Position numbers and translations under genes: made by a program
Shown here: in pieces, positions 1-64,000 of the stretch
Numbering within the stretch: the stretch's first letter is position 1
How the letters are laid out: every line of letters starts with the position of its first letter
The notes under the pieces: generated by a model
The model's database searches: none
What the model saw: the letters and a program-made list of their open reading frames with translations, nothing else
Told to the model about the DNA's origin: nothing
Source: Patellaria atrata CBS 101060
Lineage: Eukaryota
NCBI GenBank assembly: GCA_010093705.1
Contig: MU006102.1
Span: 567,548 to 631,547, forward strand
DNA: 64,000 nucleotides
Direction of reading: 5' to 3'

Positions 1-60
1 TTTTTAGCCCACCCTGTATATTCAAAATCTGTTTGGTAAATTGCAATGCGGGAGACGTAC

Positions 61-506
61 TCAACATCGTGCTCGAACTTCCACCCGCACCTGCAGCTCT
101 GGTGGAGCTCGGCCGGGCATTTGCAACCTTGTCTGCGCGGTCCGCGGCCGCTCTTCTCCTGATAGCGGTCGCGGGACCACCTGGTGGTTTTGGGGAGGAA
201 GGACGGGCAGTCGTTGCCCCGGGAGTCCCCACGGGGGAGTTTACTGGAGAATCGGGACGAGGAGAGGACTGTTGTATGTATGTTAGTTCCGCGTTTTCAA
301 TGGTGACTGAAGACAAGAGGTTGAATCATGTATTGAGCAAATTGAAAGACTAAAGATGAATACAATCAAGGAATAACGGCGTTTTTGAGCTCGAGGAGCG
401 CACATATGTTCCACAACCCGGAAGTACGAAGAGGTGTGACGGAAAAGGACGTAAATTGTGGCTGCATTGCGCTTCAAACCATGGGATGCTAGCAAAGACT
501 TACCAT
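61..506 (-). CDS. SBH1: Sec61 translocon beta subunit, partial (last exon lies beyond the left edge)
   Basis: ATG-only exon 506-504 (ATG|gtaagt), intron 503-269 (ctaac...caacag), exon 268-61 reads SSPRPDSPVNSPVGTPGATTARPSSPKPPGGPATAIRRRAAADRADKVANARPSSTRAAGAGGSSSTML, the typical fungal Sec61-beta N-terminus; next donor gtacgt at 60. Not present in the ORF track. Confidence 0.9.
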
Positions 507-1276
507 CTTGATGTGAGTATAGGTAAATCAGGAAGCTTCAAAATGATATTGACGGGAATATCAGTTCGGTTGAGAGCGAGCGACGTTGATTTCGGTTTAT
601 GTGTGAGGTCGGGGGACTTTGTTCTAAGGCCACGGTTCTGGAAATCTACATGCCAAGACCCGCGCGACTGGAGTTGTCGCCGCATTTTACAGGAGAATGC
701 TCGTCGCACCCCTTATATCACAAATTAGACCATTTAACACAATTATGGAGTAGAAACCGTTTATCGTCACACAGAATCATTTTAATCGGTAGCTATATAG
801 ACCCTGAATGACTTTTCCCATTTTAATACCCACCTTACTTACCCATTGCCCCCTCCCCCCCCTAAAACAAATCAATGTACAGTACAGCCCAGACATTAAA
901 ACGCAAGTACAAAAGTGAAAGACAACCTGTACCGCATAAAACCATTCCCAGTACAACCATAAAAAGGGAAAACAAAACTGAGAGATAACCCGGATTTCGA
1001 CAAAACTCCGACACAAAAAAGGTTCGAAAATAATCCCATCCAACTCGATGCCACCATCACCACATGCACATCCATTCTGCTCCGCAGAGGTCCAATATAA
1101 TCCCGATAGGAGCGCACGAAAAAAAAATTGTGAGCGGACCTAAAATGCAAGTATTCCGCGCACGGAAATGATACCCTCACCGTATCCACCCAAGGAAGAC
1201 CGACACTAAATGCCCTTGACACCTGAAATGCAGAAACTCCAGATGTATGTGAACTCCACAACCGTAAATCACACAT

Positions 1277-2842
1277 CTATCCCCAAACAGAGGCCTGAAC
1301 ACCAAGGTTTTTCGATGATCCCCAAACACCGCTATTACTGCCCCAGCCGAGGCCAACACCCTTATCCGCCACTGAGGATGATGGGTTGGAAGAAGTAGAA
1401 GTAGATCGTTCATTGTTATTACTATTTCCGTTATTATTATTCGCATCGCTAGCGCTGAAACCATAGCTCAAGGGAGATGGTAATGGAGTGGTGGAGCGCT
1501 TGTTCAGAGCTGGATTCACAGCTTGGTTTTGAGCCTGAGCTGGACGAGTACCAATGGGCGCAACACCAGCGGATGTCTGTTGTCCCTTAGATCCAGATCG
1601 AGGGGGTGAGCCACCAGGAGAGGAGGCTGATGTTCGGCTCGACTGCTGAGCATTCTCGAACAAGCTAAAAGCAGTGTTATTGTTCGAGGTGGAGGAAGGA
1701 GAGTTGCTGTTAGCGCGGGCATCTTGTTGCCCAGTTGCTCCTTCCCGACCGGGCATTTGGTCCCGTGGCATTTGGACAGCACCTGGAGCGTTGTTTTGAC
1801 CTTGCATACCGAAAGGATCGAAGGCAAGAGGGGAGTTGCCACGGACGTCACCGGTGGCCGCGTTGACACGAGCATCTTGACTGGTTGGGCGTTGCGGGGG
1901 GTTGTTTTCCCCGTACAAGGAGGCTTCGTTCCCGTAGAGAGCACGGTGCTGTCGGTTCAAAAGCTCACGGCGATCTTCTTCAGTCATTGCATTTGGACTC
2001 AGTGAGCGATCGGATTTAGCTCCAGACATGTCTGCGAGGAGGCCTGATTTGTTAACCTAATATCCTATTACAAGGGACCACTTGCTGCGTCCTTACTCCT
2101 GTTATACTGTTGCTCCTGATGGTAATTTCGCAGCTCTCTCTCGCGTTGTGCGGCCATACGACGTTTTGCCTGCACTGTTTGATCATCATTCCCACGTGGC
2201 GCAAAGCGCTGATTTGCATAAAAGTTTTGAAGGTTGGAGGCAGAATGTGGTCGCATGGCGTCGTAATCGCTCACTGAATGATGACGGGAGGGGCCAGCTT
2301 CCGAGATATTAGCTTAGTGGCAGTAAGGGTTGTATGAGAAAGTTACTCACGGTACTCATTAAATGGGGGACGAGCTCCTGGAGCAGGCATGGAGTCTCGC
2401 CGACCAGGTGTTCCAGGTAGCGGATACATTTTGCCACTTTTCAACAAGTTATCAGATGCTCTCTCAATTTCTGTTATTCTTTCTATTAGTACCAGCTTTA
2501 TTTCAAGTTGTGTTTGAATGCAGAGATATGGAGTTATCGAAGGGTTGAGAGGCAGCATGAAGGTGCTGGTTGGGTAAGGGGTAGAGGTATCAAGGAGGTT
2601 GTTGAGGCATACCTTCGAATTGAGAAGCAAAAGCGGTGGAATCATCTCTTTGGACGGTAGAACTGGTCCCTTATACCAAATGTTAGTAGTGTTTACTTTA
2701 AAAAAAAAATTAAAAAAAAAATAGGAAATGGTATCTTACCAGATCTCGAAGGAGGAGGTTGCTGTTGAGCCTGTTCCCAGGACGGTTGACGCCCTGGACC
2801 AGAGGCCCACTGCCCACTTCCATCGTTGTAATATGAGGACAT
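1277..2842 (-). CDS. Conserved fungal hypothetical protein, multi-exon, Q/N/S-rich with short coiled coil
   Basis: Consecutive minus-strand exons joined by GT-AG introns: MSSYYNDGSGQWASGPGRQPSWEQ..., EIERASDNLLKSGK..., QAKRRMAAQRERELRNYHQEQQYNR, MTEEDRRELLNRQHRALYG...LGVQASVWG*. Confidence 0.75.
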
Positions 2843-3864
2843 GTCAAGTACACCTAGGTACTGATGGTGATCGAGAGAGATCGAGAGAAGGGGTTTTCGC
2901 AAAGATGGCGATCCGTAGATCAGGGGAACGCCAGAAACTTTTGGTTCACCAACAAGGTTAGCAGAATGAAACCCGATAGGAGACAAAACTGCGATGGTAT
3001 TAAGTAGAAAGATGTATGTACAGAAAGTGTAGTAGGTTGGAGTGAGATTCGTCAGAGGGAAAGTTGGTTTTCGCAAGGGAAAACTTTCTGGATAGCCGAA
3101 CCAACTGGAGATCTCGGCGTGGATGCAACGCAACTTACCTATTGTGGAAGGAGCGACGAGTGCTGAACTCGAAAGAGAAACAGCGACACACACAGGAGGG
3201 AGAAGGAGAGAGAGGACGGGAAAGGACGAGCTGGAGGTGTTGTCGGGTATATTATAGAAGAAAGAAGATGAATGAGAAAACGAAGAGGGAAGTGGAGATA
3301 GGAGAGCACTTGGGCTGCGCTAGGGTTGTCGGAAATGATCTTGAAGGGTCCGTGTCAGTTTGCGCTTTGGCGGCAGCAATATATCTACAGTAAGAGTATA
3401 TCAGATTTTGCGAGATTCTGCAGTTACTGTACCTTTACAAAATCGCTCTTCCTGATATAGATGTCGGGGTTTGGAACTGAAACTCTGGACCGTACGGTAC
3501 TGTATTAGTGCGTCCACGATCGAATATTCCGTCGTTCTAAAATTCTCTTTTTTGACTTCTTTGCGACGTCTTTCTTGGGACTTGGGGCTAATAGCGCTGG
3601 TGGGATTACATGACGAGTTAGTGCAGCTCCGTACAATTTAGAGTCCAAGGTCGATGAGCTCGCCCAAGGCCCAAGCAGGAGGTGCGATGGTGCGGGATTG
3701 ACTGGCATCGTATGCGACTTTTGGCGGGAACTGGGTGTCTGGAAAGGACGGGTCTTTTTACTCGATTCTTTTTGTATGTTCAGGGTTCAAAAATCTCAGC
3801 GGGAGGTTCGCCTTAGGTTAATCGAACCGCATCTGTCTCATATACTTTTGCATTTGTTTAAAAA

Positions 3865-3873
3865 TGTATGTGT

Positions 3874-3909
<36 letters not shown>

Positions 3910-4030
3910 TTATATATGTATGTATGTATGTATATATTGTGCCGAGTATCAAAGCTTTAGTAGACGACTTTTAAAATATCTCTTTTAAAATATCACTTTT
4001 AAAATATCTCTTTTGAAATATCTCTTTTAC
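3865..4030. repeat. (TA)n/(TATG)n microsatellite followed by ~4 copies of a 14-bp unit TTTTAAAATATCTC
   Basis: Directly visible at 3865-3937 and 3969-4030. Confidence 0.9.
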
Positions 4031-6423
4031 CTATCTAACATAATCCACTTAGAATAGTATGTATACTTCAGACTTGCGGAAATCCATCATCAAACAGTAG
4101 CGCCATGAAGCAGAAAGTCATCAGATTCACAGTTCACACAATCAAAATGCACACCCCGCTCCTAAACTGTTCCAATCTCGGTTTGGCTTCTCCCACTCCG
4201 CATGGTACCATTGTGCTTGGCAAAGAACTTTTTCTCCATCGCTAGACAAGCAAGGAGCCAAGGAGCCAAGGATCCAAGGGATTCATTGTAACCGCTGCAC
4301 ATCTTTTTTACTCTTTCCCTCGGTATCGAAGGAAAGTTCTTTGTCCTTGTTCGTCCCGTAAAGTTACTCCAACCTTTTTAAGGGGAATGTCGGATTTATT
4401 TATGTACAAGAAATAGCCTTTTGTCTGTGCTTCTTACCTGGAAACGTCCCCCTCCCGTTGATATTCCCCTCTCCAGTCTCCACTACTAGGCACTTGCTGA
4501 GAGTGCGTATGCACAAGAAGTTGGCGGGTAGCTCATAAATGCTCCAATACGCGTCTGGTCGAGTCTGTACATCATCAACGGTACCGTAGCAGCTCGACTT
4601 AGCCGATGCTCTTATTATATATCCCCAGTAGCCAGCTTATCGGACTGGTCGGTGAGTATGTGAGTATGTGACAACTGTGCAGCGGGAAGAAGGTTGTGTC
4701 AAAAAAAGCGTTGAGCTTCATTGGAAAATCGCGCCACTAACTATCGGTGCAGGCGGTTATAGCGCTAGAACTAACTTTGGGGAAGGAGAATTCGTTGCGG
4801 AAGCCGAATGGAGACCAACTTTCGACATCATGGATCTCAACTGTTGACAGTACATGTACTGCACATGTACAGCTCAAACTGCTGCAATATCATGTGCTAT
4901 TTGCTCTGTACAGTACCGCCGACGCAAGAAAGCAAAGGATCATGCATCACAACTCCGCGCCGTGATGAATGTCTTGAATTTCCACCGAATTTATCCCACC
5001 ACCTGACAATGCGCAGTGCTATGCTACTGTATAGTACTAGGTAGGCGATGCATCTACATATGGCCTGACAAATCGAAAAGCCTCAAGGATAAACATTATC
5101 GACATTGTGGACTCGTCCGCCTTTGACTCTGTGACTTGCTTCCTGAGAAGTGGACGGCAGACTGCAGCCGGATAGAAAATTCCATGGAAGCGGTTGTGTC
5201 ATAGGGCTGCTGGCCTTGTTATAGAGCTCTATCTATCTATCACAAGATTGAGTCCAACATTCATACTTTGACTCATCTCCGCTCATTACCGGTTGGGTTC
5301 TTTTTCGTCGCGAAGCTTTCTTTCTCTACAGAGCAAATAGAAGAATCCCAATAGCTAAGGCAAAGCATAGAAGGTACGGAGTAAGATAACTCGTGCTTAT
5401 TTCTCGTCCAACACTCACTTGCGCATTCCTCTCAACTTATCATTTCTGCCAAGCGCTCTGTGTACTGTTGTGTACCTTGTTCTGTTTCATGAACCATGGT
5501 CAGCATCATCATGAGACGTGCATCTTAAGACAACCTCTCTTCAGTCAGACTTTATAAAAGAAAAGGAAACATCATAGGCATTAAGGTACTGCCATGTCAT
5601 CACCTTATACAGTCAGATCAGGTCCATCCAGGATCGCTACCATGTTTTACATATCACAGCCATCCTCCACGAGCATGGATATCGTGTGCAGTTTGAACAA
5701 ACTCGAAAACAAGGCCTCACAGCCGCCTCAAACTTTGACGCTCGTTTGAACCACTCGCTTTGTATTTTATATACTATAACGTGGGCGGCGAAATATCCCC
5801 AAAGCTGCGTCAGCCCTAGAAAGCCACAACGGTTCAGTCTGCCGCGCCTCACCCTTCGATGGCAAATATCAAACGCAATTTACAATTTATGCGCCTAGTC
5901 TACGAATCACCGTCACGTATACGTCTGATTTGATTACTTTATTGCTTAAACGCTGCTTTGCCGCATGAACTGGACCACACCATTTTCCGAAACGATTTAT
6001 GAAAGTATTTATACCTCGCCAATCTGGGAAGAAGGATTCAACATATGGAACAATATCATCCCAGCAAAGCTTAAGCTGACGCAGTCACAGTGTGACCTGG
6101 TGGACCATAACCTATAAAGACGTTGTCACACTCCTAAGTGGTCATCGCTCCTACCGGAACTGGATGGCTTTATAACATTATCACGCTCTTCTTGCCTCTT
6201 AAGTCTTTTGTTCTTTTACTCTTTCGACAAGTCTCAATACCTATATCCACACGACTGGATTCTCTCTAAGATCCTCTTATATTTCAAGCCTAGACACCTT
6301 CAATCACCTATTGTCTTGGGATAGCCTCTATCCATAATTCCAACATCCAATTTCACCCCATCGAATATTCCCTTAATAAATATCCGCATTCTCTCTACCC
6401 ACTGCATCCTCACATCCTTAAAT

Positions 6424-7302
6424 ATGTCACAAGACACCTCCATCTCCCGTTACCGACCATCTTGTCACAGAGCCACCCTTCTCAACCTCCCCTTAGAACT
6501 TCACCTTCTGATAAAATCCTACCTTTCAACCACCTCCTGCTTCTCCCTCGCACTTTCCCATCGCACCTTCTACAACTCTCTCTTTCTCCTAAAACCCACC
6601 TTCATCACCTACGACAAGGAGCATCAATGTATCCGAGCAACAATCGGGTACTACATCTCCACCATCCGCACCCTCGACGTCCGTTCCTCCACACGCGACA
6701 GAGATCAAACCGCGGACACACGAGTAAGATGTAGAGTCTGCAAGCAGAGATACGAACCAAGCATGTATCCATCCGGCACGGGAACTCTCCCTTCCAAACG
6801 TGCCAACGCCAACAACGAGAATAAGAAAACCCCAGCCCACGCCACCACGACCGGCGCCATGCACATGTCTCTCCCCCCGCGCGTCTGCGTCTGGTGTACG
6901 GACAAATTCGTCATCGCATACCGCCGTCCCACCTCTGCCAGTCTTCCCCGGTGGACAGTGATGCAGCAGCCGTTTTGTCTGCACCATGGCGGCTTCGTCG
7001 GGAAAGACTCCGGGCCTTTGGAGCACGGGCATGTAGATGAGAGGTACAGTCCCTGCGCGTGCGCGGATTGTGCTGTCGTCATCGCTCCGCAGTATATACG
7101 CTGGTTGGACCAGAACGAGCCGTGGACGAACAATATGGGATGGCAGTTTTTCCTGCGGAACGGGGATATGTGGGTTCGGGAGGGAAGGAAGGAGACGAAG
7201 GTTCAGAGGGGGGTGAGGGGGAGGGATGAGGTTGGTATGCATGAGTGGATGAGGGAGAGGCATTGGGGACCCTTTTGTGGGATTGTTGGGGTGGGCGGTT
7301 AG
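6424..7302 (+). CDS. F-box-like protein (292 aa) with Cys/His-rich C-terminal region
   Basis: Intronless ORF; LLNLPLELHLLIKSYLS...SLALS matches the F-box consensus; CRVC, CVWC, CLHH, CACADC motifs follow. Confidence 0.7.
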   Translation: MSQDTSISRYRPSCHRATLLNLPLELHLLIKSYLSTTSCFSLALSHRTFYNSLFLLKPTFITYDKEHQCIRATIGYYISTIRTLDVRSSTRDRDQTADTRVRCRVCKQRYEPSMYPSGTGTLPSKRANANNENKKTPAHATTTGAMHMSLPPRVCVWCTDKFVIAYRRPTSASLPRWTVMQQPFCLHHGGFVGKDSGPLEHGHVDERYSPCACADCAVVIAPQYIRWLDQNEPWTNNMGWQFFLRNGDMWVREGRKETKVQRGVRGRDEVGMHEWMRERHWGPFCGIVGVGG

Positions 7303-7632
7303 AGCTGGATGTAGTGTAGTTGCTAAATTGATATACATGGGTACTTGCCTGTTTGAAATGTGTTCTTTTCGTCAGCGATGCCGGTCACCTTCAAAAAGTA
7401 ACCTTCTGCACCATACAGACGTGTATGCTTCTAATTGAGGTTTGTTTAGAGTCTATAGCAGCGTACTCAAATATCCTCATCCTCTATCCCGCTTCACGCA
7501 AGCCGAGGGGAAATCACTGTAGTGACGGTACGGTACGGTATTGTACGGTACGTATAATACCACCTCAAACGCTCAACTCGATATCAACACAATTCTCGCA
7601 CTTCTCTCTCATCCTATCCCATTCAACGCCCA

Positions 7633-7732
7633 NNNNNNNNNNNNNNNNNNNNNNNNNNNNNNNNNNNNNNNNNNNNNNNNNNNNNNNNNNNNNNNNNNNN
7701 NNNNNNNNNNNNNNNNNNNNNNNNNNNNNNNN
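7633..7732. other. Assembly gap (100 N)
   Basis: Run of exactly 100 n, a conventional unknown-size scaffold gap. Confidence 0.99.
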
Positions 7733-7834
7733 CTATGAACTGACTCCTTATGATGCGTGTACAGTTCCCTACAGCATACCCGCCTTCCCAACAAACCAGC
7801 CCGACCCTTCTCCTCTGTCCTTCGCACCTAACGA

Positions 7835-9850
7835 TATTCGGTTTGCGATTCGGGGAGTGGGTATGGTTCGTGATTCGGCTTCTGGTTGTGAATTAGTGAT
7901 TCGGCGACTGGGTGTGGTTCGGGGTTCTAGATGATTCGCTGATAGTTCTAATCATTCTCTGATGGTTCTTGGACTTCGGTAATGGGTCTTAGGATACAGC
8001 AATAGCTCTCGCGAATGGTTAATAGCTCTTATGAATCGGCCATAATCAGGCTACTGGTTACGGTTCAGCGATTCACTGATAGTTCTAAACACTCGGTGAT
8101 GGTTCTAATCGTTGATAGCTTTTACGGACCGTTGGTGGCTCTTGGGCCTATATAATAGCCCTTATAATTTGGTGGTTCTCCTATTCGGGCCGGGCCTTAC
8201 GATTCGACGATCCGGTTATGGCTTTCCCGATTCGGCCCTTATTTACGATTCGCTAATAGCTTTTAGGATTCCGTAATATGATTCTTCGTTACGATTCGGA
8301 TCCTAGTTATAATTTAGCAGTTCAGCGACTGGTTGCAGTTCGGTGATTCGGTATAGTTACGGTTCAGCCATTCGGCTCCTTGGTTTTTTAGTAATAGCTT
8401 CTAGAATTCGGAAATGGCTCTAACGATTCGGTTATGGCACTCATGATTCAATTATAGCCCTTAGAACTTAGTAATATCTTTTACGAATTAGTGATAGCTC
8501 TTACGATCCGGTTATGGCTCTCGCGATTCGGCCCATAGTTACGATTCGCTGATAGCTTTTAGGATTCGTCAATAGCTTTTTAGATTCGCTAATAGCTCTT
8601 ACAAATTGTTAATACTTCTTAGTATTCGCTAATGGTACTTACGATTCGGTAATGCCTTTTGCGAATCGGTTATGGCTCTCCCGATTCGGCCCTTATTTAT
8701 AATTCGGAAACGGTTTTAACGATTCGGTAATGGCTCTTATAATTCGGCGAAGCTTATAGAACTCGGTTATAGCTCTCAGAATATAGTAATGACTTTTGCG
8801 AATCAGTGGTGTCTCTTACAAATCGGCTTAAGTCTTGATTATAGTTCGCCTCCCAGTTATGATTCGGCGATTCGGAAATAGTTCTTATGATTCCGGTTTC
8901 AGTTACGATTCGCTGTTGGTTTAAGGATTCGCTGATACTCTTATAATATACTAATAGCTCTTGCGAATCGGGCATGGCTCTCACAATCCGGTTATAGGTC
9001 TTACGAAGGCTCTTATAATTCGGCGAATAGGTATAACTCGGCGACTAGATACGATTCGGAAATGGCTCTAACTATTCAATTCTACGATTCGGTGATTCTT
9101 TTATTCGGGTCCTACAAAGTACGATTCGGTGATTCTCCTATTCGGCGACTAGCTACAATTCGGCTACTGGGTACGGTTCAGTGATTCGGAAATAGCTCTA
9201 ATCATTCGCTAATAGCTCTTATAGTTCGGCAATACCTCTTAGAATACGCTAATAGTTCTTGCGATCGTGTAGTGGCTCTTGCGATTTAGTTATAGCTCTT
9301 GCGATTCGGCGACCAGGTACGGCTATAATTCGATGATAGCTCTTATCATTCGCTAATAGCTCTTAGGATTTTGCTATAGCTCTTAGAATTCGGTGATACC
9401 TCCCGCGAACTAGTGGTGGCTCTTGCGATTCGGTTATGGGCTCTCGCAATTCGGGTCTCAGTTACGGTTCGGTGATTCGGAAATACGTCTTATCATTCGC
9501 CAATAGCTCTTCCAGTTCAGTAATAGCTCTTAGAATCCAGTGATAGCTTCCGCGAATCAGAAGTGGCTCTCACGATTCGGTTATGGCTCTTGCGATTCAG
9601 CGACTGGGTACGGCTACGATTTGCTGATAGCTCTTACGGTTCGGCGATCGCCTGGACGGTTCGGTGATCTAACTCTTAGTTACGGTTCGCCTCCTAGTTA
9701 TAATATATCGATTCGGCGACTGGGTACGATTCGAGGTTTTGCGATTCGGGTGTTGGTTATGATTCGGCGATTCGGGTGTTGGTTACGGTTCGGTTGCGAT
9801 TCGGCGATTCGGGTCCTGGTTCCGATTCGGGTTTTGGATTGGATTGAGGT
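7835..9850. repeat. Degenerate ~20-bp minisatellite (consensus about GATTCGGTRATRGCTCTTRC) with ~290-300 bp higher-order repeats
   Basis: Successive 20-mers from ~8583: gattcgctaatagctcttac / aaattgttaatacttcttag / tattcgctaatggtacttac / gattcggtaatgccttttgc / gaatcggttatggctctccc; the gattcgg core recurs along the whole interval in one orientation. Confidence 0.92.
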
Positions 9851-10145
9851 GAGTTGAGTTGACTTGCACTGGCTATGATTTGAATCGAGTCATATACTCC
9901 ACCACCAAATGCACGGTACTAACTCATATCACTCAACCACACCAACACATAAAAGAATTGATTCATTCTGTCAAACTGGGTATATCCACCAATTACACCA
10001 TCGCCCTTCCTCTTCCCGTGTTTTCCCATGCCCCGAAAATGTCTCCTACCTCTTAGCCGTGCAGACAGTACAAGGAACGCCATCTAAAGAAAGCCGTCAC
10101 ACCAAATCCTTTTCACCTCCACCCTCAACCCCCCAACCCATACTC

Positions 10146-11156
10146 CTAATCCAACAACCCTCTCCCCAACCAATCCCTCTTTCCCCCTTCCCTCTCCCTC
10201 TCCCTCATCCCTACCATCTCTTCCTCAGCCCCACCTTCCCTCATATTCTCCCTACGTTCCCTCCTCCCAAGCACACCCGCAAACTCCCTCACCCTCAGCG
10301 CAGCCCACCACTGCGCGCCCGTGACACCAATAACAACCATTCCAAAAAAAGCATACAGAGTCCACAAGATGAGGGAGCACGTCTGCGGCGTCCAGTGGTC
10401 TGCGAGCCAGGCATCGATGAGAGCGTCTTCGTCTGCAGAGGGAGTGGAGAGGTCGATGCTATGGGCCTGGTGACGGGCGATTTTGGGAGAGAGCGGAAGT
10501 TGAGCGGATGAGGGGCTCGAGGGTGCGGAGACGCAGAGGGAGGAGGGGAGGGAGAGAGTTAGGAGGAGAAGGGCGAGACGGGGAAGGGTGGAGAGGAGGG
10601 AGTCGAGAAGGAGGTGGTTTGCAAAGATTGTGGTTGGAGTTGAGGAGGCCTGGGAGGGTTAGTTGTTGGAAATGCCGAGATGTGCAAAATGGGGAACGAA
10701 GGGGCGGTGACGATGAGGAGTGGATGCTAGAGATGGGGGATGATGCTGGGGGACTGAGAGTAGGGATGCCCACCTTCAAAGCTCCCCAGAGTCCAAGAAT
10801 GCAAGCTCCGCAGGCAAAGCCTGAGTATAGTCTGAAGCTATAGCCGGTCCTCCATTCGTTTGGGAGGTACTGAGTCAAATATGCAGAAACGGCGTTGACG
10901 ATGAAGGCGATGACGCTGACGCAGATAGTGAGACGCCTGCTTTCTATCAGTAAAGGGCCACTTCACCAACGCGTGGATATCATGAGAGATGGCACTGGGA
11001 AAGGGTTGACGATAAATCGTGGTTCGTAGTAATGTGGAGCTTTCTCTCAAAACGCCACGGTGGAGCTCTCCAACTACCTCTACAATGCTGATTGAACTTG
11101 GGTGAGAGGTAACAACTATATCGTACATACCTTCCTCGATACATAGAACAGCCCAT
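10146..11156 (-). CDS. Small multi-pass (about 4 TM) membrane protein of unknown function, 3 exons
   Basis: Exons 11156-11131, 10936-10774, 10649-10146 with canonical splice sites give MGCSMYRGRRLTICVSVIAFIVNAVSAYLTQYLPNEW...FACGACILGLWGALK|ASSTPTTIFANHLLLDSLL...CSLILWTLYAFFGMVVIGVTGAQWWAALRVREF... Confidence 0.65.
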
Positions 11157-12102
11157 TCTATAACTCTTCTGAGTATTCCCCTTAGAGCCTCTTCAATCGC
11201 GTCTCCGTCGTCTTCTCTCGTGTTATATAAATTTTGCCTGCCCGCAGCAGCTCGTCCGGTAACGTCCCACTCGAGCTCCGAAAGCTCTCAGAACAACAAC
11301 GAAGACCGAAGCTCAAGTAAGATCGAACGAGCGCAAGGAATAAATGCTTGCGTGAGTTCCGGCTCACTATTTGGTTCTCGAACTTCTCTCGCGAAAGAGA
11401 TATGTTTGAGAGTTTGCTAGAAGGTCCGGCCAGCAGCGGGTTTTCAATGTTATAGAATGAGGTGGTAAAGTTATTGATGACCTCAGGGTGATTTTGTAAG
11501 CTTGAGACTAGTCTGGACTAGTTAAGGACTAGTTACCCGACAGCATCCGCCACGGCCGATCATCCGGGGCACGCCAATCAAAGTGGCGTTTACTCACCAT
11601 ACCGTAAACATCGAAGAATCAACTCAAATTGTAACATTTCGCTATCGTATTCACGAATTCTATGGGTTCCGCTCACCGCATTTCGATATTGTTAACTTGT
11701 TATCAAGGAAACACGTTTTACGTTCATATCTCCATTGGACCTCAGTCAGTGTAATAGGTTCTTTCAACTGGCGTCAAATGTTTATGGGCGCTTGATGTTT
11801 CACGACTCATGAGAGGCTCAATTTCTAAGCGTCAAGTAGTCAAGCCAAGAAGCGAAACGCGTGTTCTGATAATGCTGCGCAAGTGTTGCGTTATTGGTAG
11901 TCATTATTGCTGGTTTTATCAGAGCCAATTCTCAAAATAATGTAGTATGAAACGAGAGAGTGAGGTCATCGGGAAAAGATTCAGAATAAGTCAGTTTGAT
12001 TCAGTTTTGCTCAGGTGTTGAAATGGGTTCCCCGATACGGATGTATCCACTTAACCTAAGGTATCTACGAGCTTGGTTCCACTAAGGTATTCGTATAGAC
12101 TT

Positions 12103-14442
12103 TTATCGTGACTTCCGGAGGAACCCGCCGCGAATTTTCCTCCTCTCCATGGGTGGTAATATCGGCGTCTTCGTCCTTCGATTCCACTCTCGTCCCTTCA
12201 ACCATTGCTCTCTCACTCGTTTGCTGCTATCCGCCTTTGGTGCTAGGAGTACGTTTCTCTTCTCAAGAACGTGCACGTTAATCCCACCTTTCTTAACGTC
12301 TTTAATGGGCTTGCCCTCGCGATCGAGGAACTTGATATGCTTCCTGCGCCGCTGTTCCTCGGCAGATAAAGTAGGTACCTCTTTAGCTTGCAAAGCTGGG
12401 GAGGCTCTCCTGTGAGACATGGCCGAGGCAAGAAGCGATTCGGGAAGAAGATCGGGAAGTTCATCCTTTGAGAACGAAATGGCTTCAGACTGAATCTCAT
12501 CTTGAAACCGACCAGATACATCAGCTACCGTCTTCTGCTCGTCCTCTACTTCACGTCTCTTTCGAGCTTCACTACGTTTCGAACTTTGCGCTTGTGCTTT
12601 TAGACGAGCATCGCGTTCTTGCCGTTTCCGTCTCGTTGTCTCCTGTTGCCTGTATTGAGGTCAGTTGATATTACATGTGTGAGAAGCATAAGATTACGTA
12701 CCTTTGAGAAGCCTTTTCTTCTTTTAATTTCCTAATCTGAACAGTCTCAAACGCAGAGGCTTTTGTGACAATCTCTGGAGCTTCATCATCGCTATCATCA
12801 TCTTCCCATGTGGAAGACAGTATCTCGCGTGACTGAGGAAGCACAGCGACCGTATCAGCTGGTGGATCTTCACTACTGAGTCTGACACGTTTACGATCTG
12901 CAACGATGATTGTCTCTACTTTCGGGAGGGGTTTGACAAGTTTCTCTTCGCTCAGGCGTATAGGTAATCGTTCTTTTGTTACACTTAGACTGGACGACCT
13001 CATCGTCTTAGGGCTCGAATGAGACAGTCTGACCCCTTTTTCATCTGTTGATACGTCGGAATCAGATTGCACGTCGGAAGCGGATTGTATTTCGGGAGAC
13101 GAGCGTTCTTCAGACGATATATCCACGTCTGAGGCGGACTGTACTTCTGGACTCGATTGTAACAGTTGATTACCATCCATTTGGTGAGTTGCAAGTGTTG
13201 CATATGTGGACGTTGAAGCCTTTTTACGAGTCTCGTAGAAGGTTGTATCCTGGCCGATCCTTTCATCTTCGCTGTCTGCGCTATTTGGTGTAATTTTTCC
13301 CTTACTAGGAACTTTAATCACTACCTGAGGGCTAAGTCGAACATTATCCTGGGCCATTGATTTAGCAATTGGTGTAACTATATCTGGAGGCGGTCTAGAA
13401 TGTGACGGGTCATCTTCATCTGTCTCTTGCTCCCTCCTCCATACTAACTCCATGAGATTACTCTCAATACTCTTTGCACGCTGCTGAACCTGAAGTGGGT
13501 CATCATCCCAGACCACCAAAATCATCTCTGTGGCGATCAAAGCGGCAAATTGGTTCTTCTGCGCCTTAGGTAGGTCGTTTATGCCAGGTAGAATTTGAAT
13601 GCGCAACCCGTTCATCAGGGCAACATCTACCGCTTCGGGGGACCATTGAAAAAAAGTATTGATAACTCGAGAGTTGACAGTCATCGCAACCTACTCTGGG
13701 TCAGGGACATAGCTTACAGCATATAGAAAGAAAGTATGCATACATTGACATCCATCTTGGAACAGGCCGCCCCAAATCTCGTCTCCGTCAGTTGCGGTGG
13801 GCAGGCTATATATTTCCCTTTCTTTTCCCTGAGCAGTACTCCCTCGAGTTCCCCTGAGCCATCCGACACCCACAATTGTGAACATTGTTGTTGGTATAGA
13901 TAATTCACCATTACCTCCGATGTGATATTCTCGGTAAAACTGCTTCTATGCTCACGTCGAGTTCTGGAGAGTGAGCCAGGTCTAAGAGGTGGTTCCATTT
14001 TGGCCGCAGTTTTAGGAGTAGATGCAGCGTGGAATGCATTCGGAACTTGTTCAGGCTCAGGCTGAGATGCATCAGACGACTGCACAGCAATTGAGTCCCC
14101 AATATCAGCATCTTCCTCCGCAGGGGTGGAGGTCATTTCCTGTGAGGTTTGTGGTTCACCCTCATGCGAACTATCTTGTCCCTTCACAGTTTTTCGCCTC
14201 TTTCCCCAAGCAGTCGGTGCGGACACCTCTCCAATATCTCTCTTCTGACTTGATCTCGTAGCAGAAGCTACAGCTGGACTATTCGTGTCATGCCCGCCTC
14301 TTGTCGTGACCATCTCAGATTCGAAGAATTCCACTTGCGGGGTCTCGCTTGGGCTATTTGGAACAGTTTTGGCTTCGGAAAGTTCTGAGTTTGAGACTCT
14401 TCTGTATAAGTTCCGGGCGCTGTGTGCAAAGCGAGAAAACAT
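12103..14442 (-). CDS. BUD21: U3 snoRNA-associated (Bud21/Utp16-like) protein with an internal GT2-N-terminal-like insert, 3 exons
   Basis: Exons 14442-13744, 13690-12702, 12649-12103 splice in frame. C-terminal part has EDDDSDDEAPEIV, RRKRQERDARLKAQA, LPDLLPESLL, KHIKF, KDVKKGGINVHVL, LAPKA...REQWLKGR, the motif order of fungal U3-snoRNA-associated proteins. Confidence 0.75.
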
Positions 14443-14587
14443 GAGATGTGGGTTTTGTGATGTAGTTCTTTGGTACCTGAATAATTTTCTCCCAAGGTTG
14501 CGGATTCTTGTGCGGAACTGTGCCGCTCCACAGAACTTCTCGTCTCAAGCTTCAGCTCTCTTATTGATATTTCATCCCTGACTAACA

Positions 14588-16052
14588 ATGTTACAGCGGA
14601 CCCTTACACGCCATTCGAAGAGAGTCTTTGATTCAAGTAATGTTTGTGTCTTTTGCAATGCGTTATACTCTTTCGATCGATCATGGCGCCGCTCATATGT
14701 AGCTCGAAAAGCTCCCAAAGCCCCCTCAGTTATAAAAGCACGAATCGACCGAGGAGCTACTCAGACCCCCTCGAGAACTCAGGATCATTCAGTCGCATTC
14801 CCGTCGCCTCAAGATGTCGAGATGTTCAAGTCAGCTTCAACCCAGGGCTTTCTCCCGATTAACCACTCGGACGCTATACTGTTTCTGAAGAGACTTGTGG
14901 AGTGGAAGACCATGCCATCTGAACAAGAACTAAAGAGAGCATGTAAAGGTATACATAGTATCTCTTATCAAACTTTCAGAGTACCAAGTTCTAAATCGTC
15001 CAGAAACGAATGTCCCTCTCAATGCGCTTACCCCTCTCGCCCACATCATCCTCTCGAACTCTGGAAAGATAAGGCGTGATATAGGCACACGTCTGATTAA
15101 TAGTGCGTCCGCAGCCGGTAGTCCAGAAGCAACCCTCTATATCATGCGCGCTGCGCTTGTCGCCTCCGATTTCGAAAGCCCCCACGCAAAATCCGCTTTC
15201 CCACGTCTCCTTTCACTGACCCAGGAAAACAACATCGATGCTGTCTCCCTCCTCGGCCAGATCTACATGAAACAAAACAAACCCGCCGAAGCCCAAGAAC
15301 TCCTCTCAAAAGCGATGACGCTTAAATCCTCTCCTATCTCTTCCCCCACCACCATCCCATCCCCAGACCCCACACTCTCCACAGGCCCAAACCCTAGCAC
15401 AACCCTCGGTCTCCTCCACCTCCAGCAAAAGGACATCGAATCCGCCCTCGAAACATTCAAAACAGCCGCCCACACCCACGACGACCCAAACGCCTTCTAC
15501 CACCTCTCAACCCTCGAACCCAGATACTCCACCCGCTGGATCGACTACACCCTCCGCGCCGCCTCCTCCGGCCACCGCACCGCCGCCTACAACCTCGGCA
15601 TCTTCTACGCGCTCCCTCTCCACGAAGTCCTTCAGCGCCTCGACTCCAGCGGCCGCAACGAGCTCGCCCGCTTTGAGAAATGGTGGGATGGCCTGCTGGG
15701 GCAGAGGGAGTCGAGGAGGAAGAAATGGGCCTTGGAGTGGTGGTATACCGCGGCGATGGATGGGCATGCGCCGGCTTTCTTAGTGTATTTGAAGGCGTTG
15801 TGGGAGGGTGAGGGAAGAGAGGAATGTGTTACGGCGCTTGCGGGGTTGAGTGTGTTGGTAAGGGACGAAGGAGGTGGGTTTGCGGCACAGTGGCCGGATG
15901 TGGTGGAGGAAGCGAGACGGTATTTGAGAGCGTGGGAGCGGGAGTGGGAGGAATGGCTGGAGGAGGACGGTGGTAGGAAGGCGAGGGAGAAGTTAGAGGC
16001 GTTGAGAGGGAGGAGTGAGTTGGGTTTCAGGGCGTGGTTGTACAATATCTAA
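14588..16052 (+). CDS. Sel1/TPR-like repeat protein, probably mitochondrial (Mss2-like), 2 exons
   Basis: Basic hydroxylated N-terminus (MLQRTLTRHSKR); intron ~14949-15003 joins the two ORFs in frame; helical repeats AVSLLGQIYMKQNKPAEAQELLSKA, LGLLHLQQKDIESALETFKTAA, AASSGHRTAAYNLG, ALEWWYTAAMDGH. Confidence 0.7.
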
Positions 16053-16225
16053 TGTATTATGAATACGATGATAAGTCGCCTATATGACCGCTAGTAAGCT
16101 TTTGAAATGTCCTCGTTCCCAGATTCACTCCCCCCAAACCCCAACGCCAAGCCGTATATCACTGTACAGAACCCCATCTTTGATCGTTTGCCGCGTATTG
16201 CACTTTCTCAATCATCAAATTCCCC

Positions 16226-17195
16226 CTACCGATTCACGGCCGTAAAACCTAATCCGGCCTCCTCCATCTCCACTTCCCCCTGTCCACTCCTCGGCCTATC
16301 CTCATCCATCCTACTCCCACTTCCGTCCCCATTCTCCCTCTCCCTTCCCTCAAACCCACTCTCAACAAACCGCGGCTCGCCCTCCAGCGGCTGATTCGGC
16401 AACGGCGCACCATTAGCCCCAGGATTGTACGCCGAAAACTGCAACTGCCTGCCTGGATCCGGGGACGTGTGAGCGGAGGAGAGCGGATTCGGGGGTAGGA
16501 GGTGAGCGGGCAGGGGCGGGGAAGCGTGGGTTGTGCTGGGTGCGTTGGGGATTGATTGCGAGGTTGGCGATTTGGGGCGGTGGGAGCGTTTGGAGCGGAG
16601 GGGCTTCTCCGTTGGCTGGGAGGGGTGTGCGTTAGGATCATAGATTATGATGTTGGTGGCGGTTGGCTGCTTGTAGTTGGTGGGCTGAACGTTTTTGGGG
16701 GAGGGGATGAGAGGGGTGATGAATTCGAAAAGGTGGGGAGGGGGAGGGAAGTGAATGCTGAGGGAAGAATACGGGATAGTTTGGGGAGAAATGGTGGGTA
16801 ATTCGGGGAGATAAGGGGAAGGGTGAAAGAGGATGAGGAAGGCGGCATACTGTAGGTGGTGGAGAGGTGCTCTTGTCTGACTCGTCGAGCTTCTCTTCCA
16901 TGCGCTTTGTGAGCTGCTCAAGCAGGAACGCGCGCTCAAGGCGCATTTTTAGGATTGCGCGGTTCATGCGCGATTTCCGCAATCGGAGAGTGTCGTTGGT
17001 TTCTTCGACTTCGGCGATGCGACGCTTGAGCTCGGAACATTTGCGGCGGTACGCTTGCTCAACGGAGGGAGGGAGAGGGCGGTTTACTATTAGAACCTGT
17101 AAGCATATGATCGGTTTGGCGAGCGCAGCGCAAATCGATTTGGATCTCTCTTTGAGGAACTGGAGAATGTTGAGCTTACTTGGTTGATTTGGCAT
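16226..17195 (-). CDS. INO80 complex subunit F / Nhp10 N-terminal-like coiled-coil protein, 3 exons
   Basis: MPNQP|INRPLPPSVEQAYRRKCSELKRRIAEVEETNDTLRLRKSRMNRAILKMRLERAFLLEQL...SPPPT|PTEKPLRSKRSHR, as in the N-terminal half of filamentous-fungal Nhp10-type proteins; introns ~17179-17090 and ~16850-16617. Confidence 0.7.
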
Positions 17196-17757
17196 AATTG
17201 CGAGACGGGACTTATCTTCTTAGATGCGATAATCGATGTGGAGGTTGTAGTGAAATGTTATCTCATGAGTTGAAGAGCGTGTGAAGGTTCTGAATGTAAA
17301 TTTGGGTAAGAAATGGATATGAAGTTGGAGAATGGGAGACGCGACCTGCAGCAGAGCTCCACTGACAAATGAGAGGACGATTGTGATGCCAAGATATATA
17401 GGGCTGAGAGTTAACGTCTCTTTGAACGACCAGCTATCGTCTCGACTCTCAAAAAATGCGCCAGTATACCCTATCGATCCTGATACAGCTAAAAATCACT
17501 AGCTCTGTGAGTCTATAGCTAACTATACTGTACAGGATTGTCGGGAACGTACGGAATGTTCTTAAACTATATGTGAGACTTAAGCGTACCTATGATTGAA
17601 GTCTCAATTGAGAGTATAGAATCTGAGGACTAACAACTGTCCATGTAGCTTTAAGAGCAATCATCAGTTGAAGTAAAGGCAAGTGACTAGATAATCACAA
17701 GACATGCGCTACTTATCAAACTTACATATAGTGTAGTAATGTAATGTGAAAAGGTAC

Positions 17758-17915
17758 ATCCGACGTCGCCGACGATGTAGCTAATGATATTGCTGACGAT
17801 ATCGCGGACGATGTCGCTAATGAGATTGCTGATAAATATCGCCGATGATGTCGCTGATGATATCGCTGACAATATTGCCGACGATGTCGCTGATAATATC
17901 GCCGGCGATATCGTC
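17758..17915. repeat. Degenerate 12-bp tandem repeat (GCYGAYRATRTC), ~13 copies
   Basis: gccgatgatgtc gctgatgatatc gctgacaatatt gccgacgatgtc gctgataatatc gccggcgatatc; followed by TpA-rich AT-rich DNA to ~18100. Confidence 0.85.
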
Positions 17916-18529
17916 TATGGTCATTTTAGCCCTAAGAAGACGCCCATGAATGTTTCCTTTAAACTACTGTTACTATGGTAGGGAATAATTTATAGCCGGA
18001 TAAAGATTATTAAAATAGCGTAATTTAGTCCTATAGCCCTCTCCATACTCGTTCACTCTTATACTATAGTGTATTCATAATATAAGTACTATATCCTTTC
18101 CTAGCCCCCCCTCAATGAGTTTCATTTTTGTACTCCGATATCGATGCAGGATTTGTTTTCATGCAGATATCGATGCATCACGACGTCAGGGATCATACAT
18201 TCACAAACGTATCAACATGTGAGAATGCTCACCCCCTTCATGTATACTACAAACATGACCATTTACGCGGGTGACAAACGGCGACCGAAGCTTTCATCAT
18301 TCAATAATTGAAGTCACATTCAACTTGTGACAGGTATATCTTCCAATATCAACTTACATCTTCAGACCGACACTATACAACCTCATTTCTTTCACAGTAT
18401 CTGATACTGAGATTATCATACGGTAGGAATAATACACTCTTCTATTGTTCTAGAGCTAGTGTAGGAGGACCTCTACCTGCCAGAAGCTTGATCGGCTGGC
18501 AGCAGTAAAGGCTCCTTGACGCCACGAAG

Positions 18530-21500
18530 ATGCAACGACTGCGCCATCCGGGTTTTGATTCCGAATCCCCTGATCGGCATGTTTGGATTATCGATGACGA
18601 GAATGAAATAAGAAATCTTCGAGAGACTAAGTTTCAGGCTCCCAATTCTCATCGTCGTCGACAAGATATGTTATCACCCCGGTATCCGGAAGTATATGAA
18701 AGTCGCCCTGCTCACCTGAATAACCACATGGAGCAGTCACACAGAACTTCACGGAACCCCCAAGATTATAGAAGTGCGAGAGTCTTCACACAAAATGATC
18801 ACCATCCGACGTCGCGAAGAGCACAACCTCCAACCACCCATCATGAAGTGATAGATCGCTCACATGGATTCGATGCTTATTACTACGACGGTCAACAACG
18901 TGGTCGTCCAGAGAATTCAGGACGAATGCGCCCTATTAATCCTGGTTCTCACCAAGGATCAACATTCCAAACAATACTCAACGACATGGGTATCATTGAC
19001 CCAAGGCAATTCTCTGATTCTCACCGTCGGTACATAGTGCATGATAGACCTCAGATTGACAACGAGTTCAAGAGACCGTACCCTCCTTCCCACTTAACAT
19101 ATGCTGATACGCGACCTCGTCATCAATGGGAAAACTCCTCTCGCGAGAGAGGTAATCGAATCCAGCAAATCGACCCAGAAAACTTCGTTGATCTCACTAA
19201 CAGTGATGATGAAGGGTCCAGACTTTTACCCTCAGACTCGGGTGCTGAATGGCGGAACGGATTGACTGAGCGTAGGGGGTCTGAGCGGGAGGAGACGCGG
19301 GCTCATCAGATGAAGAGCCAAGTACTAAACATAGTCACTGGAAGAATTGATGACAGTGGTGACCGACGTTCGAGACTAACACATACCCGTCCCGAACCTA
19401 TTAGGAACGAAACAAATATTTCTGTTTGTAGTGGTGAGCTGGAAGTGGAACAGAATGTTCACGCTACGTTCAATCGCGAGCGTGGGGTGATAACGCGTCC
19501 TGAAACCATAATCAAGCAAAGTCGTCCAATGGTTTACGACGAATCTGCGTCTGAAGGAGCTCGTGCGGAGCATAATCATCAGAGCCACGATCCAAAAAGC
19601 TCTCAGGTGAAGAAGCGCGGGTATCGCGCGGATCCGACGCTTCAACCCAACGTATCTAGTATCTCAGCGCTTGGCACAAAGCTGCTACATGAATCTCAAT
19701 CCAAACGACAAAAGATTAGAGAGTTGGTCCCACATTCTGACAATGGACAGACGGAATCTTCCAAACAATATCGTGGAAAAGAACTCGGTTCGTTCAATCC
19801 AGGTCGCTATGTGAGAGATATACCTGAAACGCACAATCAAGGAAAGGGAAAGGAATTAGCATCCAAACTTCTTCCATCCGATATAGGTTCCGAAATCTCC
19901 GAGAACATCTCTAATATAGGATCGAAGTTGACGAACGCTGACCTCAAAAGGAACGTTACATTCTTATGCGAGGCTGACAGTGATGAGGATGATACATCCA
20001 AGGCGAAACCAGCATACAAAGCTACCAAGAGGAAGCGCAAGGAAAACGTTGCAAATAATCCTCGTACTGATAGAGGCACAAACGGAAAACAATCTCAAAA
20101 CAAACCAAAATCGTTACCCCAGGTAGAGTCTCAAGAAATTAATTACTTATTCAATGATCCAGACGACTATGAGATCCGCGAGAGTGTAGAACACGATCCT
20201 TGTTCGGCCCAGTCTTCACAGGGAGTTCTTAAGAAGATATCGGCCCTAGAAGACTTTACATCTAAGGGGAGCAAGGGTAAGAATCATGCATCAGCAGGAC
20301 CTTCGCAAGTGGGTAGCTCAAATACATCAAAACTACCAAAGAGCGCTGCAGCGCCGGTCCCTAGGTCAAAAGTAAAGGCCATGGTTGCAAACGTGATTGT
20401 TAGGAATCTCCAGTCGAGAAACGCAACCAATGCAGTGGGAATTTCGGCGCAGGAACATCAATCTCCTAATAGGGTAGAGAACCGCTTCCAACAAAACACT
20501 GCGAAGACTACGAATGGGATTGAATCAGCTCGCAATGTATATCACAAGGAAGCTGAAGCTCATGCTGCCGTGGAAGACGTTGCTATGGAACAAGCATTCA
20601 AGCTTCGTGAAGCTGTTATTGCGTATCAAATCCCAGCAGTTACTCCTAAGAGGCCTAAACTTGGTTTGACTGGAAAATCAACTGTCAATCCAAGCCCAAG
20701 TGGATCTATTAGAGACATTCCCACATCGAAGCAGTCACCACTTCTAATCTCGTCAAGCTCGTCAAGCTCTTCAGATGACTACTCTGACGACCTACAAGTC
20801 GTGAATGCTACTCACAAACCCACGACAGCACTTGTGGACGATCTGATGTCCCTAGAGGACGATGAGCAAGTCCGTCGAGAAAATCTCCGTGAGAAGGAGC
20901 TTGAAGAGCAGCTTGCTGCTATGGAAGCAAAGGAGAGGGAGGATGAAGCCAGGAGAAAGGCTGAGTTCGCAGCAGCGGCTGCTAGAGCCAAAGCGAAGGC
21001 CGAGACGGAAGCGGCTGCAGAGAGAGCAAAAGCTAAGGCTGAAGCTGAAGCTGAAGCAGCAAGGCAAGCCAAATTGGAGGAGAGCAAGAAGCGTCAGGCA
21101 CACCTCCAAAAGCAGATTCTCGAAAAGGCCGAAAAGGCCGAGGAAGCGAGAAAGAACCAAGAAGCAAAGGAACGGCAAGAGCTTGCAGAAAAGCATGCGG
21201 CAGAGAAGAAGGCTGCCGATGCTCGAGATATTGCATCCCGTCAGAAAGCTGCTGCTGCTGCCAGACGAGAAGATCATCCCCATAGAGTTCCCGAGAAAGC
21301 AAAGGAAGTCAAGAAGGTGACCAACCGGGAGAAAGATTCTGCTATACAAGAGGAACACTCCGCAGCAATGATGCTGGCTTCGAAGTCTGCCGAAGATGCT
21401 AAGAAGAAGAAATCTACCCAATCTGCCTCTACTCAGACTACTGCTAAGCAAGCAGAAATGAACAAACGACTACGTGAGATCAATCAGCGGAGCATAGCAA

Positions 21501-23625
21501 AAGCTCAACTTACCAAAGCTGCCGCAAATCTGACTGCTAACCGCAACAAAAATAAAACTGCCAATGCGGGAAGTAGCTCGTTGCCGAGTAGGCCTCCAAA
21601 TGTCTCAATAGTTGGTGATGGTGTAAGTTTACCGTCCGATATTGCGTAGCCGTGAGATGATACTAATATTCACAGACATCGAGTAATGCTATGCTGGATT
21701 CGGTAGCCATTCCATACAATGGTCCTGATCCTCGATTGCAAGGAAGGAAGCGGCTAGTATACGAAGATCAAGCCGTAAATACTAATAATCCCAAAAAGGT
21801 TGCCTTCCAAGATAACGTGCAACAAAACTCAAATGAGAAGCAAACTGAAAGCCCTAATGGGAATCCTAGTGAGATCTCAAGCACGAAGCTGAATGAAAAA
21901 ACCGATGGGGTCTCTAACAACGGACCAGACGAGAAGCTGGATCACCATGTAAGTGATTATGACAGTTTATTCGAAGAAGGCGAGATTGAAGAGGTAAGTC
22001 GAGACTCAATTTCACACGTTCTGCTGAGCTAATTCCAAAAGGAACCCCAGAATCTAGCATCGATCAATGTCCAGGAGAAGATATCAGAAGGTAAGCAGAA
22101 GGGAATGGGTGTGTTCGATGAAATACTACATGATAGAGGAGAAGCTAACTGTGAAGCGGGGGAAGGTGATCCAGTTCATTTAGGTTGGCTTAATCGCGCC
22201 AAAGAATTAACAGCAGCAGCACGTAACTCGCCAACAATGACACCACCGATGCGTGCCCCTACGGCTATGATGGACGTGAGGCCGCCAGTATCGAGCCAAC
22301 CTGCCGCAGCTGGAATCATACCACCTCCACAACAGAATTCTCTAATGCTACCTCCACTGCTAATAGCGCAAATCACAACAAGACTGGAGCATCTATCAGA
22401 CGAAGATAAGTTTATTATCCACCACAGGGAATCCGCCCAGGAGAAGAAGACATACCCACAGATGACGAAGCTCTTTGTCGACAAATTTGGGCATTTTCTA
22501 TCTGAGGATCAGCTCAGAAGGAGATATATGAAGGCTAAAGAAAAGCTAGGTGAATCACCACGACAACAACAAGGGATAGTAAGCGACTTCTCAAGAGACC
22601 CGGTATTTAGCTGTTTCTCGACAAGAAGCGAGAGTCCCTTTTTGAGGTATAATTCAACCGTTCCTACAGCGGACGCTCCCATGATCACAGCTCAGAGCCA
22701 GACCCAGACCGATTCGCGAGAGGCCCGCCCGACAACTGGTGGGAAGTCTATTAATTCGGAGGCATTGGAGGCTTATATCCGGGCTATTTTCGCTGAGCCG
22801 GACGAGGAACAGGGACTCACTGCGGAAGCTGGGACCCAAACTGAACCTGAATTGGAAGTTCAGGAGACCCGCGCGGAACGAGAGGACTCCCAATTCAGCG
22901 AAAGAGATTACCTCCAATGGGAATACTTCGTCAAGAGGCAAACATGGGCAACCGAGGATGAAATGGAGCATGACGGTGGTTGGGTTACCGTCGGCGGGAA
23001 ACATTCCAGCCTCCAACAGGCCAATATCGCCGCCGGCCATGAGATAACCCGAGAGCGTAACGGGATCTGCATCGGCACTCACACCCGCAAATGGACATAC
23101 GACACCGATAACGAAGGAATGGCAAACTACTACGCCACCGACGGCGAAAACTGCATCCGCGTCAGAGTGGTGCGTACGCTCTGCACCCGCACTAGCGGTA
23201 ACCCGCCCACCTCAAAAGCCGGCTGGCTCCCACGAAACGTCTACGACATCCGTCGCCGCAGCACAATCAAGACCACCAAACCCGACGACGAAGACGATCT
23301 CTTCTCCGAGACGGAAAAGGAGACCGTCACACTCGAAATCCTCGATGGCGGCTACCTCATCCTCGACGAGGCTAATCGCGAAGCAGCGAAGATGGTCATC
23401 GATATCAGGGTCCGTAAGGACTCCAAACGCATGGATGATCAGATAGCACGCAGTGATATGCGAAAAGCGATGGAAAAAGCGAATGATGAGAGAGAGAAAA
23501 GCGGTGGAGCTTTTCGAGAAGAGTGGAATGTCGTGGTAAAAAAGAATGGAGAGCGGGCAAGGGAGGAGCGGAGGGAGGAAGTCTGGGTCCAGGCGGTCAA
23601 AATGAAAGGACCGAGAAATGTATGA
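18530..23625 (+). CDS. Large (~1650 aa) hypothetical protein: disordered N-terminus, A/E/K coiled coil, Myb-like HTH, globular C-terminus; 3 exons
   Basis: Introns 21623-21675 (gtaagt...ctaat...cag) and 21994-22041 (gtaagt...ctaat...aag) join the 1039, 113 and 506 aa ORFs in frame; LSDEDKFIIHHRE...TYPQMTKLFVDKFGHFLSEDQLRRRYMKAK resembles a Myb/SANT-like fold. True start uncertain. Confidence 0.8.
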
Positions 23626-24601
23626 GGTACGGATCTACGGTCGACCGGTATGATTTATGGGATGTAATTTAGGGGGAAATTCATCTTTTTGCGGATATGG
23701 TTGATTGGGTTCTTGATATTAATGATGGGATGATCTTTATCTTGCAGATGGAAAGTGCCACCTATGGAATTGCTGAGGTGTAGGGTTGAAATCTGGTTCT
23801 AAAATTATATAGGGGAATCTTAATACTATTGGGCACTTGATACAGAATAGATGAGTTTGGTGCGCCTTTACACGTGTGAGGTGCATGTCTTCGAGTGGAA
23901 AGTCATATCATGATATATTCATGTTCGTTAATTGCTGGAGAACAAAAGGAAGTACAAATAAGCTTCCACTAATGCGTGCAGTTAAACCTAGTTGGGGATA
24001 GATCGTACTGTACCACTGCTGTTTCTGTTCAAAACTGTTAAGAAACGAGCATAGAGCTGTGGTAAAAGTGAGTTGAATTGCTCTAGTTCTAGCTACGAGT
24101 AGACGAGAAGACATGCGTGAGCCAAGCCTCTCGGGCCGACCAATCTCCCTTACCGTGAGACCAGCGGTGCCTAGTCACTGACCGGTTAGTATACCGTTCC
24201 GTAACAAAAACAAAGTAACTTGCTGAAAGAGGAGAGTGACGATCCATGTATTCACATAAGAACAATAAGGTGAGAACAAGGTTCTTTTTATTCTACCATT
24301 GCATAAATTTAGTACTCATCATGCTTTTCATAATCCTACTTTCTATAATACCTATAACCGAGCATGATTCTTGATAAACCATGATCATACCAACTGGTCC
24401 GCATTCCCAATAGACCTATAACGCCATCGCCATGCGCAAAATGGGAGTGAGTGACAGTCCATAACCGAAACGCCGACAATTCTCAGTTCCCCTATCGTCA
24501 TATCTCCACCCAAAGATGAATTAGGCGGCCGTCCAAAGTAAAGCGCATAACGCCGAAACCCAATGGCAAGTAGTCATTTCTCTAGTCCCTAGTCTATCAC
24601 A

Positions 24602-27600
24602 TTAAGACTTTTCTAAGTCATCGCTATCGCTTTCGAACTCTTCAGAGTGGTTCCATTCATCTCCTATTGGCGTCAGATTTGTGTTTAGGTACGTTTGTAG
24701 GTCTATGACCTTAACTTACCAGATTGAATGACATCTTGGTCTGGATCTATCCAATAGACGAGTTTGTCGCGCACCGCTGTTACTAGGTCAGGTGTACGTC
24801 TTGGAAGATGTGAGGAGAGTGAACTCACCAAGACATTTCTGTAGCAACACTCTATCATGGCCTGACTTGAGGTTATCGTCGATATCTTCGAGTTTGAGGA
24901 ACTTTTCTATCCAGATGATGCACTCTTCGATACAGTCGATGACTGGTTGCATATACATTCTAGGTAGTTCATTCTCATACGCGTCTGTGGCGCGTTTTGA
25001 GCAATCAGCCACAAGTCCACGAACAGCCTTGAGACGGACAATCTCGTTGTTGTACTCTTCCTTCCCATTGAAGGAGGGTTCATAAGCGAAGATAACGTCG
25101 CGCAGCAGTCTGATTGCCTGTATCCTGACGTCCAAATGTTCAAAAGTAAGTAGAAGAGGTGCCCAATGATCCGCGGTTGAGATAGCGTATTCGTAAAGGA
25201 AGTTGCCTCCTTTGACTGAGATACGATCGTTACGGCCATAGAGGATGTCATAGAAAAAGGTCAGGTGAGCGAATCCGCCGTTACTATCCATCTCGTTTGC
25301 ACTATCAATAATAATATCAATCATCGTTTGCGCATCGCGGTCGGATACACAATTTTGACAGAAGGCCGCAGCAGCACGGACATATGGAACGCGGTAAGGG
25401 GCCTCGTAAAGCTTGATACCATCTCTCAACGTTTGGAATATTGATTTGTACAATCCGAGTTTCGGTGATGCTTCCAGCAGTTTCCGTACGATTTGTGATG
25501 GAATAAATGGCTTCTGACGTTCTGCCTCCTTCTGGGAATCCCAAGTCTCAAGAATCCTACCCAGAGCAATCAAACAGGAGTCTTTTGTATCCCAAAGGCA
25601 TAAGTAATCATACTCCTCTCGTACTAGAGGGTATTGAGCAACATTCGCGTCAAATATGGCCTCTCGAGCATGATAAGAATTCAAAATATCTTCTTTGAGG
25701 TCGATGCTAGACAGTAGGCTATTGACGAAATCTGTGAGGCCCTGCCAAGATATCACTATATGTCGTTTGAGAAGGACATGTGCGATGTGTCCATACGACT
25801 GCTTCGTCCCCGTATGGGACTGAGCAACAAGTAGCACGAGACAATTTCTCAAACATTGCGCGTTAAGAAGCCCTACGCGCTCTGGTATCCCCAACGCTGA
25901 AATGTAGGACAGGAATTGGAAGAAGTCATCCCAGGCGCGCAATGCTGTGTGAATGTAGAGGATCATGTCGGCCAACTTCGCCGTGATTCGATTTAGAAGT
26001 CCTGTGCCGTATGACAGCGATTCTGATTCAGAGTCGCCATCCTCTTCTCCAAAATATGCGACCGGACTCTTCTCACGAACTAATTGTAGAGACTTAGCTA
26101 ACAGCTGGAGGGTCATGACGCGCACTTTTGGAGGTCCCTCAACGAGTAGGTCCTGTAATCCGGTATCACTCTTGATGAAAAACCACTCGACTAAGATTTG
26201 AGAACAGCGACCGTCTGCTGAAGTCACTTTGTCAAGGAGGTACATCATACTGTCGAGATCCGGTAAGTCCATAGTACGACTGACGACGTTTTGCAAATGG
26301 CTCAGGCAGGTCTCGATAGCCATTTGCTCTATGCCATGATCATCGCTACAGATTCCATTGCTAAGAATACCCATCTTGACAAGTAGCTCTCGAACGAACT
26401 GCGATTGGCCGGGATCGAAGAGGCAATATTCTCTCAAAAGGAATTCGTTGTCTTGGAGGATCTTGGTTTTCAAATCTTGTGGTATCACAGCTTTAGGAGA
26501 AACGCCACGGACAAACATCTCACTGTCCGCCTCTAATTTGGATGCCCTCTGGTAGAAAAGTAGATAAGCGCTATCAGTGCGTAGTTTGTGCGGTTCGAAC
26601 GGGTCCTGGCCTCCAAAACATAGTTCTGGGATGTCCCGAAGGTCGAAGTCAGTGACTTCATCATCATTGAATTGAACCCATCTAGGTGCTGCTCCCGGAG
26701 CGAGCGGTCGTTCACGCATATAAGAGTAATAATGGCCAGATTCGGTCCCGCCCCTATGCACAAGCACGCCCACGAGATTAAACCAGTCGGGGTTTATTGG
26801 CTTGTCAGGTTCGTTTAAGTGATCGAAGGTATATGGACTGACGTCGATACTGTCGGGAAACTCGAAATATTCATTTACTTTACTCTTAGCCATAGCCGAA
26901 ACGTCAAACTCAAATCGTTTAAGGTGGAATATTAGATTGTCCGGCACATCCTTCAAACAAGTTCGTCTGACAGCATCAACAAGTCGTCCATCGCATGACT
27001 CGCATTTGTATTTGTTACTCCCCTCGCAGACATTCCCTCGGACGAAAGATTTGAGGCTTTCCTCCAATCGACTCTTGCCAGCGACATCACACTGAATAGC
27101 GAAAAAGCTTTCCTTCATTTCGGAGACATGCTCACATTCTTTGGATTTCGTCTGGTTCACCACCTGGCCCCCATAAAACGAGCGAAACTGTTTCTTCATT
27201 TCGTCGGAAAGCATCTGCTCTTCCCACTGGTCAAAGATGCTGTTGTAGAATTCACCAACATCCATTTGACATGTGACATCGATCTGTTCGCCATAGTTGC
27301 GAACGGCCATAGCAAAATCTTTTGGGTCGGCGCATCTTGCGTAGCTCTCTTGCATATACGCAAATAAGCTTTGAGTTTCCTTCAGTAACTGTTGTTTATC
27401 TTCATCTAAGATATTAGACTCGATAATGAACCTTCGAAAATCCACATTCATGAATAACTGTGTTAGTAGAGAGTTCATGTAGCATGTCTGTGACAAATTT
27501 CTCATGCCAACGTAGCCTGAAGGTGCGCGAATCTCCTGTTTGCGGTCTCGATGAAAGCCGATGACCCCCACATTGTCCCCACACATCAACTTCGCGTTGA

Positions 27601-30600
27601 GTGCTAGTAATGTCCTGTGAGTCGAGTAGTCCTCACAAAGAGCTAGAAGAACATCATAGACTCCCTTGCGTGAGCGGCTCTCGAGAAGAGGCCAGCTACC
27701 CAGTTCTACATCATCTTGATTGTTGTTCTCGCAAGATAGAGGTGTAAACAAGAACTTGATAAAAAGGTTTTTTGCTAAAGACTCTTGGTGGAGAGGTTTC
27801 TTGAACGATTTCAGATATTGGATGCAACGGTAAATTAGTTTTGTAAGTCCCATCACAACCTCGTCAGCCTCCTCTTTACCAACTACTTCATAATGCTCGT
27901 ACTGGAGCAGTAACTGACTCCAGAGGAACAAATATGATTTCAGAGTAGATTCCTCGTGGCCGACGTCGTCAACTGGATCAAAAAGTTGGGCGGAAATGAT
28001 AAAGAACTGATTAGATTGTGTTGGAAACTCCATAACACTGGGGACCAAATCCAACAACAAGTGCCAATAGAACGAGGAAAACTCCTTGACAGAAGGTGAT
28101 GTGGAAGTAGATAATGCTCCGAGATTGGCTCCAATACATCGGGCAATAGACTCTCGCAATTCAACCCTTGGATCTGCAAGTAAAAGTCTATTATGCAATG
28201 TTGTAAGGCCCGGAGTATTCTTGAATGTTTCCCATATCTTGTTTGAGTGTAGCGACGCCTCAATGAGAATCGCATAACAAGCGGTGGCTAATTTTGCTCT
28301 GTCTGACGGTGCTAAAGAGAGTTGCAAATATGATAACAATCGTTCCACTAGAAGACTCTCCTCGGGAAATTCTTTTGCGGAATCTTGTGGTAAAGGTCGT
28401 TCTTTCAATAACAGAAGTAAACAGTTTAGCATGCTCTCTACTACAGACTGTGTAATACCTTTTTCGAGGTGTTCAGCAGCGAATGCGTTGTTGGTAATAG
28501 CGTGCGTCAACAGATGTATGCCACGCTTAATGAATCTATCGTCCATCAAGCTTGCCTTTTGTTGAGCCACTAGGTGAGCTTCTAAAGACCGAATAGAATA
28601 TAGAATCCTATAACCTTGTTTCAAAGGGAAAACATCTTCGCCTGCAGTGTTTGAAGATCTTACAGCATCGACGACCTTTTGATGTGCAGGAAAGAGAGTG
28701 AGAAACTCGTAACAAGCTTTGCTAAGAGTGTCCTCCGCATCCATGAAGCTATAAAGGTGGTCAAAATGGGATAGTAATTGGCGCTCAAAGGTAGATCTTC
28801 CCATATGAGTTGCTGGGATGTCCTGTTCTGGATTGTGGGCCTTATGTATAAGAACAAGTCCTTTACCGGCAATCTTCGCATCTCGCACAGTTTGTGCATC
28901 AGTAGAAAAGTCCCGAGTCATTCCACCAAAAATCACTCTGAATCTTGGGAAGCCAGTAATTTCGCTAATCCGTTTGTGAAAATCCGCTAGGGTCTCCAAG
29001 TCACCGATTTCGAGGTCTTGCTGTGGATAGGCCTTGCCATTGCTATGCGGCTGAAATCTTACAACTACAAGGTTACCCTTTATGTTGCTATCCTTCACAA
29101 TTATGCGCGTTGACGGCTTCGGCGAGGGTGGAGAGAAAATAGTACTTCTCCTGACTTGCTGAAGTGCGAGTTGAAGAAACATGATCGTTCTCGTGAAGTG
29201 CCGTTGATAAGCTTCAATTTCTTTTTGAAGCTCAAAAGACCGAGTATCGCTTTCTTGGGTTGTAGTTACCTCTCCATAAGACCTGGAATGCGTGTAACAG
29301 TTTTGAAGTTGCTTAATGCATTCGTCGACGACTTTCATATGGGCCGCCTCTATCACCTCCTTCTGTAGTCCTTTCAATTGTTTTCCTTCCATATACAGAC
29401 GACTTAATAGGTTGGCCGTCCGCTCTGCAATGGTTGCATCCGAGGCGCTCGTGATGACCCGCCAGAGCGTTTCACCACTTGGTATCTTTAACATTCCGTC
29501 GTCGGACACACTTAAAAATGGCCCCACACGGAGTTGATAGTCGATCACTTGTTGTAGGAAGAAGAAGATACCTTCAAGAAAATATTCTGGTTCCAGCGCA
29601 GGGAGATGTTTATTGACGATTCGCTGTAGAAAACCATGCTCAACATATGCATCTCTGAATATATAAGCAAGGCTCTGCCATGCAAGTATGCGAACATCAT
29701 TGTTGACAGCATTTCTGCCAACCAGTACACTCCAAAGTTCATCTTCCTGTTGGATAGGAACAGATGCATCGTCCTTTCCGGATACAATCAATTCCGATAA
29801 GAGCTTGAACCGCGGCTCGAAAAGTGAAGTAAAGGCTGATGAGGGAGGGATGTTACGATGATGCTGAGAAAAATAGCATACTTCTTCAACAACCAGACGA
29901 AGTAGATCCTTCTTTTTGAGCAGATATAGACGATCTTCTACGAGACAAATTTGCAGGACAATAAATATTGCATGGAGGCTCCCGGTTGAATTCGCGGATT
30001 TAGCTCGAATATCGCTTATGCAAGCATCGTATATCATAATACGTACCTTCTGGTCCATGGCCCCAGACCGGCAGAACTCAGTAAGTTCCTGCAAAGCCAT
30101 CTGCTGAACAGGTTGCGTATTTTTGGCAGTAGTACCTGGTAGCGAAGTCACTTGTAAGAGGCGTATACAAATTTCGAACGGACACATATTGTCTTCCGAC
30201 TCAGGCCAGCCATGTTGCCGAATTCTGTGAAACACTGAACGTAGTGATTGGCATACATCGTGAGTAAACGCTTCTAGTGACAATTCTCGAAATTTGCCGC
30301 AAAGATAAATGACCTCAGAGAATTGCATGTGCGGGACAATGTTTCCAATGATATTAAGCGTTGACGTGACAACCAATGGATCTAGGCTAGTTGTAATAGT
30401 CCTCCATATTGCGTCCGTCTCGTTCTCCGTGTAATTTCGAATGACAAGTGGAAAGGCTACAACGTTGCCACTCTTTGAGATAACCTGTTCGTGTGCATCG
30501 ACGCCAAAGATGTCGTCAATCACGTGCGTGCGTAGCAGGAATTTAGAAAGATACTGCAGTACCGGATGATTCGGACCATCAGTCTTATAATAAGCCGACC

Positions 30601-32239
30601 ACGCATTGACCAAACTGGTTGCCATCTGGTCGACGCCGAGCACCCGAAGTTCCATGTGTTTCGTCTGCGCCAAATAGCGCTTTAGAAGGTTAAACCTCCA
30701 TGCTTCCGGTACTATGTCAGTGACGTGGTCCAAATCGACACCTTCGTCCTGTTTCGCGATCTCTCGGAAAAGAATCTTGCTGAAAGGATCATCGTCTCCT
30801 CCCATTAGACGTAACTGATCCGCGAGATGTCCCATAAGTTCTCTGTAAAAGTCTGCAGGAAGAGAGGACGATTTTTTATCAACGGACTTTTGAAGCAGGT
30901 CATTAGCAGCCCTAAAGAATGAGACTAGATATTTGGGAAAACCAATCCGCATCGGTAACTGAGAAGGGAAGACTGTGAAAGAGAGGGCCATAGTAATATG
31001 GGTTGTCCATAGAGTGACCACTCTTAGAGACGGACAGAATTGAATACGTTCCATGAGCGATTTTGCGAGCTGCAAAAGAGGAACCATACCATTTGACGGA
31101 GCAGCTAACCATTCTTGAACAATCTCCATACATACTTCGGTTGGATCCATGTGGTAAGACCTGCGTAGAACTCCCCAGAGTGGAGTTTCTTCGTTTCTAT
31201 AGTTGAATAGAGCTCTCAGAAATTTGAGTGGCTTTACAGAAACAAGATAAGGTTTTTCAACAGATTCCACTGGTATGGTTTCTAGATATTCAACATCGAG
31301 TTGTATGAACCGAGAGCAAATCTTAGCATAGTAGGTTAACAATTGCTGGACGGGTTCCTCCTTGACGTTGAGTTGGTTGGACTCATATTCCTCCCCGAGT
31401 GGGTTCCGACGAGATAATAGCCTCAACATTGCCTGCTGTAGCTCATCCCACAACAACATCTGATCTTTGTACATAGCTTTCCATTCCGACTTGTGCGATT
31501 GTAACTCTACGAGTTGGTCATAAAACCATCGACATAGTTTCGTAAATGCGCTCATGTCGATGACGGGAGCGGTACCGAAGTGGTGGCTGATTGCCTTTGC
31601 ACATGCTTCAGGGTGTTCATGACCGAAAACTGGGAACGTCTCAAGAATCGCTTCTGCTAACGATCCGGACCCATCTAGAGCTATTACCTCAGGTCTTAGT
31701 TCTTCTTCATCGCCATCGGCGATCATTTCAATGAAAGGACTGGAGGGGTTCGAGGTGAGAGAATCAGCACGCTCTCTGCGCGTTGGTTGAGCTTGTTGCT
31801 CAGCTGTATCGTGAGAGTCCATAGGAATATCTGATACAGGTTCGGGCAGGACGATCGGTGATCCGGGGTCACGCGGTGGATGGTTCGGGAGTGGGGTTCG
31901 AACATTGATCGTTACTCTGCTTGATTGTCGACTGTGTGGTGTTTGGGGTACTGTTTGCTCTTGCCCATTTGGAGTGTGAACCTCGTGAGGTGAGCGAGGA
32001 AGGGAGGCTGTAGGTGAAGCGGTAGGGGAGTCTGGTTCAACTTTCGCAAGTTCATCGATTACGGGTTCTGTAGACATATTTCGTGTAGCTTGCTCACCAC
32101 TGTCGACTCGAGGTCTCTTTCTTGTAAGTTCGGGATTTGCGTCTTCTATAGAGTCACGTCGTGGAAGAGAAGGCTCCGAGCTGGGAGCGCGAGACTGGGG
32201 CAGGTATTCGCCTTGCTCCATTACAACATCTTGGTCCAT
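24602..32239 (-). CDS. USP34: Ubiquitin carboxyl-terminal hydrolase, USP34/USP9/USP24-like (peptidase C19), ~2500 aa
   Basis: Cys box GYVGMRNLSQTCYMNSLLTQLFM, QMDVGEF, LIFHLKRF, His box LVGVLVHRGGTESGHYYSY...WVQFND; long helical N-terminus; first ATG 32239; two short 3' introns lead to stop at 24604-24602. Confidence 0.93.
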
Positions 32240-32960
32240 ATGTAGAGGGGAATAAACAATTTCAAAGGAGCAAGTCACAAGGACTAGGAGCTCCTGCGAG
32301 ATTGTAAAAAGTAACTAGAAAATGGATGGAGGTCGTGAATTATTTTAGTCGTCAAGCTCCCACATTGCCTTAACAGTGACTAGGGTGCTAGGCGGCAGCC
32401 TTGGGAATTTTCGTGAAAACTGCCAACGTGCAAAGGTAGATATAGAGAGAAAATTGAAGAGTAAAGCTGGAGAAAGCTGTAGTCAAAAGAAAATGAGGAA
32501 TTGACAGTAGTATCAAGCTTTGTCTGTAAACAGCTGAAGTCGTGATAGCTTTCAACGCGTCGATGCGTTCATTGTGGAAACCCAAGAGAGCGGCGGTGGT
32601 GGGATGGTTTAGAGGGAAGGAGCTGCAATCGCGGTACGTATGCCTTAGGTGGTTAGGTTGCCTGCGCTAGTCTGTGAGCTCCCGCTCAACCCTTCTTTTA
32701 CCTAAGTCTTTTTTTACTCTTTCACTCCAGTGCATTATTTCACTTCAAGTGGCTCAGACCCCTATTATCCCCTTTACTCTCTGTTATATCTCGCTAGCTT
32801 CTACTAGATTATATGTTCCATTGTGTGTTCCCTCAGTTCATTGTAACCCGTTTCAATACTTATCCCAAGGTACGTACCCACAGATACCATCAAAATTGAC
32901 TTTGGTGCCAATCGGATCCATTAAACAACCTAAAGAATAAAGCGGCCGTAAACCTCAAAT

Positions 32961-33865
32961 ATGGCCCCCGCGGAAAAGACCCAGAAGTCCACTAACAAAG
33001 TATCTAAATTTGTGTACATAGTCGATGCTCCGTACACAGCAGATCAATGGTTCGTCATCTCACACAAGAAAAACCCTCACTTAGCCCCTATTCTGATACC
33101 GAAGTCATTTATAGGCCACAGGTGGGGCTTCAGCATCATAATACCATTTTAGACCTCCTGGTTGAGTACGCATACCCAAACTTCTATTAGTTCAAGCATG
33201 GTATCAGTAGCCAATTGTTAATACATGTTTGTAGTCTACTCAAGCCGATAGGCAGTCATAGATCTCTGTGCATTGTCCCATCTAAAGGCAAACGCAGCAG
33301 AAAACGGAAACGAACAGAGGAGAAGCAAAGCCACAATTCCGCCCCACTAGAACCACTAAACACATCAGTACCGGAAATATCAAGGCATATTCTGGTTGGA
33401 CTCAATAGCACTTCTCGTCACATGGAACTCACTTCAAAGGAGATCGCAAAATCCACCTTAGAAGGTATCAATCTGCCATCTCAACTAGCTGCCATATTTG
33501 TAACCAAGTCTAAAAAAGATGATCTAATGTATTCCCACCTTCCTCTCCTCGCTCGGACATCTTCCTGTCTATATCCAAATTCTCCACCTACGGTCATTGT
33601 GCCACTAAACCTAACAGTTGAGCCCAAGTTAGCGCAAGCTCTGAGCTTACCCAGGGTGCACGTTGTTGGAATTATGAGCAGCTGTCCTGGGGCTTCTCTG
33701 TTGATCGACTACGTTCGGGATCATATTGGTCCTATCGAAGTTCCCTGGGTCAAAGAAGCAGTAAACGCAAAGTATCTCGGCCTGAAATTGCAAATGATGG
33801 AGCCAGGCACGGAATCCGACAGTCTAAAAGAAAGCAACAACATTAAGCAAAGCAAACACGACTAG
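32961..33865 (+). CDS. POP3: RNase P/MRP subunit Pop3-like (L7Ae-like fold), 3 exons
   Basis: Spliced reading WPQVGLQHHNTILDLLVDLLKPIG...HILVGLNSTSRHME...AAIFV...SHLPLL...LAQALSLPRVHVVGI...VRDHIGPIEVPW...YLGLKL. Confidence 0.8.
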
Positions 33866-34050
33866 TTAAATGACGCACTCGAGGAAGAAATAGGATGGCT
33901 TACAGAAGTCGCCTATTGCCAGGTACAGCCTGAAGATTCTTCGGGGTTACTACTTGAGGCTGCATATGGGATTGGAATTAGTGCTTAAGGCTTTAGATTT
34001 GATACGTATATGTAAAGTATAACTACGTATGCTCAAGGATATTGAGTGGG

Positions 34051-34973
34051 CTAAATCTTACACAAAGCCTGTAGTGAGTCTTTCGTGCTCCCCTTCGTCT
34101 CCTTTATTAGTCCTGCGATTTGCTTAAACCTAGAAGACAAAAATTAGCATCGTGATGCACATACTATGCATAGGGACTCACTCTTCAACTCCGGCATCAC
34201 CCATACACTCGTAGATCCAACTCTCGCTCGTCGTTACCACAGCTCCTTCCCTAGCAAGCCTTGCCAATGCAATGGGCACCTCCTCCTTGTTGCAGCTTGA
34301 AACTGCGTCAGCTAGGACATAGACTTTATGTCCATCAGCAAGAAGATCCAGTGTGGTCTGCGTCACGCAGATATGTGATTCAATGCCAACGACAACACAC
34401 TCGTGATTCCGTCCGGGAAGAGCCTTAAGAGCCTCTAAGACATCTGGTATGCACATGGAAAAGCGCGATTTATCGGCATGGACTTTGGTCGCAACTCCCC
34501 CGAAACTATCAAGATTCAACTCTAGGCAAGTATCTCCTAGACGTGCACGGTTCTGGGTCGTGGCAAATACGGGGATATCGAGGATTTGGCCTGATTGTAG
34601 AAAAACACATCAGAAATCGTCCAGTTTACTTTGAAACTATCCATCTACAGTCGAAAAATAGGAGTGCAGCGTTTCCACGAAGAGAGAAATCGACGCACTT
34701 GCTTTGAGCATCTTTTGTGTAGTCGCAAGGACTTTATCGAATTCATAGATAGCAGGTTTGAACTTTTCCTGCAAATCGCATATGCTTGCTTCTCGTGAGT
34801 AAAAGAATACATTTACCGGGAGAATTGTTCGTACAACAGAGCGGGGCTCTCTAGCATATTGTTAGTTAGGTCCATTTAATCTGAGGTGTAACGTCTATAC
34901 TCAATCTTCTTGATGGTTTAGACATAGTTGATTGATCGCGGAGTAATGAACGGAAGGTTCCTGACGAGTTCAT
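34051..34973 (-). CDS. Isochorismatase-family hydrolase (ISOC2/YcaC-like), multi-exon
   Basis: ICDLQEKFKPAI, TTQNRARLGDT, KSRFSM, VVVGIESHICVTQTTLDLL, VYVLADAVSS, VTTSES; last exon FKQIAGLIKE...ALCKI*. Start could be 34973 or 34925. Confidence 0.9.
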
Positions 34974-37108
34974 GGCGACCTTCAATCGGGAGAATTGAGC
35001 ATCTTCATAATGCATCAGTTGACGTACCATTCAGTGAACGGACGACAGGGTGCCAAGAAATATGCAGCTTCCCCCGCAATCGCCGAGGCAGTGGAATCAT
35101 TCCCCTAACCCCCCTGATCCTTCACTTCCTGGGCTGATGTTCGAGCTTACGGTGCTTACCTTATGGTACCTTAGTCATGGGAGTTAGGTTTTGAGCAACT
35201 CAAACCAGGGGAGAAAAAGGAAATCTTTGGCCCCTTTTAACTCTCACAAAAGCAAACTGACCTCTCGCTCTGAGGAGATTGTCAGTGCCAGGTAATTGGT
35301 ATTGTACAGTACAGTACAGTACTCCGTGACTGCGGGGATATAAAGAACTGCTTCTTGAGCTACATCCATACAACCACCCTTGCTCATTAAACTTATAATA
35401 TAACCTACTTTGTTTGGACCACGAAGAACCTTTCAAGGTGCTCTCTTGACCTGCGAGAGAGTCCTTGATATACCTGTGCGGCCCGACGGGAGCGGCTCAG
35501 AGCCTCTGATTACGATTTAGCTCTTGTGATATTCAGTAGCATGGGAAGTACAAGAGTTGGGCGCACAAGGATGAAGATGTGCCACAGAAGACCTTGATTC
35601 CTTACTGCTTCGTAGGGTGTATTTGCCTGAGTACAGTACTCATAGCAATAGAGAGAGAGCTGTATAATTATGCGCAGCCCGCGGTATCAGCCCCGCGCAA
35701 ACCTTACAGCTGGTGAGATTCCTGTTTATCAGCCTTGCATTCCTGTAGGATAAGGGCGCTGTTTCGAAGATACTCCTCTTGTGCAACCCTATGCTGATGC
35801 CTCGTGTCAGCGACGGGGTAGACAGCGAAAAGACTGGTCAGATGTCACGGTGACTTTGTAGAGAGAAAATACTCCACTAGCTTTGACTCTCGAAGCCTTG
35901 TATTTCCACATCATCCACCGATTCTTTGATAGTACTTTTAACATGCAGGATGATGTCTTTGACCGTCGTTGCTACAAACGTATCGTGAAATATCGCTGGA
36001 TCGTGTTGTGAAATCTGCCTTCGCCTGATCTATGTTAGCTGTAGCTATTAAGGTACCTTATGGGAATGCTATTTTGTTGAAAATAGATCTGTAATACAAA
36101 TCTAAATACACCAGTTATAAGAGTATGAGTGAGATCGGTTTCTGAATCACTGCAAATGAGGGCAGAAAGACAAGTTGAAAGGGTCAAACCGCTTTCCATG
36201 ATGGTCATTAGTGTGATTCCCTGTGAAGGGAGCGAGGGTCTTATTTCTACATAACCAAACACCTCGAAGTCTCGATTGAGAATCTCCTCCCCTACAACTC
36301 AACTTTCACTCTCCACTCTCCGACACCCGCGTCTCATAATCAGTTTACATATTGATCGCACTTGTTTTTTTGTTGTGACATTGTGTCTTCTCCACTCTTC
36401 GTGCGCCTCGAACGGTTCCAAACCGCCAATCCGCAGCGACGCTTTGAGCAGGGGGTGTCGCCTATGTGACCTCGATTTGGAGACCTCCTACCACTCTGGT
36501 CTACCACGGTCCTCACGTCTCCGGCTGAATATATTCTAGGTTCTGACAAGAGTACTTGGAACACATTTTCAATTCGAACACGTTCTTGTGTCTAGCTACC
36601 GTTCTCTCACGTTCTATAGCCACTCTCTCTTCGAACTGACCCCCGACGACGGGTTGGCCACCAGGGCGACATTTTGGAGTAGGCTTGTATGGGCGACACT
36701 CAACGTATAACTCAAGGAGCGACAGAAAATCACTAAATAGCGCATACCCAGCCTATACTCTATACATTCCAGAATCATAACGACCACGTCTCCTCCTACT
36801 CACAACATCCTCGAAACGTTTGGTTATTGACAGCACAGGCCCAGCAACACCTCGCATATTACTATCCGCTACTTCAAGTAGCCCAGTTCAACCATTCGCG
36901 TAGGACTGCTTTTGCCAGAAATCTTGAACTAGCCGCCATCGTGTCTTCTCTAGAGCGAGGCGTGGTGCACGCTTCACAAGCTACTCCATCTCTGTCAAAG
37001 AAGCCTTCTAAGGGGCGCGCCCCACGACAAAAGCTCGATGGGAATTCTTGTGCCTCTAATAGTGCTACGAAGGGCACTGCGCCGGTGACAAAAAAGATCG
37101 CCGCAACC

Positions 37109-40100
37109 ATGGCTGTTAGAAACCGTGAAGGTCTCATGCATCCACTTCCCTCTCGCCCTCCTCTATCTTCTCACCATTCAAATTCTGTACCTTCAACACC
37201 CCACCAACATCCACGGGACCTCATCCACCGTTCAAGAACGCCTTCTCCAAACGGAGGTCTGGGAAGTCATTCCCCTCGATCAGTCTCGTCTGAAGCAAAT
37301 GGACCTATGACCACACTACGTAAACCTCGTACAGCTTGCAGATATGAAACAAGTGTAGCATTTGGAAAGAGGCGGTTTGGTTACGATAAAACAGATATAT
37401 TAGAAAAAGCAGAAATTGAACCTAAGAAGGTACTAGATCCAAGGGAGGAGCAGAAATTGAATGGCGAAATGAGGGAATTGTATAACCGTTTGCTACCATC
37501 GGAAGAAAGTCAAAACAGGAGGTTAAAACTGGTTGAAAAACTGGAGGGTATATTACATAAAGAGTGGCCTGGTAATGAGTTCAAGGTCCACGTCTTTGGC
37601 TCATCTGGTAACCTGCTATGCACGAGCGAATCTGATGGTTGGTACAAAGTTCTCTACGGGACAAGTTTAGCTGCTAATGACAAAATCAAGTCGACATATG
37701 TATACAAACACCGATGAAGAAACTAGAGACCATGTGTATCCTCGCAATGGCTCTTGCGAAACGTGAGTTGCATTCAAAATTATATCCTCTCAGGTACTGA
37801 CGCGGAGAAGATGGCATGGAACGTGTTGTTTGCGTCGCCGGAGCAAAAGTTCCTATCGTCAAGATTTGGGACCCCGAGTTACATTTGGCATGCGACATGA
37901 ATGTAAACAATACTCTAGCATTGGAAAATACGCGCATGATAAAGACTTATGTACAAATTGACGAGCGTGTCCGGCCCTTGGCTATGATAATCAAGCACTG
38001 GACAAGTGAAAGGATATTGAACGATGCTGGTAAGCAGTCGGGGTTCAACTCAGAGCATTCGATTCAAACAACTGATATATTGTGCAGCCATCGGAGCCAC
38101 ATTGAGCTCTTACGCTTGGATATGTATGATTTTGAATTTCCTTCAAACACGAAATCCGCCTATTCTCCCGGCATTGCATCATATGTCACAACGTCTATAC
38201 TCTCCACAAACAGGCCGGGAATCGGAGTTTGCGGATGACATTACCGCTCTACGCGATTTTGGGAAACCTAATAAAGAGACTATCGGTGAATTATTATTCC
38301 AGTTTTTCCGCCGTTACGGCCACGAGATAGATTATCAGAGTTCCGTAATCTCTGTACGAGATGGAAAATTGCTGACCAGGGCGGCTAAAGGATGGGATAT
38401 TCAAAGCCTATCAAGAGAGGGACACGAACGTTTGTGTGTGGAAGAACCTTTCAATGTTTTTCGCAATCTTGGGAACTCTGCAGATGATTATTCCTTTCGA
38501 GGTATCCACCTCGAGCTACGAAGAGCATTTGACTTGCTCGCGGAAGGAGGACAACTTGCAAAATGCTGCGAGCATTACGAGTTTCCACCCGAAGAGAAAA
38601 TGATATTCAAGAAACCCACTCCTGCGCCAAAAGCAGTGCTCTCCCTCACAGCACCCCAATCAGCACGAGGTGGTCGGGGTAATCAAGCTTCTCGGGGAGG
38701 GAAAAACAATGGGGCCGCAAAACAAAACCAAAACTATCGCCGAGCATCCAGCGGAGCAGCTTCACTCCCTGGTAACCGACACGCTTTTTTGCAAAGCCCT
38801 CCCATCGGTATGCAAGGACCTGATTATTTTGGCAGGTCGCCGAATCTGCATGATCAACTCTTCCAGCAGTATCAGTTTCTCCAGATGCAGGAGAACACCT
38901 TAAGGAGCCACCTCTTAGCCCAACATCATCAGCATGCTCACTCACACTTAGCTGCTCAAGCTCAGGCTCAAGCCCAAGCTCAAGCCCAAACTCAAGCCCA
39001 GACCCAAGGCAGAGGTGCCCCAACAGGTTCTCCGCAGAAAGGACCTTTCCTCAATGGAATACCTAGTCCACGTCCACCTGAAAGTTCTACGAGCAACGTA
39101 GCCAACTTTCCAGGCTTCGTCTATCCATATTCCACCGTGTACGATCTCTCTCAGCCAATGACTCAGTCAATCTCGCAGGATGGCTCAAGAACTAATCCTT
39201 CCTCCCCATCGTTGACGACGAGTAGTCCAGCACTTCGGCGAGGTGTACACCGTTCCTCTGTGACAAGTGGATCTCAGAGCACTTCTGGGAGGTCCCAATC
39301 TCAACCAGCTCGCGGTATCCCTAGCTCTCTAGTATTACAAGGTTACCCTCCCATGCCAGGGCAAGATGCATTAGGAATCACTCAGTACCCTGTTGCCAGT
39401 CAGTCACACGAGCCACAACGTGAACGATCAAATACAGAGCAGGTAGTTCAGGCATCACGGCATCACCCCTACCCAATGACAATGCTTCAAATGACTGGGC
39501 ATGGGATGCCGAAGGAATACATCGGCTATTACGTAGGTGACTCACCTCAAATACGGCCACAATATCCTGATCAAACCCAGTATTCGATGCCTGTCTTTGG
39601 TGATTTAACACACCAAAAGCAAAGGATCTCTCCAGACTTACTTCCCCCTCTTGTCTCCAGGCATGTATCTCGATCTCCATCCCCCTTGGGACACTTTAGA
39701 AGCTATTCTACCGGACTTCGCTCGGCACCATTACCAGGTACTTCTATGTCTAGTGGTCTAAGGCAAGATTCTCTTCATCCTCCTGAAGAGAATGGTCTAC
39801 TGATCGTCAACGGTTCCACACCTTCCACTTATTCCCGCAATAGAGAGCAAAATACTGCAGTTGAGGAGTCAAGCACAACCGATGACTCTCCAATATTCAC
39901 ACCATCTGGGTCATCTTCGGTTATCAACCCTGAACAGCCAGGCCTAGACATGTTAGATCTCCGGCAACAGCATATGTATGCTAATGAGCTCTTACAACGT
40001 CATAATGCTGAGCACTCAAGAATTACTATTGCGAATGGTACAAATGGTCATCTCCCAGCTTCTGTTACGCAGTCACCAGTGGCTTACTCGAGCCCACGCT

Positions 40101-40696
40101 CATTCCCTCCAACACTGTTAGACCCTGAAAATTCGATTTCTTCAAACAATAACAATATTCAGTCATCAAAATCATCTCCTCAACAGGCAGGTTCACCTCT
40201 TGGTAGCAGTCCCCCTTTGAAGCAAGGCATTCAAGCACTTGGTTTATCCGGAAGTGTTCCTACGACGCGTGAGGAGACCGCAATATCTGCGCCGTTACTA
40301 TCACCTGTCTTCGAGACCCGTACTCCGTCCCCTGTTGCGAATCGGAGTATAGACACCAATCGACATCCCAAACTCAATGGTTTAAGCCTTACAACGAATG
40401 GTGTCTCTTCGAAAGAATCCTTAGCTTCTCCACATGGGCGAGGTCCAGTTCAGAGTAAAGAGACACAGCAGAAACTAGCTCAGCCCAAGAAGGCGGTTCA
40501 AGGGAGAGGCGAACCCAACGGAAAGACCAACGTAAGTAGTTCGTCGAACGTAAACAACGGAAATAACTGGCAACGGACGAGTAAACGAAAGTCACGATCA
40601 TGCGCAAAATCTACAAGCTCCCAAAAAGCTGGAATAGATATGAAAGCTCAAGGAGAGCCATTACCCGTCAATTTGTCCGAGAGGAAAGGAGGCTAA
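37109..40696 (+). CDS. Non-canonical poly(A)/poly(U) polymerase, Cid1/Cid13/CutA family (NTase + PAP-associated domain), 4 exons, long disordered tail
   Basis: VHVFGSSGNLLCTSESD|VDICI catalytic motif, AKVPIVKIWDPELHLACDMNVNN, RVRPLAMIIKHW, TLSSYAWICMILNFLQ, LCVEEPFNVFRNLGNS; three canonical introns between 37638 and 38088. Start may lie further upstream. Confidence 0.9.
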
Positions 40697-41849
40697 ATGT
40701 CCTTTATTTCCTCTTTGTGGAAGACCAATGCTGTTTCCGCGCTTTTCCTTCGCACGTGGACTAGCTGTGTGAATTAAAGCTACTATCTTCTGTAACGGGA
40801 TATTTCGCCTTGTTGAAGGTGTTGAGCTGCATTCTGCAAGAATTTCATAACGCAGTGTAGGCATGTTGTGGTGACGACGCGGACTTTCGGTAAGAGACTG
40901 AGTCTATGAAGCCCTCTTCTTTTGCAACACCACTTCTTGAACTGTAGTCTTGGGGTTGTATACCACTTCCCATAGCATCAAAAGTTCACCCTTGACACCT
41001 CAATGTTTACAAACGGGATGGAAAGTGGTTGCTGGACACGTCCCTCACTAAAACAGAAAAAAAAAATAAAGAAAACACGGCCGATACCTGCTGCGATGCT
41101 TAACTTTGACGAGATTGTCCAAGTAAAAGCAACAATGATTTGAAGCAATATGGGGATCAAACACATTTACAGGAGTCTTTAGGTATAGAAGAGGACCCAT
41201 TCTTGTTCACTTACACAGCGGAGTTTCATGTCTTTTTCCTTCTGAATAGGTACAGCGAGTGATATGGGAACCAGGATATTCTTGCATCATCAGAGGGATT
41301 GGATTGGCGTTCTCTTCATTTGTAAGTGGCATCACAAGCGCGGGATTGGAGTTGCTTTTATACAACATTCCGGAGGTTGGTTTGTATGTGTATTTATATG
41401 TGATCTACAAGGAGAGGGGGTAGCGGAATGGAGATAAACTATTCTATAGAAAGAAATGGTATAGAATACGTTTTGACAATTCTAATGAGTCCATACAGGG
41501 AAAAGCCAGTGTCTACCTTGGTCAATCTGGTTAGGCTACAGTGAGGAAGAGTCTAAGTATTCTGGCATTCAACATCGCAAGGTTGATAATTTCAACATCT
41601 ACCATACCGGGTGAAGCAATTTCTCTGTTGTAAATCGTTAATATGTACTTGGAGCTAAAACCTGGAACTGTTTTTGATATACGCCATGACTTATAGCTGC
41701 ATCACAAGCCGCCAAGCTACTGCGGTTATAGCCCAGGAGATACGATGTGGGGAGAAGGCGGGCTGACACCGCAACTTCGTAGACCAAAGGTGCCTACAAA
41801 CCGCAGGACCTTCTGTATCCTCCCATGAAGAGATACAACCTCAAGCAGG

Positions 41850-44775
41850 ATGGCCGAGGCCCCGAAGAGCGGCTTACTAGACCTGGAAAAACAGTTGACT
41901 TGTTCGGTAAGTTGGCATCCAGCAATACTAGAGTGGACTTGGCGGACATGATACTTGAATTGGTGCTGTCATAGTACATTTCTGATAATTTTTTGGGATT
42001 GGGTCTGGTTACAGAGTTTGATTCGGTTGCTGATATCTCCAGATATGCACTGAAATTCTATACCAACCCCTCACCCTCCTCAATTGTTTACACACATTCT
42101 GCGGGTCTTGCCTAAAACCATGGTTTGCTGAACAAGCTTCGAACGCAAAAACTCCACACCCGTACACCTGCCCATCATGTCGCGCACCTGTACGGGAAGC
42201 GAGATCAAACGCTACGGTCACAACCCTCCTTGACATGTTAAACCAAGCGAATCCCGACCGAGATAGGACGCAGGAAGAGAAGGATGATATGGACAGGATC
42301 TTTACCCGCGGGGAGAATATCTTACCTGAAGTTCAGCTAAGAGAAGATGATGAGGATGAAGAGGACCGCAGGATCATGGACCAGGTTCGGGAGTTGAGTT
42401 TACAGGAAGTGGGTATGGGAGAGGGTAACTTAAGCGCACCAAGGGCAAGGAGAAGCCGGGAAAGGAGCAGGGATAGAAGAGAAAGAGAGGGAAGGTCTCA
42501 GGGAGCAAGAAGTTCAAGTCATACTAGGGGCAGCGAAGTACAGCACACTACGTACCGGACGCCTATTCCAGCTCGCCAGATAGAGCATCAATCAAGTCTG
42601 AGATCCTTGCTTAGCTCGTCGGAGATTGATTCCCAACAGATAGAAGAAGAGATCTTGAGACAGATAATGGAAGAAGGGTTGCTAGATGGTATTGATCTTA
42701 CAAATATTGATGTCTCTCAAGAGGATGAGATTAGTGAAAGGATTGCTGAAGCTTACCGCAGAAGGATGAGGGAGAGGGAGAGGGAGAGAGAGCAACGTAG
42801 GGAAAGAGATCGGTCTAGGTCTCGAGAAGAACGTCGAAGCAGCAGTAATCCGTCATCAAGCCAAACCCGTCCATCAGAGCATCTAAGACGGCCGCAGAGT
42901 GAGAGGAACGAGTCCGCCCCGGTTCAACAGACAGGATCCTCTCGTCCACCAGTCTCTCGCCCACATTTGCTCGAAGCTGTTAATGATGATGGACGAACCC
43001 GTCATCGCAGATCCTCTAGTCAAGGGAGTTCGCGCTCTGCTCAGGTGGCGAGATCTCGCGATCTGACAATCGGCACTGAGAGGCCTGCGGCTCGTTCCTC
43101 TACTGATCTTTCCGGTCGGTCACAGACCGGACAAGTTAGCTTAGACAGAGGACCTCGGATACCAATTCAAGATCGTAGAAATACAGATCCAAATCACCGT
43201 GTTATAGAGCAATGGCGCAGTGCTGCAGCGAATGTCACTTCAAATTCAAACCCGTCATCCCCTAGAAGAGTCGTCTTTGATACTACGACGGAAAGCCCAC
43301 CCGCTCTTGCAACGCCAATTCCTCCCTCACTAAGGACTCCAAACTCTCCTCGCCTGAAGCCAGACACATCTGGAGCACGGCAATTCCGCTCTCCGTCGTC
43401 ACTTCCGTCTCAAACTCCAGAAACTCGTTCACGTGAGCATAGCAGTCAACCTTCTTCGTCAACCGCTCTTATTCGACCTCAAATGTTTCCCGAACCGTCA
43501 ATCACCTGCGACCGGTGTGGTAAAACTCATATTGAATACGAACTACATTATAACTGCCCCAAGGACCAAGGTGGAAACTACAACTTATGCATACGATGCT
43601 ACCGTCAGGGTAAAGGCTGCCTCAACTGGTTCGGCTTCGGGCACGCCGCAAAACATAGATTCGAGCAGCGTGCACCTCCCAATGGATATCCTCCGAGTCA
43701 AGATCAACCGCACGTGCTCACCGGTCATCGATATCTCCGACCGAGAGAAGATGCAACCCGTTCTACCTCTCCCGACACCAACGTCCAACTTACAGAGGAC
43801 GATCCCTCAAAACGCCTCGAAGCAGGTGTCTTCTGCTCTCTATGTTTCGCGTTCGCAAACGCATGCTTCTGGCGCTGCGACTTCTGCAACGAAGGCGAAT
43901 GGGGTTTCTGCAACACTTGCGTCAACCAAGACCGACACTGCACACACCCCCTACTCCCCCTCTCCCACATCTCCAACAGCAAAAGCGGTCGCACCCAAAC
44001 CTCAGACACCACTTCCACACTTGCATCCTCAACATCACTGACCTCCCCAACCACTCAGCTCATCCCCAAAGTCGCATCCGTCCTCCGTGGCCCCACCACC
44101 ATCCCCTACGCAAACACCCTCTTCCGCCCCCTCACCTTCAGCACCACCTGCGATCTCTGCAAGTACCCCATTCCCCCTTCCCACACGCGCTACCACTGCC
44201 CCCAATGCAACGACGGCGATTACGATATCTGCACGCCCTGCTACACCGGCCTCGTCCTCGACCGCCGCATCGCCCCGCACAACGGCCACCAAGGCTGGCG
44301 CCGCTGCCTCAAGGGCCACCGCATGGTAGTCGTCGGGTTCGAGGACCGCAACGGCGGCCAGAGGCGCGTGGTGAGCAGGGACTTGGTCGGCGGCTGGGCG
44401 CTGAAGGAAGACGATGCTGCCATCGCTGCTTCGTCGACCGGCGCGGGGAATGTCGCGAACCCGGATCAGGCGCCTAACTGGTCCTGGCGCGATGCAGATG
44501 GTACGGTGCGTAAGGCCCGTTCGTCCTCCATGCATCCTCTCTCCCCGTCTTCGTCTGCCGTTCCCCGTTTCCCACCTGACGGCGGCGTTGGGCTCAGGTT
44601 GCTAGCGCTGTGGAGTTATTGGCCTGCTGAGGGGGTCACGGATGAGTTGGCCTTTCCGAAGGGCGCGGAGATCACTGAGGCGGAGGATATCAATGGGGAT
44701 TGGTTCTGGGGGGTTTATTGTGGGAGTAAGGGGTTGTTGCCGGGTGGTTATGGGAGGGTTGTTGGGGGATGGTAA
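41850..44775 (+). CDS. RING finger + ZZ-type zinc fingers + C-terminal SH3 protein (putative E3 ligase), 2 exons
   Basis: MAEAPKSGLLDLEKQLTCS|ICTEILYQPLTLLNCLHTFCGSC...CPSCR (intron 41907-42042); CDRC...YNLCIRC, CSLC...CDFC...CNTC, CDLC...CPQC...DICTPC; ALWSYWP...DELAFPKGAEI...DWFWG...GLLPGGY. Confidence 0.9.
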
Positions 44776-45224
44776 AGGAAGGCTAGCAATGAGCGTCGTT
44801 CTACCTTTTCATTACATTTGAAAACGAAGGGTTGTATGGGTCAGAATTTTTGGGGTTGAATTTGGACTGGTTTTGAGATGGCATGGAGTGTTGAGCGAGT
44901 TGGATATCCAGGTCTGTAGTCAAACGTTTAATTGCATATTTGACCATGGAAATGATGTTAGACTGTACGAGAGTTTTAGGGTGAAGGTATACTTTCTAAC
45001 CAAACACATCAGGAAGGGTAGGGGAAGTAAATACCACCGTGTGCATTTAGGATATCTGATGATGAGGAAAGAAAGCGGACCGAAGACATCCATCATCCGG
45101 CGCCACCGAGACCCATCTGGGGACCAAACGACTAATGAGAACAAGAAGTGAAATCCCTGTGAGAATAGAATAATTGCTCATTCATGACATCCCAACCGCC
45201 CGCCACTGACCAAGAACTCAACAC

Positions 45225-46260
<1,036 letters not shown>

Positions 46261-46752
46261 TGCGCTGATGTGAAGTTTATGAGAAAAAGAGTTGATAGGA
46301 AGAATGAGAAGTTTGTTCAAAGTTAGAGAAAGTTCTCCAGAAAAAGTGTAAGGAAAGGAAGGATTTTAGAAAATCAGGCCAGGAATTAGAGGTTGAAGTA
46401 AGTTCCAGTAGTCGGGTGTTATTGTGAGGCGGCCGTTTCGCAACAGAACGGCAAGCAATCGCCCGCCTGGGCTGAACCTGAACTCTCGATCTCTTACCCT
46501 CAGCTCTTGCCGCTAATACCCCCCAATACAGTCACATTCTTACCTAATTATACCGAAAGGGAATACGCCGCGTACTTTTGAACTTTGAGAGCTCCTTGTA
46601 TACTTTTGTAAGATATCCATTCACATAAGATGTATGCTTCATTGTTGACGTGAACTTACAGCACTCTACACACCCTTGGATTAAAATCCGCCAACGACGC
46701 ATTATCCTTCCGATCCACCATGTTATACGCTTGTCCTGCGTAGTCTAACACC

Positions 46753-48020
46753 ATGTGGCGGGATAGAACAAACCTGTGAGTACCTATATAGCTCGTCTTC
46801 GAAAGGTCCCGATATACTAATGTACCTCAAACAGCTTCATCTCCTACCGGCAATCATACTCCCACCATCCCGCAAAGAAGCCCAAATATGGCGGCCCCTC
46901 ATCCAATGGATTCCGAGGCGGTTCGGAGGAAACCCAAGGTCTCATATCTAGCGGAGCATACGAAGACGATGGCGACGCAATCATCGAGATGGACGTACTA
47001 CCTCCACGCTGGCTCGACATTCAAGATGAAATAACCGAGCACCTCACGAAGATCACGCAGCAAACTCGTAAACTCGAGCAGTTACACCAGAAACACGTCT
47101 TACCTGGCTTCGATGACGAACATGTCAAGCAGCGTGAGGAACGAGAAATAGAGCAGATGACGCAGGAAATCACACGTGGCTTTCAGGCTTGCCAGAGAGC
47201 GATCAAGCGTATCGAAACCATGGTAAGGGACTCGAAGCAGCAGGGCTCTATCAGCAAGAGCGAGGAGACGATGGCGAGGAACCTTAAAATCTCCCTGGCG
47301 ACTCGAGTTGGTGACGCCAGCGCCAACTTTCGCAAAAAGCAGTCCACATACCTCAAGAAGATGCGTGCCCTTGGAGGACTCGCCTCTCCGCTCCCTGGAT
47401 CTCGTTCCGCGACACCGCTAAACGTACAGAACCCTTATACCGACCCCTCGCTCATGGAATCTGAGACCGATCGCAACTTCTCACAAGCCACCGTTCTGCA
47501 GACACTGCAGCATCGGCAAACTTTACGTAGGGAGAATCCAAATGAGGCTATGATTGTGCAGCGTGAGCGCGAGATCGAAGCTATCGCCCAGGGCATCATC
47601 GACCTGGCCAACATATTCCAGGAATTGCAGACCATGGTCATCGATCAAGGCAGCATGCTAGACCGGATCGACTACAACGTCGAAAGCATGAAGGAAAATG
47701 TCAAAGGCGCGGAAAAGGAGCTGGTGGCTGCGAGCGGGTATCAGAGACGTACCATCAAAAGAAAGATCATATTGTTTCTACTACTGCTGGTGTTGGGTAT
47801 GATTATCATATTAAGCTTGAAGTTAGGGCTCAGAGGAGGAGACTCTTCACCGCCATCTCAGGACGTCCCTCCTCTAGCTAAAGGGGATAATCCCCCTCCT
47901 CCTTTGCGGAGAATAGATGCACGCCTCTTGGACAGAATCGGGAAGAGGAAGGCGAGGAAGGATTGGAGGAGGAGAAAACGCCGGCCATGGGATACTATTC
48001 ACATAGACGATCCTTCGTAG
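46753..48020 (+). CDS. TLG2: Syntaxin Tlg2 / syntaxin-16 (t-SNARE), 2 exons
   Basis: N-peptide MWRDRTNL|FISYRQSY, LPPRWLD, HQKHVLPGFDD, FRKKQSTYLKK, SNARE motif REREIEAIAQGIIDLANIF...DQGSMLDRIDYNVE, C-terminal TM helix. Confidence 0.95.
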
Positions 48021-48206
48021 TTTTAGCTCTTAATTACCATACTGTGTGAAATTAGTGTAGTCATCCTCCTGTAGATCATTCACGTCGTCACTACTTAAGT
48101 GTGCATGGTATTCTTAACTACGACCATAAGGTATAACAAATCTAAAATATCAGTATCACCACCCGTCACGACCTCGATGACCCCTCTCCATCCATCTCCT
48201 CCTAAT

Positions 48207-49151
48207 CTATATCCCCTCGATCCGTCTCCCCAAAACACCTAAACCAACCTCATATCCCAACTTCCTCCCCCCAATTCCAGCAACATACCATGGTCGGTAA
48301 GTGATCAACAAGGTAGCTTTGATCCTGTAGTCCAATATCTTCTTTCCTCTCCTTTCCTCTCCAGTCACATTTTCGTATGCTGTATTTTCCATGTTACAAA
48401 CCCCAAGGTCAAGAGTTTGAGCCGACTTGTCACTGGAATTAAGACGGTAGAAACTGTCCACTCGGTCTTTCTGGACCCCGGGGTCTCTGGTTTTTAGATT
48501 TTCTTGGGTCTTTTTGTTTTAAGCTTTCTTGGGTTCCTAGGGGGATGATGTGAGAGGGTTGAAGAACCTTGCGTAAGAGGAGAGGTAGTCTTTTGTGCTT
48601 CTATGTCCCTCGACGTGGACTTCAAGATATCGCTTTGCATACATTCCTCTTAAGTCTGGTGGGCTTCATACATACTTCCGACTCCTGAGTTCCCAACCAT
48701 ACCCCCCATTCCCCAGTTTCCCCAGCAACGCCATCATCAACATGAAGATTCGACCTCATCCACCCATCCACCCTCTCACGAGCAGCAGCACAAACCACCC
48801 CCACCCCCATCGTCTGTAAAGAAAACTTCCATCCCTCCATATCACCCGCAGGACCCAACTCTCAGGCACGATACGAGACGGATGGTTGACGGCGAGCTGA
48901 GGGTGTACTGTATGAGAGGTGGGGGATACGCGTTCGGAGCAGGGGGGGGTTAGGTAAGGAAGGGATTGTGATGTAGTTAGGAGGGCGTAGATATGATCTG
49001 AAGCACTGGACTGGACTTTTCGATTTAGAATGGTTGAAACGACGTTGTTATCTATAAGACATATAGTTTGTTTTGGAAGACTTGTGGAAATATAACTGAT
49101 GGATTTAGGAAGGCCATAATACATCGTATACCCCTTCAGCCACCCGTCCAT
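48207..49151 (-). pseudogene. Possible decayed gene of unknown family
   Basis: Protein-like fragments continue in one minus-strand frame across a few stops (…MYAKRYLEVHVEGHRSTKDYLSSYARFFNPLTSSP*EPKKA*NKKTQENLKTRDPGVQKDRVDSFYRL…) and the segment has the same C-rich to G-rich switch as neighbouring real genes. No family recognised. Confidence 0.25.
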
Positions 49152-49380
49152 CTAACATGCGTATCTGGTAAGTATTCCCATCCGATCATTCGAAAAAAAA
49201 TCCAATCGTGGATTGGACTTCCACTCTGTGATCGGATAGGAGCACTTCCAAAATACACTTGCCATCTGGACCATAGGGGCCGAAAAGGTACATGATCCCC
49301 GATAACCCGGCAAAGGTAGGGCTAAATGTGAATTCCAACCGAAGTGGTCACACAGCTGAAAAGGAAGTGACACTCCCCTC

Positions 49381-50371
49381 CTACAACGTCTTCTTATCAA
49401 CGGTTCCAGCGACGCCAGAGGGTGAGGTAGCAGTCACCGAGCCGTAGACCTCGTAGAGAATCCAGAGCGGGATCCAGACCCAGAGGGTGTTAAAGAAAAA
49501 AAGGTAGACCCATCTGTTCACAAGATTAGTGGAAGGAACACAAAAAGCACCGTAGATAGAAGCGTGAGAGGACACTTCGGGGAGGAAAGCACCAACAAGA
49601 ACATCCAATTCGAGGTATCCAGATTCGGGCTCCCGCTCAACCACTCGGGGCAGAACGTCATAAACCCTAAAACACACACATCAGCACGTTCCCAAACCAC
49701 AGACCCACCCTTTTATTGTAAAAGGAGTATACGGTTCACTCACCTCCATACAACTCCCCCGTCGCAAGCACCGCCATCCAAAACGCCACCCGTCCCCCAA
49801 ACACCCTCTTCAACCCCATATCCCCCTTCCCCCTCACCATTCCCTCCTCGCCCTCCCCCCTCGCAAGCAAAACACAAACATACGCCGCCAACGGCGCGCC
49901 CACAAAAACCGTCAATAACTCCAAACTCACAACCCCCAAATCAACTCCCCCCCACCTCCGATCCGCAAGCGCATACTCCTGCCACAGCCTTGACAAAACA
50001 CCCGTCCCATACGCGGCCCCATACACGCTCTCCCTATCGTTCAGGAAAAACACATCCGCGGGCGTGAAGCTGATCCTATGCGGATCTGTGGGGGGTATAA
50101 CGCCGCTGGGCGTCTTGGCGTGGATGTGCAAAGGCACGGAGACGAAAAAGCAGTTCCAGAGAAAGGAGCCTTCGAAGATGAGGTGGATGAGCGCGTCGAA
50201 GAGGTGCCAGATAAAGAGGAACCGCGTTTTCTTCGAGGAGGGGGTGGGGAGGGAGAGCTTGGAGACGAGGAGAGCGATGAGGAGGACGGCGAGGACGGCG
50301 AGGAGGGAGAGGATGGTTGTTTGGTCGATCTTGGGCCCGGAGGAGGGGGTTATGCTGGTTGAGGGGATCAT
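49381..50371 (-). CDS. Emopamil-binding protein (EBP/EXPERA) family membrane protein, 3 exons
   Basis: LFIWHLFDALIHLIFEGSF, LWQEYALADRRWGGVDLGVVSLELLTV, ATGELYG|GFMTFCPEWLSGSPNLDTSNWMF|LWVYLFFFNTLWVWIPLWIL. Confidence 0.92.
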
Positions 50372-50739
50372 TGTTGCTGGATGGAATGGGGCCTTAGGGG
50401 TTGGCGTGGATGGTTGATAGGGAGGAATTGAGAGCGCTGGCAGATTCTTAGGGAGCCGTGATTTCAATTGAGTGAGTGGATATCTGCAGCACGTGATATA
50501 TTGCGCATCTTAGGTATGGTTTGAGAATTGGTGAAGTTGAGCTTTCGAAGATTTTGAACCAAACCTGGACAGCTTTTGAAGCTTTGGCCAGCTGTGGCTG
50601 AGGTGATCATCGTGGCTAGGTAAGGTTTACTCTATAAGGTAACCTAAAGTAACGTAAGATAATCTGATTAGTTAATGATTAAGGAAATTATTTGTGATAG
50701 GTTATAAGAATTTGCTTTCACTTTGCACGAAAGCAATTA

Positions 50740-51275
50740 GGGGACTGTTATTTTAACCACCCCCTCTTTATACGTTGACACCCCCCTTACTATATTAACA
50801 CCTCCTCCTAAAAGGGGAAGGAGACTAACCAAAAGGGGCAGTTAAGTAAAGTATACCTTATACACCTACCCTCTAGTGGGGGTTCACTTTCGTTTTTATT
50901 ACAGTTTTCAACGCTTTAACTTAAATTAATGGCGGTAGCTTAGATTCGAGCTTAGATTTATCCTTAGATTTATCCTCAGATTTATCTGCAGATCCGTCTT
51001 TAGATACGTGCTCAAGAGTCCGCTTAAAGACGTGCTTAAATACGACATCAGACTCAGTTTAAATTCGTGATCGGATACGGCATCAGATACGGCATAAATT
51101 TATACTCGGTCAGATACGACCTTAAGTTCAGGTAGTATCTTGCAAGAGTATATCTAATTTTGCACGCCCTTCATAATAAAAGGTTTAACTGCCTCTTGGA
51201 GTTAGTCTCCTTCCCTTTTAAGAGGGAAATGGGGTGTCAATATTGTAAAGAGTGGGTGTCAAAATAACAGTCCCC
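50740..51275. mobile_element. Non-autonomous DNA transposon (MITE-like), 536 bp, ~100 bp imperfect TIRs, 5-bp TSD AATTA
   Basis: Left end GGGGACTGTTATTTT...aaaaggggaaggagactaac...ggcagttaa is the reverse complement of right end ttaactgcc...gttagtctccttccctttt...AAAATAACAGTCCCC; AATTA flanks both sides (50735-50739, 51276-51280). Confidence 0.88.
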
Positions 51276-52056
51276 AATTAATAAGGGTTGATAAGTTATC
51301 CGAATGTTTTTTGGAATTTGTCTAGGTTTAAAGCCTACCCGGTCTAAACAACGGCAAGGCCACAAATACAACCGTTCCATCAGAGTCCATGAACCAGATC
51401 CTCCATGAGCGCCAATAAAGAATATACCATTGCCCATACCACACTATCCGTAGGAACCGCTCGGGTTCCACTGATCTCAAGCCCCAGTGTATGTATAGAG
51501 AAAACCGATTCCCAATGTAAACAGCACAAACCAGCGCAATAGCCACTTTTCCATGCCGCCCAAACGAGAGCAAAATGATACCGGGCGTCTACAGAAAATG
51601 CATCGCGAGACGCATTCAGAGAGGAGAGCCTAGGCAGTAAAAGCGCAAAGATGCTCAAATCGCAGGATTAAAACAGTCTAAAAGCAAGCAAACGCTTTCA
51701 GAAGAAGAGAAGGCAGAAAGTTTGCAAAACGCCAGTAAAAAATGTGCAAGATGCAGGAACCACCCGACAGAAATGCAGCACGAGCAACCGAACCATAGCA
51801 AGAATGCAATTAAAAACAGAACCGATTCGATGGTCCTTTGATACTGACCAACGATTCATGTTCGGCTAAAACCAAACTGAAAGACTTAAAAAACACAAAA
51901 AGTCGTGACCAAAAGAATCTCAGCTCTTAGCAAATGCTCGTACTGATACGCGCATCACTCCACGTCAAAATGAATTCATAATCGCACGTACGTCGTATGC
52001 GCGTTTCTTCATCCATGCTCTCGAAGCCGAATTCTGATAATTTCGATTCAGGATAT

Positions 52057-54357
52057 CTAACCCAAAATGGCGGTAGGGGTATGAGGTTCGGAGAAGATGC
52101 CACCATGCATATTTTGATGGAATGGATAGCCGAAGGAAACAGGTGATGCCGCTCTATCACCAATGGCAGATCCGGTTACAGGGCCTGGGGAAGTTGATCT
52201 GCTTAGGAAAGGGCTTGGGGTTGTCGAAAGATTTATCGTATCGTTAGCACCGTCAACGGGTAGGTTTTCTCGTGGCATAGGAGAAGGTGGACTATTGGTG
52301 CCGGAGTTTTGATTGCTCCCACCACTCGAATCGGTGTCGAAATCGCGAGCGCCATTGTTATAATTGTACGGTTGGGGTTGTTTCGGTGTATTTTGAGGAG
52401 AACTTGTCCCAGAGCCAAACTGTCCGGACCATTAGCATCGAAGTATGGTTTAAGCACCAGGCCTAGGAGCACGTACAAAACAAAACTTTTGAATCAACTC
52501 GTTGTATTCGGCAGACTTGACATCTGGCTTCTCTGACGACAAAACGTCTGGACGAGCGCTAGATGTGGAAACAGCGGGAGAAGTGGTAGACAAGGGACTG
52601 CTGGTGATAGATTGCTCTGTCACGAATTGGGGCTTCGATTCGACCTCTTTCTCTTTTGCTGGTGGGGTTGGATTGCGATCACCCAAAGTATTTTGGGCGT
52701 TGGAGAGCGCAGCAGAGAGAGAAGCGCCGAAGTCGTAGCGAGTGGAAAAAGCTTGCCCTGTTGGGTTAGATCGTCGTTGTGCCTGATCGGGAAAAAGTGG
52801 GAGGTTTCCTCGACCCTTGTTCTTGTTGTTCTTGAAGCGAATCGTGGAGTGCGGCGATTCGTCCATTAACGCACGAGTGGATCCGAATTCGTACTTTGTA
52901 TTGAAGCCACTTCCAAAATCATCGTCGAGCGAAGAAGGCATCGAATGAGGTCGAGCTGTAGGCGGGTGTTGTCTGCTACGTGGAATGGCGCCCAGGGAGC
53001 CTGTAGAGCCGGGGGAGCACCCGTGCGTTGCGATACCTTTTGCGTTGACTTTGATTCTCGGCTTCTTTATAAAGTCGACCTGGTAGTTCATATTATTATT
53101 GTTGTCCCAGAGCTCTTGACCATTGACATTATATCGAACACATAGCAACAAAGTCTTGCTCTCAAGATTGGCTTGGTCAGCCAGCTTGATGTTGAAGTTG
53201 AATCGATCATAACCATCATTTTGCTGCTTCTTCCGCACATCGTTATTATACTCGGCCACAACTTCCGATGTCGTCTTCCAGTAATCCAGCGTGAAACGAG
53301 CGACGACAAGCTTTTGGAATGCAATGTTAGCGACAGCCACTGAGCCTACAAGAGTTATATTGTCAGCAGACAAAAAGATCCTCTCGACCTTCACCGGCTG
53401 TGCATTACGCTCGAATGTCTCTCGAGGAAAGTTGGCAAGCCTGATTTCCCATTCCACTTTGCGAGGCTTATAACCGTCTTGATAGAATGGATACTCGTTA
53501 TCACTATCGTAGTTCTCCACCGGTGACGAGCCAGCACTGACGGCGATAGGTCGATCAACCTGAAGAAAGTGTCGCACCTGTTCGATGTCCTCATTGAAGT
53601 GTACCGCTTTAGAGAAAGTGGGTGTTCCAGGCATGCTCGATGGTCGTCGACGGGATGGTGGTCGAAGAGCTGGCTTCACAAGTTCCCCAGACTTCTTCCT
53701 CAACAACGGCGGCTTTATCCGTAACTCATCATCTTCTCCATCGTCGTCCGATGAGGTGACAGTAGAAGATTGGGGCAATACGCTGAGCTTCGATAGTTGT
53801 ATCTCGCTGGAAGAGCGGGAATGGGATATTTTTCTTGCTTCTGGAGTGAGGGCGAGAGGGCGTGAGAGTCCACCGGATCTATCAAGACCTGGAATACCTC
53901 TTAAGTGACTGGCCCTATCTGGTGACAACCCTCGCTTAAGATCGATAGACTGGAGTGCTTGATGAAGCTCGACCAAATCGTTCATACTTCGTCCCCTTTC
54001 TTCATCGTCCGAGTTCTGCAACGAGTCCGGAGGTGTGGTAACCGCCCCTGATGGAATCAACGAATCGTTCACAGGGGAAGGGGCTTGACGGAGGCTACCA
54101 TTTGTTGAAGGGACTTTTCCATCCGACCCCGGATTTACAACACCTTGAGACTGGTCGCCATTTGCTTGCGAGATTGACGGAGACCGCCTGTGCTTGTTTA
54201 GATAGGATGTGGAAGAAACTGATCTTGGAAGTGCGGGCCGAGGAACATGATTTGGTCCAGTAGGAAACTCTGAGCTATACGAGTGGGACCGACTGATAAC
54301 GGGACTATTCGCTTTGGAGCTTGCAGGCGACCGCTGAGAGGGTGGTGTGTACGGCAT
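52057..54357 (-). CDS. GAC1: Protein phosphatase 1 glycogen-targeting subunit (Gac1-like, CBM21), 2 exons
   Basis: LLRKKSGELVKPALR, RVxF-type KAVHF, CBM21 GSVAVANIAFQKLVVARFTLDYWKT...YDRFNFNIKL...ELWDNNNNMNY; intron after KFCF joins to FGSG...EPHTPTAILG*. Confidence 0.9.
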
Positions 54358-55249
54358 CCCCTTGATTTCGCGAATATACGAAGAGAGGGTACTACGGTTG
54401 AAGGTTCTAGGATGTAGAGAGCATTAAGGAAGAAGAAGGAATTAAAATAATGAAGACACTATGGCTCGCAAATATCAGTCAGTTCAAGTTCTTTCAAACT
54501 AAGAGATAAAACAGGTCCGAGACCACAACGATGAAGACAAACTATGCAGAAACCTAATTGACTCACAGAAAGAGTTGAAGATACAAAGGTTGGTTTGTCC
54601 TCGGGGTGAAGGCACTGGGTGCCGATCTTGGAGTACTAAACCGTGACGAAACAGTAAAGAGGTCCAACTAATTAAAGTTGCGACGCGACTCTGTGGTGAA
54701 GAGAAGCAAAGGTGTTGCTTTCTTTGGACGAAATTCTTTCCCGGTGGGTTGAAGAAAGCGAGACCGGTGGGTTCCGGTTGAGTAATCCACCTGCGATGGG
54801 ATTTGTGATATGGGGATCCTGCTGTGGTTAGAGGTGCTGAATTGAGCAAGAGGTTGATAAGCTCGCTCTCTCTCCTCTTGACCGTAGGAATATATGAAGC
54901 TCCAAAGACGAAAAAGAAGTCTTGGGCAAGGGCTCGCAATGGCCTAGATAATGATTGAGGGAGGATGAGGATGGAGGGAGAGAAGGAAGAGAAGAATAAG
55001 GTTGTGTTGAGGGAGAAGAAACCTAGGTGGTGCCAGGATGGGTATTGGGGCAACGATTTCGGATGGAGCAGCCAGGATCAACTCGATAACGTTAGAGCTC
55101 GATGGCGAACATGGGCGCCCTGGTCTGCAAGTCCTTGGTCGTCTCTTTAACTCTTCTTTAGCACCTCGCAACCTAAAAGGCAAAAACCCTTGACCTTGAA
55201 CTTGCCCTTGAACAGCCAAACGCGAAGCACAAGCCCTTCTTCCTGCAAC

Positions 55250-55296
55250 GAGAACCTGCAAAAGACCTGCAAGACCTGCAAGACCTGCAAGACCCG
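55250..55296. repeat. 9-bp tandem repeat (ACCTGCAAG) x ~4-5
   Basis: acctgcaaaagacctgcaagacctgcaagacctgcaagacccgca, upstream of the Gac1-like gene. Confidence 0.8.
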
Positions 55297-58200
55297 CACC
55301 GATGTATGTGTGTGAGAGAGAGTTTGGGCAAGGAAGCTGGTAAGTACTTGATGGGCCGAAGGGAACAACCCCAACAATACACCAAACGACCAAGGGAACC
55401 GTTCAACTGAGACCGCAGCAAAGTACCGGTGTTGAGGGGCTTGTTGTGTTGATACGGGCTACTTTGAGGCTTCAACAGAGGAAGACAAAGCGGCCGGTGC
55501 GCCTGTATAATCTTAGCCTTTTCACCTTTTCACTGTCGGTTTTGCTTTAGCGTGGGAATCTTGTTTTATCGATGCTGTGGTTACAGCTTGGGTACAGGTA
55601 AAGTACTTGAGGCAACCCAAGAGGGATCTCTGTTCCTTGATTGCTTGCTTTGATCGGTGGGATTATCCTTTACTCCTGTTGGTGATTACAAGAGCAGCCC
55701 TAAAAAGATGGTATGTAGGCGGAGGGGAGGGGCGGAAATTGAATGACTGATTTCTGGGTCACTCGTACAATCGACAGATTTGACAAACGCTGCAACTGAT
55801 ATTACAATAAGGTATGATAATTATCGGAGACCGGCCACTCCTCCGCCTACTCATCACATTTGTGACGTGACTATGTACAGCTATACATACGTGAACATCT
55901 GGTGAATCTGTGATAAGAATGTTTAAGAGTACGAAGATAATCGGAATGCACCGCGGCCGTACAAAATGGCAAAGGTCAATCGTCCGCACCATTTCAACTC
56001 CGTTGTCAAAACTCCTTCAGCTCCGCCGTTAAGGTAAATTTGGCAAATTGTAGATGTCGCCTTCATCTCTCGTGATCATTTCATGGCAGGAATTCCCCTA
56101 ACTGGCCGGTTTTGTCAAGCCTCCGGAAGAGGTTTCGACATCAGCGATGTGGGCGGCTGAGAATTAGCAAAAGTTCCTTCAAACAAGGTCCCCAATAGAT
56201 TGTGCACGGGGTATCATGGATGTCTCGTACCGTTTTACGCCGATTTCATCGCTACACGACACAAATGAGCCACCCACGTTTGCGGCATCCAAGAACTCTA
56301 GACAAACTTTACAATCCCATCTTCAGGGCAGTCCGTTCGATCACCTAAATTGTTAGATATGATATACTAATATCAGTAATCGCATAATATTACCTTATAG
56401 TTTACACCATCTAGTCGACCACGGGAATTCCACAATTCCGCAAAGCTGCACGGAGTTTGCATGGGCTGCAAGAAGATTTAGAAGACCGTTTCACCCCTCC
56501 GAAACCTGTCAGGCCGTACCGCCGTTACTACTCCTCCACAATCCAGAGCATGCTTTAAAGAAGCGCAATGAACGGCTTGACCATTGTCCTCAGCATAAAC
56601 CTCTCTCGTGAACTTTTCTTACTCCTCTAGCCTCTGCAACTGTTCCAGGAGGGGCACGCCGGGGCTTACTATACGAGATACTTGGGTACGTGCATGTTCT
56701 AATGATGTCAGGAAAGTGGCCAAAGCGCCAAAAGCGCTATCTGTCGCAAAACAATGACTAAGGTACTGTATGAAGCTTCCATTTTCACAGCTTCTCCTCT
56801 AATTCAACCTCGCCGTTGAGCTGTTCCGATTCTTTTCATTTAGTTATCGAAGTGTTCTGTCATCAGAATCTCCAATCATATCAATAACTCTTCTTCTCAA
56901 CGCCTCATTATCAGCAACAGATTTTTTTTTCTTCCTGGTCAATCTTTCCGCTTGCGGTTCGACTGTCGAAAAGGCGGTGGGCGAAACGAATCAGTCGATA
57001 TGTTGGATTGACCAACCAAACGCTTCATCTCCGAACTGCATACGCCACTGCCAATGAATGCGCCAGGAGCAATTTCTGGAACAGGCGTCGCAACCTGCAA
57101 CCTGCACACCTGCAAGTCCGTTCAGAGCCCTAAAACCTAATAGTAATGCTTGCACCTCACTGCACGACGCGCTTCCAAACCACACAAACTTAAGCGAATG
57201 TGAGTTCCGTATCCACCAAAATTTTTACAGTCGTCAACATGCTATTTTCCCTAAAAATGCAAATCCCATCTCCACATCATTATGATACAAGCGTAATTTG
57301 AGATACATGCGCAAATATGGTCTACTATAAACGTGCATATTCTTTATCCTGAAGTTCTGTAGTCACCCAGATCTCCCGTCCTGCTCTGGCAGTAGTGGAG
57401 CCGTCGACCGTATAATTATGGTTCCGGGACCGGGCGGGGTAGATCTTGACGCGCCCCAGTCACCCTGAGGGACCGCTTCCGCCGCCGGTCGGATCCAGAG
57501 CCAAAGGTACAAGAACCCGCCAGGACTGCACAACTTCCATCGGTTCACGACTACGCAGGTCGTTTGCTCGTTCTAGAATACGTTCAGTGCAGCTCCCAAG
57601 ATGTCTAGAGACACATATCTACATCTTCTTTGGCTCGGTAGTATGACGAAGGCGTGTCTTCCCCGCAATCCACTATAATTTCTGATATAGGGGTCCTTGC
57701 ACGTTATGGATCGCTTGAACTCTCATACTTAAGATTACAACGTACCAATATGCATCTTGACTCGGCATACGGTAGTCAATCAAACAACAGTTTTGATTTG
57801 TATTCTGAAATCTCCTAAGCTTCAGATATTTTCAAACATAACGTTCCAGACTGACTTGCAACTGTGGTGAACAAACCGTATCCAGTTACTATGGAGACTG
57901 AATTCTGAAATCCTCTCTAAGCTAGTCACAACTGCATCCGAAACAAAACAGCGAACATTTTTCATTATCTAAAAGTCTCCTAGCGTTTACAAAGCACTTG
58001 GAACGGTTATAGTCAAATTAGTCAATAGATTCAGCACTGATAGAACATCTGATACGAATTTGTCTAGGCTACGGGCTCAAGAACGATAGGAATCTGATAG
58101 CCTGATATTTGAATGTCGATGGTTCGCAAACGGTTTAGCGTCCTGTTCAATCTGCAAGCCACGATGACGGCTATCAGCGCCAATCCTGGGCGGCGGACCG

Positions 58201-61200
58201 GATTCTCACTGGCTGTGCTTTTCGATGTGGCTAACAAAAACAAAGATGCAGCCCCAGACCCGGATTGGTTTGGCTCATGTCTCCACGCGTTCAGCCGCTT
58301 GAGGGTAAGTGGAGAGCGCTAACGGTGGGGGTTCCCTGCTTCAGTCACTGCTGTAGCTTCACTTTACCTGAACCTTTTTTTAAAATTCGAAGAAACCTGC
58401 TTCATCTTACTATTTTTCAAGTCGATCCGTCGATCTCTCTTAAAACCGATCTGAAGCTGATCTTCAGCTCGCCGAGTTGGAGCACTTCTTACTTTACTGA
58501 ACCTCTTCAAAGGCATATCTATGAAGTACAGTACAGTATCTCCATCTTGCAAATCATCTGAAATGTGTTCACAGAGATACAGTACAAGCGACAACTATGC
58601 TACTTTATTTCAATCGGCGATGCCGAATATCTTTACATCATCGTATTCTGGGAAAATATGATGACGTCTAATTTCGCTAAACGCACAAAGTACGGTGAAG
58701 TAGTGAGGATTTTAGGCCCAACCGTTTCACAGTCCCACCCGCGTGAAATTCCTAAACGTATTATTTCTTCAACGTCGCGATGGGAAAGACAATCCGATCG
58801 ATCTTCAAAATTTTACCCAAGAATGGTAATTTCGGAGCTGCACTACGAATCACAAACTGGAAATATTTTAAGTTTAGAATAAGCAAATGTACTCGATGCA
58901 ATCCGACCTCTTTCCACTATGCTGATTGGATGTTGAGCAATATCAGTAAAAAGTCCCGAAACTAGAAATTCAGAATAATGACGAAAGCGTCATCCCGCGC
59001 GTTGATCAGTTCTGCACTTTCTCCGTGCAAAACACACCCCGTGATCACACTTTAAGGACGGTAAGACGACACTGCGACAACGCAAAGCCACCACGGCCAC
59101 TTTGTATTCGGAGTCCGTCGAATGTAGGACCATGCAACAAGTCATCAGATCTATTTTCTTGTCTCCATCAACTAACGAGCTCCGTACATGACGATACATC
59201 GCATTTTGACCAGCTTCTCCGCATTCTAAAGAGCCAATTCAACTTCCGTTCCTAATAGTTTGTCCCACAATCGCCTTGTTCCGGCGAACAACGCTCCGGA
59301 GACTCAAATTATCCAATGGTCGTGGCGGTGAGAAGCCACGAAAGGCCAGTAGATGCATCAATACGATCCTCTCTTCCAGGTCTCTCGGTACCTAACCAAG
59401 GCCGCAACCTCACAGCCGGTCCTCTGTACCATAGAGTGGGCTCCAAAAGATGATGGCCGGGTTTTCACCAGGTTTATTTACCCTTCAAAGGTCCACTCAA
59501 GACCTGGACTTCTGTACTGACCCAGGACGCTGCTTACGCAGGCGAAATAGAATTGATCCAATGTAGATGCTTCGTATCTTCCTGCACTCTCCCTCTGCCA
59601 ATGTATGGAAGCCTAAGAAGATGGATTTGCCGTACATCCGATCACGTTAGATCATATGGGGTACATAAACTCTGCATCTATCGGCCGTCCCTAGAATCAA
59701 GGCTCCCGTAAAGACGTTATTCTGACAAGATATGTTAAGTCTTGTCATAGGCTTTCTTTGGCAGTTGACAGTTTGGCATCCAACCGCCAGGATGCGCTAT
59801 TAAAGGTAAAGAAGCGAGCCCACGTTGGGCACGGCCCACTTTTTCGGCGATTATCCTCTCGGAATCAACCGAGCCCACCGATCTACCCCCTTGAACCCAT
59901 GTTATCCAGACACACTCATCCCACGACCTTACCGCAACAGCCTGGGAAACTTTCTTCCATCAACAGCAAAGCTCATCTGATTAATCAATACAGTAAGTGA
60001 GCGTTGTACGCGTCTAATCACTTTACACTATCAGAGTAACTTTTATTGTTGTTGCAGAAGTGTGATCACTTCCGTTCCGTTCCGTCACACTCCTATCGAT
60101 GCATGTCAGCACCCCACTTCAATGCAATCAATAGAGCTCCAGGTCGGTACAAATGAGCACAATATTCATGATAGATACCTTGATGAAACATTTCTTTCCC
60201 TCTCTTCTATAAGTCCAACATCATTCAAAATGGCATCTCATGGGAAGTTGAGGTTTACATTGCAATGTCACAAGATAAGAACGTTTCATCAGTTCAATCT
60301 TCTTGTCTCCAAGTCCATGGCAGTAAGATGGATCTCTTTTCCTTTCGTATCGATAGATAAACAGCTATCTTCCGTCCCTTTCCGAGAACATGCCCACACA
60401 CCACACACATACGCGCACACACGCATCCACATCACTGCACATCAATCTATTTACCCTTTCTTTCAAGCATCCCACCGTACCTACCCAACAACCACTCCAA
60501 CCTCCATCCCATTCACCACTCTAGCCCTAACGCCCTATTTCATACCGTACACTGTAGCTTGCGGTCCTTCCCATTCTAGCTCACGATCCTACCCACCATT
60601 CTACACACACACATCCCAAATGATCCCATCTAGTCCCCATCGAACCCAAACAAGCTTTCCTCTTCCCCTGCCCATCCTTCTTGTCAACGCATTCCTCATC
60701 ATTCCTATTTATCCGGAAAGTCATAGTTTCCTTTCCTCGACTTCTGCAACGCTTCAACGCTGAAGAGTACTGGGCGGTCAGCCCACCATCACGGTCACCG
60801 GCGCATAGGCTCCTCTCTTGGGCAACAGCGTAGCTTCTGAAACGGTAAGGATCGCGTGCGTGCATACAGGAATATCAAATATATATAACTGTTATGCGCG
60901 TACTAGCTCCCCTCTCGCGGGTCCTTCCACACTCTATACGAAAGCTATGCATCCAAGATGTTAGAGAACTTTGCATCTTCACTGCATCTTCTTTAAGAGT
61001 TCACTCGTACGAATCGGCCCGTTATCAAACGCTAGAATAACAAATAAACAAGCAAACAAACAAACAAGCAAACACACCCTCAATTTATCGTTCATAATTT
61101 TGTCTAGAATTTCTCGCACCCCTCCGCCGTTGGCGCCAACACCCTCTCCGCCCGCCAAGCGCTTGTCTCGATAAGACGATACAAATGCTCGACTTCGGCG

Positions 61201-64000
61201 GATATACGTACAGTTTTTCTCGTACGATATCAATTATTTGAGAAGAACAATAATGGAATTTTGGAAATATAATTTAAGAGATCCTTTTCCTATTGTATTG
61301 CTGGCGAATTTTCTGTTCTATCAAATTATTATTTCTCATGCCAATGTCTTCCATTTTGTCGCATATTGTACTGTCCTTCGTATTACGTTATCACTTCGGT
61401 TTTTTCGCGGCGGCGAAATAGCCTAGCTGAGATAAGGTAAGGTAGGGCGGAACCGGTTTCCTACTGTAACAAGGTCCTTCCGTTCCGTACCTGTTCGAAT
61501 ATCGCGATTCGCGATCACGTACATAGTTCTCTTTGAAAGTTTTCAAATATCACTTTCATGCTACACTCTTTAGGTTTGGTGTCGAGAGCCCTTCACCGCT
61601 CCCCCAACTTCCCTAAATACACAAAACGTCCCTATGCTGGGCTTCATCTCGATCTCAATCTCAGATATGCAGTAGTACGGTGGGCAAATGCACGTCCTTA
61701 CCTTACCATCCCCTACCTTCATCCCAACCTAAGCTTCAGATTCACAGAGTTCCGGTACTCCTCCACCGCACCGATGCAAAGATGCCCAATCCCGCTCGGC
61801 GCCTCCCGACGCAGGTGCGGACGAAAGTGGAACTGAAATGAAGACGAATGCAAACTGCACGCTTCCTCTATATGAGTTTGAATTTGGAGCGCGGCTGGGA
61901 GGGGAGAGGGGGGGGCCAAATTAATTGTGGAGCGGAAGGGGTAAGAATAGAAATAAAAGTGGAGCGCGTCTGCATGGCTCAAGGGCTCGTGAAATATGGG
62001 TAGATGAGGTACCCACGTGCGTGCAAGTTTAGGGATGGGTCTGCAGTTGGCTGCAGCTTTGTCGTTTTGAGGTTCGAGGTAAGATCTTGGATGGATATTT
62101 GCAGTTGGAGGGGATTTGACGCGATTGTGGACGTGGGTCACTCTAGCGATGTCTGCTCAGCTAAGCGGGAAGTAAATTGATATTTCACGTGCGCATACTG
62201 TCGACTGCACCATGCTGACGATAAACGAGATTAATAGGCCGTGGTACGAGTCTATCTGAAAAAGTGGAAGTAGTATTTTGGCTGCACGGCCAGGGCGAAG
62301 AAAGACATTTGAAGAGACAAGCAAAGAATATCGTCGTTTGAGGTATCGAGAGAGGTAAAGATCGTCCGGATATAAAAAGATACCTACTTGGCATATGAGG
62401 AATTTGAGAGACAGTGTCCATATTCGTGCAGTGGAATCCTAATCATCACTTTACATTAGGTATATGCAGTGTCACTTCCAGCACTCTGGAAGACGGTCGT
62501 GCGGTTTTTGACAGATGATAGACGAGAGCGGCATGTTCATTCCGAGACGTCTTGAACGACCTTAATCGGACGACAGCGATCGTCCGCAGATTGCCTTTCC
62601 AATTCGTCCTCCAGTACGATACCCATGCGTAATCCAGGTAGATGGTTGTTCGCCTGATAAACGTTCGGAAATATCTCCGGTCTCCTCAGGATATAACTGA
62701 AGGGGTGATTTAGAGTTTGATTGTTGTTGACCGTTGAGCTCCAATCGTTAGTGGGCGACACAGAATATGTGGGCCTGTGGTAAGGTATGACGGGAACCAT
62801 CGTCGTCATATAAGGCCAACGCACAGCAGAATCCTACCTATCGTGTTATTAGCAACATCATGAACGCCAGTTCGTGAGTACAAAGATACGTGGTTCGTCC
62901 GCCATCCAGACCAATGATTAATCACAGCCTCAATAAGGGTAAGGTGGAACGCGTTGTGCTCACTCCTCATGTACTGTACGTCCCGAATAATCAATCAATC
63001 ACGCATGATCCCACCCCATTGTCTTTTGACAGAATAATTGTAATCCACTGCATCTCCTGTACTTCCTATCATCGTACAAGGCCCGAATAAGATATTCAGC
63101 GATAGCAAGATGGTGTTGTAAGAATCTCCATCTTTCATAGATGGTAAAGATCAGCGGATTGCATTTGGGAGATAACGGCCCTGTCCACAGGAACCACCAA
63201 AACGAGGACAAACGGTTATATGGAAGGTTCAGACAACGCCCAGGAAGAAGGTTGAAGCTACAGGAGGCAGTGATTTTCCCTCGAGCGGTTACACAATGTG
63301 CCAATATGAGGTAGAAGTTTCGTACGACTGCTTTCGGGGTGCCTACTGGAGCCTACTGAAGTCGTATGCGTCAATTGCGACAATCATGGAGGGGTATGAG
63401 GGGCAGAACTGTGTACCATCAGTAGCTTAAGGTGTAATGTAATTGTAAGACCAGCGCCACTGTCCAAGGCTACTACATATCAGATAGGTGGTTACGAATT
63501 TGTAAAGCAGAAGCACAGTGATAGTCTTCGAGAAGACGATATCGCCGAAGATCCCTTTCTCACATCATACAGTCTGGAACGATTACGATTGTGTGTGTCT
63601 CATCGATGAGGTTTCTCAGTGGAACGACATTACTATTGCATAATATTGCAGCGATTGTCGTATGTTATAACAGATTTGAGACAGTAGTGGTCCTTGGTTG
63701 AGCAATTGGACCGTCTTGGATCAAGCAACAGCTTGAGTGACTCTGGATTCTGGACCCCTCGCCGGTGTCCATAGCGACATGGAGACCCTGATCGTCTTAA
63801 TAACTAGTTGCCGTTACCCGTCAATTGAATCCGAGAGCAAGCGGTCCGCATGAAGCCGCAGGCAGGGTCTCATTTAAGTCTGCATCCAAACTGCAAGATA
63901 AGCGTTCTCAGACGAACGAGTACAAGGGTCAGGAACTTTGATGGATGACAATCATGAGACAACCATTTCAAAAGTTTCTGTTATCTGGCCCCCTCGTTAT

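Follow-up and report, generated by a model that had tools for sequence, protein, structure and literature searches.

Probable in-frame insertion of a glycosyltransferase-derived DUF7928 domain into the Utp16/Bud21 gene of Patellaria atrata

In Patellaria atrata CBS 101060, the gene for Utp16/Bud21 carries, within its coding sequence, a compact block that corresponds to the N-terminal domain of fungal family-2 glycosyltransferases (GT2), classified in Pfam as DUF7928. The best explanation, which we consider very probable, is that this domain was copied from genomic DNA and inserted in frame into Utp16 in the P. atrata lineage. As judged from the sequences compared, the fusion is a real, new domain combination of P. 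atrata, found so far in this single species.

Structure of the gene and its Utp16/Bud21 host

The gene was read from the sequence, open reading frames and exon translations of the window, i.e. the whole 64-kb stretch of DNA analysed here, and its components are listed in Table 1. After splicing, the product matches the NCBI protein M501DRAFT_987112 (P0004), a public gene model obtained by automatic prediction, with 100% identity, and the exon translations agree with the first-pass annotation in that the frame is intact at both junctions of the block. Retention of the 53-nt intron leads to a stop after 9 codons in the list of open reading frames, so that the domain can be read only if this intron is spliced out.

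Table 1. Features of the chimeric gene (positions within the window)
Feature	Position	Strand	Description
Chimeric Utp16/Bud21-DUF7928 coding region	12103..14442	-	744 aa, three exons, stop codon 12105-12103
Exon 1	13744..14442	-	aa 1-233; low-complexity Utp16 N-terminus and first part of the insert
GT2-derived insert, widest limits	13376..14022	-	aa ~141-338, intron included
Pfam DUF7928 domain (PF25550)	13412..13923	-	aa 174-326; predicted class II aldolase/adducin-like fold
Intron 1	13691..13743	-	53 nt, phase 0, within the insert; GTATGC...CTGAC...TAG
Exon 2	12702..13690	-	aa 234-563; rest of the insert, then low-complexity Utp16 middle
Intron 2	12650..12701	-	52 nt; GTACGT...CTGAC...CAG; required to keep the frame and to match M501DRAFT_987112
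Exon 3	12106..12649	-	Stop codon directly after
U3_snoRNA_assoc domain (PF08297) of Utp16/Bud21	12196..12450	-	aa 630-714, Pfam

The N-terminus and the C-terminal two thirds of the protein are homologous to Utp16/Bud21 orthologues, as had been proposed for the flanks of the block. The PF08297 domain was recognized with 45.4 bits (E 1.4e-11) in the whole protein and with 48.9 bits (E 1.1e-12) in exon 3 alone, at a gathering cut-off of 27.4. The start of exon 1, MFSRF..MVTTRG..KRRK, aligns with MFARV..MVTTRxG..KRRRK of the orthologues (common pattern MFxRx..MVTTRxG..KRRRK). Directly past the insert, TPIAK..RLSPQVVI parallels TPIAR-RASPKIVI, which is contiguous in the orthologues and shares with it the pattern RxSPxVVI. 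The acidic DSDDEAPE..VT motif, located in exon 2, and a Lys/Arg/Glu-rich stretch predicted to be helical are also common to the orthologues, together with the C-terminal PF08297. Because Utp16 motifs stand on both sides of the insert, it is a true internal insertion and not a 5' fusion.

The comparison included 7 other Utp16 orthologues, the closest of which are 43-50% identical in the C-terminal part. Six of them (447-633 aa) align on both flanks, and the seventh is 382 aa long. All seven carry PF08297 only, and neither DUF7928 nor any other globular insert was present in them (0/7). At the insertion point, P. atrata Utp16 is about 180-190 aa longer than the aligned orthologues. Among these proteins (P0124-P0130), P0126 belongs to Lojkania enalia, and P0127 has been named "U3 small nucleolar RNA-associated protein 16" by JGI.

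A profile built on the orthologue alignment matched Utp16 in the 90S pre-ribosome of Chaetomium thermophilum (6rxt, E 3.3e-9) and, weakly, human NOL7 (E 0.038). No match was obtained in a PDB search with the single sequence P0003. By these similarities, the gene is the Utp16/Bud21 of P. atrata, a factor of the small-subunit processome (90S pre-ribosome). A second P. atrata Utp16 was not seen in the orthologue search, performed on proteins of at least 318 aa, so the locus at 12103-14442 is probably the working copy.

The inserted domain and the mode of its capture

The block was originally placed at 13410-13990, which fits the Pfam domain and falls inside the widest limits given in Table 1. These limits are based on BLASTP, in which aa 141-328 of M501DRAFT_987112 align with aa 36-222 of the GT2 protein of P. 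atrata itself. The left edge lies somewhere between aa 141 and 165, and the right one is set at aa 339, where the orthologue motif TPIAR-RASPKIVI picks up again. The DUF7928 match reaches 188.1 bits (E 9.9e-56) and extends through profile positions 2-158 of 160, with aa 174-232 of exon 1 corresponding to positions 2-63 and the first 93 residues of exon 2 to positions 65-158. Furthermore, residues 160-318 align without gaps with residues 2-160 of a GT2 from Aulographum hederae (63% identity, E 4e-67). The suggestion that the middle block represents the N-terminal domain of large fungal GT2s is thereby confirmed. The segment between aa ~141/165 and 338 corresponds to the first ~190 residues of this highly conserved enzyme, and it stops just short of its first membrane helix.

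The observation that neither a catalytic domain nor membrane helices follow the block also holds. In M501DRAFT_987112, Pfam found no match to PF13632 (Glyco_trans_2_3) or PF00535 at E up to 0.01, and tblastn with the full GT2 query located no GT2 catalytic domain in the 64-kb window, matching the N-terminal domain only. A simple hydropathy scan, used here in place of a dedicated predictor, disclosed no segment of the membrane-helix type, as the maximal Kyte-Doolittle 19-residue mean is 1.14 at a threshold of 1.6; the GT2 of P. atrata has 52 windows above 1.6, the first beginning at aa 247. The fraction of hydrophobic residues is 0.39 in the core of the insert and 0.17-0.23 in the flanks, making the block a globular island. 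For the protein as a whole, the ESM Atlas entry (mean pLDDT 0.38, pTM 0.16) fits a mostly disordered protein, as weak evidence. ESM Atlas searches gave feature matches of 0.83-0.84, below the usable level, and structure rows with TM of 0.24-0.34 by query, with nothing reliably named. In comparison with GT2s composed of DUF7928 and Glyco_trans_2_3 (~820-940 aa), the insert has in common the first ~190 residues and the intron position of most members, but it resides in a Utp16 devoid of membrane helices and of the catalytic domain, and it evolves faster.

This arrangement was not encountered elsewhere in the material searched, in accordance with the assumption that the fusion is not widespread. 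All 119 others among the long exon 2 matches listed carry both PF13632 and PF25550, and PF08297 was absent from long DUF7928 matches (0/42). Among 149 other DUF7928 representatives, 66 continue into GT2 and 83 represent short fragments; a long non-GT2 tail occurs in none. Likewise, 71 of the 80 metagenome DUF7928 loci continue into GT2, nine are too short to tell, and none encodes Utp16. A stand-alone "DUF7928-only" family was considered and rejected, since such proteins are fragments of the N-terminal part of GT2 genes, running on into the membrane region.

The intron located within the insert is informative about the way of capture. Out of 79 metagenome GT2 loci that span the corresponding site, 64 are interrupted at query residues 72-76, precisely where the insert has its intron. 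Half of these interruptions (32) are frame breaks, and the other 32 are in-frame stretches of 16-31 codons, most of them with stops. The presence of an intron at the site where most GT2 loci are interrupted points to genomic DNA as the template of the copy, and we infer, in agreement with the first-pass annotation, that the capture was DNA-mediated and brought along the phase-0 intron of the donor. The insert differs in this feature from retrocopies. No target-site duplications, terminal repeats or transposon features were detected around the insert, only short direct and inverted repeats at chance level, and GC content shows no discontinuity at the junctions (0.44-0.52 throughout).

Chimeric genes can arise by partial duplication or exon shuffling, in which a piece coding for a domain is copied in frame and the parent gene persists. 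The copy in P. atrata differs from such cases in that it lies within an exon, in a fungal gene with few introns, and apparently did not arrive via intron recombination. In the scenario we propose, about 0.6 kb from the 5' part of a conserved GT2 gene would have been copied from genomic DNA and inserted in frame into Utp16. The copied piece would have comprised the cytosolic N-terminal DUF7928 domain with a little flanking linker, up to a point shortly ahead of the first membrane helix. Room for a compact domain would have been offered by the N-terminal half of Utp16, which is of low complexity and poorly conserved. The parent GT2 gene remains intact on another scaffold. Since the insertion, the copy has diverged faster than its parent, keeping the frame, splice signals and nearly all residues invariant in the family.

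Donor, divergence and alternative explanations

A GT2 counterpart, expected in the P. atrata genome by the first-pass annotation, was found by protein search and compared at the protein level. It is the intact 873-aa protein M501DRAFT_932689 (P0282), with DUF7928 at aa 66-220 followed by PF13632. The insert is identical to it in 99 of 151 domain columns (66%), and in 60% over 189 residues in BLASTP. An intact GT2 elsewhere in the genome and identity of only 66% characterize the block as an old partial duplicate rather than an assembly chimera of the Utp16 and GT2 loci, as a mis-joined copy would not be so different. In addition, both junctions are in frame, GC is even across them, and two contigs, of 14.6 and 16.4 kb, assembled independently from two runs that behave as DNA, extend over positions 12000-14700 without differences, loose ends or joints (word depth of 324 and 426 in contigs spanning 2.7 kb). 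The two confirming read sets come from one sample, possibly the source of the assembly itself, and in this respect they favour a chimera, the probability of which we nevertheless hold to be negligible. A block acquired by horizontal transfer from the GT2 of another fungus is improbable as well. It would accord with the best identity, which is to a Sordariomycete domain (Metarhizium, 72%) and not to the P. atrata GT2, and with free trees, which do not place the insert inside Dothideomycetes. However, all three trees (FastTree, quick and careful) leave the insert unplaced; in the careful one it falls outside Dothideomycetes, but its branch is long (0.54, against a median of 0.07) and attaches to a zero-length internode, and the position has no support (47/0). 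Constraining the insert with the P. atrata GT2 costs 9.2 log-likelihood units and is not rejected (p-AU 0.354), nor is its grouping with Dothideomycetes (0.36). Sordariomycete domains are very short-branched, so a fast copy of any origin looks most like them. The insert and the P. atrata GT2 have in common the rare states T62 and I131, which occur in at most 5 of 56 other sequences, and composition is unbroken at the junctions. Origin of the insert from the GT2 of the P. atrata lineage itself is compatible with the tree tests.

The substitution pattern bears on whether the domain is a mere passenger, real and translated but with no role of its own, its compact fold being harmless in a disordered region and slowly decaying. 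We regard this reading as possible, although rather unlikely. It is favoured by the rate of change, with 32 insert-specific changes compared to 9 in the parent (about 3.5 times faster; Tajima chi-square 12.9, p 3e-4, under the assumption that the insert and the P. atrata GT2 are sisters), by the long terminal branch (0.54-0.55), and by the fusion being known from a single species. At columns conserved in at least 90% of sequences, the insert differs in 11 of 84, against a GT2 mean of 2.8, and one of the altered residues, Pro at insert position 98, is invariant in all 54 GT2 proteins. On the other hand, this is the only exception among 38 invariant columns, and insert-specific changes steer clear of conserved positions (10 among 82 conserved columns, 22 among 69 variable ones; Fisher p 0.0047, with sister relationship assumed here as well). 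The insert now differs from its parent at ~34% of amino acids, yet the domain contains neither an indel nor a stop, and the internal intron retains canonical donor, branch and acceptor signals. Selection acting merely against misfolding could yield the same pattern of constraint, to the benefit of the passenger reading. Constraint at the protein level also weighs against an artefact of the gene model, in which the block, present in DNA, would be missing from the mature protein, either removed as a long intron or belonging to a pseudogene with a fortuitous frame. The automatic nature of the public model speaks for such an artefact, but the frame is open across both junctions, reading it requires that the internal intron be spliced, excision of the block would need an intron of ~650 nt when both annotated ones are ~50 nt, and the search described above produced no other P. 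atrata Utp16. We therefore give this explanation little credence. Considering the frame, the splice signals and the retention of nearly all family-invariant residues, the insert most likely forms a translated and folded portion of Utp16.

Predicted fold and possible role of DUF7928

Pfam gives no functional annotation for DUF7928, and a literature search on this name found no paper. The DUF7928-GT2 family is very conserved, with mean column identity of 67-68% across the classes sampled. Two characterised proteins, AfTFT1 (bioRxiv 10.64898/2026.09.17.752320) and ZtGT2/Cps1 (PMC5653360), were considered as counterparts on the basis of their descriptions. ZtGT2/Cps1 is described there as having no orthologue in Pezizomycetes (PMC5653360), whereas the DUF7928-GT2 family studied here includes a Tuber protein, and the family is therefore not assigned to a characterised enzyme.

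Foldseek with a predicted model of the domain pointed to the class II aldolase/adducin N-terminal superfamily (E 1.8e-4, TM 0.6-0.68), based on the single good one (pLDDT 82.3) among five models, the remaining four having 47-64. The predicted fold is alike to those of L-fuculose-1-phosphate aldolase (2irp, 2fk5) and the adducin chains in 8iai, but sequence identity of DUF7928 to class II aldolase/adducin structures is only 6-14%. Exon translations gave no match to PF00596 (Aldolase_II) at E up to 1, and the DUF7928 profile had a chance match only (E 1.7) among all PDB sequences. Catalytic class II aldolases have conserved zinc-binding histidines. No histidine was found among invariant or at least 90%-conserved columns of DUF7928, in alignments of 55 and 59 sequences, and an aldolase-type zinc site appears unlikely. 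On the basis of the model, DUF7928 probably adopts a class II aldolase/adducin-like fold and is non-catalytic. A predicted class II aldolase/adducin-head-like fold without conserved histidines for metal binding suggests that the inserted domain probably acts as a non-catalytic module for binding or self-association, displayed on a nucleolar protein.

A further step, to which we assign a low probability, would be co-option. DUF7928 may have kept its GT2 partner or its capacity for self-association, now wired through Utp16 to the nucleolar processome, or it may serve as a nuclear decoy for a regulator of the synthase. If true, this would represent a lineage-specific link between a regulatory module of a cell-wall polysaccharide synthase and ribosome assembly.

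As a by-product, the analysis provides a model-based structural assignment for DUF7928 as class II aldolase/adducin-like and probably non-catalytic. The P. atrata gene itself appears to be a clear-cut case, provided by nature, of a filamentous fungal protein that gained a domain through partial duplication at the DNA level, in which the parent is still present, the mechanism is marked by the donor intron, and the copy came to lie in a disordered stretch of a conserved factor of ribosome biogenesis. Examples of this kind demonstrate the permissiveness of disordered regions in processome proteins, and this one may also be used as a ready-made construct to study DUF7928 apart from its enzyme.

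Structure and predicted product of the chimeric gene

The joined exon translations of the minus-strand gene are 100% identical to a public 744-aa protein, 'hypothetical protein M501DRAFT_987112 [Patellaria atrata CBS 101060]' (P0004), from this Dothideomycete of the order Patellariales. Two Pfam domains are assigned to it: DUF7928 (PF25550; aa 174-326, 188 bits, E 9.9e-56), and U3_snoRNA_assoc (PF08297; aa 630-714, E 1.4e-11). DUF7928 is split by intron 1, retention of which stops the frame after nine codons. The divergent neighbour of the gene is a 372-codon open frame (14934-16052, plus strand) that matches tetratricopeptide repeats (TPR_2, E 1.5e-7), its coding region lying ~490 bp from that of the chimeric gene.

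Coordinates of the chimeric gene and its insert in the window
Feature	Position	Strand	Basis or details
Three-exon gene	14442-12103	minus	read from sequence
Exon 1	14442-13744	minus	translated
Intron 1	13743-13691	minus	53 nt, phase 0, GTATGC...CTGAC...TAG
Exon 2	13690-12702	minus	translated
Intron 2	12701-12650	minus	52 nt
Exon 3	12649-12106, then stop codon	minus	translated
Insert, maximal span	14022-13376	minus	BLASTP/local alignment edges

Contigs of 14.6 and 16.4 kb from two public runs cover positions 12000-14700, and thus both junctions, with zero differences, joints or loose ends; the runs come from one sample, possibly the assembly's own source, and are not independent of it. GC content is even across both junctions. 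An intact family-2 glycosyltransferase (GT2) of the same fungus was found on another scaffold (P0282, 873 aa, with DUF7928 at aa 66-220 and PF13632). The insert is identical to it at 99 of 151 domain columns, with 60% identity over 189 residues. A chimera assembled from the Utp16 and GT2 loci would be identical to its source, so this divergence argues against it, more strongly than the contigs do, and identifies the insert as a diverged paralogous copy.

A glycosyltransferase head within a Utp16/Bud21 protein

Searched separately, the middle of P0004 retrieves GT2 proteins and exon 3 retrieves U3_snoRNA_assoc proteins, as had been predicted from the sequence. Among longer proteins, exon 2 has 160 significant matches, of which 120 were listed; all 119 besides P0004 carry PF13632 (Glyco_trans_2_3) and PF25550, with lengths of 604-937 aa and domain identity of 54-75%, confirming the block as a GT2 head. 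Residues 2-160 of an Aulographum hederae protein align without gaps to residues 160-318 of P0004 (63% identity). Homology to the enzyme stops at an acidic linker ahead of its first membrane helix. The proposed absence of a catalytic domain and transmembrane helices after the block was borne out: no GT2 catalytic domain was found within the 64-kb window, and P0004 has no membrane-helix-like hydrophobic windows, compared with 52 in P0282, the first starting at aa 247. With 39% hydrophobic residues in its core, versus 17-23% elsewhere in P0004, the insert is a globular island within a low-complexity host protein.

Among proteins of at least 318 aa, exon 3 gave 8 significant matches from 1475 candidates, namely P0004 and seven proteins (382-633 aa) with PF08297 only, one of them named 'U3 small nucleolar RNA-associated protein 16' by JGI. 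Alignment with six of the seven orthologues shows a common N-terminus (MFSRF..MVTTRG..KRRK in P0004, MFARV..MVTTRxG..KRRRK in orthologues), acidic DSDDEAPE..VT motif and C-terminal domain, in agreement with the Bud21/U3-snoRNA-associated identity first given to the flanks. In local alignment, TPIAK..RLSPQVVI of P0004 (aa 339-360, just past the block) corresponds to the orthologues' contiguous TPIAR-RASPKIVI. Since orthologue motifs lie on both sides, resuming at aa 339, the block is inserted internally, beginning between aa 141 and 165 and ending no later than aa 338. The orthologue-alignment profile picks up Utp16 from the Chaetomium thermophilum 90S pre-ribosome (6rxt, E 3.3e-9) and, weakly, human NOL7 (E 0.038); a single sequence (P0003) used as query against solved structures found nothing.

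Intron position, donor and selection

In the 171-residue insert query, the intron falls between the Asn74 and Val75 codons. Among 80 metagenome loci encoding DUF7928, 79 span this site and 64 of these are interrupted at query residues 72-76 (a frame break in 32; in the other 32 an in-frame stretch of 16-31 codons, mostly containing stops). Of the remainder, 14 have no interruption and one is interrupted elsewhere. Many fragment proteins among the listed representative matches have their first residue at query position 77 or their last at 75-77, consistent with an intron at this site. Because most GT2 loci are interrupted where the insert is, its intron would have been inherited from the donor, favouring DNA-mediated capture over retroposition, as originally suggested: genomic DNA, not a processed transcript, would have been copied, perhaps by ectopic repair. 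Around the insert, neither flanking repeats nor transposon features turned up. The 14 intronless loci are L001-L003, L018, L029-L031, L040, L043, L051, L067 and L078-L080, ten of them from a group further removed from the insert (41-55% identity to it); apparently the main GT2 lineage usually has this intron, and a paralogous or distant lineage lacks it.

In all trees (FastTree, quick and careful maximum-likelihood; 150-151 domain columns) the position of the insert is unsupported and its terminal branch is long, at 0.37 to 0.55 where the medians are 0.04-0.07. Grouping the insert with P0282 lowers the log-likelihood by 9.2 units (AU test, p 0.354) and grouping it with Dothideomycetes by 7.4 (p 0.36); neither clade is rejected. 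The insert and P0282 have two rare residue states in common, and the simplest reading would be an origin of the copy within the Patellaria lineage. DUF7928 of P0120, labelled Paraphoma chrysanthemicola, is on a very long branch (1.15) and groups in the quick tree with Chaetothyriales sequences, not with other Dothideomycetes; it was left out of the careful tree, AU tests and the rate and constraint tests.

Mean identity of the insert to 54 enzymes is 67%, compared with 80% among the enzymes. Of 84 columns conserved to at least 90%, the insert departs from the consensus at 11 (the enzymes, on average, at 2.8); it retains 37 of 38 invariant columns and has no indels in the domain relative to the Aulographum enzyme or P0282. 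Assuming sisterhood with P0282, and taking as outgroup state the majority residue in six other Dothideomycete enzymes, 32 private changes fall on the insert and 9 on P0282 (Tajima chi-square 12.9, p 3e-4); those of the insert affect 10 of 82 conserved and 22 of 69 variable columns (Fisher p 0.0047). This substitution pattern points to purifying selection on a folded domain, relaxed but still acting.

Rarity of the architecture and predicted fold

Searched exhaustively with HMMER, 1.84 billion representatives gave 534 matches at E up to 0.001, the best 150 of which were examined. Forty-two of these are at least 282 aa long; among them Pfam finds DUF7928 in 42, PF13632 in four (one below cut-off) and PF08297 in none. 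The 149 listed matches besides P0004 either continue into the membrane region of the enzyme (66) or are fragments with short tails (83), none having a long non-enzyme tail after DUF7928. N-terminal heads of at least 150 aa precede the domain in 10 of the 149. In P0156, P0157, P0173, P0184 and P0202, heads of 210-405 residues are followed by DUF7928 and the GT2 membrane region; these could be long natural extensions or mis-predicted fusions with upstream genes. Downstream of the domain, 71 of the 80 metagenome loci continue into the enzyme and nine have too little DNA; Utp16 is encoded beside DUF7928 in none of the 80. The fusion, likewise missing from the seven orthologues, is therefore not widespread.

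An AlphaFold2 model of DUF7928 built with 54 homologues reached pLDDT 82.3 with pTM 0.76, well above the four remaining models (pLDDT 47-64). Foldseek agrees with a class II aldolase/adducin-like fold (E 1.8e-4, TM 0.6-0.68), adducin chains also being listed; Pfam and a profile search of PDB sequences gave no sequence-level link to it. Family alignments contain no conserved histidine within DUF7928, so its role is likely non-catalytic.

The fusion gene is real, and its initial interpretation is supported. Utp16-DUF7928 is a new domain architecture, so far in one species, arising from a known kind of event; the case is of value for its clean mechanistic evidence and for the predicted fold assignment for DUF7928.
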